Assembly: GCA_040387635.1 (NCBI GenBank)
Contig: JAZKDJ010000001.1
Location: 451,193 to 515,192, forward strand
Length of the DNA stretch: 64,000 nt
Source of the DNA: Patescibacteria group bacterium
Lineage (GTDB): Bacteria; Patescibacteriota; Minisyncoccia; Phycocordibacterales; PALSA-1337
Reading direction: 5' to 3'
Positions 1-64,000 of the stretch are shown here, piece by piece. The notes under the pieces are model-generated. The model did not search any database. It saw only the letters and a list, made by a program, of their open reading frames with translations, and was not told the DNA's origin. Position numbers and translations under genes: made by a program. Numbering within the stretch: the first letter of the stretch is position 1; every line of letters starts with the position of its first letter.

Positions 1-35
1 CGATAAGAAGGAGTTTTTGTTTTATACTTAGGCAC

Positions 36-521
36 ATGAAAGCATCACTTTGGATTTTTGTTTCGGTAGTCATTCTCCTGATTATAGGAGGTGTTAGTTA
101 TATTGTGTGGGGCGGGGGAGAAGCAAGAAAAGATTCTTCTATCGCTGGATTTAATTTTCCTGATAAGAAAACAGATACGCCTATTTCAGTAGGAACTCCA
201 GCCGCACAGTCAGTCGTTACACCTATAAACAATACTACGCAAGAAAAAGATATTGTCGGTTCGTGGACTGTGGTTGAGGGAGGTATTGATGAGGAAATTA
301 CTTTCTCAATAGATCAATCGGGCAAACACACATTCAGTTCTTACTCAGATGGCCTGTCATCATTCACTAATTGTCCTTGGAGCTTTGATGGGAAGAAGTT
401 ATCCATCGATTGTTCGTATGCTGGAATCAAATATCAATTCACGAGTGTTTCTGTTGCAGAGAATCGTCTGGTGTTTTCTAATGCCAATGGGGAAGGAGGG
501 GTGTACGAAAAGAACCATTAA
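36..521 (+). CDS. hypothetical membrane-anchored protein
   Basis: 161-aa ORF with a hydrophobic N-terminus (LWIFVSVVILLIIGGVSYIVW). No catalytic motif recognised. Confidence 0.5.
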   Translation: MKASLWIFVSVVILLIIGGVSYIVWGGGEARKDSSIAGFNFPDKKTDTPISVGTPAAQSVVTPINNTTQEKDIVGSWTVVEGGIDEEITFSIDQSGKHTFSSYSDGLSSFTNCPWSFDGKKLSIDCSYAGIKYQFTSVSVAENRLVFSNANGEGGVYEKNH

Positions 522-582
522 CACATTCCTTTACACTACTTTTGCACGCTAAAAGCAAATTTATAATGAATAAGTAGGGCTA

Positions 583-1086
583 CTATACCAGTCGAGCATC
601 CATGATTTTTATTGTGATAGCCTGATCGCTAACACGGTATAGTTTTGCTAGTTCTTTGATATTTGATATTTTCTTGAAATCTTTCTTAATGAATGCTGTT
701 GGCACAAGTAATTCTCCAGCAAATTGATTTGCCTCGGTTTCATTCAGGGAGCTGTCTTCGAGATTTTTATTGCAACCATGTCCCATAAGGAGATGACCTA
801 TTTCATGGGCGATAGTGAAGCGTCGTCGATACCATGGATGATTCGCGTTAAAACCTATTGTGGCGTACTCGGTATCAACTTCCTTGCACACAACAAGTAA
901 GCCGGATACTTTTTCTCCGACAGTAATCTTTTTAACATCGAGAGAATATGTCGTTTGAAGATGTTCGATCACTTTTTGAAGTGAGACAGGGGCGTTAAAA
1001 ATTCCAGAATTCCTTATCAGTTTTTGAGCTAAGTTTTTTGCCACCTTCTTTCGGGGACCAAATTCAGGAATGTCATTATTTTTCAT
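583..1086 (-). CDS. ImmA/IrrE-family zinc metallopeptidase
   Basis: HExxH motif in IAHEIGHLLMGH. Overlaps the upstream XRE gene by 11 nt, the usual XRE-ImmA pairing. Confidence 0.8.
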   Translation of the reverse strand: MKNNDIPEFGPRKKVAKNLAQKLIRNSGIFNAPVSLQKVIEHLQTTYSLDVKKITVGEKVSGLLVVCKEVDTEYATIGFNANHPWYRRRFTIAHEIGHLLMGHGCNKNLEDSSLNETEANQFAGELLVPTAFIKKDFKKISNIKELAKLYRVSDQAITIKIMDARLV

Positions 1087-1423
1087 TCTTTTTCTTCGCT
1101 AATTCAATGAACCGAAGAATGGCGTCTTTGTCTTCTTTTGATAGGTCTTTATCGGCACGAAGGGCAACTTGAACATCTACAACCCGATTTTCCTGACCTA
1201 AAAAATAACTTACATCACGGTGAAGGGCAGCGCTAAGATTTTCAAGTAACCCTGCTGTAACTTTACGATCGCCACTTTCTATCAAGGAAACAGCAGTAGC
1301 AGATTGAAAGCCAAGAGCTTGGGCTAAATCTGCCTGAGATAACCCACGTTCTTCTCTTGCGGCTTTAATACGGCTTCCAATATTGTTTATATTCTGCTCT
1401 TTTTTCATACTGATAGTATACAT
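1076..1423 (-). CDS. XRE-family helix-turn-helix transcriptional regulator
   Basis: HTH segment GLSQADLAQALGFQSATAVSLIESGDRKVT. 115 aa, directly upstream of the ImmA gene. Confidence 0.85.
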   Translation of the reverse strand: MYTISMKKEQNINNIGSRIKAAREERGLSQADLAQALGFQSATAVSLIESGDRKVTAGLLENLSAALHRDVSYFLGQENRVVDVQVALRADKDLSKEDKDAILRFIELAKKKNEK

Positions 1424-1460
1424 TTTTCATTATGATTTGACAACAGCTTTCGATTTTGCT

Positions 1461-1477
1461 AACGTTATATTAACGTT
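1461..1477. promoter_or_regulatory. candidate operator: inverted repeat AACGTTA-TAT-TAACGTT in the divergent xre / MBL intergenic region
   Basis: Two 7-bp perfect arms with a 3-nt spacer, read directly. Lies between divergently transcribed genes 1076-1423(-) and 1525-2577(+). Confidence 0.4.
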
Positions 1478-1524
1478 TTGAAAAAATCTCAGAACCTATT
1501 ACACATAAAGCTAAAAATCAAATT

Positions 1525-2577
1525 ATGCAGTACGAAATAGATTATATCCCAGTCGGCGAGGGCGAGAAAAGCGGTGACGCTATCTGTCTTCGTTATGGTA
1601 ACCTCATTGGTCCCCGTTCAGAACAAACAATTATTGTTATAGACGGTGGTGATAAGAAAGCCGGAGAGGCGATGGTTGCTCATATTAAAGAATACTACAA
1701 AACGGACAGCGTTAACTATGTTGTTTCCACGCATCCTGATGGAGATCATGCTTCTGGCCTTTGTGTCGTCTTGGAAGAACTAAAAGTAGGGGTTCTTCTT
1801 ATGCATCGACCTTGGGAGCATGCGGCAGACATTAGGGATTCCTTCAGTGATGGTCGATGGACTGCGAGAGGTTTGAGTGAAAAGATTGAAAAGTCTCTAA
1901 AGCATGCGTGTGAACTTGAGACAATCGCAGTAAGGAAAGGTATCACCATCGTTGAGCCGTTCCAAGGAGTCGGGACTCAAGATGGATCGATACGGTTTCT
2001 CGGACCTTCGATGGAGTTCTACCAAGATATGCTCACTCATTTTAGATCTACTCCGACTGCAAAAGTTGAGAACGGCCTACTCGGTGCTCTATTTCAAAAA
2101 GCGGAGGATGTCGTGCGATTGATTGGGGACAATCTCGGCATAGACATGTTAAACGACGACGAAGATACGACGTCTGCCGAGAATAATACGAGTGCCATCC
2201 TTTTACTCACGCTTGGAGAGCGCCGCCTCTTGTTTACCGGTGATGCTGGGAAAACAGCGTTGTTGAGTACACTCGCACACGCAGACTCGATCAATATACC
2301 TCTCACTGGACTTCAATTCTTTGATGTTCCGCACCATGGCAGCAGGCGAAACCTCAACACCAAGATTCTAAAAAGAATGAACGGAACGACTGCTTTCGTA
2401 TCTGCATCAGGCGAAAATAAGAAGCATCCCTCAAAGAGAGTGACAAATGCTTTGGTAAAACATGGAGCGAGAGTATTCGTGAATCGAAAGTCAACACTCC
2501 ATCATCACCACAACGCTCCCACCCGAAATTGGGGACCAGCGACAGTCGAACCATTTCATTCACAAGTAGAAGAATAA
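1525..2577 (+). CDS. metallo-beta-lactamase-fold hydrolase (ComEC-type MBL domain, soluble)
   Basis: Motif STHPDGDHASG (HxxxDH type), later FTGDAG and VPHHGS. 350 aa. Confidence 0.7.
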   Translation: MQYEIDYIPVGEGEKSGDAICLRYGNLIGPRSEQTIIVIDGGDKKAGEAMVAHIKEYYKTDSVNYVVSTHPDGDHASGLCVVLEELKVGVLLMHRPWEHAADIRDSFSDGRWTARGLSEKIEKSLKHACELETIAVRKGITIVEPFQGVGTQDGSIRFLGPSMEFYQDMLTHFRSTPTAKVENGLLGALFQKAEDVVRLIGDNLGIDMLNDDEDTTSAENNTSAILLLTLGERRLLFTGDAGKTALLSTLAHADSINIPLTGLQFFDVPHHGSRRNLNTKILKRMNGTTAFVSASGENKKHPSKRVTNALVKHGARVFVNRKSTLHHHHNAPTRNWGPATVEPFHSQVEE

Positions 2578-2578
2578 T

Positions 2579-3268
2579 ATGCTAAATAAATACACACGCA
2601 CAGCGCGAATATATCCCGCCATTATCTGCTCAGTACCAATTTTTATGCTGAACTACTTTCTATTGAGTTCCTACACCGCCGATTTTTTCGCTTCACTAGA
2701 AGGAATCAGATGGGTTGGAGGCATAACTATATCAGTAGCGCTGACATTCCTACTTGCTCAAGCAGGTAGATTCGTCGGCAAGGAGCTTTTTGAGAAAATT
2801 CATTTCAAGGACGAGTTGTATATGCCGACAACAGAGTTTCTGCTCCATTCCGATACAACCTACTCGCCTGAGCATAAAGATAGACTACATTCAAAAATTC
2901 TAGCTGAATTTGCTATACAGATTCATTCTCCTGAACAAGAAGATACAGATATAATGGCTGCCCGACGAACTCTGGTTGAAAGTGTAAGTATGATTCGAGG
3001 GAAGGTAAAAAATGGACAACTTTTGCTCCAACACAACATTGAGTATGGATTTGCCCGTAATCTCATTGGAGGATCGTTACTAGCTCTTTATGTTTCCATA
3101 TTTAACTTATATGTCTTCGGCTTCTTTTTTCCGAATCAATTGGGGTTTTATCTGTCCTTGTCTGTAGGGATGATATATCTACTTATCGTGATTATTGGCA
3201 GATATCTGATAGGAAGATATGGAGTTCGTTACGCAAAGGTTCTTATCCAAGAATACCTACTCGCATAA
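2579..3268 (+). CDS. polytopic membrane protein of unknown function
   Basis: 229 aa with hydrophobic helices at both ends and a soluble middle. Its ATG is 1 nt after the MBL stop, suggesting translational coupling. Confidence 0.6.
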   Translation: MLNKYTRTARIYPAIICSVPIFMLNYFLLSSYTADFFASLEGIRWVGGITISVALTFLLAQAGRFVGKELFEKIHFKDELYMPTTEFLLHSDTTYSPEHKDRLHSKILAEFAIQIHSPEQEDTDIMAARRTLVESVSMIRGKVKNGQLLLQHNIEYGFARNLIGGSLLALYVSIFNLYVFGFFFPNQLGFYLSLSVGMIYLLIVIIGRYLIGRYGVRYAKVLIQEYLLA

Positions 3269-3307
3269 GCAACAAAACAACCCATCTAATTGGGGTTGTT
3301 TTGTTGC
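3269..3307 (+). terminator. intrinsic terminator hairpin
   Basis: 15-bp perfect stem GCAACAAAACAACCC / GGGTTGTTTTGTTGC immediately after the stop codon. Confidence 0.7.
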
Positions 3308-3363
3308 TTGACTCTATACAAAAAGTGATTTATTAATACACCTCGGTAGGCCTCACTAGCTTG

Positions 3364-3435
3364 TGCTCCCAGTAGGAATCGAACCTACATTTTAACTTCC
3401 GCAAAGTCATGTCCTATCCATTGAACGATGGGAGC
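3364..3435 (-). tRNA. tRNA-Arg (anticodon GCG)
   Basis: Hand-folded 72-nt cloverleaf: acceptor GCTCCCA/TGGGAGC, T-arm GTAGG-TTCGATT-CCTAC, anticodon loop TTGCGGA. No encoded CCA. Confidence 0.8.
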
Positions 3436-3496
3436 TTGTAGGAGATAGACTAACATAGGTTTAATCCATTCTCCACTTCCGGCTATTTAATTGTGC

Positions 3497-3958
3497 TTAG
3501 AATCCAAATTTCTCCAATACTTTTAGAAGGAACGGCTCTTCGTGCTTGGTTTCGGCAATATAGGTAAGGAGAATCTTTCGTACATCCTCTGGGTCAACTT
3601 CATCGATAGGGATGTGGAGATACGGCATGAAAAACTTATGCGACTTGATGAGAATATGCGGGGCAGGGTGGTTGTGGTCTATCCAGAAAGATTCAAGATC
3701 TAGAAAAGGATACAGTGTGTCACCGATGATAATACCGCGGTCGTTTATTTCATGGTTGACGACGCGTGGAGGCTTCGATGCGTGTATCGCAAGAGCGAAT
3801 CCGCTTACAAGAATGAATATTGCGAAGATAACATTGCTCAAGATGAGCGATAGAGCGGCAGCAGTGACGGTAATGATTCCTACAGACCAGTACCACTCTG
3901 AAGTTTTTGGTGCATACGAATGCTCGTATGCGTTCCATGAGATGAGCGTCTCGTTCAT
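3497..3958 (-). CDS. hypothetical membrane protein (two TM helices plus soluble C-terminal domain)
   Basis: 153 aa; hydrophobic stretch WSVGIITVTAAALSLILSNVIFAIFILVSGFALAI. Confidence 0.55.
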   Translation of the reverse strand: MNETLISWNAYEHSYAPKTSEWYWSVGIITVTAAALSLILSNVIFAIFILVSGFALAIHASKPPRVVNHEINDRGIIIGDTLYPFLDLESFWIDHNHPAPHILIKSHKFFMPYLHIPIDEVDPEDVRKILLTYIAETKHEEPFLLKVLEKFGF

Positions 3959-4043
3959 GGGACTAGTATACCACGCTGATGTGACGGCTTCTTTTGTATA
4001 TATAGTGGATAAAAAAGCATCCGGTTCAGGGAACCGGACGCGA

Positions 4044-4619
4044 TCAGTGGCTTAGATTTGCTGTGAAGCCAAGCTCTTCAGCTTTTTTCTTGATGATGGC
4101 ATCGAGCGGCATCATTTTGGCGCCGCAGTAATACTCGGCGCTCAGTCGATCGTTTACTTCCACGATCTTCCTCCTAATGGCTGAAATGCCGATGTGTCCT
4201 AGGACATCCCTCGTCCTCAAATTAAAGACGATGGATTGAATGCCTAGAGGCGTGCCTGAAAGGAAGTTTTTGATAGTGGGTTTGAGGCCCTGTCTGACAA
4301 TGTGTCGGACGTGTTCGATGGGGATGAGGTCAATCTTCAAGTCACCGCGGATGAGCTTGGGATTGCCGTAGCGGTTTGTAGAGACCGTCCAGCTTTTGTC
4401 GACCTTGATTTTCTTGGGGAGCCTTTCCACTAAAAAATCAAAATCAACATCTTGCTCGCGAAGGGGTTTCGCGCCGTAGAGCGTTGTCGCCAATGTTCTA
4501 TAAATGTATCCTCCAATAAGCCAGACCGAGCCTTCGGAGTTGTTTTCTGCGACTGATACGGCTTCCAGGAAGCTTTTGTGCTTCTGGGCGGCTGACAGGA
4601 ATGGTTCCGTAACGTCCAT
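4044..4619 (-). CDS. putative nucleotidyltransferase-fold protein
   Basis: WLIGGYIYR ... DVDFDF pattern resembles the G-G/S ... DxD signature of Pol-beta-type nucleotidyltransferases. Weak call. Confidence 0.4.
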   Translation of the reverse strand: MDVTEPFLSAAQKHKSFLEAVSVAENNSEGSVWLIGGYIYRTLATTLYGAKPLREQDVDFDFLVERLPKKIKVDKSWTVSTNRYGNPKLIRGDLKIDLIPIEHVRHIVRQGLKPTIKNFLSGTPLGIQSIVFNLRTRDVLGHIGISAIRRKIVEVNDRLSAEYYCGAKMMPLDAIIKKKAEELGFTANLSH

Positions 4620-4735
4620 ACGCCATTTAAATTATCTATAATTAATATTAGTTGTGGCTCGAAAAAAATCAAGGGTTTTCGGTCGTTTCTCAACCTAAGA
4701 TCCTCACGCAGTCCTCATAATTCCGGTGCTATACT

Positions 4736-5068
4736 TTGGTCATGGAAAGAATATTACAATCTGACATATTCTTTTTTATTACAAGCATTGCCGCTATCAT
4801 AGTGACAATAGGCTTGGCTTTGGTACTTTTCGAGGCGTATAAGATTCTCCGCTCGGTTAAGAAAATTTCAGCCGACGTGGAAGAAACTGTTATTGAAGCG
4901 CGCGGAACCATCTCGGATGTTCGCGGGCGCCTGGCGGCCATGCCTGGATTGGGATTTCTTTTGAAGTCATTCAAATCCCATCCATCTCACAGCTCAGCGG
5001 TCGCGGCAAGGAAGCATCTTAATAAAAAACAAAATCATGGAACAGACAAAAGCAGAGAAAAAAAATAA
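4736..5068 (+). CDS. small membrane protein, DUF948-like
   Basis: One TM helix then a helical region. The ATG at 4742 sits 7 nt after TATACT (4730-4735), so the true start may be 4742. Confidence 0.5.
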   Translation: MVMERILQSDIFFFITSIAAIIVTIGLALVLFEAYKILRSVKKISADVEETVIEARGTISDVRGRLAAMPGLGFLLKSFKSHPSHSSAVAARKHLNKKQNHGTDKSREKK

Positions 5069-5447
5069 CGAAACCAAGCATAACGTAATGGTTGGGGCGG
5101 GAATTGGTGCGGCTGTCCTCGCGGCTGCTGCAGGAGCGTATTTCCTATACGGCAAGGATGGTGCTAAGCATCGCAAGAAGGTAAGGTCGTGGGCTCTTAG
5201 AGTGAAGGCTGAGGTTATGGATCGGATGGAAGGTATGAAGGAGATGACTGAGGAAGCGTACTATTCTATCCTCGACAATGTTCAGCAGAAATACGCGACA
5301 CTCAAGGAGATTCCAGCGGATGAACTCATAGCACTCATGGGTGAGTTGCGAGGACACTGGAAGAATCTGAAGAGAGATGCGCATCCTAAGAAGGCATCGA
5401 GAAGTGGCTCAAGGAAGGTGACAACGGTGAAGGCAAGAAAAGCTTAG
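5037..5447 (+). CDS. YtxH-like small membrane protein
   Basis: Gly/Ala-rich TM (VMVGAGIGAAVLAAAAGAYFLYG) followed by a long amphipathic helical region. Confidence 0.55.
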   Translation: MEQTKAEKKNNETKHNVMVGAGIGAAVLAAAAGAYFLYGKDGAKHRKKVRSWALRVKAEVMDRMEGMKEMTEEAYYSILDNVQQKYATLKEIPADELIALMGELRGHWKNLKRDAHPKKASRSGSRKVTTVKARKA

Positions 5448-5533
5448 TGCTGACATGGAAGGGTAATTGCTCTTGTGCACATGCATGAGAGCTTTGCTGT
5501 TTGCGCGTATGCTAGAATTCAAAGCAATATTAT

Positions 5534-6625
5534 ATGGCATCGCGCAAGAAAAATCGTGTAGCATCTCCAATCAAAAAGTTTTCTTATATTTTAATATTGG
5601 CAATAATTCTTATTGGCGGTTTGTTTTACGCAGACAATATTTTCACTCCCTCACACACTGCCGATGAGCATTTGGGTTTACATGATGCACATAATATTGA
5701 TAAGACACCTGTAGGACTGAGACCTATACGCGACAAGCTCATCGCCATGCTCGATGCCAAAGATCCGAATACTATTTTCAATGTAGTTGATGCTATCCAA
5801 GCCGACTCGGCTCTCTCGGTTAATTGTCACGATATCGCGCATGACATTGGTCATAAGGCATATGAGTTGTATGGCTTTTCTGAAGCTATGACCTTCGATA
5901 ATCCTAACCATGTGAAGCATGCTCTCGTTCAATATATATGCGCAGGAGGATACATGCATGGAATTCTTGAGCAGTTAGTTTTTGATAAGCCAGAATTCTT
6001 GGAGCGGCCTGAGATCATTTGCGACCAAGTGCCTGAGAGCGATCGTGCGAGTTGTTTCCATGGAGTAGGTCATGTGTTCATGATGTATTACAAGCGAAAC
6101 GTGCCAGCTTCCATTCTTGGTTGTCGTGTTATCAAGGAAGCTTCTGATACATACCGATGTTTCGAGGGTGTACGTATGGAGCAGTTCTGGGGTAATTCGG
6201 ACGGGATGACGACAACTGAACTAGGTTGGGACCTCAAGCGACCATTAGATTCCTGTGTAGCTGCAAAAGAGGATGAAAAACCAACTTGTTTTCTCTATGC
6301 AACTTTTGGATATTTGAGAACGCATGTCAAAGATTATTTCGGAGCAGCACATCTATGTACTAACAGTGAACTGCCGCCATCTGATACACAGTTCTGTCTC
6401 AAGGGACTTGGTATGACCATGATGAGTAAATTTAAGGGCCAAAACATGGAGGGTTCTGAGATTTATGTAGATGGCATGTCGATTGATGAGAAGAGAGCTT
6501 TCTATCAGGGTGTGACTGGATACGCGCGACTCTCGGGTGTTAGTGCGGAACAACTTCGAAATGCATGCCTCATGCTCAAGAGTGATGTGGAGGTTTGTCT
6601 CGATGCACTCAGTGGATATAAATAG
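5534..6625 (+). CDS. membrane-anchored hypothetical protein with repeated Cys/His motifs
   Basis: N-terminal TM. Recurrent motifs CHDIAHDIGH, CFHGVGH, CFEGV and CLKGLG. Confidence 0.55.
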   Translation: MASRKKNRVASPIKKFSYILILAIILIGGLFYADNIFTPSHTADEHLGLHDAHNIDKTPVGLRPIRDKLIAMLDAKDPNTIFNVVDAIQADSALSVNCHDIAHDIGHKAYELYGFSEAMTFDNPNHVKHALVQYICAGGYMHGILEQLVFDKPEFLERPEIICDQVPESDRASCFHGVGHVFMMYYKRNVPASILGCRVIKEASDTYRCFEGVRMEQFWGNSDGMTTTELGWDLKRPLDSCVAAKEDEKPTCFLYATFGYLRTHVKDYFGAAHLCTNSELPPSDTQFCLKGLGMTMMSKFKGQNMEGSEIYVDGMSIDEKRAFYQGVTGYARLSGVSAEQLRNACLMLKSDVEVCLDALSGYK

Positions 6626-6661
6626 AGGCTAAAAAATACCTCAAAATGTTATAATGGATGT

Positions 6662-7540
6662 ATGCAAAAAATACTTCCACATCTATGGTTTGATAAAGAG
6701 GCGAAAGAGGCGGCAGAATTTTATGTAACTCTTTTTCCAGATTCAAAAATTGAGAATGTCCAAGTCATCACAGACACTCCTTCGGGAGATTGCGACATTG
6801 TGAATTTCAAGCTTGCTGGACAGGATTTCATGTCTATCAGTGCAGGACCGTATTTTAAACTTAATCCATCTATTTCACTCTTTGTAGTTTTTGATACTGA
6901 AGCGGAGATTGAAGCTGTGTGGAACAAATTGATCGAGGGAGGAAAGGCTCTTATGCCATACGATACATATCCGTGGGCGAAGAAGTATGGATGGCTGCAG
7001 GATAAATACGGACTCTCATGGCAGCTTTCAATGAGTGAAAACCATGACATGAAGCAGAAGATTACTCCAGCCTTGATGTTTACTCAGGAACTTTCTGGTA
7101 AGGCAAAGGAAGCTATTGCGGATTACACAAGCATTTTCCCAAATTCAAAGATTGAGATGATGATGCCTTACGAGAAAGGGGAAGGAGACACAGAAGGCTT
7201 TATAAAGCATGCTCGATTCTCACTCTCAGGACATAATTTCATTGCAATGGACAGCTCTGGTCCTCACGAATTCAAGTTCAACGAAGCGGTTTCTATTATA
7301 GTTAACTGCGATACTCAGGAAGAGATCGACTATTATTGGGGCAAACTTTCAGCCGTACCTGAATCAGAACAGTGTGGTTGGCTCAAAGATAAGTATGGTG
7401 TCTCATGGCAGATCACTCCAACAATCATGAACGACATGTATGCAAATGGTACTAAAGAACAGATTGCTCGAGTTACTCAGGCTTTTCTTAAAATGAAAAA
7501 GTTTGATATCGCCGCGCTTAAGAAGGCGTTTGCGGAATAG
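6662..7540 (+). CDS. VOC (glyoxalase-fold) family protein, tandem PhnB/3-demethylubiquinone-methyltransferase-like domains
   Basis: Both halves carry the pattern PxLxF ... FY ... FP.SKI ... KYG.SWQ. Confidence 0.7.
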   Translation: MQKILPHLWFDKEAKEAAEFYVTLFPDSKIENVQVITDTPSGDCDIVNFKLAGQDFMSISAGPYFKLNPSISLFVVFDTEAEIEAVWNKLIEGGKALMPYDTYPWAKKYGWLQDKYGLSWQLSMSENHDMKQKITPALMFTQELSGKAKEAIADYTSIFPNSKIEMMMPYEKGEGDTEGFIKHARFSLSGHNFIAMDSSGPHEFKFNEAVSIIVNCDTQEEIDYYWGKLSAVPESEQCGWLKDKYGVSWQITPTIMNDMYANGTKEQIARVTQAFLKMKKFDIAALKKAFAE

Positions 7541-7546
7541 ATATTG

Positions 7547-8428
7547 TTAGTCTCGCATAGCTCTCCCACCAAGTCTGAGGCGGATCATCTCAAAGATTCG
7601 GACTGAATGGACTATGCACTCAAGGAATAAGATACGCCGTTTTTGCGAGGGAGAAATTCCGGTAATTTTCTGTAGCCGATTAAATCTGTACCTTGTATCA
7701 GATTGCATATAGCGAAGATAATCAAGATATTTCTTTGCTTTGCCGTTGTGGTTGATATAAATTCCACCTACGATTCTTCGTGCTCTCAGGATTATTTTTC
7801 TTATACTTCTGCGTGCGGGATGGAAAACAATTGCTTGGTCAGCAAAGAAAAGGGAAGCACCAAGGGTGACCGCTCGTCGGCACCATTCGAAATCACCGCC
7901 AGAATAATGTAGTTCGCTAAACCCTCCTGTCTTTTGGAATACTTCTTTGGATGTAAACAAATTGGCTGTGGCTGCAAATCCAGCATTCTCAATGAAATGC
8001 TTTTGGTTTATGGAGAAAAGGGAATCATAAAGTTCGGCTGTGGATGGTGAAGCTCCACGAAAGCGGAATTCAACTCTGCCTCCGACTATGGATGGGTGTG
8101 GTTGTGAAGCGAGAGCAGCTACGCCGTTCTCTATCCATGACGCATCAGGAATGCAATCTGAATCAGTGAAAGCAATAATGTCGCCCTTGGCAACGGCTAA
8201 GCCTTTGTTACGTGCAGCGTATGATCCAGGTTTTCTCTCACGCTCTATACGTACAGATGCGGGGAAGCTAAGGTTCTCTCGGCTTACAAATGTTTCGTCA
8301 GTATTATTGTCGATGACGATAACCTCGAACTTGTCTGAGGGGTAGGTTTGCTGTGTGAGGGCGTCGATGCAGTAACGTAACTTGTCGTAATCTCGATATG
8401 TAGGAATGATTACTGAAACAAATGGCAT
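7547..8428 (-). CDS. family-2 glycosyltransferase
   Basis: VSVIIPTYRDYDKL, VIDNNTDE and FTDSDCIP (DxD) motifs. Confidence 0.8.
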   Translation of the reverse strand: MPFVSVIIPTYRDYDKLRYCIDALTQQTYPSDKFEVIVIDNNTDETFVSRENLSFPASVRIERERKPGSYAARNKGLAVAKGDIIAFTDSDCIPDASWIENGVAALASQPHPSIVGGRVEFRFRGASPSTAELYDSLFSINQKHFIENAGFAATANLFTSKEVFQKTGGFSELHYSGGDFEWCRRAVTLGASLFFADQAIVFHPARRSIRKIILRARRIVGGIYINHNGKAKKYLDYLRYMQSDTRYRFNRLQKITGISPSQKRRILFLECIVHSVRIFEMIRLRLGGRAMRD

Positions 8429-8853
8429 TAAGCTGTAGGATATTTTTCGAACTTAGGTAACTCAGGATTCATTGTGTCCCATGATTGAGCATCTGATGTC
8501 CAAACATCAAACTGTTGATTGAACCAACTAGAATCATCCAGACTTCCAGTCATAACCGCAGTTACGCTAGGAGCAGAGTCGGGTAGGGAGATGATAGGTG
8601 AGCCGCAGTCTGCACAAAAGCCTCGATGATTTTTGCCACCCCCAGCGCTGTCTGTTAGATAAAATTTCAAATCTCCTTGAGTGATTTTAAAAGTTTCTTT
8701 TGGTACGACGGTGTATGAGGAAAACGGTCCTCCGCTCCATTTCTGACAGTCTGTGCAATGACAGTGAAGCATTGCTACTGCTTCTGCTGCAGATTCATAA
8801 CGAATTTTTCCGCACGCGCATCCACCAGTAATGGGTAGGTTTGTTTTGTTCAT
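8428..8853 (-). CDS. GFA (glutathione-dependent formaldehyde-activating / CENP-V-like) family protein
   Basis: GGCACGKIRY ... CHCTDCQK ... CADCGS cysteine pattern. Confidence 0.75.
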   Translation of the reverse strand: MNKTNLPITGGCACGKIRYESAAEAVAMLHCHCTDCQKWSGGPFSSYTVVPKETFKITQGDLKFYLTDSAGGGKNHRGFCADCGSPIISLPDSAPSVTAVMTGSLDDSSWFNQQFDVWTSDAQSWDTMNPELPKFEKYPTA

Positions 8854-8912
8854 GGGCTTATAGTAGCACTTTTTATTTTTGGTGCACCAAGTACTTTAGT
8901 AATGTATTAAAA

Positions 8913-9260
8913 CTAGTTATACCAACATTTTCCAGGAAGGAGTTCAATTCCACGTACCAATGCTTCTGCACACCATACTGGCTGATGAGCAATTACAGGT
9001 AATGTGGAAATTATCATCAGGATAAAAATAAAAAGAAAGGATCGGATTTCTTGAGGTTTAGTTAGCGGAATTGGTTTCTTATAGCTACGAATGAGGTTGA
9101 TGTAAAAAATGAATGCAATTAAAAGAACGAAGGGCGGTAATTGTTGCACATAGCTGTCTCCAAATCCTGAGAATATAAATGACAAAACTGCCAAGAAACC
9201 TGTAATTAAAAATAAAAGAGCGAACAATACTAATAAACTAATTCGTGATGCTTTTGACAT
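8913..9260 (-). CDS. hypothetical small membrane protein
   Basis: 115 aa with three hydrophobic segments. Confidence 0.45.
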   Translation of the reverse strand: MSKASRISLLVLFALLFLITGFLAVLSFIFSGFGDSYVQQLPPFVLLIAFIFYINLIRSYKKPIPLTKPQEIRSFLFIFILMIISTLPVIAHQPVWCAEALVRGIELLPGKCWYN

Positions 9261-9280
9261 ACATTGAGTATATCACTATG

Positions 9281-9367
9281 CGGATGGGGTGAGATTCGAA
9301 CTCACGACCCAGTTACCCGGGTGACGGTTTTCAAGACCGTTGCTTTAGACCACTCAGCCACCCATCC
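9281..9367 (-). tRNA. tRNA-Ser (anticodon TGA)
   Basis: 87 nt with a long variable arm. Anticodon arm ACGGT-CTTGAAA-ACCGT; T-loop GTTCGAATC. Confidence 0.85.
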
Positions 9368-9444
9368 AAGGTGTAACGGAAATAATTACATATTTTAGGT
9401 CAGAATTCAACTTTTACAAAGAAAAACCCCCCGAAAAACTACTT

Positions 9445-9668
9445 CGCCCATTAACTGCAGGTTGCAGTTGCTGTGAACGTTCGTAATCCGGGAGGTAGCC
9501 ATCTAGCGGCCAACGGGCATAAGATTCCATGGAAGGAAATGTGCCAACGCGTGCGGCGGCCTGATGTGACGCCAAATTAAGGGCGCCGAGTCCAGCGCAA
9601 ACCTACCCCGAAGGGTGGCCGCGCTGGTAGTTACGAGGTGCTGGTATGGAGGCTATTGCCTGACATAT
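9445..9668 (+). ncRNA. G+C-rich structured RNA candidate, best guess SRP RNA
   Basis: No ORF across about 220 nt. Contains GUAAUCC-GGGAGGUAGC and CUAGCGGCC (like Bacillus-type SRP RNA Alu-domain strings) and UCC-AUGGAA-GGAAAUGUGCC (like helix-8 UCC-GGAA-GGAAGCAGCC). Ends in AUAUUUUUU. Boundaries and class are not verified. Confidence 0.4.
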
Positions 9669-9759
9669 TTTTTAACTTTGTCGCCAAACGACGACTTGGT
9701 AAATTTAGCATGATTCTTAAATTAGGCAAGAAAATGAGCTCTGGTATACAATAGTCTGT

Positions 9760-10158
9760 ATGAAATACCTAGGCGTAGATTACGGCTCAAAAAGGATAGG
9801 GTTGGCGACATCGACTCCGGATGGGGCGATGGCTTTCCCGCACTCGGTAGTGGAGGTAAAAGGGAGGACGGCGGCTTTGATTGCTCATCAGATTGCCAAT
9901 ATCTGCGCTATGGAAGAAGTGGAGGCTGTGATTGTTGGAGAATCCAAGAACTACCAGGGTAAGGATAATGTGATAATGGCGAGTGCTAAAGATTTCATAA
10001 ACGAATTTTCAAAGATTTCTAAAATTCCTGTTGATACGTATCCGGAGTTCATGACTTCGCATCAGGCGGCGGCGCTGCAGGGTGAGAATAGTATGCTGGA
10101 CGCTTCCGCCGCCGCTATTATTCTCCAAAGTTATCTCGACGCGCACAAGCTTTCGTAG
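9760..10158 (+). CDS. ruvX: Holliday junction resolvase-like nuclease RuvX/YqgF
   Basis: N-terminus MKYLGVDYGSKRIGLATS; 132 aa. Confidence 0.85.
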   Translation: MKYLGVDYGSKRIGLATSTPDGAMAFPHSVVEVKGRTAALIAHQIANICAMEEVEAVIVGESKNYQGKDNVIMASAKDFINEFSKISKIPVDTYPEFMTSHQAAALQGENSMLDASAAAIILQSYLDAHKLS

Positions 10159-10185
10159 TTAGACGTAATAATGTAATCTAAATCC

Positions 10186-10647
10186 ATGACAGATCAAAAG
10201 ACAGACACAACATCAACAGACACAAAGCCAACTAGGGAACAGGTGGCTCCAGCTTCAACAACTCCTGTTCAACCAGCTCCAGCCCCAGCTCAACCTGCAA
10301 AAATTTCTTATGATGATTTTGCTAAGGTGGAGATTCGAGCTGGCAAGATCCTATCAGCTGAGAAAATTCCTGATACCGACAAGCTTCTTAAGCTCTCAGT
10401 AGACTTCGCTGAAGGTCAGCCTCGACAGATTGTTTCTGGAATCTCAATGTATTTTCCTGATCCTGCTATTCTCGTAGGGAAGACATGTACGTTCGTTACG
10501 AACTTGGAGCCTCGAAAGATTAAAGGATATGAGAGTAATGGAATGCTTTTTGCTTTATCAACTGCTCCGACAGAAGAAAATCCAAACGGTGCATTCTCAC
10601 TTCTCGAGCCAGGACCACAGATTCCACCTGGAACCAAAGCTAAGTAG
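10186..10647 (+). CDS. tRNA-binding domain protein (CsaA / MetRS C-terminal EMAP-like)
   Basis: FAKVEIRAGKILSAEKIPDTDKLLKLSVDF ... QIVSGI ... NLEPRKIKGYESNGML. Preceded by a Pro/Thr/Ala-rich N-terminal extension. Confidence 0.8.
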   Translation: MTDQKTDTTSTDTKPTREQVAPASTTPVQPAPAPAQPAKISYDDFAKVEIRAGKILSAEKIPDTDKLLKLSVDFAEGQPRQIVSGISMYFPDPAILVGKTCTFVTNLEPRKIKGYESNGMLFALSTAPTEENPNGAFSLLEPGPQIPPGTKAK

Positions 10648-10658
10648 CTTTTTAAACA

Positions 10659-11282
10659 ATGATTCATAGCCTTCTTAGCCTCATCGACCCGATGGTGATA
10701 GTGCAGACCGCCGGACTTATTGGTGTTATTGCTGTTGTTTTCGCTGAGACGGGACTTTTCTTCGGATTCTTTCTTCCTGGAGATTCACTACTCTTCACTG
10801 CAGGACTCCTGGCATCTCGAGGATTTCTTGGAGGAGGCGACTTGGGAATTGTTTGGTTGATTCTTGGATGTACTATTGCGGCTATTGTTGGCGATGCTGT
10901 TGGATACTATTCAGGCAAGAAAGCAGGGCCGGCGCTATTTAACAAAGAAGACTCACTCTTTTTTAACAAGAAGCACATCATACGTGCGCAGAAATTTTAT
11001 GAACAGCACGGTAAGAAAACCATTATCATGGCTAGGTTCATCCCTATTATCCGAACATTCGCGCCTATCGTCGCTGGAATAGGGAATATGAACTATCGGA
11101 CATTCTTGTCATATAACATTGTGGGAGGTATTGCTTGGGTGTGGAGTATGTCGCTTCTTGGGTATTTCTTGGGCAGCGCAATTCCTTCTATAGACAAGTA
11201 TATTCTGCCTATTATCATCGGAATTATCGCAGTGTCATTCATTCCAGCTATTATCCACGTTTTGAAAGAAAGAAGGCTGTAG
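10659..11282 (+). CDS. DedA-family (VTT domain) membrane protein
   Basis: FLPGDSLLFTAG ... ARFIPIIRTFAPIVAGIGNMNYRTFLSYNIVGGIAW. Confidence 0.8.
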   Translation: MIHSLLSLIDPMVIVQTAGLIGVIAVVFAETGLFFGFFLPGDSLLFTAGLLASRGFLGGGDLGIVWLILGCTIAAIVGDAVGYYSGKKAGPALFNKEDSLFFNKKHIIRAQKFYEQHGKKTIIMARFIPIIRTFAPIVAGIGNMNYRTFLSYNIVGGIAWVWSMSLLGYFLGSAIPSIDKYILPIIIGIIAVSFIPAIIHVLKERRL

Positions 11283-11294
11283 TACAATAGGGGT

Positions 11295-12362
11295 ATGTCC
11301 GCAAATTCTTTTGCTAATCTTTTCTTCAAGGTCTTTCCACCGCCAATACTTCTCGACACTCCATCGGCGGGATTAAGCATTTCTGACGATGCTGTACGAG
11401 CGATCAAATTTGCTCACGGCAAACACCATTTGGAAGTTGAATCATTTGCTGAGCTTGCCTTGCCTGATGGCCTCATAGAAGCTGGCTTCATCAATGATGA
11501 GAAAAAATTAGTGGAACTCCTCCAAAAATTTAGAACTGACAATGCATTGTCATATGTACACGCATCTTTGCCAGAAGAGAAGATGTATATTTTCTCTACT
11601 GACGTACCAACGACGGATCCTGATGATATTCATCAGAACATAGAATTCAAACTTGAAGAAAACGTTCCGCTCTCTCCGGCTAACGCCATGTTTTCATATC
11701 ATTTGATACCTAGAGGAAATTCTAATCATCAGAAGGTGGGTGTGTCAGTAGCTCCTCGCAAGGTGGTGGATGCTTATCTTTCGCTTTTTGAAAAGGCGGG
11801 CTTCACACCGGTGTCATTCGAGCTCGAAGCTCAGGCTTTGGCGCGTGCAGTTTTCGAAGACACTCTAAAGGGTGCTCGTGTTCTCGTGCATATAATGAAC
11901 AAAAAAACCGGTATCTATGTGGTGACTGATGGCGTAGTGCGGTTCACTTCAACGATACCTTTGGGTTCAAATGCCATTACAGAGGCTGTAAGCAAGGCAT
12001 TCAACGTTTCTCTGGAAGAAGCTCGGAAGATTCAGTATGCTCGTACAACAGCTGGTACAGAGGAGACCAAGAAGCTTTTCTCAGCTGTTATCAATGTACT
12101 CTCAGGACTTAAGGACGAAATATCAAAGGTTATCTCATATTGGCATACGCACGAAGATGGTCAGCACCAGGTCCATGCTGTAGTGCTCTCAGGAAGGGAT
12201 GCGCTCATTCCAGGGTTTGCAGAATACGTTGCTACGAATAGCTCTGTAACTGTAAGTGTTGCTGATGTTTGGAAAAACGTCTGCGTGTTCGATAAATATG
12301 TTCCGCCAATTCCTTACGAAGAGTCCCTTAACTACGGAGTGGCTATCGGTCTTGCCCTTTAA
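11295..12362 (+). CDS. pilM: type IV pilus assembly ATPase-fold protein PilM
   Basis: 355 aa, actin-like two-domain layout, followed by two bitopic proteins as in pilMNO operons. Confidence 0.7.
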   Translation: MSANSFANLFFKVFPPPILLDTPSAGLSISDDAVRAIKFAHGKHHLEVESFAELALPDGLIEAGFINDEKKLVELLQKFRTDNALSYVHASLPEEKMYIFSTDVPTTDPDDIHQNIEFKLEENVPLSPANAMFSYHLIPRGNSNHQKVGVSVAPRKVVDAYLSLFEKAGFTPVSFELEAQALARAVFEDTLKGARVLVHIMNKKTGIYVVTDGVVRFTSTIPLGSNAITEAVSKAFNVSLEEARKIQYARTTAGTEETKKLFSAVINVLSGLKDEISKVISYWHTHEDGQHQVHAVVLSGRDALIPGFAEYVATNSSVTVSVADVWKNVCVFDKYVPPIPYEESLNYGVAIGLAL

Positions 12363-12365
12363 TCT

Positions 12366-12920
12366 ATGTACACACTTCTTCCAGAAAATCATGTTCGAGA
12401 TTTGATCAGAAATTATCGGGGAAGGCTGATTGCCGTTTTTCTTTTCTTTTTGTCGCTCATGCTTATCTTCGGAACGATTTCACTTCTACCTGCATACATA
12501 GTTGCTAGGGGATATGAACGTGAAGCTCAGTCAAAAGCCAAAGTAGCTGATGCAGAGCGAAAGCTTCCACAGATTCAGGACGCTGATCAGAGAATACAGG
12601 AAGCGGAATTCCTCTATAAGAGCATCAACTCACTTAAGACACCATTCCTTCCATCAGCAGTAGTAACAGCAATCGTTGCAGCACGAGGGCAGGGAGTGAT
12701 TATTGATGCATTTGAGATGTCGCATCTTCCCGAAGGAAATCAGCTCAATCTAGTTGTACGAGGCAAAGCATCACTTCGAGACAATCTTGTAGATTTCAAG
12801 AAGCGACTTCTCGGCATTCCTGGCGTAACAAAAGTCGAGCTGCCAATTTCTGACCTGGCAAAGAGCAAGGATCTCACGTTCGGTCTTAAGATCATGGTTT
12901 CCTTAGAGCAATTCCAATAA
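12366..12920 (+). CDS. pilN: PilN-like pilus assembly protein
   Basis: Bitopic: short cytoplasmic N-terminus, one TM, then coiled-coil. Position follows pilM. Confidence 0.5.
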   Translation: MYTLLPENHVRDLIRNYRGRLIAVFLFFLSLMLIFGTISLLPAYIVARGYEREAQSKAKVADAERKLPQIQDADQRIQEAEFLYKSINSLKTPFLPSAVVTAIVAARGQGVIIDAFEMSHLPEGNQLNLVVRGKASLRDNLVDFKKRLLGIPGVTKVELPISDLAKSKDLTFGLKIMVSLEQFQ

Positions 12921-12921
12921 C

Positions 12922-13491
12922 ATGGCTATTCACCATCAAAAGAAAATATTCGCTCTCATACCGGCTGTGCTTCTTTTCCTTGTTACACTTGGTCTATATG
13001 GAGCCATGCATTGGTATATTTCACACATCAAGGCCGAGTCTCAGGTAATGATCAACACCATTGCTCAAAGCGATGAGAAAGTTCTTTCAAGCAGAAGACT
13101 GGCGTTGTCGCTCAAAGAAGTTGAACCTTTGCTGGGTGAACTACAAGCATATGGAGTTAATAGTGAAGAGATCGTTGGATTTATTGATCGTATTGAAAAG
13201 CTAGGGGACAAGACAGGATCTACTGTTACGATCGCATCAATCAATGTTCCTGAAGAAGAAGCTGTCCCTGGCCGGCCTTTTACGCCAATCGATATGATGA
13301 TAACTATAAACGGCAGCTGGAAGTCTGTGATGCAGACAGTTGAACTTTTTGAAAACCTACCCTTCAGGCTCGCGTTTGATAAAGTGCGAATCTACAAGAC
13401 AGGTGAGTTGTCAGGAGGTGCGGCGAAAAAAGCTTCACCAGGAAGCGCGTGGGCAGCTCAGTTTGGACTTAAGGTGATTCGGTTAAAATAG
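12922..13491 (+). CDS. pilO: PilO-like pilus assembly protein
   Basis: Bitopic, TM then coiled-coil then ferredoxin-like C-terminus. Assigned by position. Confidence 0.45.
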   Translation: MAIHHQKKIFALIPAVLLFLVTLGLYGAMHWYISHIKAESQVMINTIAQSDEKVLSSRRLALSLKEVEPLLGELQAYGVNSEEIVGFIDRIEKLGDKTGSTVTIASINVPEEEAVPGRPFTPIDMMITINGSWKSVMQTVELFENLPFRLAFDKVRIYKTGELSGGAAKKASPGSAWAAQFGLKVIRLK

Positions 13492-13495
13492 GCTT

Positions 13496-13861
13496 ATGGA
13501 TACAAAAGATATAAAACCAACAGGAGGAAGTGGTGCGGCGGCCCCAAAGCATATTGGATTGCCGAAAATTAACTTCTCGAAATTCTGGTCTCTTCTCGGC
13601 CGAGATCCACATGTGGACTGGGTAATTATGTTTGCTGTATGCATTCTCATTGGAGCTGGTGTTATTGGGTGGGGAGTGTATAGATTTTTCACTATAGATT
13701 CCAATGATGCTGCTCTTGGTGTAGTGGGAACTGAGGTCCAGGCAACACCCATAAATCCTGCTCAGTTTACGAATCTTTCTAAGGAGTTCGAGTCTAAGAG
13801 ATTGAAGACTGTCGAACTAGAAAGTGGCCAGGTGTACACGCCTGACCCATCTGTGATATAG
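13496..13861 (+). CDS. small bitopic membrane protein, possibly pilus-operon associated
   Basis: 121 aa with a single TM (WVIMFAVCILIGAGVIGWGVY). Starts 4 nt after the PilO-like gene. Confidence 0.4.
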   Translation: MDTKDIKPTGGSGAAAPKHIGLPKINFSKFWSLLGRDPHVDWVIMFAVCILIGAGVIGWGVYRFFTIDSNDAALGVVGTEVQATPINPAQFTNLSKEFESKRLKTVELESGQVYTPDPSVI

Positions 13862-13893
13862 TCTCGATCATACGAGACATGAGCAATCGTTTT

Positions 13894-13965
13894 GCCTTTG
13901 TAGCTCAATGGATAGAGCAGAGCTCTTCTAAGGCTTTGATGTAGGTTCGATTCCTACCAAAGGCA
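13894..13965 (+). tRNA. tRNA-Arg (anticodon TCT)
   Basis: 72-nt cloverleaf: acceptor GCCTTTG/CAAAGGC, anticodon loop CTTCTAA, T-arm GTAGG-TTCGATT-CCTAC. Confidence 0.85.
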
Positions 13966-13988
13966 CCCTAGGTTATTAAACAAATATA

Positions 13989-15050
13989 ATGAAGCCACTC
14001 ATCGGTTTTATCGGACAAGGCTGGATTGGTCGGCATTATGCTGACGACTTCGAGAATAGGGGATATCCCGTTATTCGATACAGTCTCGATCCGCAACATG
14101 TTCACAACAGAGAGCGCATATCCAAGTGCGACATTGTGTTCATCGCTGTGCCTACGCCCACAACTCCTCAAGGACATGATTACTCAACAGTGCAAAAAGT
14201 GCTTAGGCTCGTAGGAGTTGGCAAGATCGCAGTTATCAAATCAACTCTCATTCCAGGCGTGTTAGAAAAACTTCAGAAAAAATACCCAAAGGTTATCGTT
14301 CTTCACGCACCTGAATTTCTTGTTGAATCTACAGCTGCACGTGACGCTGCACACCCTGACCGAAATATTATCGGTATCATCAAGGGTTCCAAAGTTCATT
14401 ATGACGCCGCTCATAAGGTGCTTGAGGTACTTCCAAAATCTCCATTCACTCAAATCTGTAGCACCAATGAAGCCGAGCTCATCAAATACATCCACAATGT
14501 TCATGGATACATCCAAGTGGTTTTCTCTAATATGCTTCATGACATCTCAGGTGCTATGGGTGCTGATTGGGAAGAGGTCAAAAAAGCATGTATAGCAGAT
14601 CCAATGATGTCAGACTATTACCTCAACCCTATTCATAAGAGCGGACGAGGAGCAGGAGGAGGGTGTTTCATCAAGGACTTCAAGGCATTTGCGGATTTCT
14701 ATGAAAATCTCGTAGGTGACAAAAACGGCATTGATATATTGCGAAGTGTTGAACGAAAAAACATTGAGCTTCTAAAGAAAACAAAGAAAGACATTCATAT
14801 TCTCAAGCAGGTGTATGGAGATGATTTAAAGTATTTGGACAAGCCACAAGCGCTCCTTGAGGCGATTAAGAAGAATAAAGCTAAGGATGAGAGTAAGAAG
14901 ATTGTTAAGAAAAAGAAGTTAAATAAGCCGAGCAAACAAAGCAAGAAAAAGAAGCTGGCAAAAAAGATTAAGAGCTTTAAGAAAAAGCTGAAGCCTGTTA
15001 AGAAAGCGAAGAGACCACAGAAGAAGTCAAAAAAGAAGTCGAAGAGATAA
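13989..15050 (+). CDS. UDP-glucose/GDP-mannose dehydrogenase-family protein, truncated core with Lys-rich C-terminal tail
   Basis: GFIGQGWIG Rossmann motif, IFIAVPTPT, AVIKSTLIPGV, APEFLVESTA and catalytic-Cys-like GGGCFIKD. The last roughly 90 aa are more than half Lys. Confidence 0.6.
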   Translation: MKPLIGFIGQGWIGRHYADDFENRGYPVIRYSLDPQHVHNRERISKCDIVFIAVPTPTTPQGHDYSTVQKVLRLVGVGKIAVIKSTLIPGVLEKLQKKYPKVIVLHAPEFLVESTAARDAAHPDRNIIGIIKGSKVHYDAAHKVLEVLPKSPFTQICSTNEAELIKYIHNVHGYIQVVFSNMLHDISGAMGADWEEVKKACIADPMMSDYYLNPIHKSGRGAGGGCFIKDFKAFADFYENLVGDKNGIDILRSVERKNIELLKKTKKDIHILKQVYGDDLKYLDKPQALLEAIKKNKAKDESKKIVKKKKLNKPSKQSKKKKLAKKIKSFKKKLKPVKKAKRPQKKSKKKSKR

Positions 15051-15076
15051 TAGGAAATGGCAAAAGAGGGTAGAAG

Positions 15077-15107
15077 AAAAGGGCGATCGCATGCGATCGC
15101 CCTTTTT
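15077..15107. terminator. bidirectional intrinsic terminator
   Basis: Perfect palindrome GGGCGATCGCATGCGATCGCCC flanked by AAAA and TTTTT, between convergent genes. Confidence 0.8.
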
Positions 15108-15146
15108 CGTTTTTGTCTTTCAAAAAGAACTCAACAATTGAACCGA

Positions 15147-16286
15147 CTACACCGGGAGGAGCTTATCCGAGATGATTTTGGCAACACGGTTTGCGTTGCC
15201 GCCATCCACCCTGAAGTGCTTCTCCTGAGCAGCAGTCATGGCATTAGTTATGGCTCCAGTGAAGATTTGGCGCATGTGCATGGCCAAGCTGTCTGCATCG
15301 GTGGCTTTTGCCGCGCAGCCAAGGGTGACGAGAGGGAATTCCTCAAGGCCGGTGTCAGCCTCGATCTTTTGTTGGCTTTCATCGTCGATGAACGCGATCG
15401 CAGGTCCGCGCAGTGCTGCACGCTCCACGAGTGCTGTGGAATACACCGACATCATAATGCCTGCTGCTTGATTGAGCAGGTCCATGGTCAGATCTCCGCT
15501 TGTGGGGAAGTTCGTCACGCAGCGCTGGTTGGTGATGCTCGCGAGAGCTTCGTCCCAATGCTGGTGCTGATCTTTTTGGTTATCGAACCGAGGATGCTTG
15601 CGAGCGAGGAACTTGAACCTGGGCACGTCGTCACCAAGCTTGTTGATTGCTTGGGCGACTACTTTGAGGATTTCTCCTGCCCGGCGAAGCTGGCCGCTCC
15701 AAACAACGAGAGGAAGGCCGTCGGCATCATTCGTGATGCGATCGACTTCCTTGATTGCATCATGTCGCGCTGTGGGCTGTGCCAGATCCTTGAACCGATC
15801 CAGGGCAGGATAGCCTGCAGTATGGATGTTGTCGGCAGGGAACTCCGGCCATGCCTTGAGCGAAGCTTGTTTGCCGATGTCGTCGTTGACGAACAAGTGG
15901 TCGATCATATCTTTGGACCACGCCCATGCTTTGCGGTCTCTCATCCGCTGGCCCCAGAAGTCCTGAAGAGCGAAACGGACGGGCTGTCCCGTACTGTAGG
16001 TCCAATTCACGAGGTCCCTTCCAGGGCCGCCGTCGCTATCCATGCTGGTAACGATGGCGTGAATGGGAGAGGTGTGTTTGATCAAGACTTCTTTGGCTTC
16101 CTCAATCATTGTTACTGGACCATTGAACCGTTTCACTAATGGCATCTCCCGTGCCTTGCCTGAGGCAAAGACGTGAACATGATGGCCCATGTTAGCCAGG
16201 GCAGTGGCGACGGGGACTGCACCGTTTGCTCCTCCTGGGTCCTGGGCGCAGAGGATGACGTTTCGCACATTTTTCTTGGGTAGCAT
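15147..16286 (-). CDS. G+C-rich hypothetical protein, possibly GT-B-fold glycosyltransferase-like
   Basis: 379 aa with N-terminal ILCAQDPGGANGAVPVATAL (resembles a GT-B glycine loop). The 360-aa antisense ORF is treated as a shadow. The fold call is weak. Confidence 0.45.
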   Translation of the reverse strand: MLPKKNVRNVILCAQDPGGANGAVPVATALANMGHHVHVFASGKAREMPLVKRFNGPVTMIEEAKEVLIKHTSPIHAIVTSMDSDGGPGRDLVNWTYSTGQPVRFALQDFWGQRMRDRKAWAWSKDMIDHLFVNDDIGKQASLKAWPEFPADNIHTAGYPALDRFKDLAQPTARHDAIKEVDRITNDADGLPLVVWSGQLRRAGEILKVVAQAINKLGDDVPRFKFLARKHPRFDNQKDQHQHWDEALASITNQRCVTNFPTSGDLTMDLLNQAAGIMMSVYSTALVERAALRGPAIAFIDDESQQKIEADTGLEEFPLVTLGCAAKATDADSLAMHMRQIFTGAITNAMTAAQEKHFRVDGGNANRVAKIISDKLLPV

Positions 16287-16482
16287 TTCAAACTCCTTCT
16301 TTTGTTGCGTTTATCTAATAAATAATTACCATAAAAATACATAAATGTAAAGGAATTTTTCTCAAAAACCCTGAGGAGGCAATGTTGATAACTTTCCTCG
16401 CTAACTATCACAGAGGTATATACTTAATGGTATTGGCGCAGCAGGGCGCGTAATTAACAATAAAGATCGTTTTAAAAGTAAT

Positions 16483-16866
16483 ATGGCAAAAAAAGCATCA
16501 GTAGTGTTCGGAATCATTTTTGTAATCGTAGGTGTACTTGGATTTATCCCAAACCCAATCGTAGGAGAAATGGGACTTTTCCATGCGGACGCTGTTCATA
16601 ACATTGTTCACTTGATCCTCGGTATCGTTCTTCTTATCACAGCTAAGAAGCCAGCAGCGGCAGTAACCCTCATTGTTGTAGGCGTTATCTACCTTCTTCT
16701 TGCGATTATCGGATTCGTAGTGATCGACGCTGGAGAGACTGCACATCTTCTTGGAATCGCAGAGGCAAACGGCGCTGACAACTGGCTCCACCTCGTTCTT
16801 GCAATCGTACTTCTCGGAGTAGGATTCAAGGCGAAGAAGGAAACAGCAGCTCCAATGGTTGCGTAA
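16483..16866 (+). CDS. DUF4383-like membrane protein
   Basis: VFGIIFVIVGVLGFIPNP ... FHADAVHNIVHLILGIV; four TM segments. Confidence 0.65.
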   Translation: MAKKASVVFGIIFVIVGVLGFIPNPIVGEMGLFHADAVHNIVHLILGIVLLITAKKPAAAVTLIVVGVIYLLLAIIGFVVIDAGETAHLLGIAEANGADNWLHLVLAIVLLGVGFKAKKETAAPMVA

Positions 16867-16892
16867 TATTGGATATATCAAAATTGATATAC

Positions 16893-16924
16893 AAAACCGC
16901 TCGGACGTACGTCCGAGCGGTTTT
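16893..16924. terminator. bidirectional intrinsic terminator
   Basis: Palindrome CCGCTCGGACGTACGTCCGAGCGG flanked by AAAA / TTTT. Confidence 0.8.
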
Positions 16925-16933
16925 GCTAATAAA

Positions 16934-17010
16934 TGGTGCGGGATGAGGGACTTGAACCCCCGACCTTCTCAGTGTAAATGAGCTGCTCTACCAACTGAGC
17001 TAATCCCGCA
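16934..17010 (-). tRNA. tRNA-Val (anticodon TAC), CCA encoded
   Basis: Reverse complement is TGCGGGATTAGCTCAGTTGGTAGAGC...TTTACAC...GGGGGTTCAAGTCCCTCATCCCGCACCA. Confidence 0.85.
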
Positions 17011-17102
17011 TGTATTTAATTTTCAATAGACAGATAGTATATCAATTTGCGTCTTTTATCAATAGATTTGGCAAAATCGTCCAAATACCGTAGAGTAGCT
17101 CT

Positions 17103-17858
17103 ATGTTTGAGGCTATCAAGATATTATACGAAGACAAGGACTATGTGGTGATCGACAAGCCGTCTGGCTTGGTTGTTCATGCTGATGGGAAGACGGATGA
17201 ACCAGTTCTTACAGACTGGGTGCTCCAGAAGTACCCTGAAGCCAAGGGGGTAGGAGAACCTACGAAGCTGTCAGATGGTACTGAGATTGACCGACCTGGA
17301 ATCGTCCATCGAATCGACCGAGAGACTTCGGGTGTGCTTGTCATTGCAAAGAACCAGAAGGCCCACCAGGCGCTCAAGGAGCAGTTCCAGGAGCGATTGG
17401 TCCACAAGCGCTATCTCGCATTCGTATACGGCGAACTCAAGGACAAATACGGCATCATCAATCGACCTATCGGTAAGAGCAAGTCGGATTTTAGAAAATG
17501 GTCAGCCCAGCGCGGTGCGCGAGGGGAGATGAGGGAGGCTGAGACATGGTGGGAGCTGATTGCGTCGCACGATAATTTTTCTCTAATAGAAGCCGAGCCT
17601 AAGACAGGACGAACTCACCAGATCCGTGTTCACTTTACAGCGATTAACCATCCTATTGTTATGGATAGACTCTATGCTGCTAATCAGGTAAGTCAGAAGC
17701 CAAACGCTCTAGGTTTCAATCGTACAGCTCTCCATGCAAACAGCATTGAGTTTACACTTATGAATGGCAAGAAGAAGAAAGTGTCATCGCCGCTGCCTGA
17801 AGATTTCAAGAATGCACTCAAGGAGATTCGTATAAACCCTGAGGATATAAAGAAATAA
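17103..17858 (+). CDS. RluA-family pseudouridine synthase
   Basis: Catalytic motif HRIDRETSGVLVIAK and KTGRTHQIRVH. Confidence 0.85.
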   Translation: MFEAIKILYEDKDYVVIDKPSGLVVHADGKTDEPVLTDWVLQKYPEAKGVGEPTKLSDGTEIDRPGIVHRIDRETSGVLVIAKNQKAHQALKEQFQERLVHKRYLAFVYGELKDKYGIINRPIGKSKSDFRKWSAQRGARGEMREAETWWELIASHDNFSLIEAEPKTGRTHQIRVHFTAINHPIVMDRLYAANQVSQKPNALGFNRTALHANSIEFTLMNGKKKKVSSPLPEDFKNALKEIRINPEDIKK

Positions 17859-17873
17859 AAAAGGGAAATGAAA

Positions 17874-17908
17874 GGGCCGCCCGGGATGGATGGGGCGGCC
17901 CTGTTTTC
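17874..17908 (+). terminator. intrinsic terminator
   Basis: Stem GGGCCGCCC ... GGGCGGCCC followed by TGTTTTCG. Confidence 0.7.
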
Positions 17909-17958
17909 GTTCGATTCAATTGTGTTCTTTTTGTGCCTCTAACTTTCCTCCGTTTCGT

Positions 17959-18243
17959 CTACAGAGAGTTCTGTTTCACTATTCTGTCGACGATATTGTT
18001 GTAGGTCGCGGCGAACATGTTATACCAAACGCGTTCCGGGATAGGGGCCATGAATAGTCCGAGTGCTTTGATTGTTTTGTGCATGTTCAGAAACTGAGAT
18101 TCCAGCACCACTTCGGCCACCGTCTCGAACTTTGGCGAGTTGCTAAGCCTTTCGCTCAATACAGCCTGGTTTACCTCTACCTCTTTTGGTAGGAGCGTTT
18201 CCACCGCTAATATGGGTAAGGGAATGGTGGTCATACTCATCAC
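17959..18243 (-). CDS. hypothetical protein
   Basis: 94-aa ORF with no recognisable motif. Confidence 0.35.
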   Translation of the reverse strand: MMSMTTIPLPILAVETLLPKEVEVNQAVLSERLSNSPKFETVAEVVLESQFLNMHKTIKALGLFMAPIPERVWYNMFAATYNNIVDRIVKQNSL

Positions 18244-18354
18244 GTGTGTCTATAATTACTCTACTCCTCTATAGTTTAAAGTCAAAGCCAACGTGGCTAT
18301 ATTTCTCAATATCAGTTGCTTAAATACGGCCCGTATGATACATTGTTCTCCACT

Positions 18355-18786
18355 ATGGCAACAAACGTACTCTCGCCAATAAACGTAGAAGAACGAAAGA
18401 AACTCGATGTAAAAGCGGGTGACACAGTTCGCGTTTGGCAAAAAATCAAAGAAAAGGATAAGTTTCGACTTCAGGCTTTCGAAGGTCTTGTACTTGCTCG
18501 AAAGCATGGTTCAGAAGCTGGTGCGACATTTACAGTTCGAAAGGTAATGGACGGAGTTGGAGTAGAGAAAATCTTCCCAGTCTTCTCACCAATGATCGAC
18601 AAGATTGAAATCCTCCGAAGATCAAAGGTTCGACGAGCAAAGCTTTACTTCGTTCGAGAGAAGGCAGCAAAGGAGATCCGACGACAGATGCGAAAGCTCC
18701 TCACATCACGAGAAGAGTCAACAGCAGAAGTTGCTGCAGCAGCGGCTCCAGAGGCAGCTCCAGAAGCGACAGCCGAGACAAAGTAA
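18355..18786 (+). CDS. rplS: 50S ribosomal protein L19 with Ala/Glu-rich C-terminal extension
   Basis: [31 protein letters not shown] ... TFTVRKV ... [31 protein letters not shown]. The ATG at 18355 is preferred over the TTG at 18316. Confidence 0.9.
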
Positions 18787-18810
18787 ATCTCATAATAGAC
18801 TCAAAACAAA

Positions 18811-18836
18811 AACTTCCGGAATGGCCGGAAGTTTTT
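18811..18836 (+). terminator. intrinsic terminator
   Basis: Stem AACTTCCGG ... CCGGAAGTT followed by a T-run. Confidence 0.75.
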
Positions 18837-18926
18837 GTTTCTGGTTGTTTGCGTCAAAAGGTTGAAAATATAGCGAAACTTAGCTATAGTAGGCAGGCTA
18901 TGGAAATTGTCCGTAGCATAAGACAT

Positions 18927-19010
18927 GCGCAGGTGGCGAAATTGGTAGACGCACTACCTTGAGGTGGTAGCGCCTTCACGGGCTTGGAGGTTCAAATCCT
19001 CTCCTGCGCA
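18927..19010 (+). tRNA. tRNA-Leu (anticodon GAG)
   Basis: 84 nt with a long variable arm. Anticodon arm CTACC-TTGAGGT-GGTAG; T-loop GGTTCAAATCC. Confidence 0.85.
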
Positions 19011-19067
19011 CATTGTTTCAGATTACTCAGAACACTGTACGGTTCGGAGTGTTTCCGAGGCAAGCAT

Positions 19068-19139
19068 GGTGGCTATAGTTTAGTGGTAAAACTCCGGTTT
19101 GTGGAACCGGTATCGAGAGTCCGATTCTCTCTAGCCACC
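19068..19139 (+). tRNA. tRNA-His (anticodon GTG) with encoded G-1
   Basis: G-GTGGCTA ... TAGCCAC-C acceptor with an extra 5' G. Anticodon arm CCGGT-TTGTGGA-ACCGG. Confidence 0.85.
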
Positions 19140-19213
19140 CTAGTGGGAATTAGTATAAGGAAGTCTTGTATTTGTCATGTAAAATTAGTTCGAGCTCATG
19201 ATACAATTATTCT

Positions 19214-19660
19214 ATGAATAAAATTTTATTGGCAATTTTAGCAATTGCCGCAGGATATTTTGTATGGTTTGTATATACCTATAATCATCTTACAACTACC
19301 TTTATTTACATCTTCGCCTTTCTCGTATTATTTTTAGTTCTGGTCTTAATGATTCGTTATCTAGAACTTTATTGGAGAGTAACAGTCTTCAAACATTTGG
19401 CTAGGAGATATTCTCTGGCTCATCAATACTCATATTCGGTATGGGGATCAGAAAAGACATTTAATACGCTAGGAGGAATGATCAATGGAAAAAGAGTTAA
19501 AGTCTCTGACAATATTCACTTAAATTTAGCTATCTATGCGAATTATTTGGTAACAAGAGTTTATATAGGAGACCAAATAGTTGCTGATGGAAGTAAGAGA
19601 TGGTTTAAGCATACCTTTTCTCAGTCTTCTATCGACCAGATACTTAGGAATATCAAGTAA
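19214..19660 (+). CDS. hypothetical membrane protein
   Basis: 148 aa with two N-terminal TM helices. Confidence 0.45.
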   Translation: MNKILLAILAIAAGYFVWFVYTYNHLTTTFIYIFAFLVLFLVLVLMIRYLELYWRVTVFKHLARRYSLAHQYSYSVWGSEKTFNTLGGMINGKRVKVSDNIHLNLAIYANYLVTRVYIGDQIVADGSKRWFKHTFSQSSIDQILRNIK

Positions 19661-19695
19661 GCCGAGGAGTTCATATTTAACTAGGAAGGTGGGGA

Positions 19696-20184
19696 ATGAA
19701 AATGCTTGAATCGTTCCTCTTCTCAAATTCAAATATAGTTCTAACTTCCTCTACGATGGCACCCCATATAATGGATATAGTTTCTCGAACAAAAGCATTA
19801 AATCTCCCGATAGGACAATATTGTGTTTTTGGAAGTGGAGTATTAGAAGTCCATGGAATTCGTAAGGCAAAGGATATAGATATCCTTGTGAATGGCGAGT
19901 TGTTTAAAAAATTAAAAAAAGAAGGTTGGAAACGAAAATGGTTTTTCTGGAGAACTCTATGGGCTAAGTGTATTACAAACGGTCAGAATGAAGCCTTCAC
20001 TAATCTTTACTGGGCTAGAAAATATAGACCAAATACACAAGAATTAATAAATCGAGCGGAGCTTCACGATGGAATACCTTTTCTTCAGTTAGAAGATTTA
20101 TTAGAATTTCAAAGAAATTTACCTCGAGAGAAGGATAAAAGGGGAGTGAAAATGATGGAGGATTATTTTGCTTCTAAAAAGTAA
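19696..20184 (+). CDS. putative small nucleotidyltransferase-fold protein
   Basis: CVFGSGVLEVHGIRKAKDIDILV matches the GSG ... DxD nucleotidyltransferase signature. Confidence 0.5.
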   Translation: MKMLESFLFSNSNIVLTSSTMAPHIMDIVSRTKALNLPIGQYCVFGSGVLEVHGIRKAKDIDILVNGELFKKLKKEGWKRKWFFWRTLWAKCITNGQNEAFTNLYWARKYRPNTQELINRAELHDGIPFLQLEDLLEFQRNLPREKDKRGVKMMEDYFASKK

Positions 20185-20346
20185 TTATCTTTAAGCTGAT
20201 TAAAGTATTTAATAACTTCAACTTAAGCTCATCACTCGATCTCTGATTGACAAAGAACGACATTGGTTATATTTTAGGTTTGGACAAAGTAGCATGTTGC
20301 TGCTCCCATAACTGGCCAATATAAGCCATTCCCAAAAGGAAAAATT

Positions 20347-20787
20347 ATGGATAAGGTAACGATTCGTTTCGGTAAAAAACTGCAGGAAGTGCTCAGAGAT
20401 AATCCTGCTTTTTTTAAAGAGCTCACCTTACAAACCGCCTTTGCATTTGTGGGGTTTGTCACTTCAATCACATCACTTGGATTTTGTGGTGGAGTACCTA
20501 TAAAAATATTCAGGGTTCATGATTGTGACATTCTCAAGACCGGAGGCTTGATACCTGGACCCAGAACAAGAAACCTTCTTGAAGATGCTAATCGGCTCAG
20601 CGATAGGATAGCTGTAGAGTTTGAAATCGCCGAGACTTCTAATCGCGTAAGCGTTAAGTTCCATTTTTACGGAAGTGGCAAAAAAGCACCCATCTATTTA
20701 CGGTGCGCGGGGATAGTTGAGGAGGATTACGTTCGCGAGTTTCCGTTGTTTCAATTCACTTCAGAATTTTTCCCCCAATTCTGTTAA
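20347..20787 (+). CDS. hypothetical protein
   Basis: 146-aa ORF with no motif recognised. Confidence 0.4.
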   Translation: MDKVTIRFGKKLQEVLRDNPAFFKELTLQTAFAFVGFVTSITSLGFCGGVPIKIFRVHDCDILKTGGLIPGPRTRNLLEDANRLSDRIAVEFEIAETSNRVSVKFHFYGSGKKAPIYLRCAGIVEEDYVREFPLFQFTSEFFPQFC

Positions 20788-20796
20788 ACATTTCTT

Positions 20797-20845
20797 ACCG
20801 CTCGACAGATTCCGCCCTACGGTCTCTGTCGAGCGGTTTCTTTTT
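20797..20845 (+). terminator. intrinsic terminator
   Basis: 13-bp stem ACCGCTCGACAGA ... TCTGTCGAGCGGT followed by TTCTTTTT. Separates 20347-20787 from the CDPS block. Confidence 0.8.
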
Positions 20846-20903
20846 ATCTAACCTAGGCTCCAATTAATCTCGCATACGATCGCGCTCTATAAGTTCTAAC
20901 CAC

Positions 20904-22385
20904 TTGTACGTACTAACCCCACGCTTAGAAAAAGAGTTTATTAGGGGATACAAAAGGATCTTATTCTGCTATGCTTTCTTTATGATTGATTTGTATCCAG
21001 TAATTGGGATGAGTCCTGGGAACAGCTATTTTAAAGATGAGGAAGTAACTTATCTTCTTAAAACAGTTGTAGAACGATATGGTAAGACTGCAATTCTCAT
21101 TGCAGATATTCCAGCCGTTTCTACTTATGTGGCTCTTGGTTATCCTCAGAATAGAGCAAGAAGAGATAAGGCTTTACCACAGGGAAATAATTTGAGAAAC
21201 CGTACTCTTCGAGTAGCGCATGAACTTGGCCTATCCGATAAGGTAAGGGTTATCGATTGGGAAACAGAAATTGAGAATAATTTGGAATATAAAAAAACAT
21301 ACGAGAGAATTTTGCATTTATATACTACAAACTCTGATTTTGAAACATCAGCAAATAAAACTACGAGGGGTGTATTAGAACATTACAAAAAAGACATTTC
21401 TGACATGGATTTGGCTGTTAGAACTGCCGTACATTACCTTCTTTCTGAATTGGCTTTTCTTGAGTTTGCGCCGAAGTATTTTGGTGTTGAAAAGGTTTCA
21501 TATGTCTATCACAAAAACTGGCAAGTTTACGAGGATTATATTGCTGGAAAATTTGACGGTGTAATAAAACTACATATGGATTTTATTCTCTTAGAAAACC
21601 CATATGAAACATACAACCCAATTTGGGGATTGGAAGAGCAGGAAGATGAAAAATATAGAGATGTCTTAGATCGAATTGAAAAAACAAAAACGTTGAGAGT
21701 TGGATTTATACAGTCCGTTCCTACTTTTATGTATGATAAGGACCTCAATAATTTCTCAGGTATTTTTTATGAAATTATAAATATCATTTCTAAGAAATAT
21801 GATTGGAAGATTCAATGGACTGAAGAAACGGGGTACGGTGTTATTGCAGAAGGGTTGAATAACGACAGGTTTGATATATTCGGTCCGACTGTATGGCCAA
21901 CTCCAGAGCGTCTAAGGGTCGCCACTTTTTCCAAGTCGCTTTTTAAAAGTCCTGTATTTACATATGTTCGTTCAGATAATTATAAAAGTGAATTAGATCT
22001 TAAGGACAATGCAAATATGAGAGTTGTAATTATGGATAATGACATTATGGACTCCATAGCAAAAGAGGATTTTCCAAATAACCGTCAAGTCATGATACCT
22101 CAACTCTCAAGTAATATTGCGTGTGCTAAATTTGTCGCAGATGGCAAAGGAGATTTTACTTTCAGGGAGAAATATCTTGTTGAATATTTTAATAAAGATT
22201 CTAACATTAAACTTATTGCTGCTTCAGAAAAACCGATTAGGGTTTATGAAAATTCGTTTATGTTAAAAAAGGGGGAGGCTCGGTTAAAAGAGTTTTTAGA
22301 TAAGGAGCTTGATATATTGGAGCAAGATGGGACAATTAAAAGTTTGATAAAGAAATACACGGGTTCTGAAGATGCTTTTCTATGA
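20904..22385 (+). CDS. cyclodipeptide synthase (NYH subfamily) fused to a type-2 periplasmic-binding-protein (family-3 SBP-like) domain
   Basis: From the TTG start: IGMSPGNSYF (G35, S37, N40), HYLLSE (Y178, E182) and YVYH (Y202, H203), the same residue numbers as AlbC from memory. Residues from about 262 on (TLRVGFIQSVPTF ... DRFDIFGPTVWPTPERL ... FSKSLF) look like an amino-acid-type SBP. No signal peptide. Confidence 0.75.
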   Translation: MYVLTPRLEKEFIRGYKRILFCYAFFMIDLYPVIGMSPGNSYFKDEEVTYLLKTVVERYGKTAILIADIPAVSTYVALGYPQNRARRDKALPQGNNLRNRTLRVAHELGLSDKVRVIDWETEIENNLEYKKTYERILHLYTTNSDFETSANKTTRGVLEHYKKDISDMDLAVRTAVHYLLSELAFLEFAPKYFGVEKVSYVYHKNWQVYEDYIAGKFDGVIKLHMDFILLENPYETYNPIWGLEEQEDEKYRDVLDRIEKTKTLRVGFIQSVPTFMYDKDLNNFSGIFYEIINIISKKYDWKIQWTEETGYGVIAEGLNNDRFDIFGPTVWPTPERLRVATFSKSLFKSPVFTYVRSDNYKSELDLKDNANMRVVIMDNDIMDSIAKEDFPNNRQVMIPQLSSNIACAKFVADGKGDFTFREKYLVEYFNKDSNIKLIAASEKPIRVYENSFMLKKGEARLKEFLDKELDILEQDGTIKSLIKKYTGSEDAFL

Positions 22386-22423
22386 GGTTCTAACACTGTT
22401 CATTACAGGGTATACTTTGTCTC

Positions 22424-23275
22424 ATGGATTCTTGGTTTTTCAATTCGATTCTCGCTATGGCTGCCTTTGGTGGTATGCAAGCCTTGTTAAAGGTTCCTGC
22501 AGCGAAGGGTTACAGTAAATTTGTTTACTCGGTCCTTAGTTTTGCGGTGGCCTTAATTTTAAGTTTTGTATTTTTTAGGAGTGACATATCTTTTGATGTG
22601 CACACAATGCTCTTTGGTTTTGCGTGGGGAATTGCGAATGCTGCATATGTGCTTCTTCAGATGCAGATATTAAAAAGACTTGATACGAGTGAATCTTTTC
22701 CGATAACTAGTTTGGGTTCGCATGTTCTCGTTGTGATTATCGGCATTTTCTTTTTTAATGACATTCTTTCAGCTCTGCAAACTGCTGCGCTTATCGGAAC
22801 ATTCTTGCTTATCGGTTTCTATAATCATACGAATAAGCACATAACACTGAGTAACGGTTTGATACCTACTGCAGCAGGAATCATTTTGCTTTCAACTTTC
22901 ATAAAGTTTATCCAAAAATCAGGTTCGATATCCAGCGTGACAGGCGACTATATCTTCTGGCAATTGTTTTTCGCTACGATTGCTTCCGTACTTATTCTGC
23001 TGCTGACTAAAAATAAACGACTGGCTGAAAGGAAGGTTGATGGGAAATTGATAATATGGTCTTCTCTCGCTGGTATTTTATTCTTCGCTGGAACTGTAGC
23101 TATGGTCAAGGCGCTTACAACCGGGCCATTTTCATTGGTGTACACCATCAATACTTTCTATATATTGGTGAGTTCGATTGTAGCTTGGAAGCTTTTTGGA
23201 GAGAAACTGACACGTCAGAAGGTGCTATTTATTTTGTTGGCTATTGTGGTTCTTGTGTTGATTAAGGTTGGGTAG
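22424..23275 (+). CDS. DMT-superfamily (EamA-like) permease
   Basis: 283 aa with about 10 hydrophobic helices in two similar halves. Confidence 0.6.
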   Translation: MDSWFFNSILAMAAFGGMQALLKVPAAKGYSKFVYSVLSFAVALILSFVFFRSDISFDVHTMLFGFAWGIANAAYVLLQMQILKRLDTSESFPITSLGSHVLVVIIGIFFFNDILSALQTAALIGTFLLIGFYNHTNKHITLSNGLIPTAAGIILLSTFIKFIQKSGSISSVTGDYIFWQLFFATIASVLILLLTKNKRLAERKVDGKLIIWSSLAGILFFAGTVAMVKALTTGPFSLVYTINTFYILVSSIVAWKLFGEKLTRQKVLFILLAIVVLVLIKVG

Positions 23276-23344
23276 GTGGTTCTCATTAAACTACATATTA
23301 ATCACGGTGTTATGTGTGTATCTATTACGAGGTATACTCAAATA

Positions 23345-24184
23345 ATGGAAGCCAAATATACTCCCTTAGATAAATCTTGGATTATTCGCATGGGCATTCT
23401 TGATATTGCTCATGGATACTCTGACATCATCAATTTTCTTAATGCTCAAGAAAACCTTGGAGATGATTTGATTGCACTAAAAAGAGCAGCACTTGCTTGG
23501 GATAAAAATGAACCAATTGATGTAGGTGAATCGGGAACGCTGTATAGGTTCCTAAAATTTACATCTTGGAAACTAAACCTCAACAAAGAATTTGTAATTC
23601 ATAGGACTCTTAAGGAAAGAAAAATAACTGATGATCCGAGTGTCGTAGACCTGCCACAAAGTGAACTAATTAAACTGGATAATAATACTTCTCAGTGGGC
23701 GAGTGCAAAAGTTTTACTGGGAGATACAGAGAGGTTAGAGAATCCTTCGTATAAACTCAAAGTAACATACGAGGCGGTTGATCATTGGAATAATATGCGA
23801 GCTGAAGGAAAAGTGTGGGAACCTCGATACGACGAAACAATACAGAGACAAGTTGAAGCTTTTGAGAAAATGCTAAAGGGTGAGAACGTTGAATTTGTTC
23901 CCGAGCAGGCTGAAGATTTTTGTTTTGCTTATACCTTTGGGTACGTAACCTTAGAAGAAGGAGAGAAGAAATGGCCAAGCCTACGTGGACATGAGAGTGA
24001 TCGAATAGATGAGATGGAGAAAACATTGGTTCAAGCCAAAGAAGGAAGGGAAATAATCTCTAAGGATCATAGGGTAATACAAGCAATAGGGATGTGGGGT
24101 AAGTTGAATAATATAAAGTTAAATATTTTGTATCCAGAGTCAGTTAATAAAAGCTGGCCTCAATTCTGTGATTTTTTATCTTAA
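23345..24184 (+). CDS. size-reduced EPSP-synthase-fold (enolpyruvyl transferase-like) protein
   Basis: LDKSWIIR (AroA KSxxxR), GESGTLYRFL (GNAGTAMRPL), LKERK (KERP), TSQ (SSQ), HESDR (KETDR), DHRVIQ (DHRMAM), NKSWPQF (AKTFPDYF). Only about 279 aa against about 430 for AroA. The ATG at 23345 is preferred over the GTG at 23276. Confidence 0.5.
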   Translation: MEAKYTPLDKSWIIRMGILDIAHGYSDIINFLNAQENLGDDLIALKRAALAWDKNEPIDVGESGTLYRFLKFTSWKLNLNKEFVIHRTLKERKITDDPSVVDLPQSELIKLDNNTSQWASAKVLLGDTERLENPSYKLKVTYEAVDHWNNMRAEGKVWEPRYDETIQRQVEAFEKMLKGENVEFVPEQAEDFCFAYTFGYVTLEEGEKKWPSLRGHESDRIDEMEKTLVQAKEGREIISKDHRVIQAIGMWGKLNNIKLNILYPESVNKSWPQFCDFLS

Positions 24185-24250
24185 CAACCGACAGAATAAG
24201 AGTACGAAAGAGTTTAAGCTTTATCGATAGGGCCGGGTTATAATTTAGCA

Positions 24251-25531
24251 ATGAAGAAAATCATTGTAGCGATCCTTGTTGTTGATCTCATTGTTGTGGC
24301 TGGTTATTTTCTGCTCAAATCTTTGCCTCAGGCAAACCCGAACCTTGCTTTTCCAACTGTATCTACATCTACACCCACATCTACGTCTACCGTTCCTACT
24401 GATCCAGATCCAAACCTGACTTACGAAGAACACACATTCACGACAAATAGCGGGGAAGCTTTCTCGCTTTCGCTGCCTGCCGGATACACGATCTCGTTGG
24501 CTGCTTCAGGTTTGGGGCGAGTGCGTTTCATGGACATGAGTCCGGATGGAAGACTTTTTGTTACTGATATGAAAAATCTTTCTGATAGTCCTGACGGCGA
24601 AATATATATTCTCGATGCATTCAATGAGCAGACGAAACGATTTGAATCTAAGAAAACATATTTGTCTCGTTTAAGAAATCCAAACAGCATCGCATTTTAC
24701 AAAGACGCTTCAGATAAGACGTGGATTTATATTGCTTTGACCGATCGTCTCATTCGCTATGCTTATGCTGCAGGAGATGATGCGCCACAAGGGGAGCCTG
24801 AAACACTCGCAACCTATCCTGATTATGGACTCAATTATAAATATGGCGGCTGGCATCTGACACGTACGGTTTATATTTTGAATGACAAAGTATATGTTTC
24901 TGTAGGATCAAGCTGTAACTCATGTGAAGAGAAAGAGTCTGAGTCTGTGCGCGCGACGATTTCTGAAATGAATCCTGATGGAACTGGGCAGAAGATAATT
25001 GCTACGGGTGCAAGAAATTCGGTTGGCCTTACGAATAAGGAAGGGGAGCTCTATGCGTCGGCAATGGGTGCGGATCATCTAGGAAGTGATAGGCCTGAAG
25101 ATGCTGTATACAAAATTACAGAGGGCAAAAATTATGGTTGGCCATATTGCTATCAATATCAGGGCGTTGTGTATCCTGACACTGCTCAGATTTGGAAGAA
25201 GCCGATTGATTGTTCTACTGTGCCACTTGCGTTCGCAACAGTTCCAGCACATTCTGCGCCGCTTGGGTTGGCGTATTTTGATAATAAGTCACCAGACGAA
25301 CTCAAGAACAGTATGCTCCTTGCACTGCACGGCTCGGGTATTGTTTCTTTGGGACGAGGATATAGCATTGTAAAGATAGATGAAAAGGGAAACGTTAGTG
25401 ACTTTGTCACAGGGTTCTGGAAAAACGGTGTTCGATACGGACGTCCTGTTGGAATCTTGAAAGTTTCTCCTACGAGTTTTTATTTTACTGATGATTTTAG
25501 TGGGAGGTTGTATTTGGTTTCGAAGGAGTAA
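24251..25531 (+). CDS. membrane-anchored PQQ-type (soluble glucose/sorbosone dehydrogenase-like) beta-propeller
   Basis: N-terminal TM, Ser/Thr/Pro linker, NYGWPYCY motif and repeated propeller-like segments. Confidence 0.7.
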   Translation: MKKIIVAILVVDLIVVAGYFLLKSLPQANPNLAFPTVSTSTPTSTSTVPTDPDPNLTYEEHTFTTNSGEAFSLSLPAGYTISLAASGLGRVRFMDMSPDGRLFVTDMKNLSDSPDGEIYILDAFNEQTKRFESKKTYLSRLRNPNSIAFYKDASDKTWIYIALTDRLIRYAYAAGDDAPQGEPETLATYPDYGLNYKYGGWHLTRTVYILNDKVYVSVGSSCNSCEEKESESVRATISEMNPDGTGQKIIATGARNSVGLTNKEGELYASAMGADHLGSDRPEDAVYKITEGKNYGWPYCYQYQGVVYPDTAQIWKKPIDCSTVPLAFATVPAHSAPLGLAYFDNKSPDELKNSMLLALHGSGIVSLGRGYSIVKIDEKGNVSDFVTGFWKNGVRYGRPVGILKVSPTSFYFTDDFSGRLYLVSKE

Positions 25532-25542
25532 ATGTAAGAAGT

Positions 25543-26169
25543 ATGTCTATTCTCTTAAACTATTTGGGTCAGTTAAGGTTGTACTCTCTCGCAGATTTAA
25601 TAATTTTACTTTTAGCTATCCAAGCTACCTCGAAAGAATTTGCTGGAGTTATTCTTTTGCATGTTGGGTTTCTCGCTTTTCTTGAAAGTAGGCATTCTCA
25701 TTCGTATAGAAGGAAAGTACCTAATTTAGTATGGATAGCATTAGGGATTGCAGGAATATTTTTGTATGGACATATCGAAGTGATTGGATTTATTGTTTTT
25801 AGTTATCTTTATGCCAAGAAAAATAAGGGCATGGCGGGAGGCTTTTCATTCCTATCAAGAGGACTCCAGCTGTTCTTTCTTGTGGCAGGAATCACTTCAT
25901 TTGCATCGATGTTGCCGTGGGTTGCTTTGGGTGCGTTTTCTGTAAGGAACCTACTGGGTGATTTTCGAGATGTAGAAAAAGATACCAAAGAGGGAATGAT
26001 GACGATGCCGATAGTTATGGGAATGAAGAAAGGCTTTAGGTATGCACATTTATTTGCCACCATGCTCACTACGATTCTTTGGTGGAGTTTGGGGGATCTG
26101 CACATTAGCTATTTAGTTGGGGCGTTAATTATAGAAATTGTTACGTACCAATGGACGCCAAGAAGGTAA
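25543..26169 (+). CDS. short UbiA-prenyltransferase-like membrane protein
   Basis: One Asp-rich motif, NLLGDFRDVEKDTKEGMMTMP, resembling UbiA NxxxDxxxD...P. Only 208 aa and no second Asp-rich motif seen. Confidence 0.4.
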   Translation: MSILLNYLGQLRLYSLADLIILLLAIQATSKEFAGVILLHVGFLAFLESRHSHSYRRKVPNLVWIALGIAGIFLYGHIEVIGFIVFSYLYAKKNKGMAGGFSFLSRGLQLFFLVAGITSFASMLPWVALGAFSVRNLLGDFRDVEKDTKEGMMTMPIVMGMKKGFRYAHLFATMLTTILWWSLGDLHISYLVGALIIEIVTYQWTPRR

Positions 26170-26207
26170 TGTGGTTGTATGTGAGCTTGTAAGGTTCAAA
26201 CATATAG

Positions 26208-26235
26208 AAAAAGCCACGACGAATCGTGGCTTTTT
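26208..26235. terminator. bidirectional intrinsic terminator
   Basis: Stem AGCCACGA-CGAA-TCGTGGCT flanked by AAAA / TTTTT, between convergent genes. Confidence 0.8.
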
Positions 26236-26261
26236 GTGTAAACAAAATTAACGAAAGAAGA

Positions 26262-26891
26262 TTAGTCGGCGTGACTCGGAAAAATCAGATGTCCCGCTTT
26301 CTCCACCAGTTTGCGCAATCGAGGTTTGGTTTCTTCGACGGCGCAGTAACTCCAATCCGTGACCCTTGTGGGGAATAGAACTCCAATCGTGTGGTCGTAC
26401 TCGTGCTGAAAAACACGAGCAGCAAATCCGTTGAGTGTTCTTTTGGCAACGCGCGTGGTTTCTCCGGTCTTGTGATTGAAGAGCAGGAAATCCACAGTTA
26501 TGGATTCAGGCCGTGTAACCGCGGCGTAGAAACCGGGGATGCTCAGGCATCCTTCCACAATCGTGGACAGTTTGTTTGAAAAACCGACGATCCTTGGATT
26601 CAAGATAATCATGTCTGGCATATCGGGCGCTTGAGGATAGCGACTCGACGGATGAATCGTCAGGGCGAACATTCTTAAATCGATGCCCACCTGAGGAGCA
26701 GCTATGCCAGCCCCTTCGTAGTGATAGCTGGTTTTCAGCATGTTCAAGGCGGTCTTCTGGAACCAGCGCCTTGTTGCTTCTCGCACCGATACTTCTGCGT
26801 TGTTGGGTGCTGTCAGGCCTGGGTTACCAGCTTTAACAATGGGAAGGATTTTCCCCTTGTTATATTCCGTGGGTATCTTCATTATCTTCAT
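26262..26891 (-). CDS. def: peptide deformylase
   Basis: GIAAPQVG, EGCLSIPG and HEYDH motifs. Confidence 0.9.
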   Translation of the reverse strand: MKIMKIPTEYNKGKILPIVKAGNPGLTAPNNAEVSVREATRRWFQKTALNMLKTSYHYEGAGIAAPQVGIDLRMFALTIHPSSRYPQAPDMPDMIILNPRIVGFSNKLSTIVEGCLSIPGFYAAVTRPESITVDFLLFNHKTGETTRVAKRTLNGFAARVFQHEYDHTIGVLFPTRVTDWSYCAVEETKPRLRKLVEKAGHLIFPSHAD

Positions 26892-26992
26892 AACGTCAGA
26901 GATCTATGTACTGTAATGACATTACTCTGTGTTAAAAACAGTGTCAAATAATTCAAGTGGCCGCTCTGACAGATTATTGTTAAACTTAGTGT

Positions 26993-27907
26993 ATGAAAAA
27001 ACTTTTAACCTGGATTGTCATTATTATCGTTCTCTTGATTGCAGGCTTCTATGTTTTGAATAGTTATATCTATAACGAAAAGCAGGGAGACCAACCTTCA
27101 GCTGCGTCACACAAGGACGCGACGTATGTCATTGATGGCAAGGTGGTGACGTTGAAGCAGGGAGTATCAGAAACCGAGGCTGCTCCAGGTTCTGCTTCGA
27201 AGATTGTTACGAGATATTATGGCAATGAGGTTAAGGCTGACTTTGATAATGATGGACGAGAAGACGTAGCCTTTCTTCTCACGCAGCAAACCGGCGGCAG
27301 TGGAGTTTTTTATTATGTCGTCGCGGCACTTAATAAAGAAAATGGATATATAGGATCTCAGGGATTACTTCTAGGTGATCGCATCGCTCCGCAGACAACT
27401 GAATTGAACGATAGTAAGCTTATCGTTGTTAATTATGCAGATCGGAAAGCTGGAGAAGATTTTAGTGTTCAGCCTTCTGTCTCCAAGTCGCTGCAACTTT
27501 TCCTTGATACGACCTCAATGCAATTTGGTGAAGTTCAAAAAGATTTCGAAGGTGAAGCAGATCCTTTGAAAATGACACTAGGTATGAAGAGTTGGAGATG
27601 GATCAATGTTACCTATGGTGACGGTACAAGCATTAAGCCAAAGCAGGCGTTGGCATTCACGCTAGACTTCAATAGTGATGGAACATTTTCTGCAACCACG
27701 GATTGCAACAGGCTAGCAGGAAAATTTGTGGCAAAGGATGGTGCAATCAAATTTTCAGAAATGATATCAACTAAGATGTTCTGCGAAGGTTCCCAGGAAG
27801 CTGATTTTCAAAAGGTTTTGGAGAGAGCAGCTGGCTATATGTTCACATCGAAAGGGGAGTTAGTGCTTGATCTTGAACGAGATAGTGGATCGGCGGTGTT
27901 TAAGTAA
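26993..27907 (+). CDS. secreted/anchored protein with C-terminal META (HslJ-like) domain
   Basis: N-terminal TM or signal. C-terminus has FTLDFNSDGTFSATTDCNRLAGKF ... MISTKMFCEG ... FQKVLERA. Confidence 0.6.
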   Translation: MKKLLTWIVIIIVLLIAGFYVLNSYIYNEKQGDQPSAASHKDATYVIDGKVVTLKQGVSETEAAPGSASKIVTRYYGNEVKADFDNDGREDVAFLLTQQTGGSGVFYYVVAALNKENGYIGSQGLLLGDRIAPQTTELNDSKLIVVNYADRKAGEDFSVQPSVSKSLQLFLDTTSMQFGEVQKDFEGEADPLKMTLGMKSWRWINVTYGDGTSIKPKQALAFTLDFNSDGTFSATTDCNRLAGKFVAKDGAIKFSEMISTKMFCEGSQEADFQKVLERAAGYMFTSKGELVLDLERDSGSAVFK

Positions 27908-28006
27908 AAATTAAATAACATCAAAATAAAAAAAGCGCTGCGATGATGTCATGGCAGTGCTTCGTCGTTATTGTCTGAAAATGTTTGCCTCAGGTTAGAG
28001 GGTAGT

Positions 28007-28753
28007 TTACGATTTCATTCGTAACAAGTTGTGTGATCCTTTTGAGCTAAGGAACGGGAGCTTCTTGCTCTTGGGCTTGTCGCTCGGCGCAACAGCAGGG
28101 ATCTTCTTGTTTTCAACGGTGAACTCGTCGCCGTTGACGCTGCCTGCGAAATACGAATGCAGGAACAGTTTGTATTTGCCGGTGGCGACAGTTCTGGGAA
28201 TCTTCACCACTTTCTTGCCGAGGACCGTAGACACGGTTCCAAGGCGAGCGTAGCCATCAGGTCCTGCACCATCGCCCACGAGGTAGATCGTGTAGTGATC
28301 GCTGCTCATGATTGGATCATTCCAAGTCATTCTCACCATGCCGCCAGCTTTTATGATTTGCCCTTCGGAGGGTGATGTCATGCCGGACATGATCTTGATC
28401 ATAGGTCCCGTTGCCGAGACTTCTACACCTGCGTCGTTTGTGCCTGTCACGTGGAGGCGATAGTAGCCGGTGTTGAGTTCAAGCGGGAGAGTCCAGCCTG
28501 TGCCGCTCACTCCACCTTGGACGATCGGAATGTCCGGCAGTTCTTCTGGCGGACAAGTGACGTCTTCGGGCAACAACTTAATGGTCGTTGTTCCTGAGCA
28601 CCCCGTCACTGTGTAAGAGATGATAACCATCTCTCCTCCGCGCCAGACCTGGTCGGTTTGGGGAGGTGGAGTAAGTAATTCGATTGAGGCGATCGCGGCG
28701 TGTGTTTTAACAACACAAGCCAAGATAGCAAAGGTGAGGAGTAGTTTCTTCAT
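28007..28753 (-). CDS. secreted hypothetical protein (beta-rich)
   Basis: Signal peptide MKKLLLTFAILACVVKTHA. G+C-richer than its neighbours. Confidence 0.55.
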   Translation of the reverse strand: MKKLLLTFAILACVVKTHAAIASIELLTPPPQTDQVWRGGEMVIISYTVTGCSGTTTIKLLPEDVTCPPEELPDIPIVQGGVSGTGWTLPLELNTGYYRLHVTGTNDAGVEVSATGPMIKIMSGMTSPSEGQIIKAGGMVRMTWNDPIMSSDHYTIYLVGDGAGPDGYARLGTVSTVLGKKVVKIPRTVATGKYKLFLHSYFAGSVNGDEFTVENKKIPAVAPSDKPKSKKLPFLSSKGSHNLLRMKS

Positions 28754-28860
28754 AGTAACCTTAGGTTGTAATGTGCAGGAATGCAGAGAGAGGATCTGTT
28801 TTTAGAGTAAAACAGTTTTGCCTTAAAGTCAACAAAACTGTGGATGAGGAAAAGGTATGA

Positions 28861-28886
28861 AAAACGCTCCCGTCTGGAAGGGAGCG
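28861..28886 (-). terminator. hairpin with U-run on the minus strand
   Basis: Stem CGCTCCC-GTCTGGAA-GGGAGCG. On the minus strand it is followed by UUUUU. Confidence 0.55.
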
Positions 28887-28889
28887 TGG

Positions 28890-29300
28890 CAATTTTATTC
28901 TCAACAAAGGTTGCCATCTCCTTTGCCTATGTACCCCTATCTTCCATTAAAATGGACCCTCGGGAATACTCGATGACTGAACTATGAGCGAACACTGGTA
29001 ACTATGCATGACCAGGTGCACAGCCACTAGTTTGCGTACCGTGCCCGCTGGACTAAGTAGATCAAAATGATGCAGGAGAGTCAATTGTGGATGCAGTGCT
29101 GGTGGGTTGTTTCCGACCAACCTTTCGACAACTGGAACCGAAATAGCTACTCTGGTACGCACAGCGCAGCTAGACGTTATCTTACGGAATCTTCACCTAC
29201 ACAGCTGATAAGGTACATCCGCACGATATTCCAAGAACCTAATGACGGCTCTCGCGTTTTACGTTCCTAACGCCAGGGCACCAGCCAAAGCATCCATTTA
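28890..29300 (-). ncRNA. large structured RNA candidate, class unknown
   Basis: About 400 nt without a credible ORF in a 630-nt divergent spacer. Visibly more G+C-rich than other spacers. Long-range complementary pairs GCGTACC/GGTACGC and GTGCCC/GGGCAC. The strand is inferred only from the terminator. Confidence 0.3.
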
Positions 29301-29383
29301 GCAGTATAGATAAAATGGTTGTTTGTGCAATGAGAGAGCTAAATTTAATTAGTAATTAAAATATGAACTGATATACTTCGAAC

Positions 29384-30328
29384 ATGAATGAAGAAACACC
29401 TAATGTAAACGCCAAAGGCTTTTTGGAGACCGATGGACACCAGATTTATTGGGAAGATTGGGGAAATCCAAAAGCTCCGCCTGTCTTTTTTATTCATGGC
29501 GGCCCGGGAGGAGGGTTTTGCGACAGAGATAAGCTTCTGTTTAATCCTGCTCTGCATAGAGTGATATTCCATGATCAGCGTGGAAGCGGTAAAAGCATTC
29601 CTTTTGCTGATACAAAGAACAATACGACTCAGGGACTTGTTGGAGATATAGAAATTTTGCGAAAACACTTAGGAATCGAAAAGATGTATGTTGTCGGCGG
29701 TTCGTGGGGATCAGCGCTCTCACTCTTTTATGCTATAGCTCACCCTGAACGTGTGAAGAGACTTCTTGTGTGGGGACTTTTTCTTGCGCGACAATTTGAA
29801 ATTGATTTCGTGAATGAAGGATATCCGAGATACTTTTTTACTGAAGCATGGGAACGCTTTATTGCATTAGTGCCCGAAGAGTATCGAAAGACAGGGGATA
29901 ATGTTATGGGGTACTACTCCAAGATGATGAATTCTCAGGATGAGACGGAAGCTAGGAAATTTGCAGATGAGTGGACTCTTTATGAGATCAGCCTTTGTTC
30001 AATCAATTATAATCCTGCGGCTTTGGAGAAAGACGTCATGGGAGACAAGGGGAATATTGCGATAGCTAGAATTGAGACTCACTTTTTCCTTAACAAATGT
30101 TTTGTTCCAGAAAATTACATTTTGGATAATGTTCATAAAATTCAGCATATTCCATGTACCTTGATCCAAGGGCGTTTCGATATGTGCACACCTCCGATTT
30201 CAACTCATGATCTTAAGCGAAAGTATGGAGACAATCTATCTCTAACTCTCGTGAATTCCGGACATCTTTCATCTGATCCAGAATTAGGTTCCGCGCTGAG
30301 AATGGCGATTACTGATTTGTTGGTTTAG
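29384..30328 (+). CDS. pip: prolyl aminopeptidase (alpha/beta hydrolase)
   Basis: HGGPGGG oxyanion loop, nucleophile elbow GGSWGS and C-terminal SGH. Confidence 0.85.
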   Translation: MNEETPNVNAKGFLETDGHQIYWEDWGNPKAPPVFFIHGGPGGGFCDRDKLLFNPALHRVIFHDQRGSGKSIPFADTKNNTTQGLVGDIEILRKHLGIEKMYVVGGSWGSALSLFYAIAHPERVKRLLVWGLFLARQFEIDFVNEGYPRYFFTEAWERFIALVPEEYRKTGDNVMGYYSKMMNSQDETEARKFADEWTLYEISLCSINYNPAALEKDVMGDKGNIAIARIETHFFLNKCFVPENYILDNVHKIQHIPCTLIQGRFDMCTPPISTHDLKRKYGDNLSLTLVNSGHLSSDPELGSALRMAITDLLV

Positions 30329-30334
30329 TTAAAT

Positions 30335-31264
30335 TTGCAACGTATGGAACAGCCAACAGAAACCACTGAACTCAAAGCCAACATTCAAAGAATACTTGGC
30401 AAAGAAATTACTGAGTTAACTCTCAAAGGAAAAGGTGAATGCAATTACGCTTTTTATGCTGAATCGAGTGATGGTGATAAATACATTATAAAACAAGAGA
30501 GGGAACAAAAGCTGACTGAAGATCAGAATGATTTGGTTGTTGAGGGTAATCTTATAAAAAGATTATACGACGCGAATGTTTCTGTTCATGTACCTCGTGT
30601 AATTTTCGTAGAAGAAAATCCAAAGCTCTATTGTTATGAATATATAGAAGGTGATTTGATGCGAGGAGTGTGGCCATCACTCTCAGAAGAAGAAAGAATT
30701 AGTATATGTCGTGATCTTGGACGATTCCATGCCGAAATTGGTATGAAGTTTACCAAAGAGATGTCTCAAGAAAGTGGTATCGATATTAATCCATCTACAG
30801 GTCAGCATCCTAAGGTTATTGAGCAATACAATAAGTGGATTGCTGATCCGGCATTACCTGAGGATGTTATAGATCTTGTAAAAAGAGCCGAGCAGATTTT
30901 CGATGGAACCTCAGACAAGTCGGTATTTCAATTTCTTCACAACGACGGTCACCATGAAAACATTATTGTTAAAGACAAAAAGATCTCAGGAATTATTGAT
31001 TTTGGAGATTCTGAATACGGTGAAGTAGCAAAAGAATTTTCTCGTTACATCAGAGACTATCCTCTCTACTTTCATTATATTGTTGATGAGTATGAAAAAG
31101 TTTCAGGAAATAAGCTCTCTTATGAACGTTTGGTAAACAATGCGCTTGTGTCTGGTTTCAATGAAATCGCTGAAGATTATCTTAAGGGAGGGGAAGATCG
31201 GAAGAGAGCTGAAGAGGCAATTGAGATGTATAGGAGACTAAATAGTAAAACAGCTTTTCTATAG
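30335..31264 (+). CDS. aminoglycoside-phosphotransferase-like kinase (APH family)
   Basis: FLHNDGHHENIIV (catalytic loop) and IIDFGDS (DFG-like). Confidence 0.7.
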   Translation: MQRMEQPTETTELKANIQRILGKEITELTLKGKGECNYAFYAESSDGDKYIIKQEREQKLTEDQNDLVVEGNLIKRLYDANVSVHVPRVIFVEENPKLYCYEYIEGDLMRGVWPSLSEEERISICRDLGRFHAEIGMKFTKEMSQESGIDINPSTGQHPKVIEQYNKWIADPALPEDVIDLVKRAEQIFDGTSDKSVFQFLHNDGHHENIIVKDKKISGIIDFGDSEYGEVAKEFSRYIRDYPLYFHYIVDEYEKVSGNKLSYERLVNNALVSGFNEIAEDYLKGGEDRKRAEEAIEMYRRLNSKTAFL

Positions 31265-31357
31265 CTAAAATTCATGTACTGATGCGATCATGAGGGTAGC
31301 GCCTTTTCTATAGTTTTTGTATTTATTATAATGATTGGTGCTAAGCCATAAACCAAC

Positions 31358-32272
31358 ATGAACCGCGGAGATTTGCTCAAACTTATTGCCGTCACGGTCG
31401 TTGTAACTATCGCCACAACTCTTGTTGTCGGGATTGGATTTTTGAGATGGACGAGAAACAATCCAACTTTTCTTGCTGTGCCAACACCTACCACACCAAC
31501 GCCGACTACACCTGGAGTAACGACATCCCCAAGGCTGCTTTCTCAAAGTGAGTCATTGGTGGTAAATACAGTAAAGAAAGCAAATCCTGCTGTGGTTGCT
31601 ATTACTGTTTCAAAAGATATTCCGGTCTACGAAAGATATCTCCAAAGAGTTCCGAATCCTCTCGGTGGTTTATTTGGAGGCGACTTCTTTAATATTCAAC
31701 AGTTGAGACAGAGGGGAACTGTTAAGCGAGAGGTGGGAGGAGGTTCTGGATTCCTGATTTCAGCTGACGGATATATTGTGACCAACAGACATGTCGTCGA
31801 TGATGAAACTGCCGAGTACACAGTTTTCACTAACGATGGAAAAAAGTACCCAGCACGAGTGATTGTTCAAGATCCCGGTCTTGATTTAGCAGTCGTCAAA
31901 ATTGAAGGTGTAGAATTTCCATATCTTCCATTTGGAAATTCAGATCAATTGGAAGTGGGACAAACTGTTATTGCAATTGGTAATGCACTCGCTGAGTTCA
32001 GGAATACGGTATCGGCAGGAATTATTTCCGGTCTGTCACGCTCTATTGTTGCTTCCGACATATCGGGTAATCCCGAACAACTTGATCAACTCATTCAAAC
32101 CGATGCCGCTATCAACCAAGGAAATTCTGGCGGCCCGCTCCTAAATCTTAATGGCGAAGTGATTGGTGTGAATGTTGCTATAGCAAGCGGCGCCGAGAAT
32201 ATCGGTTTTGCTCTAAGTTCGAATAGCGTTAAAAGCATTGTTGATTCAATCAAGAGTGGAGGAGTTCAGTAG
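31358..32272 (+). CDS. trypsin-like serine protease (HtrA/S1C type, no PDZ domain)
   Basis: TNRHVV (His), DLAVVKI (Asp), GNSGGPLLNLNGEVIGVN (Ser). N-terminal TM plus a Thr/Pro linker. Confidence 0.8.
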   Translation: MNRGDLLKLIAVTVVVTIATTLVVGIGFLRWTRNNPTFLAVPTPTTPTPTTPGVTTSPRLLSQSESLVVNTVKKANPAVVAITVSKDIPVYERYLQRVPNPLGGLFGGDFFNIQQLRQRGTVKREVGGGSGFLISADGYIVTNRHVVDDETAEYTVFTNDGKKYPARVIVQDPGLDLAVVKIEGVEFPYLPFGNSDQLEVGQTVIAIGNALAEFRNTVSAGIISGLSRSIVASDISGNPEQLDQLIQTDAAINQGNSGGPLLNLNGEVIGVNVAIASGAENIGFALSSNSVKSIVDSIKSGGVQ

Positions 32273-32327
32273 GAACCGGCGAGATAACGTTTTGCTTTAT
32301 GTGTACACTAAAGGGTAAAATTACCAG

Positions 32328-33449
32328 ATGAAAAAACTATTCCTCCTTATGGTGTTTGGTTTCTTGGCATTGCAGCCCATGGAAACTTTTGCTCAAGAAG
32401 CTGTTCTAATCCAGGACAAAATTGAGATTGTGAAAGCGAAAGTAATAGAGGTAGTTGACCAAGAGAAGAGAGAGGTTCCAGGAACTGATGTAGAGAGTAT
32501 TTACCAAACCATCAAAGTTGAAATACTCGAGGGTGAGAAGAAAGGGGAAGTGATTACACTCGAGAATGATTTTTTGGTGCTCAAAGCAGGTGATAGATTT
32601 TTCCTTCATCACAGCACTGATGGTATGACCGGCAAAGAAATGTACTCAGTCAGAGATAAAGATCGCCGCGGAGTGATGCTCGCATTCGTTGCACTATTTG
32701 TCGCTGTTGTGATTATCTTTTCAGGAAAACAGGGACTACGATCAATTCTCAGTTTGGCAGGAAGCTTCTTTGTGATTCTGTATGTCCTCGTCCCGACGCT
32801 TCTCCAAGGCTATCCACCAGTGCTTACAAGCATCGTCATAGCTGCTGTTATTCTTTTCTTGGCAATTTTCCTTACGCATGGCTTCAACAAGGAATCGACG
32901 GTGGCTTTCAGTGGTACAGTAATAGCGGTGATCCTGACGGGAGTGCTTGCGTACCTTGGAGTAAAGTTCGCCGGCCTAACAGGCTTTGCTTCGGAAGAAG
33001 CTGTTTATCTCAACTTCAATACTCGGGGTGCTCTTGATTTTGCAGGTCTGCTTCTAGGTGGAATTATGATCGGAGTGCTTGGAGTTCTCGATGATATCGC
33101 TGTAACACAAGCAGCAGTCGTGAGTGAACTTTATAATTCAGGATCCAATCTTACAGGCAGGGAGATCTACAAGAAAGCTTTGAGAGTTGGTAAAGAGCAC
33201 GTTGGAGCGCTCGTTAACACATTGGCACTCGCGTACACAGGAGCGTCTCTTCCGTTGCTGTTGCTTTTCTCAACATCAGATTCTTCTATTGCGAGTATCA
33301 TCAACCAAGAAATTTTTGCCACAGAGATTATCCGAACTGTCGTTGGAAGTATCGGTCTCATACTAACCGTGCCCATCACTACTTTGCTGGCCGTCTATTT
33401 ACTGAAAGGGTACAAGGGCAAGCATCACGGACATAACCATAGTCATTAA
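32328..33449 (+). CDS. YibE/F-family membrane protein
   Basis: Signal sequence, N-terminal soluble domain, then a multi-TM region with GVLDDIAVTQA. Confidence 0.7.
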   Translation: MKKLFLLMVFGFLALQPMETFAQEAVLIQDKIEIVKAKVIEVVDQEKREVPGTDVESIYQTIKVEILEGEKKGEVITLENDFLVLKAGDRFFLHHSTDGMTGKEMYSVRDKDRRGVMLAFVALFVAVVIIFSGKQGLRSILSLAGSFFVILYVLVPTLLQGYPPVLTSIVIAAVILFLAIFLTHGFNKESTVAFSGTVIAVILTGVLAYLGVKFAGLTGFASEEAVYLNFNTRGALDFAGLLLGGIMIGVLGVLDDIAVTQAAVVSELYNSGSNLTGREIYKKALRVGKEHVGALVNTLALAYTGASLPLLLLFSTSDSSIASIINQEIFATEIIRTVVGSIGLILTVPITTLLAVYLLKGYKGKHHGHNHSH

Positions 33450-33561
33450 GAAACAATGAAGACAATTTAGTCAGTGATTTGTCAAATACTCTGCTATACT
33501 TATAATGAGATACGAAGTTAGATAAGCAGACTAAGTTTACTACTATAACCACTTCACCATT

Positions 33562-33927
33562 ATGGATTCAACAACTTCACCGAGCACCAAGCCTTTATAT
33601 CGAGGTACGCAGATCGTTTGGTATATTCTTGGCCTTCTCGAAATCTTGCTCGCGTTTCGTTTCGTACTAAAACTTTTTGGTGCCAACCCTGCAGCTGGAT
33701 TTACAAGCTTCATATATTCTATATCTCATATTTTTGCCGCTCCGTTTCTAAATGTGTTTGGCATTACCCAAGTTGGAGCAAGTAGATTTGAATGGACGAC
33801 GCTTTTGGCAATGCTCGTCTACTGGGTTATCGCTTTGGGAATCATCAAGATTTTCCTTATGAGCAAAACAGTTTCAACTCCTGAGGCTGCAGCTAAGTTG
33901 AACAATCAAGAGAACAAAGTAGATTAG
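33562..33927 (+). CDS. YGGT-like small membrane protein
   Basis: QIVWYILGLLEILLAFRFVLKLFGANP pattern. Confidence 0.45.
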   Translation: MDSTTSPSTKPLYRGTQIVWYILGLLEILLAFRFVLKLFGANPAAGFTSFIYSISHIFAAPFLNVFGITQVGASRFEWTTLLAMLVYWVIALGIIKIFLMSKTVSTPEAAAKLNNQENKVD

Positions 33928-33982
33928 GTTGATCGCGTACTCTTTAATTTAAATTTAACAAGCAAAGGGTTATAATTGGCGT

Positions 33983-34201
33983 ATGAAAACAATCATCGCA
34001 ATAATAATCGTCGTTTTGCTTGTTATTTATTTCTACCCTAAGCAATATATTTCTTCACCAGGTTTCGTCACTCAGGAAATGCATGCAGAATTTGAGAGAA
34101 CAAAACCTAAGTGTCTCGGCTTCAGCTATCTAACTAATGCAGAACAGATGGCTGCTGATGCACCAGGGGAGAGCTTGTGCTTTGGTTGGTTAGCAAAATA
34201 A
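33983..34201 (+). CDS. small membrane protein
   Basis: 72 aa with an N-terminal TM helix. Confidence 0.35.
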   Translation: MKTIIAIIIVVLLVIYFYPKQYISSPGFVTQEMHAEFERTKPKCLGFSYLTNAEQMAADAPGESLCFGWLAK

Positions 34202-34203
34202 AT

Positions 34204-35064
34204 ATGAAACTTACATTCTTCAAAACATTTCTCACTATAGCCGCAGCTGTTTTTCTGGGTGCTTCCTTTAATGGTGCAAATGCAACTGTAGGAGGAGCTA
34301 CGTTTGTGTACGATATTAAATATGATGCAAAAACAGGGACTGTCTATTACACCGAACAGAACGAAGGTGGAAAGGGATGTCCGCCGGAGCTTAAGGCAAT
34401 CTCACTTAAGGATAATACGACGAAGGTTATCTATTCTTGCGATGATGGAATAAATGAATCGCAGAGTGGGGGACAGAGCCAGGCAGAAAAGATAAGCACC
34501 TACACTCAGGATTTTACGTATCTTCAACCAGTCAACCTGAAGAAAAATAACATTAGTATCTCTACTAGTGTTACAGGCGAGGAGAAGCTTCAGGAGGGGG
34601 ATACTGATTATGTCATTAAGACTAATTTCGTTGCCGATATTTTCCAAAACAATGCAAAGAAAGCATCTCTTCCATTTTCAGGATGCAGTGCGGATCAGCC
34701 GTTAGTTGTTGATGGATATAGAGTTCCAGGAGTCTCAGATAAACTTCTATTTTTGCTCTCACGAAAAAGTGATTGCTTCGAGGGAGGGTATATTGGCGAA
34801 ACATTACACCTTGTGTCAGGAATTAATATAGCCAATGCAACGGATGTGAGTGCATACAAAGGCCAGTCTGCGCTTGTGCCGCATGCAGGAAGTTTGGTTG
34901 TATATACTGCGAAACCGGCAGCTCCAGCTGAACCAGCTCCACAGACACCTACAGGAAATTCTGCAGGAAGTTATTCCATGGCGAGGATCATTCAGATTGC
35001 TGCGATCGCATTCGTTGTGGGTGTGTTAGTAGGAAGGCTTACGGTTGTTAAGAAAGTTTCTTAA
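34204..35064 (+). CDS. secreted protein with C-terminal TM anchor
   Basis: Signal peptide MKLTFFKTFLTIAAAVFLGAS, Pro/Ala linker and terminal helix IAAIAFVVGVLVG. The ATG at 34204 is preferred. Confidence 0.5.
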   Translation: MKLTFFKTFLTIAAAVFLGASFNGANATVGGATFVYDIKYDAKTGTVYYTEQNEGGKGCPPELKAISLKDNTTKVIYSCDDGINESQSGGQSQAEKISTYTQDFTYLQPVNLKKNNISISTSVTGEEKLQEGDTDYVIKTNFVADIFQNNAKKASLPFSGCSADQPLVVDGYRVPGVSDKLLFLLSRKSDCFEGGYIGETLHLVSGINIANATDVSAYKGQSALVPHAGSLVVYTAKPAAPAEPAPQTPTGNSAGSYSMARIIQIAAIAFVVGVLVGRLTVVKKVS

Positions 35065-35102
35065 ATAGTTTTCACCGGTCTTATTTTAGGATAATTTAAT
35101 GT

Positions 35103-35132
35103 TTGACAAATAATACCCCCTGGGGGTATTAT
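35103..35132 (+). promoter_or_regulatory. promoter with overlapping CsoR-type operator
   Basis: TTGACA (35103-35108), 18-nt spacer, TATTAT (35127-35132). Palindrome ATACCCCCTGGGGGTAT (35113-35129) fills the spacer. The ATG at 35139 is only 7 nt downstream of the -10 box. Confidence 0.7.
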
Positions 35133-35138
35133 CGTCAT

Positions 35139-35408
35139 ATGAGAGAAGACATCAAGCACAAGGTAATACGACGGCTAAAAATAGTAGAGGGCCAAATGAG
35201 AGGCCTTCAGGGTATGGTGGCAAGCGAGGAATACTGTATAGACATAATCACGCAAGCCTCAGCCATCAAGGAAGCCCTGTCAGGGATAGAAGGTTTAATA
35301 TTGGAGAACCATCTTTCTACCCATGTCATTAATCAAATGAAGCAGGGAGAGAACAAGAAGATGGTAAGCGAGATCCTTAAGGTTTATAAGCTCAACCGCA
35401 AAAAATAA
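35139..35408 (+). CDS. csoR: CsoR/RcnR-family metal-sensing repressor
   Basis: RLKIVEGQMRGLQGMV ... YCIDIITQASAIKEAL ... LENHL (Cys-His-Cys-type ligand positions). Confidence 0.8.
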   Translation: MREDIKHKVIRRLKIVEGQMRGLQGMVASEEYCIDIITQASAIKEALSGIEGLILENHLSTHVINQMKQGENKKMVSEILKVYKLNRKK

Positions 35409-35411
35409 TCT

Positions 35412-35933
35412 ATGGAAATGCATGAAGATAAAGGATTAGGAAAACTTACATTGAAAAGCTACATGCCGCTCATTGTGGTTATTTCAGTCATTCTTCTTGT
35501 TACTCTTGCGATTTCGATTCGAGATAGTGCAGCTGGTATGTTCAGTCTCGGAGCAACATTGTCATACTTCATGATTGGTTTCTTCCTGACGTTTGCAACA
35601 TTCAAGCTTATGGACTTGAAGGGCTTCGCGGAAGGGTACAGTACATACGACCTTTTGGCATCGCGCGCACCTTGGTATGGATATGTGTATCCATTTATTG
35701 AATTGTTTTTCGGATTAGCAATGATTCTTGCTCCTTTCTCAATGCCGCTTCTGATAGTGGAGTTGGTTGTGATGTTGTTTAGTGGACTCGGTGTAGCTAT
35801 TAAACTCGCCAAGAGAGAAGAGTTTGTCTGTGCTTGTTTAGGTACGTTTCTTAAGGTTCCTCTGACGAAAGTTACACTCATCGAAAATTTTGGAATGGCC
35901 GCGCTCGCATTAATAATGTTACTTATTAAATAA
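35412..35933 (+). CDS. MauE/DoxX-like membrane protein
   Basis: Four TM helices and C-terminal FVCACLGTFLKVPLT. Confidence 0.6.
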   Translation: MEMHEDKGLGKLTLKSYMPLIVVISVILLVTLAISIRDSAAGMFSLGATLSYFMIGFFLTFATFKLMDLKGFAEGYSTYDLLASRAPWYGYVYPFIELFFGLAMILAPFSMPLLIVELVVMLFSGLGVAIKLAKREEFVCACLGTFLKVPLTKVTLIENFGMAALALIMLLIK

Positions 35934-35939
35934 ACATCT

Positions 35940-36347
35940 ATGCAAAAGAACACAGCAATCCTTCTTATAATTCTCGCGCTTATCATCGGTCATGCAGCTG
36001 GATACTATGTAGGAACAAATAATCCTCATGATAGAAACATGTCACAAGATGTACCTGCAAAAACGGATGGAACAATGGAGGATACTATGTCTGGAATGAC
36101 GTCAGGACTCGAGGGTAAAACAGGCGATAAGTTTGATAAGGCTTTCATCACAGGAATGATTGTTCATCACGAAGGAGCTGTAGCAATGGCTCAGTCAGCA
36201 CTCCAGAATGCAAAGCATGAAGAAATAAAGAAAATGGCACAAGCCATCATCACAGCTCAGACCAATGAGATCACTCAAATGAAAGCATGGCTCAAAGCGT
36301 GGTATGGTATCGAGGCGGTAGATGGCGCCCATCACATGGAGCAATAA
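35940..36347 (+). CDS. DUF305-family metal-associated protein
   Basis: DKAFITGMIVHHEGAVAMA ... MAQAIITAQTNEITQMKAWL. Confidence 0.75.
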   Translation: MQKNTAILLIILALIIGHAAGYYVGTNNPHDRNMSQDVPAKTDGTMEDTMSGMTSGLEGKTGDKFDKAFITGMIVHHEGAVAMAQSALQNAKHEEIKKMAQAIITAQTNEITQMKAWLKAWYGIEAVDGAHHMEQ

Positions 36348-36369
36348 ATAACGCATTAAAATTAATTAT

Positions 36370-37128
36370 ATGGAACTGATACTGTATGGTTTGATCGGAA
36401 GTGTATTGTCCCTCATTGGAGGTGTTGTCGTGCTTTGGCAGAGAGAGCGAGTGAAAAAAGTGATGACGCCGCTTCTTGCGTTTGCGGCCGCTGCTTTTCT
36501 TGGTGTAAGTTTTCTCGATCTTCTTCCTGAAGCGGTAGAGGTGGTAGCAGAGCCACACTATGTATTTATTGCGTTTCTAGTAGGAGTTACTATTTTCTTC
36601 GCACTTGAGCGTGCGCTCATGAAATATTTTTATAAACATCCGCATGACCACTCGCATGAGACAGGGGATGACGAGCACACAGAGTATCTTCCAGCACTTG
36701 TGATTCTTGGGGATTCTTTGCACAACTTTCTCGACGGTATCGCGATCGCAATAGCTTTCGTCGCCAATCCAGCACTTGGTCTCACGACAGCTTTAGCAGT
36801 TACGGCCCACGAGATTCCGCATGAGATTGGAGATTTCGCTATTCTTTTGGATAGAGGATGGTCTAGCAAAAAGGTTTTCCTCGCTAACCTCTTGTCCTCA
36901 CTCACGACATTTATCGGTATCGGTATAGGATACGTCACCGTTGTGGCTGTAGAGGGTTGGTTGCCATATCTACTCGCTGGAGTTGCCGGAATATTTAGCT
37001 ACATCGCTCTCTCAGATCTCATTCCAGAAGTTCATCATCGAGCGGGTCATCATCAACTCTTCAAGGTGCTTGTACCTTTTGTAGTCGGATTGGTTTTGAT
37101 TGGGTATCTTATTACAACAACGCATTAA
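36370..37128 (+). CDS. zupT: ZIP-family divalent metal transporter (ZupT-like)
   Basis: HNFLDGIAIA and HEIPHEIGDFAILL, with a His-rich loop HPHDHSHETGDDEH. Confidence 0.85.
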   Translation: MELILYGLIGSVLSLIGGVVVLWQRERVKKVMTPLLAFAAAAFLGVSFLDLLPEAVEVVAEPHYVFIAFLVGVTIFFALERALMKYFYKHPHDHSHETGDDEHTEYLPALVILGDSLHNFLDGIAIAIAFVANPALGLTTALAVTAHEIPHEIGDFAILLDRGWSSKKVFLANLLSSLTTFIGIGIGYVTVVAVEGWLPYLLAGVAGIFSYIALSDLIPEVHHRAGHHQLFKVLVPFVVGLVLIGYLITTTH

Positions 37129-37130
37129 TT

Positions 37131-37364
37131 ATGATTCCTAACAAAAAATTCCAAGGTGGGTACATCGGCCTCATCTCGCTCCTCGTTACTGTAGCTCTTA
37201 TCGGATTCATGGCTATCTATATGTATGGCCCTCACTCCAAAACAGGGGGAAGGGAGACAGGATTAGAAAACGATTCTCGAGGTGCGGGTGCAATCGAGCA
37301 AGCTGATGCAGTGAAGAATGCTCTAGAAAGTAGAAACAGTGCGACGGTGGAATCGGATAGGTAA
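37131..37364 (+). CDS. small membrane protein
   Basis: 77 aa with one TM helix. Confidence 0.35.
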   Translation: MIPNKKFQGGYIGLISLLVTVALIGFMAIYMYGPHSKTGGRETGLENDSRGAGAIEQADAVKNALESRNSATVESDR

Positions 37365-37392
37365 ACCTAGGTAAGGGGAGTACAATGAAACT

Positions 37393-37734
37393 ATGCTTAT
37401 ATTTTTAATTATTGGTCTATTGCTCGGTGCGTTGGTAGTTATTTTTGCATTACAAAACATTACGACGGTTACAGTTGCTTTCTTGGCTTGGCAGTTTGAA
37501 GGTTCTCTCGCGCTCATTTTAGTTCTTGCTGTCGTGGCTGGAATTTTGATCAGCTCATTGCTTTCAGTTCCTAACGTCATCAAGAAAAGCCTGCAGCTCT
37601 CAAAGCTTAAGAAGCACAATGCGAACTTGAAAGACGAGTTGGTTAACAAGGAGAAGGAGGTGAGTGTAGAAAAAAACAAGTTGGATGCGAACAATGCCTA
37701 TATTGATGATTTGGAGAAAAATCCAAAGGTATAG
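37393..37734 (+). CDS. LapA-domain (DUF1049) membrane protein
   Basis: Two TM helices (IFALQNITTVTVAFLAWQFEGSLALIL) followed by a coiled-coil tail. Confidence 0.6.
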   Translation: MLIFLIIGLLLGALVVIFALQNITTVTVAFLAWQFEGSLALILVLAVVAGILISSLLSVPNVIKKSLQLSKLKKHNANLKDELVNKEKEVSVEKNKLDANNAYIDDLEKNPKV

Positions 37735-37828
37735 TAAATATTTAACATGGTTTTGGAACAGGTGTCTCATCAAATAGGATGCCTGTTTTTCGTAATACGG
37801 TATACTGATTACATACCTTTATATACCC

Positions 37829-40222
37829 ATGAAGAATTTCAACTACAAAATTACAGCTTTCGACTTAGATGGCACGCTCGCTGAGAGTAAGCAGCCTATT
37901 ACTCCGGAGATGTTCAAACTCCTTAATAGGCTTTTGGAAAAAACTAAAGTGGCCATCATATCAGGAGGATCGTTCGCGCTTTTCAAGGAACAGTTTCTTT
38001 CGTCATGGGAAGGACCTAAAGAAAATTTGATCCTTCTTCCAGTAGAAGGTAGCCAGTGCTACGAATTTGATACTACAGCGCAGGATTGGAAGCGGGTGTA
38101 TACGACGGAGTTTTCTCAAGAGACTAAGGATAAGGCCATTAAAGCACTTAACCAGCTAGTCACTTCAGGTAAATATGACATTCCATCTGCTGATCATGCG
38201 TACGGACATTTTGTCGAAGACAGAGGTACACAGGTTACATTGTCTGCTCTCGGTCAGGAGGCGCCTTTGGAAGTGAAGCGAACATGGGATCCAGATCAGA
38301 AGAAGCGTTTGGAAATGAAACGTGAGTTGGAAGCGATTGTTCCTGAAGTTGAGATTGCTGTTGCAGGCATGACGTCGCTCGATGTTTTGCCTAAGGGACT
38401 TAATAAGGCAGTTGGCTTACAGAGACTTCTCAAACAAATGGGTTGGAATATGTCGGATATGATTTTTGCTGGGGATTCGGTTTTCCCTGGAGGTAATGAC
38501 TACTCACCATTGGAGGCGGGTATTATGACAGTGCGAGTAAAAAATCCTGCTGACACTGCGCGATTCATTGAGAGACTACTCGAAGGCAGGGGAGCTGTGG
38601 CGTACTTCTGTGCTGAGTACGGAATTCCTGGATTACCTATCTATGCTGGAGGTTTAGGAATGCTCTCAGAAGATTTTGTGAGAGAAGCTGGAGATAAGGG
38701 AATGGACCTTCATGCCATTGGACTTTTTTATAACCAGCGAGGCGACAGTCAGTCAGAGGATCTTGTTGCGCAGAATGCTCGAATGCTTAGTGAGCATCAG
38801 TTTGAGTTGATGAAAAATGAGAAGGGAGATCCTCTCGTTATTGATATTGATCTCGCGCATAGAATATTCTCAGTGCAGGTGTGGCGAAGAATTCATGGAA
38901 GCTCGTCTCTCTACTTGCTTGATGCTGACCTCCCTAAGAATTCTTTGGAAGATCGGAAGATGCTGTCATTCCTCTATAAGCATGATATTGAAACAAGTAT
39001 CATTCAACAGCTCATTCTTGGAATCGGCGGAGTGAAGCTTCTTCGAACGCTCAAGATTGTTCCTGACATTTATCATATGAATGAGGGACATACGAGCTTC
39101 GTGGCGCTGGCACTTGTTGCTGAGTACATGCATGATCATCCGGAGGAACAAGATCTGCACAAAGCAGCAGAGGCTGTACGTCAGATAACTGTGGCTTCAA
39201 AGCACACTATTTTGTCGGTTGCGGGTATTAATTTTACTAAGGAAAAATTACAAGAAACAGTAAGTCATTATTTCGAAAGACATAGAATCAATTTTGATGA
39301 GTTCTTCGCGCTGGGCGTTAGACCTGAAAATCCAGAAGTATTCTCAACAACCAGATTCATGCTTCAGAGTGCAGTAAGAGCAAACGGTGTTAGTCTTCTT
39401 CATACACAGTTTGAGAAAATTCGTCATCCGCACAGCACGCTCATTCCTATAACCAACGGTGTGTACCTTCCTCGATGGAGAGCTGCATCATGGCCAGCCT
39501 ACAATGCTGGATCTCTCGAAGATGCTGCTCTGTGGGAACTTCGAAATCAAAGCCGAAAAGAGTTGGTGGATTATATTGCCAAGGAACATGCAACGAAGCT
39601 CGATCCTCAAGCTCTTACAATTGTTTGGGCTAGAAGATTCGCTTCTTACAAACGACCGTCACTTCTCTTTAGTGATCTCGAGCGTCTGGCAAAGATTGTG
39701 GCGATACAAGGTAAGCCTGTGCAATTTATAATTTCAGGTAAGGCGCATGACAGCGATCCTGAGGGCTTGGCTACCGTGCAGAAGATCAAGGAGTTTGCAG
39801 TGAGTGAGCATTTCCATGCAAAGGTGATTTATATCTCAGACTACTCAGTGGACATTGCGCGCAAACTTGTGAAGGGTGCTGACGTTTGGCTTAACACTCC
39901 AATTCCAGGATTCGAAGCTTGTGGAACGAGCGGTATGAAAGCAAGCCTCAATGGTGCACTTCAGTGCAGCACTCCTGATGGATGGGTGGGGGAGGTGGAT
40001 TGGACGGGCAGAGGCTTCACACTTATTGAAGAAAAAATGCCTGGAGGACTTTATGATGTGATTGAGAAGGAGATTGTTCCTGAATTTTTCGACAGAGATA
40101 CAGATGGTGTTCCAAAAGCGTGGATCAAACGCGTGCGTGCCACACTTAATATCGTCGAGAAGGAATATACCGCTTCACGGATGGTGGATGATTACTACAA
40201 CAAGCTATATTTCCCTAAGTAG
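37829..40222 (+). CDS. fusion protein: HAD-IIB (phosphomannomutase-like) phosphatase domain plus alpha-glucan phosphorylase (GT35)
   Basis: N-terminus: ITAFDLDGTLAES ... FAGDSVFPGGNDY. From about residue 255: YFCAEYGIPGLPIYAGGLGMLSEDF ... EACGTSGMKASLNG (PLP lysine). Confidence 0.8.
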   Translation: MKNFNYKITAFDLDGTLAESKQPITPEMFKLLNRLLEKTKVAIISGGSFALFKEQFLSSWEGPKENLILLPVEGSQCYEFDTTAQDWKRVYTTEFSQETKDKAIKALNQLVTSGKYDIPSADHAYGHFVEDRGTQVTLSALGQEAPLEVKRTWDPDQKKRLEMKRELEAIVPEVEIAVAGMTSLDVLPKGLNKAVGLQRLLKQMGWNMSDMIFAGDSVFPGGNDYSPLEAGIMTVRVKNPADTARFIERLLEGRGAVAYFCAEYGIPGLPIYAGGLGMLSEDFVREAGDKGMDLHAIGLFYNQRGDSQSEDLVAQNARMLSEHQFELMKNEKGDPLVIDIDLAHRIFSVQVWRRIHGSSSLYLLDADLPKNSLEDRKMLSFLYKHDIETSIIQQLILGIGGVKLLRTLKIVPDIYHMNEGHTSFVALALVAEYMHDHPEEQDLHKAAEAVRQITVASKHTILSVAGINFTKEKLQETVSHYFERHRINFDEFFALGVRPENPEVFSTTRFMLQSAVRANGVSLLHTQFEKIRHPHSTLIPITNGVYLPRWRAASWPAYNAGSLEDAALWELRNQSRKELVDYIAKEHATKLDPQALTIVWARRFASYKRPSLLFSDLERLAKIVAIQGKPVQFIISGKAHDSDPEGLATVQKIKEFAVSEHFHAKVIYISDYSVDIARKLVKGADVWLNTPIPGFEACGTSGMKASLNGALQCSTPDGWVGEVDWTGRGFTLIEEKMPGGLYDVIEKEIVPEFFDRDTDGVPKAWIKRVRATLNIVEKEYTASRMVDDYYNKLYFPK

Positions 40223-40272
40223 CGCAGAGTATCGAAAATCGGTAAAATTTGGTAGAATACTAAGACAATTTC

Positions 40273-41787
40273 ATGAAATTTTTTCGAACAAAAAAGCCCC
40301 TAAAAATCCTTTTTATTGGCTCAGAAGCGGCTCCTTTCGCTAAAGTAGGAGGTCTAGCTTCGGTTATGTATTCGCTCCCTAAGGCACTTTCCAGACTCGG
40401 ACATGATGCCCGTGTCATGATTCCTCGATATCTCTCCATCGATCCAACTCAATATGAACTCTCAATGGTGCGAGAGCATCTCAAAGTTCCAACCAAGAAT
40501 GAGAAGGGAGAATCCCATCTTATCTGTAATGTGAAATTATTCACGCCAAAAAAGGATGAAGATCCGGTTTGTACATATTTCTTGGAAAACCAAGAATACT
40601 ATGAGCAGCGGGCGAATGTGTACGGATACATGGACGATCCTGTTAGATGGTTGCTTTTGTGCCGTGGTGCATTGGAATTCTTGCAGACGAGTGATTGGAA
40701 GCCTGACATAATTGTTGGCGCTGACTGGCAGACGGGATACATTTCAAATCTTCTCAGGACTGAGTACAAGAACAGCACCGTTCTCTCGAAAGTTACCAGC
40801 GTTCTCGCGATACATAACATGTATCATCAAGGAATGTTTGATCATAAATTCGTGCAGGAGATGGATTACGATGATGGTCATTCGATGCTGCCAGCTCTCG
40901 AAGATCCTCGACTTAACAAGATCAATGCTCTCCGACGGGGAATTATGCATTCAGACGCTATTGTCACGGTATCTCCTAACTACGCTAAGGAAATTTTAAC
41001 TAAAGAATATGGTGAAATGCTCGATGAGCTTCTTCGTGAGAGACGAGCAGTCCTTACTGGAATCTTGAATGGTATTGATTACGATCTTTGGAATCCTGAA
41101 AATGATCCGTATGTCGCGCACCATTTTGATAAGAACAACCTCGAAGCGCGAACTAAGAATAAAAAAGAACTGCAGGAACGCTTTAGGCTCAACGTCGACA
41201 AGGACGCGTTCATTGTTTCTATTGTTTCAAGACTCACACGACAGAAGGGATTTGATCTACTATATCCAATCATGGATACATTGATGCGAGAGCTCCCAAT
41301 TCAATTCGTAGTGCTTGGAGAGGGAGAGGGTGATCTTATGGGCTTTTTCCATGACCTAGAAACAAGATATGCTGGACGAGTGGCAACTCATCTTAAGTAC
41401 GATCCTGTACTTCCTCATATTGTCCTTGCTGGAACTGATGCGGTGCTTGTTCCTTCAAGATTTGAGCCGTGCGGGTTGACTCAGCTTGAAGCAATGCGCA
41501 TGGGCGCTATTCCGATTGCTCGCAAGACCGGAGGAATTGCCGATTCAGTAATTGATTACAATCCAAACAAGGAGATTGGTACGGGATTTGTTTTCGAAAA
41601 TTTCGACTCATCATCACTCATGATTGCGTTTATCAGAGCCTTCGAGAATCACCGCAGCAAGAAGCAGTGGCAGGAGCTTCAGAAGCGAGCCATGGAAGAA
41701 GACTTCTCATGGGATTCGTCAGCAAAGAAATACACAGAGTTCTTCGAGCGAGCAATTGTTTTCCATAACCGTAATCAGCAAAAATAA
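40273..41787 (+). CDS. glgA: glycogen/starch synthase (GT5)
   Basis: ILFIGSEAAPFAKVGGLASV ... SRFEPCGLTQLEAMRMGAIPIARKTGG. Confidence 0.85.
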   Translation: MKFFRTKKPLKILFIGSEAAPFAKVGGLASVMYSLPKALSRLGHDARVMIPRYLSIDPTQYELSMVREHLKVPTKNEKGESHLICNVKLFTPKKDEDPVCTYFLENQEYYEQRANVYGYMDDPVRWLLLCRGALEFLQTSDWKPDIIVGADWQTGYISNLLRTEYKNSTVLSKVTSVLAIHNMYHQGMFDHKFVQEMDYDDGHSMLPALEDPRLNKINALRRGIMHSDAIVTVSPNYAKEILTKEYGEMLDELLRERRAVLTGILNGIDYDLWNPENDPYVAHHFDKNNLEARTKNKKELQERFRLNVDKDAFIVSIVSRLTRQKGFDLLYPIMDTLMRELPIQFVVLGEGEGDLMGFFHDLETRYAGRVATHLKYDPVLPHIVLAGTDAVLVPSRFEPCGLTQLEAMRMGAIPIARKTGGIADSVIDYNPNKEIGTGFVFENFDSSSLMIAFIRAFENHRSKKQWQELQKRAMEEDFSWDSSAKKYTEFFERAIVFHNRNQQK

Positions 41788-41792
41788 CTTCC

Positions 41793-43286
41793 ATGAAATG
41801 GGCAAACTTTCTACACGTATACCAGCCAGCCGAACAGCAGCGAGATATTTTGGAAGCGATCGTCACACAGTGCTACCGTCCAATTTTTACGCACATAAGA
41901 GACAATAAGGATCTTCGCCTGACGATTAACATCAACGGTGCGCTCCTCGAACTTTTTGCACGCGATGGATATACCGATCTTATTGATTGCCTTAAGGAAG
42001 CAGGAAAGGATGGGAGAGTTGAGTTTACATGCTCAGCTAAATACCATGCTTTTCTTCCATTCCTATCCAAGGAAGAAATCATTCGCCAGATCCAGATCAA
42101 CAATGACACGATGAAGCGCTATCTCGGGGACTCATACAAGCCTCGAGGATTTTTTCCTCCTGAAATGGGATTCAAGCCGGAGCTCGCACCTATTTTGAAT
42201 GAGATGGGTTTTGAATGGGTTATTCTCGATGAGATCGCGCTTACTGGAACTCCTGGAGCTATTGATAACAGTAAGCAATACAAGATCAAGGGAACTGATA
42301 TGAAGGTGTTCTTCCGAGATCGAAGACTCAGCAACCTCATCATGAGTGCTGTTGTTAGATCTCCTGAAACTCTCAAGGAAGCTATGAAGGGCGAGATTCA
42401 GAATGACAATTACGTCATCACTGCTATGGATGGTGAGACCTTTGGTCACCACAGGCCAGGACTTGAGAAGATGCTTTTCAATGTATGGAGCGGAAAGGAA
42501 TATGATCTTGTAAACATTTCTGACCTTAGCGCCTTGGGTATTGAAACCGTAGAAGTGCAGCCGGTTGCTTCAACATGGGCAAGTAGTAAGGAAGATATTG
42601 ATCACAATATTCAGTTCCTTTCATGGGCTGATCCTGAGAATAAGATTCATAAGTGGCAGAATGAGCTTCTAGCTCTCACACTCAAGGAAGTGTACGCCAT
42701 GGATAAGACGCATCCTCGATATGATCAAGTACGAATGAAAATGGATCTAGGTTTGGCAAGCGATCACTTCTGGTGGGCATCAGCTAAACCTTGGTGGAGC
42801 GTAGAGATGATCGAAGACGGTGCATATCGTCTTCTTGATACTATTCATCTCGTGCCAGATGTAAGTGCAGAAACGCTATCTAAGGCGAGCAAGCTGTATG
42901 AAAATATTATCTCGACTGCATTCAATTGGCAGCGAACAGGACGTATCCGAGAAATGATGCGATCACAAAACTCTATTCTCAGAATTCCTTTTGCCGACAG
43001 GACTGTTGGCAAGGGTGGTGCGGAAGAGGGAGTTTTCCATGCCTTCATAGATATGATGACGAAGCTTGAGAAGGAAGCTGCTGCGCGAGGAGAATACGAG
43101 AAGGCAATCCTTTGGAGAGATGCTCTCTATAAACTTACGAACAAACTTGATATTTACGATACAGTAAATGCTATCGATCTTCTCAGAATCGAAGTTCCTC
43201 ATAACGAAGTAGAGGCAGTGATTGAGAAATACAAAGAGAAGTATCGCGCTATGCGAGGTGGGCAGCCGGAACAGCGGGGTAGCTAG
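41793..43286 (+). CDS. glycoside hydrolase family 57 protein
   Basis: FLHVYQP start, MDGETFGHH catalytic region and WWASAKPWW. Confidence 0.75.
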   Translation: MKWANFLHVYQPAEQQRDILEAIVTQCYRPIFTHIRDNKDLRLTININGALLELFARDGYTDLIDCLKEAGKDGRVEFTCSAKYHAFLPFLSKEEIIRQIQINNDTMKRYLGDSYKPRGFFPPEMGFKPELAPILNEMGFEWVILDEIALTGTPGAIDNSKQYKIKGTDMKVFFRDRRLSNLIMSAVVRSPETLKEAMKGEIQNDNYVITAMDGETFGHHRPGLEKMLFNVWSGKEYDLVNISDLSALGIETVEVQPVASTWASSKEDIDHNIQFLSWADPENKIHKWQNELLALTLKEVYAMDKTHPRYDQVRMKMDLGLASDHFWWASAKPWWSVEMIEDGAYRLLDTIHLVPDVSAETLSKASKLYENIISTAFNWQRTGRIREMMRSQNSILRIPFADRTVGKGGAEEGVFHAFIDMMTKLEKEAAARGEYEKAILWRDALYKLTNKLDIYDTVNAIDLLRIEVPHNEVEAVIEKYKEKYRAMRGGQPEQRGS

Positions 43287-43821
43287 GATTTTTGACGAGG
43301 CAAGGTTCTCCGTCTTTCTCTATAACATAATATGCGAAGCCGTGAAGTTTTCTCATAGGCTCATAATCTGCATGCTGAGGCATACTTGCGGAATCTCCAC
43401 CTGCGAAATTCACAGGACTGTCGTCTGAAGTAACGAGCCAGGTTTTGCCAGTGTTCACCATCGCATGACCTGCAAAAGGAGGGATGACGTATTTGTCTCC
43501 AGCTTTGACCTTGATAGCTTCGAAGCTTTCAATCTCATCATCAATCCAGGCGCCAGCGGCGTCTTTTTTGCGCATCTGAAGAAGTAGAATTCCTTCGCCT
43601 TCGAGTATCCAATAGGTCTCCTTGAAATCGTCTATATGATAGTGGCCATAGGCTTTGATGTATTCGCCGCCAATTGTTCCAGGCTCCCAGATCGTAATGT
43701 TCTTCTTAGCTGATCCTCCGCGGACCATATGATAGTGAATTGCAGGTCCTGCTGCCTCGGGATTCATGAGAACGTCCTTCATTTTGTCGTGGCTTCTTTC
43801 GGCGTAGCTTTTGTTTTCCAT
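43249..43821 (-). CDS. cupin-type (archaeal-like) glucose-6-phosphate isomerase
   Basis: AYGHYH ... ETYWILEGEGILLLQ ... IPPFAGHAMVNTG parallels Pyrococcus cPGI TKGHFH ... VYVALKGKGGMLLQ ... VPPYWAHRTVNIG (from memory). Confidence 0.65.
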   Translation of the reverse strand: MENKSYAERSHDKMKDVLMNPEAAGPAIHYHMVRGGSAKKNITIWEPGTIGGEYIKAYGHYHIDDFKETYWILEGEGILLLQMRKKDAAGAWIDDEIESFEAIKVKAGDKYVIPPFAGHAMVNTGKTWLVTSDDSPVNFAGGDSASMPQHADYEPMRKLHGFAYYVIEKDGEPCLVKNPSYPAVPAAHLA

Positions 43822-43859
43822 ATAATGATTATTATATCCTATTCTGATAGACTTCGAGT

Positions 43860-44375
43860 ATGAACACTATGGCTGTCTTAATCATCGATATGCAGGACTT
43901 TTTTCTCAAGCATATTGACCAAACCATCCGCGAAGAGATGATTGCTAACCAGGGCAAGGTTATTGAGCGTTGTGTAGAGAGCCAGATTCCCATCATCCTT
44001 GTGCAGTACAAGGATAGAGGAGATATTACTGATGCGCTTCAGGCAAAACTAAAAGACGTTCCAAACGTTACACTCGTGATCAAAGAACATAACAGCGGCT
44101 TCAGAGATACGACGCTCGGTGATGTACTTATCGAGAAGAAAATAAAGAAGCTCGGGCTCATGGGAATAAACGCTACCGGCTGCGTGCAGGATACTGCTAT
44201 GGGTGCATTAAGCAGGGGACTTACCATCATGACGGGTAAGGGTGTGATCGCAAGTTCTTCCAAGAATGATAGGTATTTGGATGTGAGCAGGGTGTGGTTT
44301 TCTAAGAATGGAGATTTTTTTGAAACGCCTGAGGAGTTCGTGGCAGCTTTAAATAAATCTGGGTATACTTCATAA
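43860..44375 (+). CDS. isochorismatase-family cysteine hydrolase
   Basis: AVLIIDMQDFF and GINATGCVQDTA. Confidence 0.75.
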   Translation: MNTMAVLIIDMQDFFLKHIDQTIREEMIANQGKVIERCVESQIPIILVQYKDRGDITDALQAKLKDVPNVTLVIKEHNSGFRDTTLGDVLIEKKIKKLGLMGINATGCVQDTAMGALSRGLTIMTGKGVIASSSKNDRYLDVSRVWFSKNGDFFETPEEFVAALNKSGYTS

Positions 44376-44969
44376 ATGTTTAAAGCAGCAATATTCGATT
44401 TGAATGGCATATTCGTGCAAAGCCCGAAACTCAGCGAAAGATTTGAGAAAGATTTTAATATTCCTATAGAAACTTTTGTTCCGAGGCTTTCAGAGATTAT
44501 GAGCAAGGCTCGCCAGCCTGGCGCAGGAAAGACATTTGATTATTGGGCTCCAGCTCTCAAGGAGTGGGGAGTGAAGCTCACCGAAGAAGAATTGTGGGAT
44601 TATTGGTTTGGAGTTGAGAAGGTCTCGGACGAGATGGTGCGTTTTGCAAAAGAACTCCGATCTCAGGGAATCAAAGTTTTCATTCTCTCGAATAATTTTA
44701 AGGAGCGCTCAGCATACTACGGTAATTATCCATGGGTACATGAAGCAGCGGATAAAATATATTTCTCTTGGCAGACGGGATTTGTTAAGCCGGATGTACG
44801 AGCATGGACTTCTATTCTCGAAGAGCATGATTTGAAACCTGAGGATTGTATTTATTTCGATGACCTTGATAAAAACTTAAAAGCCGCAGAGAGTGTGGGA
44901 ATTAAGTCACATATGTTCAAAGACGAAGCTGATCTCAAAAGGATCGTAGGAGAAGCCATCAAAAGCTAA
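44376..44969 (+). CDS. HAD-superfamily hydrolase
   Basis: AAIFDLNG (motif I), ILSNN (motif II), YFDDLDKN (motif IV). Confidence 0.7.
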   Translation: MFKAAIFDLNGIFVQSPKLSERFEKDFNIPIETFVPRLSEIMSKARQPGAGKTFDYWAPALKEWGVKLTEEELWDYWFGVEKVSDEMVRFAKELRSQGIKVFILSNNFKERSAYYGNYPWVHEAADKIYFSWQTGFVKPDVRAWTSILEEHDLKPEDCIYFDDLDKNLKAAESVGIKSHMFKDEADLKRIVGEAIKS

Positions 44970-44970
44970 G

Positions 44971-45294
44971 TTGGTATACTCTATATATATGATGACGTCA
45001 TTTCAGCAAAAAGTTCATAAGCTTGCTCAGCGAATTCCAAAAGGGAAAGTCGCTACCTATGGCCAGCTGGCGAAAAAGGCTGGAAGTCCAGGCGCTGCAA
45101 GAGCTGTTGGTATGTGCATGAAATGCAATCCTTACACCAAGGTTACTCCATGCCACCGAGTTGTGGCTTCAGATGGAAAGCTCACTGGCTATGCCTTTGG
45201 AGGTGTCTCTGTCAAAAAGAAAATGCTCCTTAAGGAAGGAGTGATGTTTAGGGGAGAGAAGGTGGATCTTTCGAAGTCGCAGTGGAAGGCGTAA
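44971..45294 (+). CDS. ogt: methylated-DNA--protein-cysteine methyltransferase, DNA-binding/active-site domain only
   Basis: IPKGKVATYGQLA ... PCHRVV ... GKLTGY. Confidence 0.8.
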   Translation: MVYSIYMMTSFQQKVHKLAQRIPKGKVATYGQLAKKAGSPGAARAVGMCMKCNPYTKVTPCHRVVASDGKLTGYAFGGVSVKKKMLLKEGVMFRGEKVDLSKSQWKA

Positions 45295-45329
45295 GTGGTT
45301 TTAAAATCAAGAAAAATCAAGAAAAGAAT

Positions 45330-45360
45330 AACGCGCGCAGACCACAGGTCTGCGCGCGTT
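45330..45360. terminator. bidirectional hairpin terminator
   Basis: Stem AACGCGCGCAGACC-ACA-GGTCTGCGCGCGTT between convergent genes. Confidence 0.75.
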
Positions 45361-45384
45361 CGTTATTTGCAATTTTGGTTGCTG

Positions 45385-46086
45385 TTAATTTTCCTGGGCA
45401 TCGCCCCTGTAGTCCGGCCAGCTTTGGATGTCTCGACCGGTGATATCGCTGAGTGGTTTGTCGCGGGGCCAAACAATTTCACCGGTGACAATACGGTTAG
45501 TGATGGTTGCTTGCCATTCGTGTTCAACTTTGTTCACACGATCGCGGAGGTCTTCGGCTTCGTCGCCGTCGAGAATGGGAACGATCCGATTGAAGATCAC
45601 TGCATCTGGGTCGTCGTAAACGTCCGTTACGAAATGCATACTTACGCCGGAGTGTTTCACTTCGCCGTTGCGGAAAGCTTCGATGGCAGCACGATGGACA
45701 TTCATGCCGTGAAAGTGGTGGCCACCAAAACGACGCAGATTGATCGCGGGGTGAATGTTGAATGTGGTGTGGGGATCATAGCCGTCTGTGATCATGTATC
45801 CCAGCCATCCCGATAGGGCGGTAAAGTCAGGCTGAGTCTCGTCCATGATCCGACGATAGTCGTCAACAGTCCGTCCCTTGGGGGAATGGATGAATCGCGT
45901 AAGTTTGTGCATCTTGGTGTAGACACCGCCTTGCGCGTGATTCGATACAACAGCGACAATGTCAGCATTGAGCGAGCCATCTTGGGTGGCATTCCAGAGT
46001 TTTAAGACCCCGGAACCTCCCTGGTTTGGATCAGCTTCACCTGAAGCGTATACCAGCAATTTTTTTCGTTGCATATGTTTTGACAA
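45385..46086 (-). CDS. formyltransferase, PurN-like
   Basis: FNIHPA ... HSGVSMHFVTDVYDDPDAVIF ... DGDEAEDLRDRVNKVEHE parallels PurN NIHPSLLP ... HGTSVHFVTDELDGGPVILQ. G+C-rich. Confidence 0.65.
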   Translation of the reverse strand: MSKHMQRKKLLVYASGEADPNQGGSGVLKLWNATQDGSLNADIVAVVSNHAQGGVYTKMHKLTRFIHSPKGRTVDDYRRIMDETQPDFTALSGWLGYMITDGYDPHTTFNIHPAINLRRFGGHHFHGMNVHRAAIEAFRNGEVKHSGVSMHFVTDVYDDPDAVIFNRIVPILDGDEAEDLRDRVNKVEHEWQATITNRIVTGEIVWPRDKPLSDITGRDIQSWPDYRGDAQEN

Positions 46087-46162
46087 CCTTTTCTATAATC
46101 TGCTCTTAGACTCTCAAATAGTGGCGCAAAGTCAAGCGGCTTCATGATCGTCTTCATCTTGG

Positions 46163-47437
46163 GTGAAAAAACAGGGTTCCATTCTGGAGCAGGGGTTGTA
46201 TAATGAACGCTATATGCAATATCAATCAAAAACTTTAACAGCAAAGATGGATATGATTTCTAGGGCAGAGCTCTACGTGATCGCCCTTCTTGCAGTGGCA
46301 TTTATCAGCGCTTGGACATTATTAGCAACACCGAAGACAGTAGGAGCGGCAGAGATCTGCTCATTCAGCGAAGACTTGTATGTTGGAAGCATTAGCGAAG
46401 AGGTGCGATGCTTGCAGAGATACCTCAACTCAAACGGCTTCGTTGTTGCATCTGAAGGCGTAGGATCTCCAGGAAAGGAGACAACGATGTTCAGGGACAA
46501 AACCAAAGATGCAGTAACACAGTGGCAGATTTCTAATGGCCTTTCTCCAGCTACGGGAACATTCGGAGCAAAGTCACGAGCGAAATATCTTGAGCTCATT
46601 ACAAAGACACCTGCTTCAACTCCTGTCACCACTCCTTCTACGACGACAGTGATCCCAGCTCCTGTGGTGGTTGTTCCAACAGTAAGCACTGGTGAGCAGA
46701 ACGCACGAAAGGCAATTGAGGATGCACGAAATGAATTTGATAGCGCAGACGAAGCAATTGAAAAAGCAGATGACGATGAGAAGAATACAGAATCTGCTGT
46801 GAAGCTTTTGAAGAAGGGTGAAGTAAAACTTCTTGAGGCATTCTATGCATATTTCGATAGAGACTATGATGAAGCTATAGAGTTTGCGAAGGCAGCGCAG
46901 GAATACGGACAAGACGCTCGAAGTGATATTAAGAAGAGCGGTAAGAAGGATGGACTCACATATGCAGTCGCGACAGTATTCGCAAACGAGACAGTAGTAA
47001 AGGTTCGATTTGATGGTAAGGAGTATATTTTCTCAACTGATGAGACTGACGAAGACGAACTTATTGATGAGATTATCGATGAGGTAGATGATAATGATCT
47101 CTCAACAAAGGATGTTGCTAAGGAACTTGATGTAAACAACGAAGACGATCGAGACAGCACAGCTGATGACAAAGAATTTAATGACGATGATCTCAAGGAT
47201 GCAGCTGAGGATGCAATCAAGGATGCCGAGGATGCAGTAGAGGAGGCCGAAGAAGAAATTGAGCAAGCAGAAGATGAGGATCGAGATACGAACGATGCTG
47301 AAGATTACCTCAATGAAGCTGAAGATGCATTGAATGATGCAGAAGATGCTTATGATGATGAGGATTATGACGAAGCATTGGATCTCGCAGACGAAGCAAT
47401 CAGCAAGGCAGAGGACGCAGTGGATGAGATTGAGTAA
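46163..47437 (+). CDS. membrane-anchored peptidoglycan-binding-domain protein with long acidic low-complexity tail
   Basis: TM helix, then PG_binding_1-like CLQRYLNSNGF ... AVTQWQISNGLSPATGTFG. The C-terminal roughly 150 aa are dominated by D/E. The start is uncertain (GTG 46163, or ATG 46214 or 46247). Confidence 0.6.
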   Translation: MKKQGSILEQGLYNERYMQYQSKTLTAKMDMISRAELYVIALLAVAFISAWTLLATPKTVGAAEICSFSEDLYVGSISEEVRCLQRYLNSNGFVVASEGVGSPGKETTMFRDKTKDAVTQWQISNGLSPATGTFGAKSRAKYLELITKTPASTPVTTPSTTTVIPAPVVVVPTVSTGEQNARKAIEDARNEFDSADEAIEKADDDEKNTESAVKLLKKGEVKLLEAFYAYFDRDYDEAIEFAKAAQEYGQDARSDIKKSGKKDGLTYAVATVFANETVVKVRFDGKEYIFSTDETDEDELIDEIIDEVDDNDLSTKDVAKELDVNNEDDRDSTADDKEFNDDDLKDAAEDAIKDAEDAVEEAEEEIEQAEDEDRDTNDAEDYLNEAEDALNDAEDAYDDEDYDEALDLADEAISKAEDAVDEIE

Positions 47438-47454
47438 AAGATAGCAGAGGTTAC

Positions 47455-47482
47455 AAAAGCCGGCCACTTGTGGCCGGCTTTT
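47455..47482 (+). terminator. intrinsic terminator
   Basis: AAAAGCCGGCCAC-TT-GTGGCCGGCTTTT. Confidence 0.8.
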
Positions 47483-47535
47483 GTTTTCTCATATAAAATT
47501 CATTCGCTTTGCATATAGTTTAAAAAGATACACAG

Positions 47536-48240
47536 GTGCAGGAAATGAGCATGAAAAATATTCTTCCGCCCATTGATCCGGTGATCGTGCGGCCGAAGAG
47601 GGCGCCGTTTGATAGTCTGGATTATCAGTTCGACCTCAAATATGACGGCTTCAGGGCGATAGCCTCCAAAGACTATGACGGCAAGTGTCGCTTCATGTCG
47701 AAACAGAAGAGGAGTTTGATGGATTTCCCACTTCTTCAGAGGCAGCTTGAAGCCATTCTTCCTCCTGAACCGATCATTCTCGATGGCGAGATTTGTTCTT
47801 TTAACGAAAAGGGCCAGCCGGTGCTTGCTGACCTCATCAGGAAATCCAATGCCACTGGAAACATCTGCTACGTCGCATTTGATATCCTTTGGTTAGGTAC
47901 GCATGACTTGCGCAAGAAGCCTCTTGAAAAAAGGAGGGGGATCCTAGAGAGTATCGTGGATCTGTCGCTTCGCAAGCTCAGGGATACACCTATAGAAGGA
48001 GTGAATGAAAACAAGCTCCGTCTCTGTGTCAGTACTCGTGGTACAAGCAAGATTTTCTTTGCCCGATTATGCGAGCTGGATTTTGAAGGCTTGGTGGCCA
48101 AGCGCTTGAGCAGCACGTATAGTCGTGGCGCTCCCTGGTTCAAGATCAAGAACCCGGCATATTCGCAAGAAGGGGACCGCAAACGGATATTCAGCGCCCG
48201 AAATAAAAAGCGCACAAAGGTGTGCGATAACGGGCGATGA
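47536..48240 (+). CDS. ATP-dependent DNA ligase, nucleotidyltransferase domain only
   Basis: Motif I LKYDGFR, III LDGEI, IIIa YVAFDILW, IV EGLVAK, V WFKIKN. Ends about 25 aa after motif V in a basic tail. Confidence 0.7.
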   Translation: MQEMSMKNILPPIDPVIVRPKRAPFDSLDYQFDLKYDGFRAIASKDYDGKCRFMSKQKRSLMDFPLLQRQLEAILPPEPIILDGEICSFNEKGQPVLADLIRKSNATGNICYVAFDILWLGTHDLRKKPLEKRRGILESIVDLSLRKLRDTPIEGVNENKLRLCVSTRGTSKIFFARLCELDFEGLVAKRLSSTYSRGAPWFKIKNPAYSQEGDRKRIFSARNKKRTKVCDNGR

Positions 48241-48325
48241 AGACCGTTGATCGTTACACGCATTTCTCCTTTGCGTGGGCCGCAGCAGGTGTTTGGCATC
48301 AGACATGGCTGCGGTTTTTCTATTA

Positions 48326-48931
48326 CTACAGAATAGGTTCGTTCAGAGTCTCGACAACGTAGCCGTTGTTTTCTCGTCGGACCTTAGTAACGTTTCCATT
48401 AGTAAAGCTGTATCGGATACCTTCTTCTATACCGTTCGTAGTAATGATAGGCATGAGCGCACGAAGTATTCCTCCATGAGTAATTATTCCGATTTTGTCA
48501 GCGTCGCTTGCTGTCATCATGACGAGCGCTTTTCTGATGCGTTGCTCCATCTCTTCCCATGTTTCACCGTTGGGAGGACGGAGTGCATAACGTTCCATAA
48601 CAGAAAGTTTTGAAAGAATCTCGTCCGCGAAGCTCCACGGTTTACCTGTCCAGTCACCCCAGTTGCGAGACTCTAATTCTTTGACGATGGTTGTGATGCA
48701 TGGATGTTTGCTTGTGCAGATATTCATTGTTTGTGCAGCTCGATGCTCAGGAGATGAGAAAATAGTAGAAATGTTTTCCCGGCGGCAATACTCGGCGATT
48801 TTCTCGGATTGTGTAATACCTAGAGCATTAAGAGGCTGAGTATCTCCAGGTCCACTCATGATGGATTTGACGTCACTTTCCGTCTCGCCATGTCTAAAGA
48901 AGTATAGAAGCATACCTAGATTATATACCAA
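48326..48931 (-). CDS. histidine phosphatase (phosphoglycerate-mutase-like) family protein
   Basis: LYFFRHGETE (RHG motif) and ITHGG. Confidence 0.8.
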   Translation of the reverse strand: MVYNLGMLLYFFRHGETESDVKSIMSGPGDTQPLNALGITQSEKIAEYCRRENISTIFSSPEHRAAQTMNICTSKHPCITTIVKELESRNWGDWTGKPWSFADEILSKLSVMERYALRPPNGETWEEMEQRIRKALVMMTASDADKIGIITHGGILRALMPIITTNGIEEGIRYSFTNGNVTKVRRENNGYVVETLNEPIL

Positions 48932-48964
48932 AAAAAGGCAGACTTTTGGTATACTTAATGCATC

Positions 48965-49447
48965 ATGAATTCAAAATTTTCTCTCCCAGTTCTTATTATT
49001 GTGTTCGCTGCTTTAGGATTCTTTTATTATACGAGTACCCTTAAAGCTCCCGCTGACAATGTTTCGAAGATTGATACAGCACACTTCGAATGGCAGGGCA
49101 TTGAGTTTGATTATCCTGAGGATTGGCACGCAGACGTGTGGCGCTATTCCAGCCCGGCCATGCATGAGCAGGGCCAGAGTGAGGAGGTTGGTTTTTTCCT
49201 CAACAAGAATCTTCCTTCTGACCGGGGAGGAGCAACTATCAACATCACAGCAGGAGGACCTCAGTCAGGAGGTATGACATGTAAGTCACTCAAGGTTCGG
49301 ATTGTCGATATTATCCACTGTGCTGACATCAAAGTTCCGAACCGCGGTGAGACAATAGCTATGTACACAGTCAGTACTGACAGAGAGGCAAAGACTGCAT
49401 TCGAAATTATTATCAATTCCCTCAACACTGACTTCGACGTGTTTTAG
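48965..49447 (+). CDS. secreted/anchored hypothetical protein
   Basis: N-terminal hydrophobic segment FSLPVLIIVFAALGFFYY. Confidence 0.45.
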   Translation: MNSKFSLPVLIIVFAALGFFYYTSTLKAPADNVSKIDTAHFEWQGIEFDYPEDWHADVWRYSSPAMHEQGQSEEVGFFLNKNLPSDRGGATINITAGGPQSGGMTCKSLKVRIVDIIHCADIKVPNRGETIAMYTVSTDREAKTAFEIIINSLNTDFDVF

Positions 49448-49477
49448 AAAATGTAGCCGACCTGATATACTACTTTT

Positions 49478-49756
49478 ATGAACGAGCGATTTGGATTTAA
49501 TCCAGAACAATTTGAAGCAGAAACTAACCAGTATGGACAGACTGTGGAGACGGTTGATATTGCTGAGGCTCCAAAAGAAGAAGTGCTCGCTATTCTCAAT
49601 GCACTTCGCAATGATGTTTACCTACTAGGCGCAAATGACAAAGAAATTCCTGATATCGACATGGTTATTGCTAACTATCGCAAAGACAAGATATCAGCCG
49701 AAGATGCTATTCGAGCTGTTCAGGAAGTGCAATCTAGGAAAATGGAATACAGATAG
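49478..49756 (+). CDS. hypothetical protein
   Basis: 92-aa ORF with no motif. Confidence 0.35.
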   Translation: MNERFGFNPEQFEAETNQYGQTVETVDIAEAPKEEVLAILNALRNDVYLLGANDKEIPDIDMVIANYRKDKISAEDAIRAVQEVQSRKMEYR

Positions 49757-49777
49757 ATAAGCTTGTGAAATAAACCC

Positions 49778-50362
49778 ATGACAGAATCCAAGCAAACTAA
49801 ACAAAATCCTAAAACGGAATCAAAAGCAGAATACAACGATCGAGCTTACTCTATAGAGAGCTACGATCCTATCTGGGCAGATCAATTCGAAGCTGAAGCA
49901 GCTTTGATACGTACAGTCTTGGGTGACAAGATAGTTGATATCCAACATGTTGGGAGTACTGCTGTGGAAGGACTAACAGGCAAGCCTACTATTGATCTCT
50001 TGGTGACCGTTAAAACAATTGAAGGTATAGATGATCTCAATGCTGAGTTTGAGAAAATTGGATACGACTCCAAGGGAGACTTTTTGAAAATGGGCTCACG
50101 GCTCTATAACCAGGATCAGACCAAGGACGATAAGGTTATTCGATTAGCGAATCTGCATATTTTTCCTGCAGACCATCATCATGCTCATGAGATGATTCAT
50201 ATCCGCGATTACTTGCGCGAGCACCCTGAAGAAGTTGAAGCGTACAATCTTCTCAAATCAGATCTCTATCAGAAGTACCCTGAAGACTATGCGGCATATC
50301 GTAGGTACAAGAACAAATTTATGGCAGCGTTGGTCAAGAGAATGGGAGGGGAGTGCTGCTAA
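49778..50362 (+). CDS. GrpB-family protein
   Basis: HVGSTAVEGLTGKPTIDLLV and RDYLREHPE ... Y..LK. Confidence 0.75.
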   Translation: MTESKQTKQNPKTESKAEYNDRAYSIESYDPIWADQFEAEAALIRTVLGDKIVDIQHVGSTAVEGLTGKPTIDLLVTVKTIEGIDDLNAEFEKIGYDSKGDFLKMGSRLYNQDQTKDDKVIRLANLHIFPADHHHAHEMIHIRDYLREHPEEVEAYNLLKSDLYQKYPEDYAAYRRYKNKFMAALVKRMGGECC

Positions 50363-50435
50363 GGTTTGTTGAATACAAAGAAAATAAAACAGGCAAAAAA
50401 GTGTTGTTGACAGACAGCACTTTTTCTTTTAATGT

Positions 50436-50723
50436 TTGGATAGCAATACCACCACGAGGCCCTTTATGAAGCAAAGAAAAATACAAGCACTCTTGCACTC
50501 ACCCGCGAATGAGCGCGCCATGCTGAAGAAGCAGCGTCGAACTCGCAGGGTCGTGATCCAGTGCGTACTGGGCACTTTCATTTTGTTCGTTGTCGCATAT
50601 GTTATGAACATCACGTATGAGAATTCTCAACGCAGTAAGAAACGCTCGCGGTCCACGGCGGCAGCGAGTGGTGCGTTTGTCAGTCACTCCATTGCCACAA
50701 CGAATGTTGTTGGTGTGCGGTAA
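50436..50723 (+). CDS. small basic single-TM protein
   Basis: TM helix VVIQCVLGTFILFVVAYVM flanked by Arg/Lys. An internal ATG at 50466 is an alternative start. Confidence 0.35.
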   Translation: MDSNTTTRPFMKQRKIQALLHSPANERAMLKKQRRTRRVVIQCVLGTFILFVVAYVMNITYENSQRSKKRSRSTAAASGAFVSHSIATTNVVGVR

Positions 50724-50815
50724 CGCATGTTGTATTTAAAGAAAACAAGAAGAGCGGCACGGATTTAACCGGGTCGCTCTTTTCTTTTATACTCAGCTTA
50801 TCCACACCTAATTCG

Positions 50816-50844
50816 TTGACGGTGAACGACTGTTCACCTATACT
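50816..50844 (+). promoter_or_regulatory. promoter with embedded LexA (Cheo-type) box
   Basis: TTGACG (50816-50821), 17-nt spacer, TATACT (50839-50844). The spacer is the palindrome GTGAAC-GACT-GTTCAC (50822-50837), i.e. GAAC-N4-GTTC. Confidence 0.65.
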
Positions 50845-50912
50845 ATAAATATCAAACGAGGAGAGGGGAGGTTCGAGAGAAAGCCATACCAGCCAACATT
50901 TTTTATAAACAT

Positions 50913-51128
50913 ATGAGCAAACACACATTGATCAAAGAATTGCGAAAGGAGCTCAATAAGCTCAATGCCGAGATCGACATGAGGATCATTCGCGGCAAGT
51001 CCTACAAGAGGGAGTCGCAGAGACATAAGTTCATTGTTTCTCAGCTGAAGGCTCTTCAGCGACAGCCGGAAGTTTCTATGGGTTGGCTCAGTAGGATGGG
51101 TCAGATGGTGTCGATGTTTATGTTCTAG
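50913..51128 (+). CDS. small protein co-transcribed with lexA (basic coiled-coil N-terminus, hydrophobic C-terminus)
   Basis: 71-aa ORF, 68 nt upstream of lexA. It is the only gene directly behind the LexA-box promoter. Confidence 0.5.
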   Translation: MSKHTLIKELRKELNKLNAEIDMRIIRGKSYKRESQRHKFIVSQLKALQRQPEVSMGWLSRMGQMVSMFMF

Positions 51129-51196
51129 GTGTTGAGGCTCGTGAAGTTTTATGAGGACTATCCGAGACTATATTAATCAATCAAACTACAAAATTT

Positions 51197-51766
51197 ATGA
51201 GCGATGCTTATCGAAATAAAATAGTTTCTTTCTACAAAAACCGGCGGCGCATGCCATCGTACCAAGAGATCATGGACATGCTTGGTTTCAAGTCCAAGAA
51301 CGCGGTGTACAAGCTTGTGAACAAGCTGGTTGCGGAAGGCATCCTCTCCAAGGATAGCCAGGGACGACTTACTCCAAATAGACTAATGGGGGAGGTTCCT
51401 ATGCTCGGTCTCGTAGAAGCGGGTATTCCTACATCCGCTGAGGAGGTTGATATGGATATGATGAGTATTGATGAGTATTTGATACATGATGCAGGTAAGA
51501 CATTTGTGCTTCGAGTGAAGGGTGATTCGATGATTGAGGAAGGTATCAAAGAGGGAGATCTCGTAGTAGCTGAGCGACGCGACGAAGCAAAGGACGGCGA
51601 TATTGTTATTGCGAACGTTGATGGTGGCTGGACGATGAAGTACCTTCGCAAGAAACCTGGCAAAGCTCCTTGGCTCGAACCTGCCAACAAGAACTACGAA
51701 CCTATTTACCCAGAGAATGATATGCAGATTGCTGCGGTGGTGAAGGGAGTGATTAGGAAGTATTAA
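51197..51766 (+). CDS. lexA: LexA repressor
   Basis: Winged-helix N-terminus, cleavage site VEAG, VKGDSM (Ser) and TMKYL (Lys). Confidence 0.9.
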   Translation: MSDAYRNKIVSFYKNRRRMPSYQEIMDMLGFKSKNAVYKLVNKLVAEGILSKDSQGRLTPNRLMGEVPMLGLVEAGIPTSAEEVDMDMMSIDEYLIHDAGKTFVLRVKGDSMIEEGIKEGDLVVAERRDEAKDGDIVIANVDGGWTMKYLRKKPGKAPWLEPANKNYEPIYPENDMQIAAVVKGVIRKY

Positions 51767-51770
51767 AAAC

Positions 51771-51796
51771 AAAAAACCACTCGAGGAGTGGTTTTT
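51771..51796. terminator. bidirectional intrinsic terminator
   Basis: AAAAACCACTC-GAG-GAGTGGTTTTTT. Confidence 0.8.
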
Positions 51797-51824
51797 TGTT
51801 TTGCTTTTTACTGTGAGAGGCTAG

Positions 51825-52517
51825 TTATTTGTTCATCCATCCAAATAGGCTGAATGTATCTTCGTGTGCTTCTACGTATGCATTCAATTCTGCTTGTTCG
51901 TCTTCAAGTGCTTCAATCTGAACATTTAATTCTGCTTTGCTTGAAGCGTTTGTAGCTTGACTGACGAGAGTCTTAAGTTTTGCAATGTTATTTGCTGTTG
52001 TCACCATCCCGCTTCGGATAACACCGAGATTCTTATAGTCGCTACCGAAAAAGAATGTTCTAAGAGATCCTCGTTTCTCAACTTCTGCTATTGCTGCGAT
52101 TGTTGTAGTAGATGAATCGTTCTGTGATTGTGCTACTGCTCGAACCTGCGTTCCGATGCCTCCTTCTCGGTTAGCTACACTAAGTAGAGAATGTACGAAC
52201 ATTGCAACAACACTTCGGTGTGTTTCTGACATCTGAGCACCTTTGTTATTGTCATGATCTGAATCATTGTTTCTAGATGCAGCACTTGTTGCGTTTCCTC
52301 GAGAAGTCGTACCGTTATTAATGACGTTTACAATGCTGCTCGTTGCCTTACCTTTGACTGTAGCTGATGTTGAAGCCTTTATGCTAAAAGTTGAATTGGT
52401 TTTTGCATTAAGTTGAACATTTGCAGCTGTATTTGTTTCGACTGCTAATTGTGCCTGCGCTACTCCAATCGATGAAAGGGAGATAATAGCTGCGATAATT
52501 GCGAATGTAAATTTCAT
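51825..52517 (-). CDS. secreted hypothetical protein (Ser/Thr/Ala/Asn-rich, C-terminal coiled-coil)
   Basis: Signal peptide MKFTFAIIAAIISLSSIGVAQA. Confidence 0.5.
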   Translation of the reverse strand: MKFTFAIIAAIISLSSIGVAQAQLAVETNTAANVQLNAKTNSTFSIKASTSATVKGKATSSIVNVINNGTTSRGNATSAASRNNDSDHDNNKGAQMSETHRSVVAMFVHSLLSVANREGGIGTQVRAVAQSQNDSSTTTIAAIAEVEKRGSLRTFFFGSDYKNLGVIRSGMVTTANNIAKLKTLVSQATNASSKAELNVQIEALEDEQAELNAYVEAHEDTFSLFGWMNK

Positions 52518-52610
52518 ATATTTTATTATTAAGGTTGGCCACTCTGATCGAGTAGTGTCTTGTGATTCATTATACAGGAGATTGGGGAGGGAGGTGATTT
52601 GGAAGAAAGC

Positions 52611-53039
52611 TTAGCTTTTTTCTCCCAAGGGTGTATTTCTTGAAAGGAAGCATGTCATTACAAGTGTACTTGCTGGTAGGAGCACTATTATTAGCATTGA
52701 AATAAAAATAAGTGCTTTCAATACACTGAGTTCCCAGGAGGGAAAAAGATAATTTTGAGTTGATAGGGCAATAATAGATAGTGGGATAGCATAAGAGCCA
52801 ATCCCCACAAATAAAGACGTACTAATCCATTTAAGATTCCTAGAGGAAAATTTATTGGATCTAATTTCAAAAACAATATAGTTAGCAATGTAGCCTGCAA
52901 TAATAATAGCTCCTACCAATTTACTTTCTGGAATCAACGCAAGAAAAAATATAGATATTGTAATAATAAAACGAAGATTATTTTCGATCTTCCCTATGAG
53001 CTTATTTTCAGATGCTTCTTTCATTATATGAGTATACAC
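52611..53039 (-). CDS. hypothetical membrane protein
   Basis: 142 aa with four hydrophobic helices. Very A+T-rich. Confidence 0.45.
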   Translation of the reverse strand: MYTHIMKEASENKLIGKIENNLRFIITISIFFLALIPESKLVGAIIIAGYIANYIVFEIRSNKFSSRNLKWISTSLFVGIGSYAIPLSIIALSTQNYLFPSWELSVLKALIFISMLIIVLLPASTLVMTCFLSRNTPLGEKS

Positions 53040-53130
53040 GTTGTTATATAAAATCTGGAATTGTTTTTAGATGGACTTTTGACTTCCTGCTCGAATCTGA
53101 GTAGTATCAACTTAGACCTACTTAGACACC

Positions 53131-53523
53131 ATGCCGATTGCTAAATTGACCGTATCGAACCGATTTTTCTTGGCGCAATACGTCAAACCTCTTATTGAGG
53201 CGCTGCCCGGCCTCATTGTTCGCCACTTGGGTTTGCCTGGAACCAAGGCTGAACTTGTGGTGGGTGATGTTGAATGTGAGATTATTCGTGCGCAGTCTTT
53301 GGGCTATTGGGGTGTTACTACCTCAGTGCAGGAAGTCGATTTCAAGATCGTGATTGAAGCTAACGATTATCGCGAGCGCCGCGACATCTTGGAAGTCGGA
53401 ACGAAGAGGATTGAAGAAGCTCTTCGCCAATTCATTCCGGCGGATGCAACGGCTTATATCTGGGTGCGGCTTATGGAAGGTTTCTATATGCCCATCCAGT
53501 GTGGCCAACGCCCCTTGCTGTAA
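53131..53523 (+). CDS. hypothetical protein (starts Met-Pro-Ile, possibly tautomerase-like)
   Basis: 130-aa, G+C-richer ORF. The N-terminal MPIAKLTV resembles Pro-1 tautomerases. Weak. Confidence 0.35.
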   Translation: MPIAKLTVSNRFFLAQYVKPLIEALPGLIVRHLGLPGTKAELVVGDVECEIIRAQSLGYWGVTTSVQEVDFKIVIEANDYRERRDILEVGTKRIEEALRQFIPADATAYIWVRLMEGFYMPIQCGQRPLL

Positions 53524-53687
53524 AACAGAACGTTCTGAACGACATTTGAATAACACCCCCGCTTGCGCTCGACGCTGGCGGGGATGTTTTCTTTTTGTGT
53601 AGTTAGTTAATACATTTCTCATACACTTGAGTTCAAATTAAATTGACGCGATTAACAATTTAAATTAATAATCTAAATTTCAACTAT

Positions 53688-53903
53688 ATGCCAAAATACG
53701 GCAAAAAATCTCAGCAGAAAGTGAAGAAGGTAATGCATGAGTATAAGAGGGGTAAGCTTAAGGCGGGTAGAAGTGGCAAAAAGGTCACAAGCAGAAAACA
53801 AGCTATCGCAATTGGTTTGTCGCAGGCGCGCAAAAGTGGTGCAAAGGTGCCGAGGACAAAGTCTCGTGCGAAGCGTGGGGTAAAGCGCACAACAAAACGA
53901 TAG
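53688..53903 (+). CDS. small highly basic protein
   Basis: 71 aa; KKVMHEYKRGKLK ... SRKQAIAIGLSQARKSG. Confidence 0.5.
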   Translation: MPKYGKKSQQKVKKVMHEYKRGKLKAGRSGKKVTSRKQAIAIGLSQARKSGAKVPRTKSRAKRGVKRTTKR

Positions 53904-53957
53904 ATATTTTATAGTAATGAATTCTGTGGGGGTTTCTATGTATGTTATGCTGGTTCA

Positions 53958-54515
53958 ATGAATACACAGCCTGACATTTCTATTACGACATCGACACCAC
54001 CACCGACACTTCAGTCCGCGCCTTCTAAAATCTCCCTTATTGGTATGCCGTCATCGGGTAAATCAAATGTTGGAATGATGCTTGCGGGCAAGTTGGGTCG
54101 CAAGTTCATGGATCTTGATAGGATGGTGGAACATAGGGAGGGTCAGTCACTCATTTCCATACTTGAAACCAAGGGTGGAGAGTATTTTCTTAATATCGAA
54201 AACGAATTTTTACATAACATTCAGCCTGACGAAAAGGTTGTGATCTCAACTGCTGGCAGTATCATTTATCACGCAGAGGCAATTGAGTGGCTCAAGAGCA
54301 ATACAATTGTCGTTCTTTTGGATACGCCATTTGAAACTATTGAAGCGCGTTTGGCCAAGAAGCCGAAAGCTGTCGTGGGATTGAAGGAGAAGGGTCTGGT
54401 AAAACTTTGGGAAGAGCGCATGCCTGTATATAGAAACCTGGCTAATATCACTGTACAGACTAGCGGCAAGAGCATGGAGTATATCGTTGCAGAAATACTT
54501 GCGAGCCTCGGCTAA
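53958..54515 (+). CDS. aroK: shikimate kinase
   Basis: P-loop GMPSSGKSNVG, followed by FMDLD and EGQSL. Confidence 0.75.
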   Translation: MNTQPDISITTSTPPPTLQSAPSKISLIGMPSSGKSNVGMMLAGKLGRKFMDLDRMVEHREGQSLISILETKGGEYFLNIENEFLHNIQPDEKVVISTAGSIIYHAEAIEWLKSNTIVVLLDTPFETIEARLAKKPKAVVGLKEKGLVKLWEERMPVYRNLANITVQTSGKSMEYIVAEILASLG

Positions 54516-54550
54516 TTTTTTTAAAGTGCTATAATTATTGTATTAACCAT

Positions 54551-55078
54551 ATGAAAACAATTGTTGTTGCAAGTACAAATCCGGTAAAGATCTCTGTTGT
54601 TAGCAAAGCCATTGCTGCAGTTTTACCAAATGAAACCTTCGATGTCGTTTCTTCTGATTTGGAGAAATCTGGAGCTGAGCCTTTTGGACGAGGAGAATCT
54701 CTTGAGCAGGTGAGAACAGCTATTAGGGAGGCAAAGAAGCTTCATCCGGGAGCCGACTATTATATTGCTATGGAAGGCGGAGTTGAGATCAATGGTACAG
54801 AGATCGACGAAGTGGCGTATGTGATTGCGGAAGATTCATCAAAGAATGAAAGTATCAGTCATGCGGCATCATTCAGCGTTCCTCACGATATTGCACTTGA
54901 AGTCCGCAAAGGAGTTCCGTTCTCCGAAGCTGTGGAGCAGTTTTTCAAAGTTAAAGACGTGAAGCAGGGAGGAGGGTTCGTGAAAATTCTTACAGGAGGA
55001 TTGATAGACAAAGAAGCTCTATATATGCAACCGACGATCATCGCTCTCTCAAAGCTTCAACATAAGGATTGGTATTAG
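54551..55078 (+). CDS. yjjX: inosine/xanthosine triphosphatase (YjjX-like NTPase)
   Basis: VASTNPVKISVV ... MEGGVE pattern; 175 aa. Confidence 0.7.
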   Translation: MKTIVVASTNPVKISVVSKAIAAVLPNETFDVVSSDLEKSGAEPFGRGESLEQVRTAIREAKKLHPGADYYIAMEGGVEINGTEIDEVAYVIAEDSSKNESISHAASFSVPHDIALEVRKGVPFSEAVEQFFKVKDVKQGGGFVKILTGGLIDKEALYMQPTIIALSKLQHKDWY

Positions 55079-55113
55079 GAAGGTAGCTACAAATTAATTA
55101 AAAAGTATTTTAC

Positions 55114-55701
55114 ATGAAACTTATTGCAATTATCGTGGCAGTTATTGTTGTCGGTGGAGGAATTTGGTTGGTGTCATCAAAAGACAACACACCAGTAGAC
55201 AACAACGTGCCAGTTGGAATTCAGTCTAATGGTTCACAAGATAAGGTCGGACAACCAGATCAAAAGACACCCACATCCCTAGAAGAGGCGATGGTAAGTG
55301 GAGGACAATATACGTGTACATTCAATACGGATGATCCTAACGCTCATACTAGGGGAACGTTCTATATTGATGGAGAGAAGGTGAGGGGAGATTTCGAGGC
55401 ATACGCAGTAGAGACGGGTAAGTCGTTCATTACACACATGGTAAGTGATGGATCATTCAGCTGGACATGGACTGAACCTGCAACAATAGGAATGAAAATG
55501 CCTGTAATAAAGAACGCTTCAGCATCGGTATCTACTGATGGTAGAGCTCCTGTTCAAGGAATGATGACAGGGAGCATGAGTTTCCAAGATGGGGCAGTTA
55601 AAACAAACTATGATTGCGTTGTGTGGAATGGAGATGATTCTAAGTTCTCAATTCCTGCAGGCCTCAAATTTATGGAGGCGCCTGTTGATCCGCGAAGATA
55701 A
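55114..55701 (+). CDS. secreted/anchored hypothetical protein
   Basis: N-terminal TM helix MKLIAIIVAVIVVGGGIWLV. Confidence 0.45.
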   Translation: MKLIAIIVAVIVVGGGIWLVSSKDNTPVDNNVPVGIQSNGSQDKVGQPDQKTPTSLEEAMVSGGQYTCTFNTDDPNAHTRGTFYIDGEKVRGDFEAYAVETGKSFITHMVSDGSFSWTWTEPATIGMKMPVIKNASASVSTDGRAPVQGMMTGSMSFQDGAVKTNYDCVVWNGDDSKFSIPAGLKFMEAPVDPRR

Positions 55702-55800
55702 CAAAATAGCAGAAGGAAAACAGCTCAGTTCACCATGTTAATTGCCAAGTTGCAATTTCCGCCAGAAACCCTAGTATTGATGGCAGACGTTTGAAAAATT

Positions 55801-56679
55801 ATGAGCGAGATCAAGGTCTCAAGCATATCGGTTTTTCCGATCAAATCTTGCGCGGCCGTCTCACTCAACAAAGTGATGCTGACTGATCATGGTTTGCAAA
55901 ACGACCGTATTTATATGGTCATGCCGGTGGTTCCTTTCAGCGAGTTTGTTTCCCAACGGGTTAAGCCGAAGATGTGTAGGATTTTTCCGACCATCGATCG
56001 CGACAAGCTCCATGTGGAAGCGGATGGAATGCGTACGCTAACTCTTCCTCTGCAGCCAGTGCGAGGGAATTACATTCAAGCTACAGTTTGGAAGACTCCG
56101 TTCGAGTGCTCCAGGCAGAGCAAGGAATCTTGCGAGTGGTTTAGCCACTTTTTAGAAACCGAATGTTGGCTTGTGGCAACACATCCAGAAACCATGGCGG
56201 TCCGAACGATCGATCATGGCAGGAAGATGAAGCTTGCATGTCACGATTCATCGCCGGTTACGGGATTGTCGGAGGCATCTTTCAATCATTTGGCGACTGC
56301 GGTTCAACGAAGGGAGCGCATTTTGCGAGGAGCGAATGCACTCACGAGCCTTTCTGTCGACAGATTCAGGTCCAATTTAGTTTACGAGGGGCTGCGAGCA
56401 TTTGGGGAAGAGCGCGGCAAGGGTGTCATCATTGGTGGCTACACTGCATTGCGATTCCGGAAGCTTGTACCTCGTTGCGCGATCATCAATGTTGATCAGC
56501 AGACGGGTGAGCGACATCCGCATAATGAACCCTTTGGTACATTGAATTGCAAAGAGTATCGCGACACTCGCCGTCAAACGGATGAGAAGATCCCGCTCTT
56601 CGGCGTGTACTATGTACCTTTTCGTCAAGGCGAGGTTCAGGGCGAGATCAAGGTGGGCGATCGCGTTGAGATTGTCTGA
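55801..56679 (+). CDS. MOSC-domain protein (with MOSC N-terminal beta-barrel)
   Basis: ISVFPIKSC start and conserved Cys in LVPRCAIINVDQ. G+C-richer. Confidence 0.75.
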   Translation: MSEIKVSSISVFPIKSCAAVSLNKVMLTDHGLQNDRIYMVMPVVPFSEFVSQRVKPKMCRIFPTIDRDKLHVEADGMRTLTLPLQPVRGNYIQATVWKTPFECSRQSKESCEWFSHFLETECWLVATHPETMAVRTIDHGRKMKLACHDSSPVTGLSEASFNHLATAVQRRERILRGANALTSLSVDRFRSNLVYEGLRAFGEERGKGVIIGGYTALRFRKLVPRCAIINVDQQTGERHPHNEPFGTLNCKEYRDTRRQTDEKIPLFGVYYVPFRQGEVQGEIKVGDRVEIV

Positions 56680-56695
56680 GTCGAGTGAATTACGA

Positions 56696-56733
56696 AAGCC
56701 CCGTTGCGCAAGCAACGGGGCTTCTTTCGTTTT
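56696..56733. terminator. intrinsic terminator
   Basis: Stem AAGCCCCGTTGC-GCAA-GCAACGGGGCTT followed by CTTTCGTTTTT. Confidence 0.8.
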
Positions 56734-56756
56734 TCTTTAATCCTTATAATTCCTCT

Positions 56757-57620
56757 TTATTCCTCTAAACGTATCTTTGCTGCGAACATTGGGTCATCGG
56801 CATACTTGAGTGCTTTGTCATTAATGAGGTACTTGGCTCGTGCTGCTTCGAGGGGGAGATCGGTATCGAGAAGGCCAAGCTTCAATGCTAGTCGATCGGA
56901 AGCCGCAGGGAAGAGAATATCGAGGCTTCCAGGGATTCTTCTAGGAGTAATGTCATTCACGTGGTCTGCGATATTCGTTGTGCATGTGTTGGTAAGAGTG
57001 TTATAAAATTCCGGTTCGTAGCGAAGACCGTTAACGCGTTCAATAATGTCGAGAAAAAGTTTCTTGCCGTCTTCAGGTGACGCTTTGACTGGATACACGT
57101 AGACCAAGTCTTTGCGATAGTTAGAGCGGAGTTTTACAACATCACGTTCATCAGCAATTACATACATGAGTTCATACTGCCTGAAGAGGCCTTTGAGAGC
57201 TGAGAATGATTCACCTTTTTCTTTTCGAATTTCTACAGATACTGCTACGAAGTTATCGCCCTCGAATTCGAAACTAAGGAAAGTATGCGCTGCTCCGACA
57301 AAGTCTGTGAATGGTTCGACGACGTAATAGACTCGCTTGAGTTTGGAGAGGTCGAATACTTTGTCGTAGTAGGCAGGCACATAGTCTGTCGTTGATGCGT
57401 AGGTGAAGTTGCGGATGTTGTGAACGTTTACTAAATTCCCATGCACCTCGGCGTAGGGAAGAATCTCCTGATCCAAATTCCAAGCGCGATCGTTGGAAGG
57501 TCTGATCACTAGTGTAGTGAGGATGTAGAAGAGAACTAAGACCAAAATAATCCATCCTAAGATTTGAATAATTTTCTCTATGAAAAACTTTGTCCAGAAC
57601 CAAATGAAGCCTTTGTCCAT
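56757..57620 (-). CDS. DUF4105-like (Lnb N-terminal periplasmic domain) protein
   Basis: N-terminal TM, then PSNDRAWNLDQ ... NIRNFTY. Confidence 0.6.
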   Translation of the reverse strand: MDKGFIWFWTKFFIEKIIQILGWIILVLVLFYILTTLVIRPSNDRAWNLDQEILPYAEVHGNLVNVHNIRNFTYASTTDYVPAYYDKVFDLSKLKRVYYVVEPFTDFVGAAHTFLSFEFEGDNFVAVSVEIRKEKGESFSALKGLFRQYELMYVIADERDVVKLRSNYRKDLVYVYPVKASPEDGKKLFLDIIERVNGLRYEPEFYNTLTNTCTTNIADHVNDITPRRIPGSLDILFPAASDRLALKLGLLDTDLPLEAARAKYLINDKALKYADDPMFAAKIRLEE

Positions 57621-57648
57621 AATGGATATATTGTACTACGCCCGGTAT

Positions 57649-58026
57649 TTATTTTCTTGGATACTTTTTGTCTAACTTCTTGATGATGTCCTCGGCATCT
57701 TTTGGATCAAGCTTTTTCAAAATCATGTCGAGTTTCTCTTCCTTACGATCGTCACCCTCCTTGGATTGGGGAGAGCCGAGATAAAAGAGGAAGGCCAGGC
57801 CTGCCACCTGCCAGATGAGTTGGAGAAATTCTGACTGCCAGTTCTCAAGAGTGTCTCGAGAAGTTTGGATAAAATATTGTGATATCTCTACTGGAGCGTT
57901 ATGTTCCTCCTGCTCTTGTACGTATGCGTACCAGGCGAATACCCAGTGTCCGATAATCGATGCAAAAAACAAAACCAGGGTTACCCAGAGGTATGAATAT
58001 TTTGTAAAAACGTTTCTTGCGTTCAT
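57649..58026 (-). CDS. small membrane protein
   Basis: Two TM helices and an acidic/basic tail. Confidence 0.5.
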   Translation of the reverse strand: MNARNVFTKYSYLWVTLVLFFASIIGHWVFAWYAYVQEQEEHNAPVEISQYFIQTSRDTLENWQSEFLQLIWQVAGLAFLFYLGSPQSKEGDDRKEEKLDMILKKLDPKDAEDIIKKLDKKYPRK

Positions 58027-58114
58027 GCCTTCAGTTTACAGAAGTGGGTTAAGAGAATATTAACGGAATTTTAGCCAGGTTTGAAAGCAGGAGAAACTAT
58101 TATATAGTTATTGT

Positions 58115-58474
58115 ATGAACACATTTGAAACTCCAGAAGTAATCGAAGAAGGTCCTGAAACACTTGGCTACATGGACAAGGCTCGCAAGGCAGTTGAGGA
58201 GGCTGAGAGCGTAGCTGATGCAGAAATGGTGCGCTCTCCGGAAGTGACATGGCTCACGTCTTTTAATAATGCTATGGGACCTGTATTTACCAATATTGGA
58301 ATTGGCAAAATCAAAAAAGAAATTGATGACTTCAGGGCTGATGAAATTTTAGGAAAACTCCAGAAGCTTAAGCAGGAGGTGGGTGTGCATATTTCAGTTG
58401 ATCCAAACAAGCGAATTCCGTCAGATATGATAAAACAGAGGCTTCTCAGGAAGCTCAAAGAGGCCCTAGAATAA
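58115..58474 (+). CDS. hypothetical protein
   Basis: 119-aa ORF, helical and charged. Confidence 0.4.
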   Translation: MNTFETPEVIEEGPETLGYMDKARKAVEEAESVADAEMVRSPEVTWLTSFNNAMGPVFTNIGIGKIKKEIDDFRADEILGKLQKLKQEVGVHISVDPNKRIPSDMIKQRLLRKLKEALE

Positions 58475-58578
58475 AGGCTTATTTCAAAATCCTTCATCTG
58501 ATGTGGATAACCGCTTTCCCAGGGCGGTTATTTTATCTATAATGTACCTAACACCTACTCCAACATTTTGGGTCACTC

Positions 58579-59019
58579 ATGTGGCTTTTGTTGTTTGCTG
58601 TCTGTCATATCCCCGGCAGGCCCGCAGTGATGCGGCTGATCGTTAAATTAGAACCCATGGCCATCGTTATTGAATCTTCACAACACGCATATAAAAATTC
58701 GAATATAAGTCTCTTGCAGGGGCTTATTGAAGCGGCGCCTTCTCGCATCATGAGTGAGACGGTGGAGCGCAATGTTGCCTGGATCGATTGTTATCGCAAT
58801 GCTTTGTCAGCCATCATGCTCCGCATTCATGCGGGGGAGTCCGATGGGGACATCGCGCGAGACAAGGCTCAGGCAGCTATTGCCAAGGTAGTCGAAGTTT
58901 CGAAAGATTGCCTAAAGCTCAAGGAAGAGTACAAAGCGCAGGTCCCCCATGACGTGCAGGGCAAGCTCTTCGGGGAACTTGAGAAGATATTAAATATTGC
59001 CCGAGGTAAGACAGTTTAG
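58579..59019 (+). CDS. hypothetical protein
   Basis: 146-aa ORF, G+C-richer. An internal Met (MRLIV or MAIVIE) is a possible true start. Confidence 0.35.
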   Translation: MWLLLFAVCHIPGRPAVMRLIVKLEPMAIVIESSQHAYKNSNISLLQGLIEAAPSRIMSETVERNVAWIDCYRNALSAIMLRIHAGESDGDIARDKAQAAIAKVVEVSKDCLKLKEEYKAQVPHDVQGKLFGELEKILNIARGKTV

Positions 59020-59120
59020 CTCAGTGTTCAAAACCATGTGTAGCCGTGAGGTCGCACAGAGCATATGAGCGTAGTATAATGTTTCCATTATAAATAAATA
59101 AGTAATCTGATAATCAACCA

Positions 59121-59321
59121 ATGAATTCGACAACCTGGATAATCGTAGCTGTCGTCATCGCACTAGTAGTCTATGCGATCGTTCGACGACGAGGGTGCGG
59201 ATGCGGAGATGGTAAGGTATGCAGCACTCATACGACTCCATCTTCAGGAACTCAGGGTGGCGCAGCAGGAACTTCACCTGTAGCTCCGACTTCGACTCCA
59301 ACATCAACTCCGACTATGTAA
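59121..59321 (+). CDS. small single-TM protein
   Basis: 66 aa: a TM helix, then a CGCGDGKVC cluster, then a Thr/Pro/Ser tail. Confidence 0.35.
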   Translation: MNSTTWIIVAVVIALVVYAIVRRRGCGCGDGKVCSTHTTPSSGTQGGAAGTSPVAPTSTPTSTPTM

Positions 59322-59333
59322 GTTAGAGCGAAG

Positions 59334-59361
59334 GCCGCCCGGATGAAACCGGGTGGTTTTT
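59334..59361 (+). terminator. intrinsic terminator
   Basis: Stem CCGCCCGG-ATGAAA-CCGGGTGG followed by TTTTTT. Confidence 0.7.
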
Positions 59362-59399
59362 TGTTTCTTCTCGATACTCTAAAAAGTGAAAAAAGTGAG

Positions 59400-59438
59400 T
59401 ATATCAAAATTGTTATATGCCATAACAATTTTGATATA
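59400..59438. repeat. perfect 17-bp inverted repeat upstream of queA
   Basis: TATATCAAAATTGTTAT-ATGCC-ATAACAATTTTGATATA. Its outer 13-mer TATATCAAAATTG also occurs at 16873-16885. Confidence 0.8.
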
Positions 59439-59475
59439 CCGTGAAAAGTCACAAAAAATGTAGTATTCTCAGGTT

Positions 59476-60534
59476 ATGCAAAACCCACTCGAACAATATG
59501 CATATAATCTTCCGGATGCGCTCATGGCGAAAATCCCAGCTGAGCCAAGAGACTCATCCAAGCTTTTGGTGTACAACACAGCGACGGATACAATCACTGA
59601 CGCACGCTTCTATGATCTTCCACATTTTATTCCAACGCCTTCGCTTCTTGTGATGAATGATACGAAAGTTATTCCTGCACGAGTGATGCTCTCAAGGAAT
59701 CCTTTGGGTAAAAATCCAGGCAAGGTGGAAGTGCTTTTTCTCGTTAACGAAATTCAGCCTGGAGCTTCGAAGGTAAGAGGAATGGTGGATAGGAAAACAC
59801 TGGTAGGAGATGTGTTGGCATTTCCTGATGGATCAAGTATCGAGGCGGTAGGACAACAGGAGCATATTTTTCATTTTGATATCGGCACACTTGGTGAAGA
59901 GAAGTTTCGGGATTTGCTCATCAAGTTCGGAACAACGCCGTTGCCAAAATATATTGGCGAGACAGGACTCGATGAAAACAAACTGCGTGAGCGATACCAG
60001 AGCGTCTTTGCGAAAAGCGAAGGTGAGAGATCGGTGGCTGCTCCAACAGCATCGCTTCATATGACTCCAGAGGTGTTGAAGAAGCTTCAGGACAAAGGTG
60101 TAAGGGAAACATTCGTGACACTCCATGTCGGAATGGGAACCTTCGCACCGGTAAACGAAGAGCAGATCGTGGAGAAAAGACTGCATAAGGAATGGTATGA
60201 CGTTAGTTCAGCAGTTGGTGCGATCAATGAAGCCAAAGAAAACAAAATGCCCATCATCGCTATGGGAACCACCGCAACTCGTGCGTTGGAATCATTTGGC
60301 AGGACAGGGGAGGCTTCAGGCGATACTGATATTTTTATTCTGCCAGGTCATGAGTTTCAAATTGCGAGCGGTCTCATAACTAATTTTCATTTGCCTAAGA
60401 CATCACTTATGGCGCTCGTGGATGCTTTCCTTAAACATAAGAAATCAAAGAGAGGGATATTGGACCTGTACGCGCACGCTATAGAGAAAGGCTACAGGTT
60501 CTATTCGTTTGGCGACGCTATGCTAATTATATAG
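59476..60534 (+). CDS. queA: S-adenosylmethionine:tRNA ribosyltransferase-isomerase
   Basis: YNLPDALMAKIPAEPRDSSKLLV ... SVAAPTASLH ... AMGTTATRALES ... ITNFHLPKTSL. Confidence 0.9.
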   Translation: MQNPLEQYAYNLPDALMAKIPAEPRDSSKLLVYNTATDTITDARFYDLPHFIPTPSLLVMNDTKVIPARVMLSRNPLGKNPGKVEVLFLVNEIQPGASKVRGMVDRKTLVGDVLAFPDGSSIEAVGQQEHIFHFDIGTLGEEKFRDLLIKFGTTPLPKYIGETGLDENKLRERYQSVFAKSEGERSVAAPTASLHMTPEVLKKLQDKGVRETFVTLHVGMGTFAPVNEEQIVEKRLHKEWYDVSSAVGAINEAKENKMPIIAMGTTATRALESFGRTGEASGDTDIFILPGHEFQIASGLITNFHLPKTSLMALVDAFLKHKKSKRGILDLYAHAIEKGYRFYSFGDAMLII

Positions 60535-60555
60535 GGTTTTGGTATACTAACTGAC

Positions 60556-61209
60556 ATGAAAACAGCAATCATTTGGATATCTACAATCGTAGTCATAGGT
60601 CTTATTGTGTGGGGTATGATCGTCGCTAATCGCAAGGATGGCGAAGCAACTCCTGGTAAATTGGCAGTTGCAGTTACAAACAATGACCATTCCGTCGGTT
60701 CGTCTTCAAAAGTTACTATCGTTGAGTACAGTGACTTCCAGTGTCCAGCATGTGAGTCATATCACAGCGTTTTGAAAAAATTGATCAATGAGCGAGGAGA
60801 GGATTTCACGTTCGTTTACCGACATTTTCCTTTGAGCCAAATTCATCCAAACGCAATTCTCGGATCTCTTGCTGCCGAAGCTGCGAATAATCAGGGAAAA
60901 TTCTGGGAAATGCACAGCATGCTCTTTGAGCACCAGTCTGAGTGGTCAACACTTCCAGGTGCATCGGCTGAAGAGAAGCTTGTCTCATATGCTCAGACAC
61001 TAGGTCTAGATGTAAGCAAGTTCTCAGCGGACCTCAAATCAGAAGCGTCTACACGAAAGGTAAATGACGATTATAAGGGAGGAGCACGATCAGGTGTCAA
61101 TTCGACTCCTACGTTCTTCGTTAACGGCGTAACAATCGATAATCCAAGAAGCTATGAAGAATTCGTCACTATCATTGAGCGGGCTGCATCAAGTACTCAG
61201 TCGCAATAA
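60556..61209 (+). CDS. DsbA-family thiol:disulfide oxidoreductase (membrane-anchored)
   Basis: TM anchor, FQCPACESY (CxxC) and GVNSTPTFFVNG (cis-Pro loop). Confidence 0.8.
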   Translation: MKTAIIWISTIVVIGLIVWGMIVANRKDGEATPGKLAVAVTNNDHSVGSSSKVTIVEYSDFQCPACESYHSVLKKLINERGEDFTFVYRHFPLSQIHPNAILGSLAAEAANNQGKFWEMHSMLFEHQSEWSTLPGASAEEKLVSYAQTLGLDVSKFSADLKSEASTRKVNDDYKGGARSGVNSTPTFFVNGVTIDNPRSYEEFVTIIERAASSTQSQ

Positions 61210-61663
61210 GCGCGAAATAAAGGGCTGGCAAGCCGGGATATTTACGGCTGTTGGAGCTTTGGGTTTTGCTGATGCTTTGTATCTCACGATTCAGCACTAC
61301 CAACATGTTATTCCTCCATGCACTATAGAAGGGTGCGAGACGGTTCTTACGAGTGCATACTCTGTGATTCTAGGAGTGCCGGTCTCTTTGCTGGGAGCCG
61401 TCTTCTATGCGTGCGTTATAGCTCTATCTATAGTCTATATAGACAAAAGAAACTACAAAGTACTGAATGCACTTTTCTTAGTGACGCATCTCGGCCTCAT
61501 CGCGTCGCTCTATTTTCTTTTCCTTCAAGCATTCGTTATTAACGCTTGGTGTCAGTATTGTTTGCTCTCAGCGGCAACATCAATCATCCTTTGGCTCAAG
61601 GCTAGATGGTTCAGTAGGAAAGCGGTCACTATCGCTGTTGAACCCGTCTCTATTTCTTCGTAG
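61154..61663 (+). CDS. vitamin K epoxide reductase (VKOR)-family protein
   Basis: Loop cysteines PPCTIEGC and WCQYC (CxxC) in a TM helix. The start is uncertain (ATG 61154 overlaps dsbA by 56 nt; a TTG near 61178 is an alternative). Confidence 0.7.
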   Translation: MKNSSLSLSGLHQVLSRNKREIKGWQAGIFTAVGALGFADALYLTIQHYQHVIPPCTIEGCETVLTSAYSVILGVPVSLLGAVFYACVIALSIVYIDKRNYKVLNALFLVTHLGLIASLYFLFLQAFVINAWCQYCLLSAATSIILWLKARWFSRKAVTIAVEPVSISS

Positions 61664-62360
61664 TAGTAGCTTTGCTACTTGTTGCGTTCGTAGATGTTGC
61701 GCTTGTTGATGAAGCTTTGAGTTCGGGCACGATTGCCTGCATTTCTTCGATGCTCTTGAAGCCATCGTAGACTTTGTCGTTGATGACGAGTACTGGAAGG
61801 CTGGCTGGAATTTTGTGGAGAGTAATCATTGTCTGTACAGCGCTTACATCGAGATCGTAGTCGAAGCTGTAAACACGGATATCAGGGTTGTCTTCACGAA
61901 TCTTGGTGAGGACGTAGCCTTGTCGCGTACAGTCTACGCACTCTTCTTTTGTTGAATAGAAATATAGAATTGTAGTTGGTCGGAAACCACAGGTCTTTCG
62001 AAGCTTCTGGTTGAGGAGATAATCCTTGATCTCGAGGATGGAATAATATTTCTTGAGTGTAAGAACCTCTGCAGTGCTGAAGCCTCGCTGATTCTCAGCA
62101 TATGAGAGCCGCTCTCCAAGAGAGTTCAATTCATCTGAAAGTGTTGAGTTCTGGACAGTTTTGCATGGTGATTCCTGAAGAAGGGCGAACTGTGTCTCAA
62201 GTGAAAGAATGTCTATAGAGATGGTGTCTCCTGAGAGCTTGAGAGTGTCGATCTTCTTGGTATTGATGTAGTTGCTCAGAATGAAGGCAAGACCAAAGAC
62301 AGCCGCTGTTAGGATAAAGACAAGAACGTATTTTTTGTAGTTGAGTGGAATTGGGGGCAT
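61650..62360 (-). CDS. membrane-anchored thioredoxin-fold protein
   Basis: N-terminal TM. ILYFYSTKEECVDCTRQ (CxxC) and SLPVLVIN (cis-Pro-like). Confidence 0.5.
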   Translation of the reverse strand: MPPIPLNYKKYVLVFILTAAVFGLAFILSNYINTKKIDTLKLSGDTISIDILSLETQFALLQESPCKTVQNSTLSDELNSLGERLSYAENQRGFSTAEVLTLKKYYSILEIKDYLLNQKLRKTCGFRPTTILYFYSTKEECVDCTRQGYVLTKIREDNPDIRVYSFDYDLDVSAVQTMITLHKIPASLPVLVINDKVYDGFKSIEEMQAIVPELKASSTSATSTNATSSKATTTKK

Positions 62361-62390
62361 TGTTGTGTGGATTGGTGTAACTTCAACAGA

Positions 62391-63641
62391 CTATCTCCAA
62401 GGAGTGTTTTTTGCAAATACGGTATTGTAAACCGCCTTACCAAGCCAGAATGGAGCTACGAAAGGATAGAAGATGAAAAAGTATACGATGTCTCGAGAAG
62501 GAACAGCAGAATCCTCGGCAAGCTTTTTGCCTAGGAGGACAATGAAGGCTGTGAGTGCGAAAATAACGATTCCAAGGAATGTGAGAATTTCAGTATTGAA
62601 AAAGAATAGATCAAATGTCGGCATATGGAAATTTATACCTACAGTCATCCATCGCTCGATGTTGTCAGCTGTGTTTGCACCGACACGGAAGAGGAAATAC
62701 CCAATCATATAGAAGGTGAAGACTATAGAGATCACTGAGCAAGGGATGGTGAGCATGCCCATGTTGCCGTACTTCTTATTAAAGAGGATGTGCTTGTAAT
62801 CGATAGTGTTGTTGATGAAACCATAGATCCATCGTGTTCGCTGTCGGTGAAGTTTTTTTACTGTATCAGGAGTTACTGTATACACGTGAGCTGTATGGCA
62901 GTTTGCGATTCTGTAGCCATGGGACTGGATTCTGAAAGCAATTTCCATATCTTCTGTATTGTGAGCTTTTTTGAAGACTCCAATTTTGTCGAAGACTGAT
63001 CGTCTGAAAATCGAAAATGGACCAGGTGTCACATGGATGGCATCAAGCATTCCGAATATTCGCTTGGTAAAAATTCCAAGGTTATATTCTGCTTTCTGCA
63101 TGAGCTGAAGCAAATTCTCTGGCTTATGAACTCGCATAGCAGGAGTAACGGCCATTGTCTTCTGGTCATTGAAATAAGGAATCATCTTGCGCAGTGTGGA
63201 CGGTTCGACAAATGAGTCTGCATCCAAACATCCGATTAGTTCGGTAGTACACTCAGCGATCGCTAGGTTAACTGCAGTATGTTTACCGCCATTTTCTTTT
63301 GCGATAGTTTTAACTTGCTGTGGGAATTGCTTGGCAAGAGACTTTGCAATGGAGAGGGTTTCGTCTTTGCTGCCGTCATCAACAATCATGACGCTGAGTT
63401 TGTTTTTTGGGTAATCTAGAGCAAGCAGAGACATAATTGTGCCTCGGAGGGTCTTGGCTTCATTGAAGCAGGGGACAACTACAGTCACTGAAGGGAATGC
63501 GTCATCACCCTTAATGTGGCCCTTATCGTTCTCAGCAACCTGCGGGTCTTTTCCTTCAAAAAACGTTAGAAGAAGGAATATTTGGAAGTAGAGGCCGCAG
63601 AAGAGAGCGGTGTATAGGATGTATACAAGGATATCTGCCAT
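62391..63641 (-). CDS. processive family-2 glycosyltransferase (PgaC / cellulose-synthase-like) with C-terminal TM domain
   Basis: VVVPCFNEA, DDGSKD, LDADS (DxD), TEDME and QRTRWIYG (QxxRW). Confidence 0.8.
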   Translation of the reverse strand: MADILVYILYTALFCGLYFQIFLLLTFFEGKDPQVAENDKGHIKGDDAFPSVTVVVPCFNEAKTLRGTIMSLLALDYPKNKLSVMIVDDGSKDETLSIAKSLAKQFPQQVKTIAKENGGKHTAVNLAIAECTTELIGCLDADSFVEPSTLRKMIPYFNDQKTMAVTPAMRVHKPENLLQLMQKAEYNLGIFTKRIFGMLDAIHVTPGPFSIFRRSVFDKIGVFKKAHNTEDMEIAFRIQSHGYRIANCHTAHVYTVTPDTVKKLHRQRTRWIYGFINNTIDYKHILFNKKYGNMGMLTIPCSVISIVFTFYMIGYFLFRVGANTADNIERWMTVGINFHMPTFDLFFFNTEILTFLGIVIFALTAFIVLLGKKLAEDSAVPSRDIVYFFIFYPFVAPFWLGKAVYNTVFAKNTPWR

Positions 63642-63721
63642 GTGTTTATAGACATCTATAGTATAGCAAAATGACCCTAAAAGCTAGTAATTTTGAGCAT
63701 TTTTGGTACAATCACTCTATT

Positions 63722-64000
63722 ATGAATATCAGCTTTATACCTAAGTTAAGTCGCAAAACCCTTATCATCGCAGGCATTATTATTCTCGTTTTAGTGCTGG
63801 CAGGCGTGGCGATCGCTAGATCAGGCAAGGATGAGACATTCAGTGTCGTTCCTGTTGAGCGAGGTAATATCACTGACAGCATAACTGTCACTGGAAAAGT
63901 TGCGCCATTTGCTAAAGCTGATCTTGGCTTCGAGAAAACCGGCATGGTAGCGGGAGTTTACGTCATGGTAGGTGATAAGATTGCTGCGGGTAAGACTCTT
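63722..64000 (+). CDS. efflux membrane-fusion (HlyD/MacA-like periplasmic adaptor) protein, 5' fragment running off the window
   Basis: My own translation: MNISFIPKLSRKTLIIAGIIILVLVLAGVAIA ... VERGNITDSITVTGKVAPFAKADLGFEKTGMVAGVYVMVGDKIAAGKTL. This is a TM helix plus a lipoyl-like beta-hairpin. It is open to the window end and absent from the ORF track. Confidence 0.6.
   Translation, partial: MNISFIPKLSRKTLIIAGIIILVLVLAGVAIARSGKDETFSVVPVERGNITDSITVTGKVAPFAKADLGFEKTGMVAGVYVMVGDKIAAGKTL

Follow-up and report, generated by a model that had tools for sequence, protein, structure and literature searches.

An EPSP-synthase-fold protein of 279 residues in a patescibacterial genome: a cut-down AroA relative and candidate carboxyvinyl transferase

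EPSP synthase (AroA, 3-phosphoshikimate 1-carboxyvinyltransferase; PF00275, TIGR01356) converts shikimate-3-phosphate (S3P) and PEP to EPSP and is the target of glyphosate, while MurA (UDP-N-acetylglucosamine 1-carboxyvinyltransferase), which also uses PEP, is the target of fosfomycin. Both have the fold of the enolpyruvyl (carboxyvinyl) transferase (EPT) superfamily, in which six repeated units form two lobes and the N-termini of helices converge on the cleft between them. NikO/PolA, the UMP 3'-O-enolpyruvyl transferase of the nikkomycin and polyoxin pathways, combines the EPT fold with a non-canonical acceptor; it is a full-length chain of 435 residues and is encoded in a biosynthetic cluster. 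RtcA/Rcl1 (RNA 3'-terminal phosphate cyclase) has the repeated unit in common with these enzymes, and differs in its His adenylylation chemistry and its extra insert domain. To our knowledge, a length of about 420-450 residues has been regarded as fixed for the six-fold repeat of the EPT fold.

A protein of this fold, much shorter than that, is encoded in the window, by which we mean the whole stretch of 64,000 nucleotides that was analysed. Its intact open reading frame extends from the ATG at 23345 to the stop codon ending at 24184 and encodes 279 aa, as compared with 427 aa in E. coli AroA. The ATG fits the N-termini of the homologues, whereas the GTG upstream at 23276 does not. The gene is one of five co-directional genes with gaps of 0-69 nt, and the first predicted terminator follows the last of them:

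20904-22385, + strand: CDPS-SBP_bac_3 fusion gene; upstream, co-directional, context only
22424-23275, + strand: EamA-type permease gene; upstream, co-directional, context only
23345-24184, + strand: gene of the mini EPSP-synthase-like protein, stop codon included; start matching the homologues' N-termini
24251-25531, + strand: GSDH-like beta-propeller gene; downstream, context only
25543-26169, + strand: short UbiA-like gene; downstream, context only
26208-26235: bidirectional terminator-like hairpin, after the UbiA-like gene

The 279-aa protein is a cut-down relative of EPSP synthase and belongs to the AroA branch of the superfamily. When a profile of 214 family sequences was aligned with an AroA profile by hhalign, the local mode gave a probability of 98.8% and an E value of 5.7e-17 over 266 columns, and the global mode gave E values of 2.3e-22 and 1.1e-22, the probability over all runs being 98.8-99.6%. 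The match to AroA is far beyond chance. Both profiles were needed for this result, because the single-sequence comparisons (Pfam, NCBIfam) and hhalign of a 30-sequence alignment against E. coli AroA alone cover only the C-terminal 40-45 residues. In the PDB, the sequence matches were to AroA or to its module in AROM and formed four collinear blocks. The curated models were not reached: the score on TIGR01356 was 26.3 bits against a cut-off of 287; PF00275 gave no match at E ≤ 0.1, and in the six-frame search it reached 10.5 bits, below its cut-off of 22.8. A weak precomputed PF00275 match exists in about a quarter of the relatives. The MurA models did not match the 279-aa protein.

The structural comparison leads to the same family. 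The AF2 model (pLDDT 93.2, pTM 0.87) was superposed by VIA-align on K. pneumoniae AroA (7TM4) with Z 17.6 and an rmsd of 3.3 Å, with 253 of the 279 residues aligned (residues 1-279 on AroA 14-421) and the helices in collinear order. For EPSP synthases overall, Z was 16.6-17.6 with 244-265 aligned residues, while the unrelated chains in the list stayed at 3.3 or below. An unbiased structure search ranked EPSP synthase first (Z 16.7), followed by MurA (13.3; 252 aligned residues for 5U4H), NikO (12.8; 4FQD) and RtcA (5.8), and all else was at 4.3 or below. The RtcA/Rcl1 match (Z 5.1-5.8) covers the N-terminal lobe, and no motif is common to the two proteins. Identity to AroA is 16-22%, as against 9% to MurA and 10% to NikO, and the acceptor-side residues follow AroA and not MurA. 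Foldseek alone gave E values of 0.08 or worse, yet all its top matches were EPSP synthases.

What has been removed was mapped by using the DSSP assignment of a CPR AroA model (pLDDT 94) as the reference. Eleven of the 12 long AroA helices are aligned one to one and are helical in the mini model. In contrast, little or no counterpart is present for AroA strands 3-7, 64-77, 149-152, 221-224, 284-297, 359-371 and 426-429, nor is there one for strand 306-308 and helix 313-324; the AF2 model holds only two short strands. The two lobes, the six repeated units and the convergence of helix N-termini on the inter-lobe cleft are thus retained, whereas complete beta-alpha-beta-alpha-beta-beta units with four strands each are not, the hairpin strands of all six units having little or no counterpart. 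The shrinkage is systematic: the terminal beta-hairpin is gone from each of the six units, and the helix bearing AroA D313 has no aligned counterpart either. The original prediction, read from the sequence alone, was of a miniaturised EPSP-synthase-fold protein, about two-thirds of the length of AroA or MurA, with most ligand-binding residues kept. This description is borne out by hhalign, the AF2 superposition and the residue conservation. Of the checks proposed with it, the structure prediction returned the EPSP-synthase fold and not an unrelated one, and an EPT match was obtained by profile-profile comparison.

The seven motifs named in that prediction are all present in the order given there, and each was placed on its E. 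coli AroA counterpart by the profile-profile alignment. They are listed here together with AEDFCF:

23366-23389, + strand: LDKSWIIR, residues 8-15; K10, S11 and R15 correspond to AroA K22, S23 and R27 (hhalign)
23525-23548, + strand: GESGTLYR, residues 61-68; G64, T65 and R68 correspond to AroA G96, T97 and R100
23609-23623, + strand: LKERK, residues 89-93; R92 matches AroA R124, which binds the phosphate of PEP
23687-23695, + strand: TSQ, residues 115-117; corresponds to AroA S169, S170 and Q171
23909-23926, + strand: AEDFCF, residues 189-194; E190, D191 and C193 nearly invariant; tentatively placed by the profile on AroA helix alpha-8 (QGD273), not on D313
23990-24004, + strand: HESDR, residues 216-220; E217 and R220 correspond to AroA E341 and R344, and H216 replaces K340
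24065-24082, + strand: DHRVIQ, residues 241-246; corresponds to AroA D384, H385 and R386
24146-24166, + strand: NKSWPQF, residues 268-274; K269 corresponds to AroA K411

Conservation was counted over the 214 family sequences, which extend down to about 33% identity. The catalytic and PEP-site residues K10, R92, Q117, E217, R220, H242, R243 and K269 are nearly invariant: R243 occurs in all 214 sequences, K269 in 213 and R92 in 210, and in LDKSWIIR position 10 is K in 193 of the 197 non-gap sequences and position 15 is R in 185. The PEP/glyphosate site, which we take from the E. coli 1G6S complex to consist of K22, G96, R124, Q171, E341, R344, H385, R386 and K411, is matched throughout by K10, G64, R92, Q117, E217, R220, H242, R243 and K269; each is conserved in 193-214 of the 214 sequences, save G64 (G in 166, A in 33). 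At the S3P site, S11, R15, T115 and S116 are kept (AroA S23, R27, S169 and S170), while S197 has become N or D at position 133, Y200 is Y or F at 136, N336 is S or A at 212, and K340 is the invariant H216.

Two departures from AroA were found in and around the cleft. One is that three invariant, family-specific substitutions stand beside the catalytic residues: the acidic D9 in place of S21, E62 in place of N94, and H216 in place of K340. These add negative charge around the phosphate sites, and might point to another donor, to a metal site or to binding without catalysis. The other is that AroA 283-324 is left without a counterpart in the profile alignment, and with it D313, the invariant general acid/base, at the N-terminus of helix 9; a residue from elsewhere in the chain may take its place in space. 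At the candidate stand-ins E204 and E205, an acidic residue occurs in only about 61% and 79% of the members, respectively. The match of D191 to alpha-8 is weak, the segment aligned alone to alpha-8 or alpha-9 giving scores of 9-10 and an E value of about 0.5.

The family comprises 772 homologues of about 285 aa, hypothetical proteins with 45-76% identity. It was found in 5 of the 301 genomes sampled from the phylum, about 2% of the CPR sample, as well as in DPANN archaea, the CPR and DPANN members being 45-69% identical; it is confined to these two groups, where it occurs sporadically. In the tree, bacterial and archaeal members are interleaved, and the Bacteria/Archaea label, which rests on MAG binning, changes at least nine times, at least five of these changes being forced by supported branches. 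We read it as a rare accessory gene, exchanged horizontally between the CPR bacteria and the DPANN archaea. In the window, the stretch around the gene is low in GC, and two tRNA genes stand upstream. The one data set in which the gene was traced is a metagenome, probably its source, and no RNA data set was among those listed. As to a phage origin, a tblastn search of 50,697 phage records gave no match, and no PADLOC defence model matched the mini protein or its four neighbours. One 5-kb IMG/VR contig carries a family member, and the sole recognisable gene on it is PhoH-like. Two longer fused forms were found; the first carries a Peptidase_C39_2 domain, the second an N-terminus of no recognised kind. 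In the literature searched, no short EPSP-synthase-like family was described for CPR or DPANN; the nearest item is reported to deal with AroA homologues of full length that were recruited to arseno-organic gene clusters (bioRxiv 10.1101/020503).

We consider it about an even chance (probability about 0.5) that the protein, judged from its sequence and its predicted model, is a free-standing PEP-dependent carboxyvinyl transferase whose acceptor is other than pathway-supplied S3P, encoded by a rare, horizontally moved accessory gene. In the proposed course, a family derived from EPSP synthase would have lost the beta-hairpin ending each of the six units and the D313-bearing helix, and a two-lobed, mostly helical core would be left, with the full AroA PEP-ligand set and most of the S3P ligands in its cleft. 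The protein would bind PEP and transfer the carboxyvinyl group by addition-elimination to a hydroxyl, possibly an amino, group of an anionic small-molecule acceptor, probably distinct from pathway-supplied S3P. The gene would act alone, independently of the adjoining CDPS genes. PEP can be made in this genome, because enolase is present. A separate full-length MurA (438 aa, 443 bits on TIGR01072) is also encoded, and this bona fide MurA covers the cell-wall role. As a separate matter, replacement of pyruvate kinase was considered, this genome having neither pyruvate kinase nor PPDK, and was rejected because two other carriers (G086 and G276) have pyruvate kinase; the enzyme occurs in 208 of the 301 sampled genomes, a tally that includes the unpublished genome G154 and is the one statement here to draw on it.

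There is some chance, though a small one, that the protein is instead a non-catalytic ligand binder or pseudo-enzyme, in which, for example, lobe closure would sense PEP or a phospho-metabolite and then act on a partner. The loss of the D313 helix and the lack of pathway neighbours are consistent with this, as is the unusually high conservation over the whole surface (58-76% identity in distant lineages), which could reflect macromolecular contacts. However, residues that serve only the chemistry, E217 (AroA E341) and K10 (AroA K22), vary no more than the binding arginines do, and no conserved partner gene was found. Moreover, in one clade a divergent PLP enzyme of the SHMT/threonine-transaldolase-like kind is fused to the mini protein or encoded next to it, and a gene for a HAD hydrolase lies immediately upstream; this association points to metabolism.

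For the carboxyvinyl transferase reading, this fusion and the HAD gene, seen in that one clade only, suggest a hint to the acceptor. A minimal active enolpyruvyl transferase might join the carboxyvinyl group of PEP to a phosphorylated beta-hydroxy-alpha-amino acid, or to a compound like it, and so make an enol-ether or N-carboxyvinyl metabolite, as an accessory trait traded between CPR and DPANN. The amino acid is chosen because of the threonine-transaldolase/SHMT-like fusion, the coupled HAD phosphatase and the new D9, E62 and H216 in the cleft; we hold this specific version to be distinctly doubtful.

A genuine minimal EPSP synthase is improbable. The enzyme would convert S3P and PEP to EPSP, with S3P or shikimate scavenged from a host and shikimate phosphorylated by the SKI-family kinase encoded at 53958. 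The nearest relatives in fold and sequence are indeed EPSP synthases and not MurA or NikO, the S3P ligands S23, R27, S169, S170 and Q171 and the aromatic residue at Y200 have conserved counterparts, and a SKI-family kinase does occur in the same genome. Against this, chorismate synthase (PF01264), DHQ synthase (PF01761) and shikimate dehydrogenase (PF08501) gave no match in the 566-kb one-contig genome, and EPSP would therefore have no consumer. The kinase at 53958, which the original prediction had called aroK, scores under all the curated cut-offs for shikimate kinases and matches a homoserine-kinase model best. In the other four carriers in the 301-genome sample, neither a SKI-family kinase nor a canonical AroA was found, and none of 79 loci has a SKI homologue less than 8 kb from the mini gene; pairing with an AroK-like kinase was rejected on these grounds. 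The H, E and D that stand in for K340, N94 and S21, respectively, and the loss of the D313 helix also speak against this reading. The suggestion of a very reduced aroA is thus not supported by the genome, where the search for other shikimate genes left only a sub-threshold SKI-family kinase.

The modification of nucleotides or RNA ends, in the manner of NikO with UMP or of the RtcA fold with an RNA 3'-phosphate, would suit nucleotide-salvaging organisms, and we judge it decidedly improbable. NikO and RtcA are among the fold relatives, and translation and tRNA genes often adjoin the gene, though such genes are common in these small genomes. The acceptor-side residues that are kept, however, are those of AroA, no nucleotide-binding motif was seen, and the identity to NikO and MurA is lower than that to AroA, as given above.

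The last alternative concerns the neighbouring genes. CDPS (PF16715) is absent from 138 flanking genes of 76 loci, the neighbours that the gene has in the window are singleton clusters, and none of the four adjoins an orthologue at about 76 other loci. Any one neighbour family accounts for at most 4 of the 138 flanking genes, and any one neighbour cluster recurs at no more than 7 of about 76 loci. The orthologues (57-69% identical) adjoin ftsW, L21, tRNA synthetases, TsaD and other housekeeping genes, and NikO-like placement in a biosynthetic cluster is not seen in the family. Because the orthologues lack CDPS or any conserved neighbour, the co-direction with the CDPS gene here is most likely incidental, and the idea of recruitment to the CDPS block was not sustained. 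A tailoring enzyme that adds an enolpyruvyl group to a diketopiperazine is therefore very improbable, despite the close spacing of the five genes and the lack of a predicted terminator before 26208-26235, and the conserved pocket, too, suits phosphate or carboxylate ligands rather than a neutral diketopiperazine.

The family provides a natural version of the EPT fold that is one third smaller, sheds the same element from every repeat and keeps the catalytic cleft. It offers a minimal scaffold for the study of fold closure and catalysis, and raises the question of whether the hairpins were added later or have been lost. If the protein is a binder only, or a structural relic, the interest would be mainly structural; if it is an active transferase, the EPSP-synthase fold would work without its entire outer beta-sheet layer. 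The family is a clear case of a gene common to ultra-small bacteria and archaea, and in CPR and DPANN organisms, which otherwise have a very sparse metabolism, it marks a putative reaction that consumes PEP.

The ORF at 23345-24184 (+) gives a stop-free translation of 279 aa (P0001, hereafter the mini protein). All the AroA ligand-binding motifs named in the original prediction, from KS-x3-R to K-x-x-P, were found in this translation in the order and spacing described, confirming the observation made on this ORF. A longer reading from GTG 23276 also exists; ATG 23345 is taken as the start because the N-termini of the homologues fit it: the I-P-L-D-K-S-W block is invariant, and all 30 of the 30 aligned homologues begin 3–15 residues ahead of it. 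The homology to EPSP synthase is real but invisible to routine annotation. No Pfam match was obtained at E ≤ 0.1, and the NCBIfam aroA model covered only residues 240–278 (26 bits vs. a cut-off of 287). When a 30-sequence profile of the mini family was compared with all PDB sequences, its only matches (E 0.035), in four collinear blocks (10–52/19–61, 61–75/90–104, 217–235/341–359, and 238–284/379–426), were EPSP synthases or the AroA module of AROM. A deeper profile (214 members, down to about 33% identity) was aligned by hhalign to a profile of E. coli AroA and 19 CPR AroAs, and gave a probability of 98.8% and E 5.7e-17 over 266 columns locally, and E 2.3e-22 and 1.1e-22 globally. The AlphaFold2 model (pLDDT 93.2, pTM 0.87) also matches the EPSP synthases, which were all of the top Foldseek matches, with weak E-values. 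VIA-align superposed 253 of the 279 residues on AroA 14–421 (Z 17.6, rmsd 3.3 Å; unrelated chains, Z ≤ 3.3), and when 48,161 representative chains were searched without bias, EPSPS came out on top (16.7, 16.6, 15.9), followed by MurA (13.3), NikO (12.8), and RtcA (5.8), all others being ≤ 4.3. Identity is 16–22% to AroA vs. 9–10% to MurA and NikO. On the profile alignments and the scores of the predicted model, the mini protein is an enolpyruvyl-transferase-fold protein with AroA nearest by structure score and identity, and the proposal of a miniaturised EPSP-synthase fold is supported.

The deleted parts were located by laying the profile alignment on the DSSP elements of a predicted canonical CPR AroA (430 aa, pLDDT 94.4). 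Among its 12 long helices, 11 have full counterparts that are helical in the mini model. The elements are as follows.

AroA helices kept in the mini protein: 23–35, 49–60, 94–104, 125–133 (partial), 169–181, 197–209, 241–254, 270–280, 345–355, 385–395, 416–422
AroA strands with little or no counterpart: 64–67 and 71–77; 149–152 and partly 137–140; 221–224; 284–288 and 293–297; 359–362 and 366–371; 3–7 and 426–429

AroA and MurA structures consist of six beta-alpha-beta-alpha-beta-beta units, and the strands without a counterpart are the beta-hairpins closing each of the six AroA units; the mini model contains two short strands only. A further unaligned block comprises strand 306–308 and helix 313–324, whose first residue is the catalytic D313 (numbered as in E. 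coli); only a 7-residue helix (203–209, LEEGEKK) is present there in the mini protein. The loss of the six hairpins and the D313 helix thus accounts for the 148-residue length difference: every unit has lost the same element, one helix has gone besides, and no domain is missing.

The residues of AroA were mapped by the hhalign alignments, and their conservation was counted over 214 sequences.

AroA residues, mini-protein counterparts, and conservation
K22, K10: 193/197 non-gap
S23, S11: 181/214
R27, R15: 185/214
G96, G64: G 166, A 33 of 214
T97, T65: 199/214
R100, R68: 198/214
R124, R92: 210/214
S169/S170/Q171, T115/S116/Q117: 202/183/207 of 214
E341, E217: 208/214
R344, R220: 211/214
H385, H242: 211/214
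R386, R243: 214/214
K411, K269: 213/214

All direct PEP/glyphosate ligands known from the 1G6S complex are among them. Other positions differ from AroA: K340 is replaced by H216 (H in 200/214), N94 by E62 (203/214), S21 by D9 (172/214), S197 by N/D133, and N336 by S/A212. D9, E62, and H216 each lie 1–2 residues from a catalytic residue and, judging from the sequences, could form a putative cation or ammonium site. We regard the mini protein, with a probability of about one half, as an autonomous, putative PEP-dependent carboxyvinyl transferase acting on a non-pathway acceptor. A non-catalytic binder has to be weighed at D313: no invariant residue lies opposite it in the profile alignment of 214 sequences, the E190-D191-x-C193 motif, nearly invariant in the family, shows a weak alignment to the QGD start of AroA helix 8, and the positions of E204 and E205, with which the remnant helix begins, hold an acidic residue in no more than 61% and 79% of members. 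This alternative appears rather unlikely.

For the transferase reading, a candidate acceptor is suggested by one clade (SH-aLRT 98), in which the C-terminus of the mini protein is fused to a PLP enzyme of about 400 aa. The enzyme is a divergent one of SHMT/threonine-transaldolase-like type. In this clade, labelled Paceibacterota/Saccharibacteria, the fusion is found at four loci (proteins of 704–719 aa), and also in proteins P0124 and P0150.

L034: 7414-10118, mini–PLP fusion
L037: 1509-4186, mini–PLP fusion
L040: 1838-4527, mini–PLP fusion
L035: 146-2877, mini–PLP fusion

At another locus, L028, the PLP enzyme is a divergent neighbour of the mini gene and is not fused. Against the SHMT model (cut-off 335) the PLP enzyme reached 139–143 bits, and against that of fluorothreonine transaldolase (cut-off 650) 113–130 bits; a HAD-type hydrolase of 188 aa lies directly upstream (4-nt overlap to 11-nt gap). 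In 3 of the 4 loci (L035 being truncated at its end), a protein of about 415 aa without family assignment also precedes the fusion. Beta-hydroxy-alpha-amino acids are formed or split by SHMT-like aldolases and transaldolases. A compound of this kind, above all a phosphorylated one, would offer a carboxylate, a hydroxyl, and a phosphate to the retained AroA-type pocket, and its ammonium group might meet the new acidic residues; by analogy with this single clade, a compound of this type may fit the mini pocket. The window genome yielded nothing beyond an ordinary GlyA-like match (25% identity). Two longer forms, P0271 (616 aa) and P0125 (490 aa), are each single instances, one with the mini domain followed by Peptidase_C39_2 (YvpB-like) and the other with an unrecognised N-terminal extension of about 207 aa; either could be a gene-calling fusion.

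The window genome (one contig) contains enolase and a canonical MurA (443 bits on TIGR01072). In the 566 kb searched (the protein database gives a 587-kb contig for P0001, so that about 20 kb may be missing), no match was found to chorismate synthase, DHQ synthase, or shikimate dehydrogenase, the same searches being positive in 12–14 of 14 control genomes; nor was there one to MurB (PF02873, TIGR00179), pyruvate kinase (PF00224), or PEP-utilising PPDK/PpsA (PF02896). The gene previously called aroK, 53958-54515 (+), does encode a kinase of the SKI family, but falls under all curated shikimate-kinase cut-offs; in NCBIfam it matches best a homoserine kinase model of the Desulfo type (122 bits vs. 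a cut-off of 197). No further gene of the shikimate pathway was found in this genome. Among 301 sampled phylum genomes, SKI occurs in 50 and canonical AroA in 25; none of the other four mini-gene carriers has SKI, none of the carriers has AroA, and none of 79 loci shows a SKI homologue at 8 kb or less from the mini gene. The idea of a very reduced aroA is therefore not supported, and a true mini-EPSPS working on scavenged S3P is improbable. An action on a nucleotide or RNA acceptor is less probable still.

With E ≤ 1e-3 as the limit, the mini family numbers 772 homologues; almost all have 265–305 aa, and the best 120 of the 772 are 58–76% identical. Clustering at 50% left 218 representatives. 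All are annotated as hypothetical, some with a weak precomputed PF00275 match. We found no publication describing the family in a literature search, and no match to known defence proteins. The named bacterial sources are Patescibacteria/CPR (Minisyncoccia, Paceibacterota, Saccharibacteria, and others), and DPANN members (Woese-, Pace-, Nano-, Nanohalo-, and Micrarchaeota) occur at 45–60% identity. The family is rare: it was found in 5 of the 301 genomes, and in none of the order or class relatives of the window genome among them. On an ML tree of 67 sequences, at least 9 changes of the Bacteria/Archaea label are required (shuffled mean 16.5), and at least 5 of these are forced by branches with SH-aLRT ≥ 95. 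This pattern and the high cross-domain identity point to repeated lateral transfer between domains, with the proviso that MAG binning can mislabel contigs. The collections searched gave no sign that the family is a phage gene; the sole IMG/VR contig with a member (L129, IMGVR_UViG_3300009545_000201, match 686-1495, 51% identity), of doubtful viral status, has a length of 5 kb and encodes a PhoH-like ATPase without a recognisable virion gene.

In the window, the mini gene lies in a stretch of 35–41% GC downstream of two tRNA genes, the flanks being mostly 42–54% GC. The low-GC stretch (19000-25000) begins straight after the tRNAs, holds the CDPS (cyclodipeptide synthase) block and several ORFs, and looks like an acquired island.

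18927-19011, tRNA-Leu(gag)
19069-19140, tRNA-His(gtg)
19214-20787, several ORFs without family match
20904-22385 (+), 493-aa ORF, CDPS domain (PF16715, 93 bits; TIGR04539, 116 bits) fused to SBP_bac_3 (65 bits)
25543-26169 (+), 208-aa UbiA-like ORF

The fusion of CDPS to a periplasmic-type solute-binding domain is an unusual CDPS architecture, here in a CPR genome. The UbiA-like ORF matches prenyltransferase models in their C-terminal part only (Pfam, 24.8 bits vs. a cut-off of 34.2), and represents a prenyltransferase that is either truncated or very divergent. The mini gene is co-directional with the CDPS–SBP fusion, an EamA permease, a GSDH-like propeller, and the UbiA-like gene, and no terminator is predicted in the block before 26208. 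In a comparison of about 76 other loci, the most widespread neighbour cluster is shared by 7. Of 138 flanking genes, none is a CDPS, and the Pfam family met most often is ribosomal protein L21 (4 times); orthologues of 57–69% identity adjoin ftsW, ileS, L21, tsaD, and many unrelated genes. Recruitment to the CDPS block is thus not borne out, and a CDPS tailoring enzyme is very improbable. The function of the mini protein is therefore independent of both the shikimate pathway and the CDPS genes.

Follow-up and report, generated by a model that had tools for sequence, protein, structure and literature searches.

What is encoded in a long spacer that holds no credible protein gene? Saccharibacteria, like other Patescibacteria, live on other bacteria, and their genomes are tiny. 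The genome considered here (G000) is a single contig of 566 kb, of which we analysed one stretch of 64,000 nt, called the window throughout. Between two divergent genes of the window (28007-28753 on the minus strand and 29384-30328 on the plus strand) lies a spacer of 630 nt (28754-29383). A preliminary description had proposed that some 400 nt of this spacer are either an unclassified structured RNA or a giant leader (riboswitch or attenuator) of the minus-strand gene. The question is therefore which part of the spacer is structured, on which strand, and whether the product would stand alone or serve its neighbour. Our answer is that 29296..29088 on the minus strand probably encodes the conserved core of a structured small RNA that stands alone; this RNA would represent a small uncatalogued family limited, as far as searched, to one Saccharibacteria family. 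Such a candidate could be a regulator, a sensor or a mimic overlooked by protein-centred annotation.

The locus and its composition

The spacer is flanked by the following genes:

28007..28753, minus strand: secreted-protein gene with a weak, sub-threshold Kre9/KNH Ig-like match, downstream of the RNA and on the same strand
29384..30328, plus strand: alpha/beta hydrolase gene, divergent from the RNA

The limits of the spacer are as previously described, and so is its lack of a credible ORF. The only ORFs in it encode 47, 67 and 71 aa. Pfam gives no match for any of them at E <0.05, and the 71-aa ORF is without a homologue among proteins of 39-125 residues. The spacer had also been called G+C-rich, which is correct for 28855-29330 (47.5%) but not for the 630 nt as a whole (44%, unremarkable). 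For comparison, the genome has 169 gaps without an ORF that measure 100 nt or more; their median G+C is 40.0%, and only 4% of them reach the level of 28855-29330; the conserved core defined below is at 50.7%. As a separate matter of composition, the secreted-protein gene has a G+C of 53% (locally up to 57%) in a genome of 44% and, given this difference, may be foreign.

Homologues and distribution

Homologues of the locus are few. No homologue was found by blastn against 40 relatives. Against 164 genomes of the family, blastn gave one clear match, in genome G077 (E 2.6e-9), covering window positions 29088-29160. The two loci are 76-79% identical over about 215 nt, and compensatory changes are already visible between them. 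With the G077 locus as the blastn query, two further genomes were added (G131 and G006). A covariance model built from the window and G077 (R1) scores over its full length in G006 (34.0 bits), G131 (33.7 bits) and a fourth relative, G108 (37.8 bits). A second covariance model (R2), which covers the 40 nt of the most conserved part, picked up G108 and also G012 (31.9 bits) within the family. The G012 locus does not align to R1; every architectural element can nevertheless be traced in it from the conserved loops, and we regard it as a probable member.

Searched on the family at E <=0.05, R2 gave matches in 33 of 151 genomes. We ran R1 on 26 loci of such matches (15 of which were also inspected by eye), and beyond the four known members the credible ones are G108, at full length, and G012, in the core only. 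The remaining R2 matches score about 16-26 bits and often fall within ORFs, and those that were inspected lie in coding-like sequence. In total, homologues are present in four other species genomes, with one more that is probable, among 164 genomes of one Saccharibacteria family. A degenerate core pattern gives a matching count (5/164 genomes of the family, from 3 of 14 genera), which becomes six genomes and four genera once G012 is included. Each genome carries one copy.

Outside the family, a stricter core pattern had no match in 400 other genomes sampled from 118 families of the order, and R2 gave no credible match either in the order (150 other genomes) or in the phylum (150 genomes). A metagenome scan with the exact core pattern returned 12 loci. 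These comprise G077's own contig, a candidate with a weak match only (17.3 bits) and 10 others, which match in the pattern region only and look by eye like chance, mostly in coding-like sequence. Viral contigs had no matches, and neither did phage and plasmid records. At seven loci around homologues of the hydrolase gene in other Saccharibacteria, the covariance model of the RNA also had no match. The RNA gene is accessory, rare and lineage-restricted, and its rarity limits how general the result can be.

Two further matches were set aside. A 22-nt blastn match in G016 was rejected as a homologue, as it is located in the terminator tail and is without model support. Within the window itself, 33361-33430 (plus strand) gives a weak partial match to R1 (13 bits, E 0.014) that covers the variable insert only and lies inside an ORF (32328-33449); it is taken as noise.

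Which part of the spacer is structured

The preliminary description had based the idea of structure on complementary words at a distance. These words are present in the spacer, with their coordinates swapped: GCGTACC is at 29034 and GGTACGC at 29154, while GTGCCC is at 29041 and GGGCAC at 29276. As meaningful long-range pairings, they are not supported. The spacer region has 10 complementary 7-mer pairs against 5.6 +/- 3.0 in shuffled sequences (10% of shuffles reach 10), and 25 complementary 6-mer pairs against 22.4. Moreover, the named word pairs connect the conserved core with a 3' part that is absent from every relative.

The same applies to the proposed length. Structure had been attributed to the whole of about 400 nt, whereas the conserved part is the 210-nt core 29296..29088 only. 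When the full 476 nt (28855-29330) are folded, the minus strand is little better than its shuffles (z -1.75) and the plus strand is no better (z -0.56). The core, folded as 213 nt, reaches z -3.45, and none of 200 shuffles is equally stable. The helices that close the structure are not the pairings listed earlier but 29290-29296 with 29088-29094 and 29279-29285 with 29098-29104. What does carry over from the earlier reading is an unclassified structured RNA on the minus strand, which would end in the hairpin noted at the time and lies outside the Rfam families.

Proposed architecture of the RNA

All elements of the core are on the minus strand:

29088..29296, minus strand: conserved core of about 209-210 nt, comprising P1a, P1b, P2, P2b, P3 with an 89-nt insert, J3/5 and P5; homologous to G077, G131, G006 and G108
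29290..29296, minus strand: 5' strand of P1a, pairing with 29088-29094; an inverted repeat with two-sided changes in 6/7 pairs across five sequences
29279..29285, minus strand: 5' strand of P1b, pairing with 29098-29104; an inverted repeat, with a differing helix of 4-17 bp at the equivalent place in 6/6 members
29254..29273, minus strand: P2 hairpin with a 5-bp stem and a conserved 10-nt loop (29259-29268); two-sided changes in 4/5 pairs, 100% of cells paired
29234..29252, minus strand: P2b hairpin; two-sided changes in 5/6 pairs, absent in G006
29229..29233, minus strand: 5' strand of P3, pairing with 29133-29137; two pairs exchange G-C and A-U between members
29123..29132, minus strand: J3/5, joining P3 to P5; single-stranded and nearly invariant, with invariant alignment columns
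29105..29122, minus strand: P5 hairpin with an invariant 8-nt loop (29110-29117); shows covariation, and loop position 3 covaries with a position of the P2 loop

Read from the 5' end, the order across members is P1a, an internal loop, P1b, a junction of 3-5 nt ending in YG, P2 with its loop of 9-10 nt, and an optional P2b. The 3' part continues with P3, J3/5 (9-12 nt), P5, a gap of 0-1 nt and then the return strands of P1b and P1a. The insert carried by P3 is variable, ranging from 50 to 177 nt across members.

Covariation among relatives is present: 20 of the 28 pairs change on both sides among five sequences. Pairs were counted in an alignment of the five firm members fitted to a covariance model; in it, 96.1% of 128 cells hold standard pairs, and these pair figures lean towards structure because the alignment was fitted to the model. 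Two controls were run on the counts. When partners were moved by 1-3 columns, 32-44% of the cells remained paired with 2-4 two-sided pairs, and none of 500 shuffles reached any of five covariation measures. Helices can also be read directly in the unaligned sequences. P2 is an example, with six distinct stems in six members around one conserved loop. Five predicted helices are shown, by comparison of the members, to be kept by compensatory changes.

A tertiary feature may be added to these helices. Position 3 of the P5 loop holds C when the P2 loop has G (four members) and U when it has A (G108 and G012), and the base pair beside this covarying position is an invariant C-G. This suggests that the P2 and P5 loops contact each other, as judged from one covarying position that may reflect only 1-2 evolutionary events. 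The RNA would then fold as a stalk (P1a/P1b) leading into a four-way junction of P1b, P2, P3 and P5, with the loops of P2 and P5 touching and the invariant P3-P5 junction at the centre.

Strand and ends of the predicted transcript

Several observations bear on the strand and the limits of the transcript. Six G-U cells of the alignment would turn into A-C mismatches on the opposite strand, so they fit the minus strand only. The elements around the core are the following:

29303..29330, minus strand: possible promoter, picked by eye, with a -35-like hexamer (29325-29330), a 16-nt spacer and a -10-like hexamer (29303-29308), ending 6 nt before P1
28888..29087, minus strand: 3' extension of 200 nt between the core and the terminator, in this genome only
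28858..28887, minus strand: predicted intrinsic terminator, an 8-bp stem with 6 G-C pairs followed by TTTTT
28812..28841, minus strand: predicted second hairpin, A+T-rich and followed by TTTT

The minus-strand hairpin with its T run had been noted in the preliminary description and is where expected (28887..28864, 110 nt ahead of the ATG at 28753). In G077, G131 and G006, a predicted intrinsic terminator lies within a few bases of P1 on the same strand; in G108, a strong hairpin without a T run follows P1. The second hairpin of the window could serve as a back-up terminator or could overlap a promoter of the secreted-protein gene, the promoter reading having been made by eye.

At the 5' end, promoter-like hexamers were picked by eye just upstream of P1; a strict consensus scan of the window, G077, G131, G006 and G108 gave no promoter where one would be expected. 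Among sequencing runs, none of RNA is listed as containing the locus; the single run that does contain it is of DNA and may come from the source sample. Transcription would start a few bases upstream of P1, near 29297-29302. If it continues to the terminator at 28887-28864, the transcript of this genome would be about 440 nt long and would include the 3' extension, which has no homologue in 163 other genomes of the family and no second copy in G000 (its own fold has a z of -2.22).

A leader of the neighbouring gene or a stand-alone RNA?

The layout of the window invites a second reading, which the preliminary description had also raised: a cis-acting leader of the secreted-protein gene (a riboswitch or attenuator), in which the core would be the sensor and the terminator at 28887-28864 the switch. 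The gene is indeed on the same strand, 110 nt past the terminator. In addition, a terminator after a conserved fold is the usual riboswitch layout, and an invariant junction with touching loops resembles ligand-binding aptamers. The loci of the relatives speak against this reading. Neighbouring genes differ at every locus, with no constant protein neighbour and no function in common, and a same-strand gene within 300 nt downstream is found at one of six loci, the window itself. That is, the five relatives' loci are in different neighbourhoods and none of them has such a gene. In the relatives with a predicted terminator (G077, G131 and G006) it abuts P1, and no alternative (antiterminator) pairing was seen there by eye, whereas in the window 200 unconserved nt separate core and terminator. 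A promoter-like site for the gene, again picked by eye, may also sit between the hairpins and the ATG.

Since the downstream same-strand gene is a feature of this genome only, a giant leader fits the data poorly and we consider it unlikely. A leader role would be no more than a peculiarity of this genome, the window being atypical both in its 200 extra nt and in its gene 110 nt past the terminator. For the stand-alone RNA that we favour, our guess is that the folded molecule would act in trans, its invariant loops and junction serving to bind a protein or a small ligand, and would not control the adjacent gene.

A DNA element at tRNA genes?

The neighbourhood of the relatives raises another alternative, namely that the element acts not as RNA but as DNA, or in single-stranded DNA form as the attachment or transfer site of a mobile element. 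Its sporadic occurrence (5/164 genomes by pattern) would fit such a site. So would its position: in G108, G006 and G131, the RNA lies 0.1-2.2 kb from a block of rplS, tRNA-Leu(GAG), a gene of the cobalamin-adenosyltransferase family and tRNA-His(GTG), its position and orientation varying, and tRNA-Leu and tRNA-His genes are typical integration spots. In G006 there is moreover a 33-nt direct repeat (L030:1568-1600 and 1747-1779, exact over about 22 nt) that covers the 3' end of tRNA-His. One copy of it, a partial tRNA-His 3' end, stands directly after the terminator of the RNA, at a distance of 179 nt from the tRNA gene, and resembles what an integrated element would leave behind once most of it was lost. 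In G131, genes of MazF-like and GIY-YIG type adjoin the RNA.

On the other hand, G-U pairs are tolerated on one strand only, and the intrinsic terminators are on that same strand. The element is single-copy in each genome, no integrase or relaxase is nearby, and no match exists in phage and plasmid records or viral contigs. Near the window locus, a search from 15 to 40 kb gave no copy of a tRNA end. A DNA element is accordingly very improbable in our judgement, and the reading as a stand-alone RNA is retained.

Some features of these neighbourhoods deserve mention in their own right. In the window, rplS and both tRNA genes of the block are at 18316-19140, 10 kb from the RNA, and no adenosyltransferase-like ORF was seen beside them. 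Right after tRNA-Leu(GAG) and tRNA-His(GTG) (18927-19140), a run of genes at 19214-24184 has a G+C of 0.33-0.42 against 44% for the genome, and has the look of an island that was inserted next to these two tRNA genes. In G131, a PemK/MazF-type toxin gene (L039:1719-2123) starts on the opposite strand, 90 nt from the 5' end of the RNA, with no obvious antitoxin ORF before it; GIY-YIG and Bro-like genes are also near the RNA, suggesting that this neighbourhood is a variable region.

Residual coding sequence?

A last alternative is that the spacer is a decayed gene, or plain spacer, and that the similarity among genomes is residual coding conservation. In its favour, a minus-strand frame runs for about 133 codons with just one stop, and a six-residue peptide is common to two antisense ORFs, one of 67 aa in the window and one of 81 aa in G077. 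This peptide is the translation of the invariant junction, though, and indels of 1, 4 and 7 nt put the two antisense frames out of register. In G131 and G006 the antisense frame is interrupted by a TAG stop that results from the covariation of P3, and in the sense frames stops are close by. Substitutions compensate helices and do not gather at third codon positions. No protein-coding frame is conserved among the homologues. The decayed-gene reading, the least probable of those weighed here, is already contradicted by the data, and a small-protein gene was ruled out, being without Pfam match, conserved frame or protein homologue.

Search for known RNA families at the locus

If the spacer encodes a structured RNA, does it belong to a known family? 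In Rfam 15 (4227 models), no family reaches its gathering score in the region, and the only hits across the window are six tRNAs. Lowering the threshold to E <=10 gives eight matches in 28700-29450, all far below their cut-offs; the best has 23.8 bits against a required 50 and falls on two terminator-like hairpins. The loci of three relatives gave nothing at E <=1.

The preliminary description had seen no signature of RNase P RNA or tmRNA, and both are now accounted for elsewhere. RNase P RNA (RF00010) has no match in 28700-29450 at E <=10, and the genome's own is at G000:C1:152168-152559 (116.9 bits). ARAGORN finds no tmRNA in the window, the genome's own (RF00023) being at 311228-311632 (116.1 bits).

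Other candidates were tried and rejected. SRP RNA (RF00169 and RF01854) has no match in the region, and the RNA described here is in just 5/164 genomes of the family. For 6S RNA (RF00013) there is likewise no match, and its rod-like shape with a central bubble differs from the supported fold, a branched four-way junction. No tRNA (RF00005) is called by ARAGORN or Rfam at the site, in the window or at the relatives' loci. A sponge of the CsrB/RsmZ type was rejected because CsrA (PF02599) is over the cut-off in none of the five carrier genomes tested, and a Y RNA of the YrlA type because the TROVE domain of Ro/Rsr (PF05731) is in none of them. We also considered the template of a diversity-generating retroelement acting on the secreted-protein gene; no spacer repeat of more than 18 nt exists in G000, and no reverse transcriptase was seen nearby.

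As a side result of these searches, the Rfam models of small and large bacterial SRP RNA have no match in G000, G077, G006, G131, G010 or G025, and the 6S model has none in G000, whereas most control genomes match. Possible reasons are that SRP RNA has diverged here beyond what the models recognise, or that it escapes the first-look filter.

Comparison with known systems

Housekeeping RNAs (RNase P RNA, tmRNA, SRP RNA and 6S RNA) have a similar size range and are similarly enriched in G+C over spacers. Being found in only 5-6 of 164 related genomes, the RNA described here is not a universal housekeeping RNA.

A closer likeness is to tRNA-like folds (tRNA itself, the tRNA-like domain of tmRNA and YrlA Y RNAs), which have the same succession of stalk, hairpin, helix, long junction, hairpin and again stalk, with a gap of 0-1 nt. 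The D and T loops of tRNA pair with each other, and the apparent contact of the P2 and P5 loops may be likened to this. The order of elements would resemble a cloverleaf, with all tRNA-type detectors negative. Differences are equally clear: ARAGORN and the Rfam models of tRNA, tmRNA and Y RNA give no call here, the stalk extends past the junction with no free 3' end of the CCA type, the loops are of 8 and 9-10 nt, and the third arm carries 50-177 nt. It is tempting to see here the founding member of a new functional class, a tRNA-shaped RNA (with a four-way junction and an elbow-like loop contact) kept as an accessory gene of episymbiotic Saccharibacteria. Its role might be to mimic tRNA, or to serve as a decoy, towards an enzyme or toxin that recognises tRNA; alternatively, it could be a sensor or a ribozyme, with the conserved junction as its active site. 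We regard this idea as a long shot. The compact version of G006 (150 nt) suits structure probing.

The RNA resembles riboswitch aptamers whose loops touch in three respects: several helices meet at a junction whose unpaired bases are invariant, two loops probably contact each other, and a terminator lies past the closing helix. It differs from them in that no Rfam riboswitch matches, five of six loci are without a regulated downstream gene, and nearby genes have no common function.

In the main texts of the literature searched, no description of such an RNA was found for Saccharibacteria, Patescibacteria or the candidate phyla radiation. In excerpts of PMC11109978 these phyla are not mentioned, and in those of PMC11665869 riboswitches are mentioned only as tools. 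The one lineage-specific RNA encountered in the portions searched is lysM-TM7, a cis-regulatory motif upstream of lysM genes and the only TM7-specific motif named in the excerpted text of PMC5737381. Going by its description there, it differs in context from the RNA reported here. The latter may also be compared with the orphan stand-alone RNAs of bacteria for which comparative genomics is the only source (e.g. Weinberg et al. 2017, PMC5737381), which are likewise lineage-restricted, independently terminated, supported by covariation and of unassigned function.
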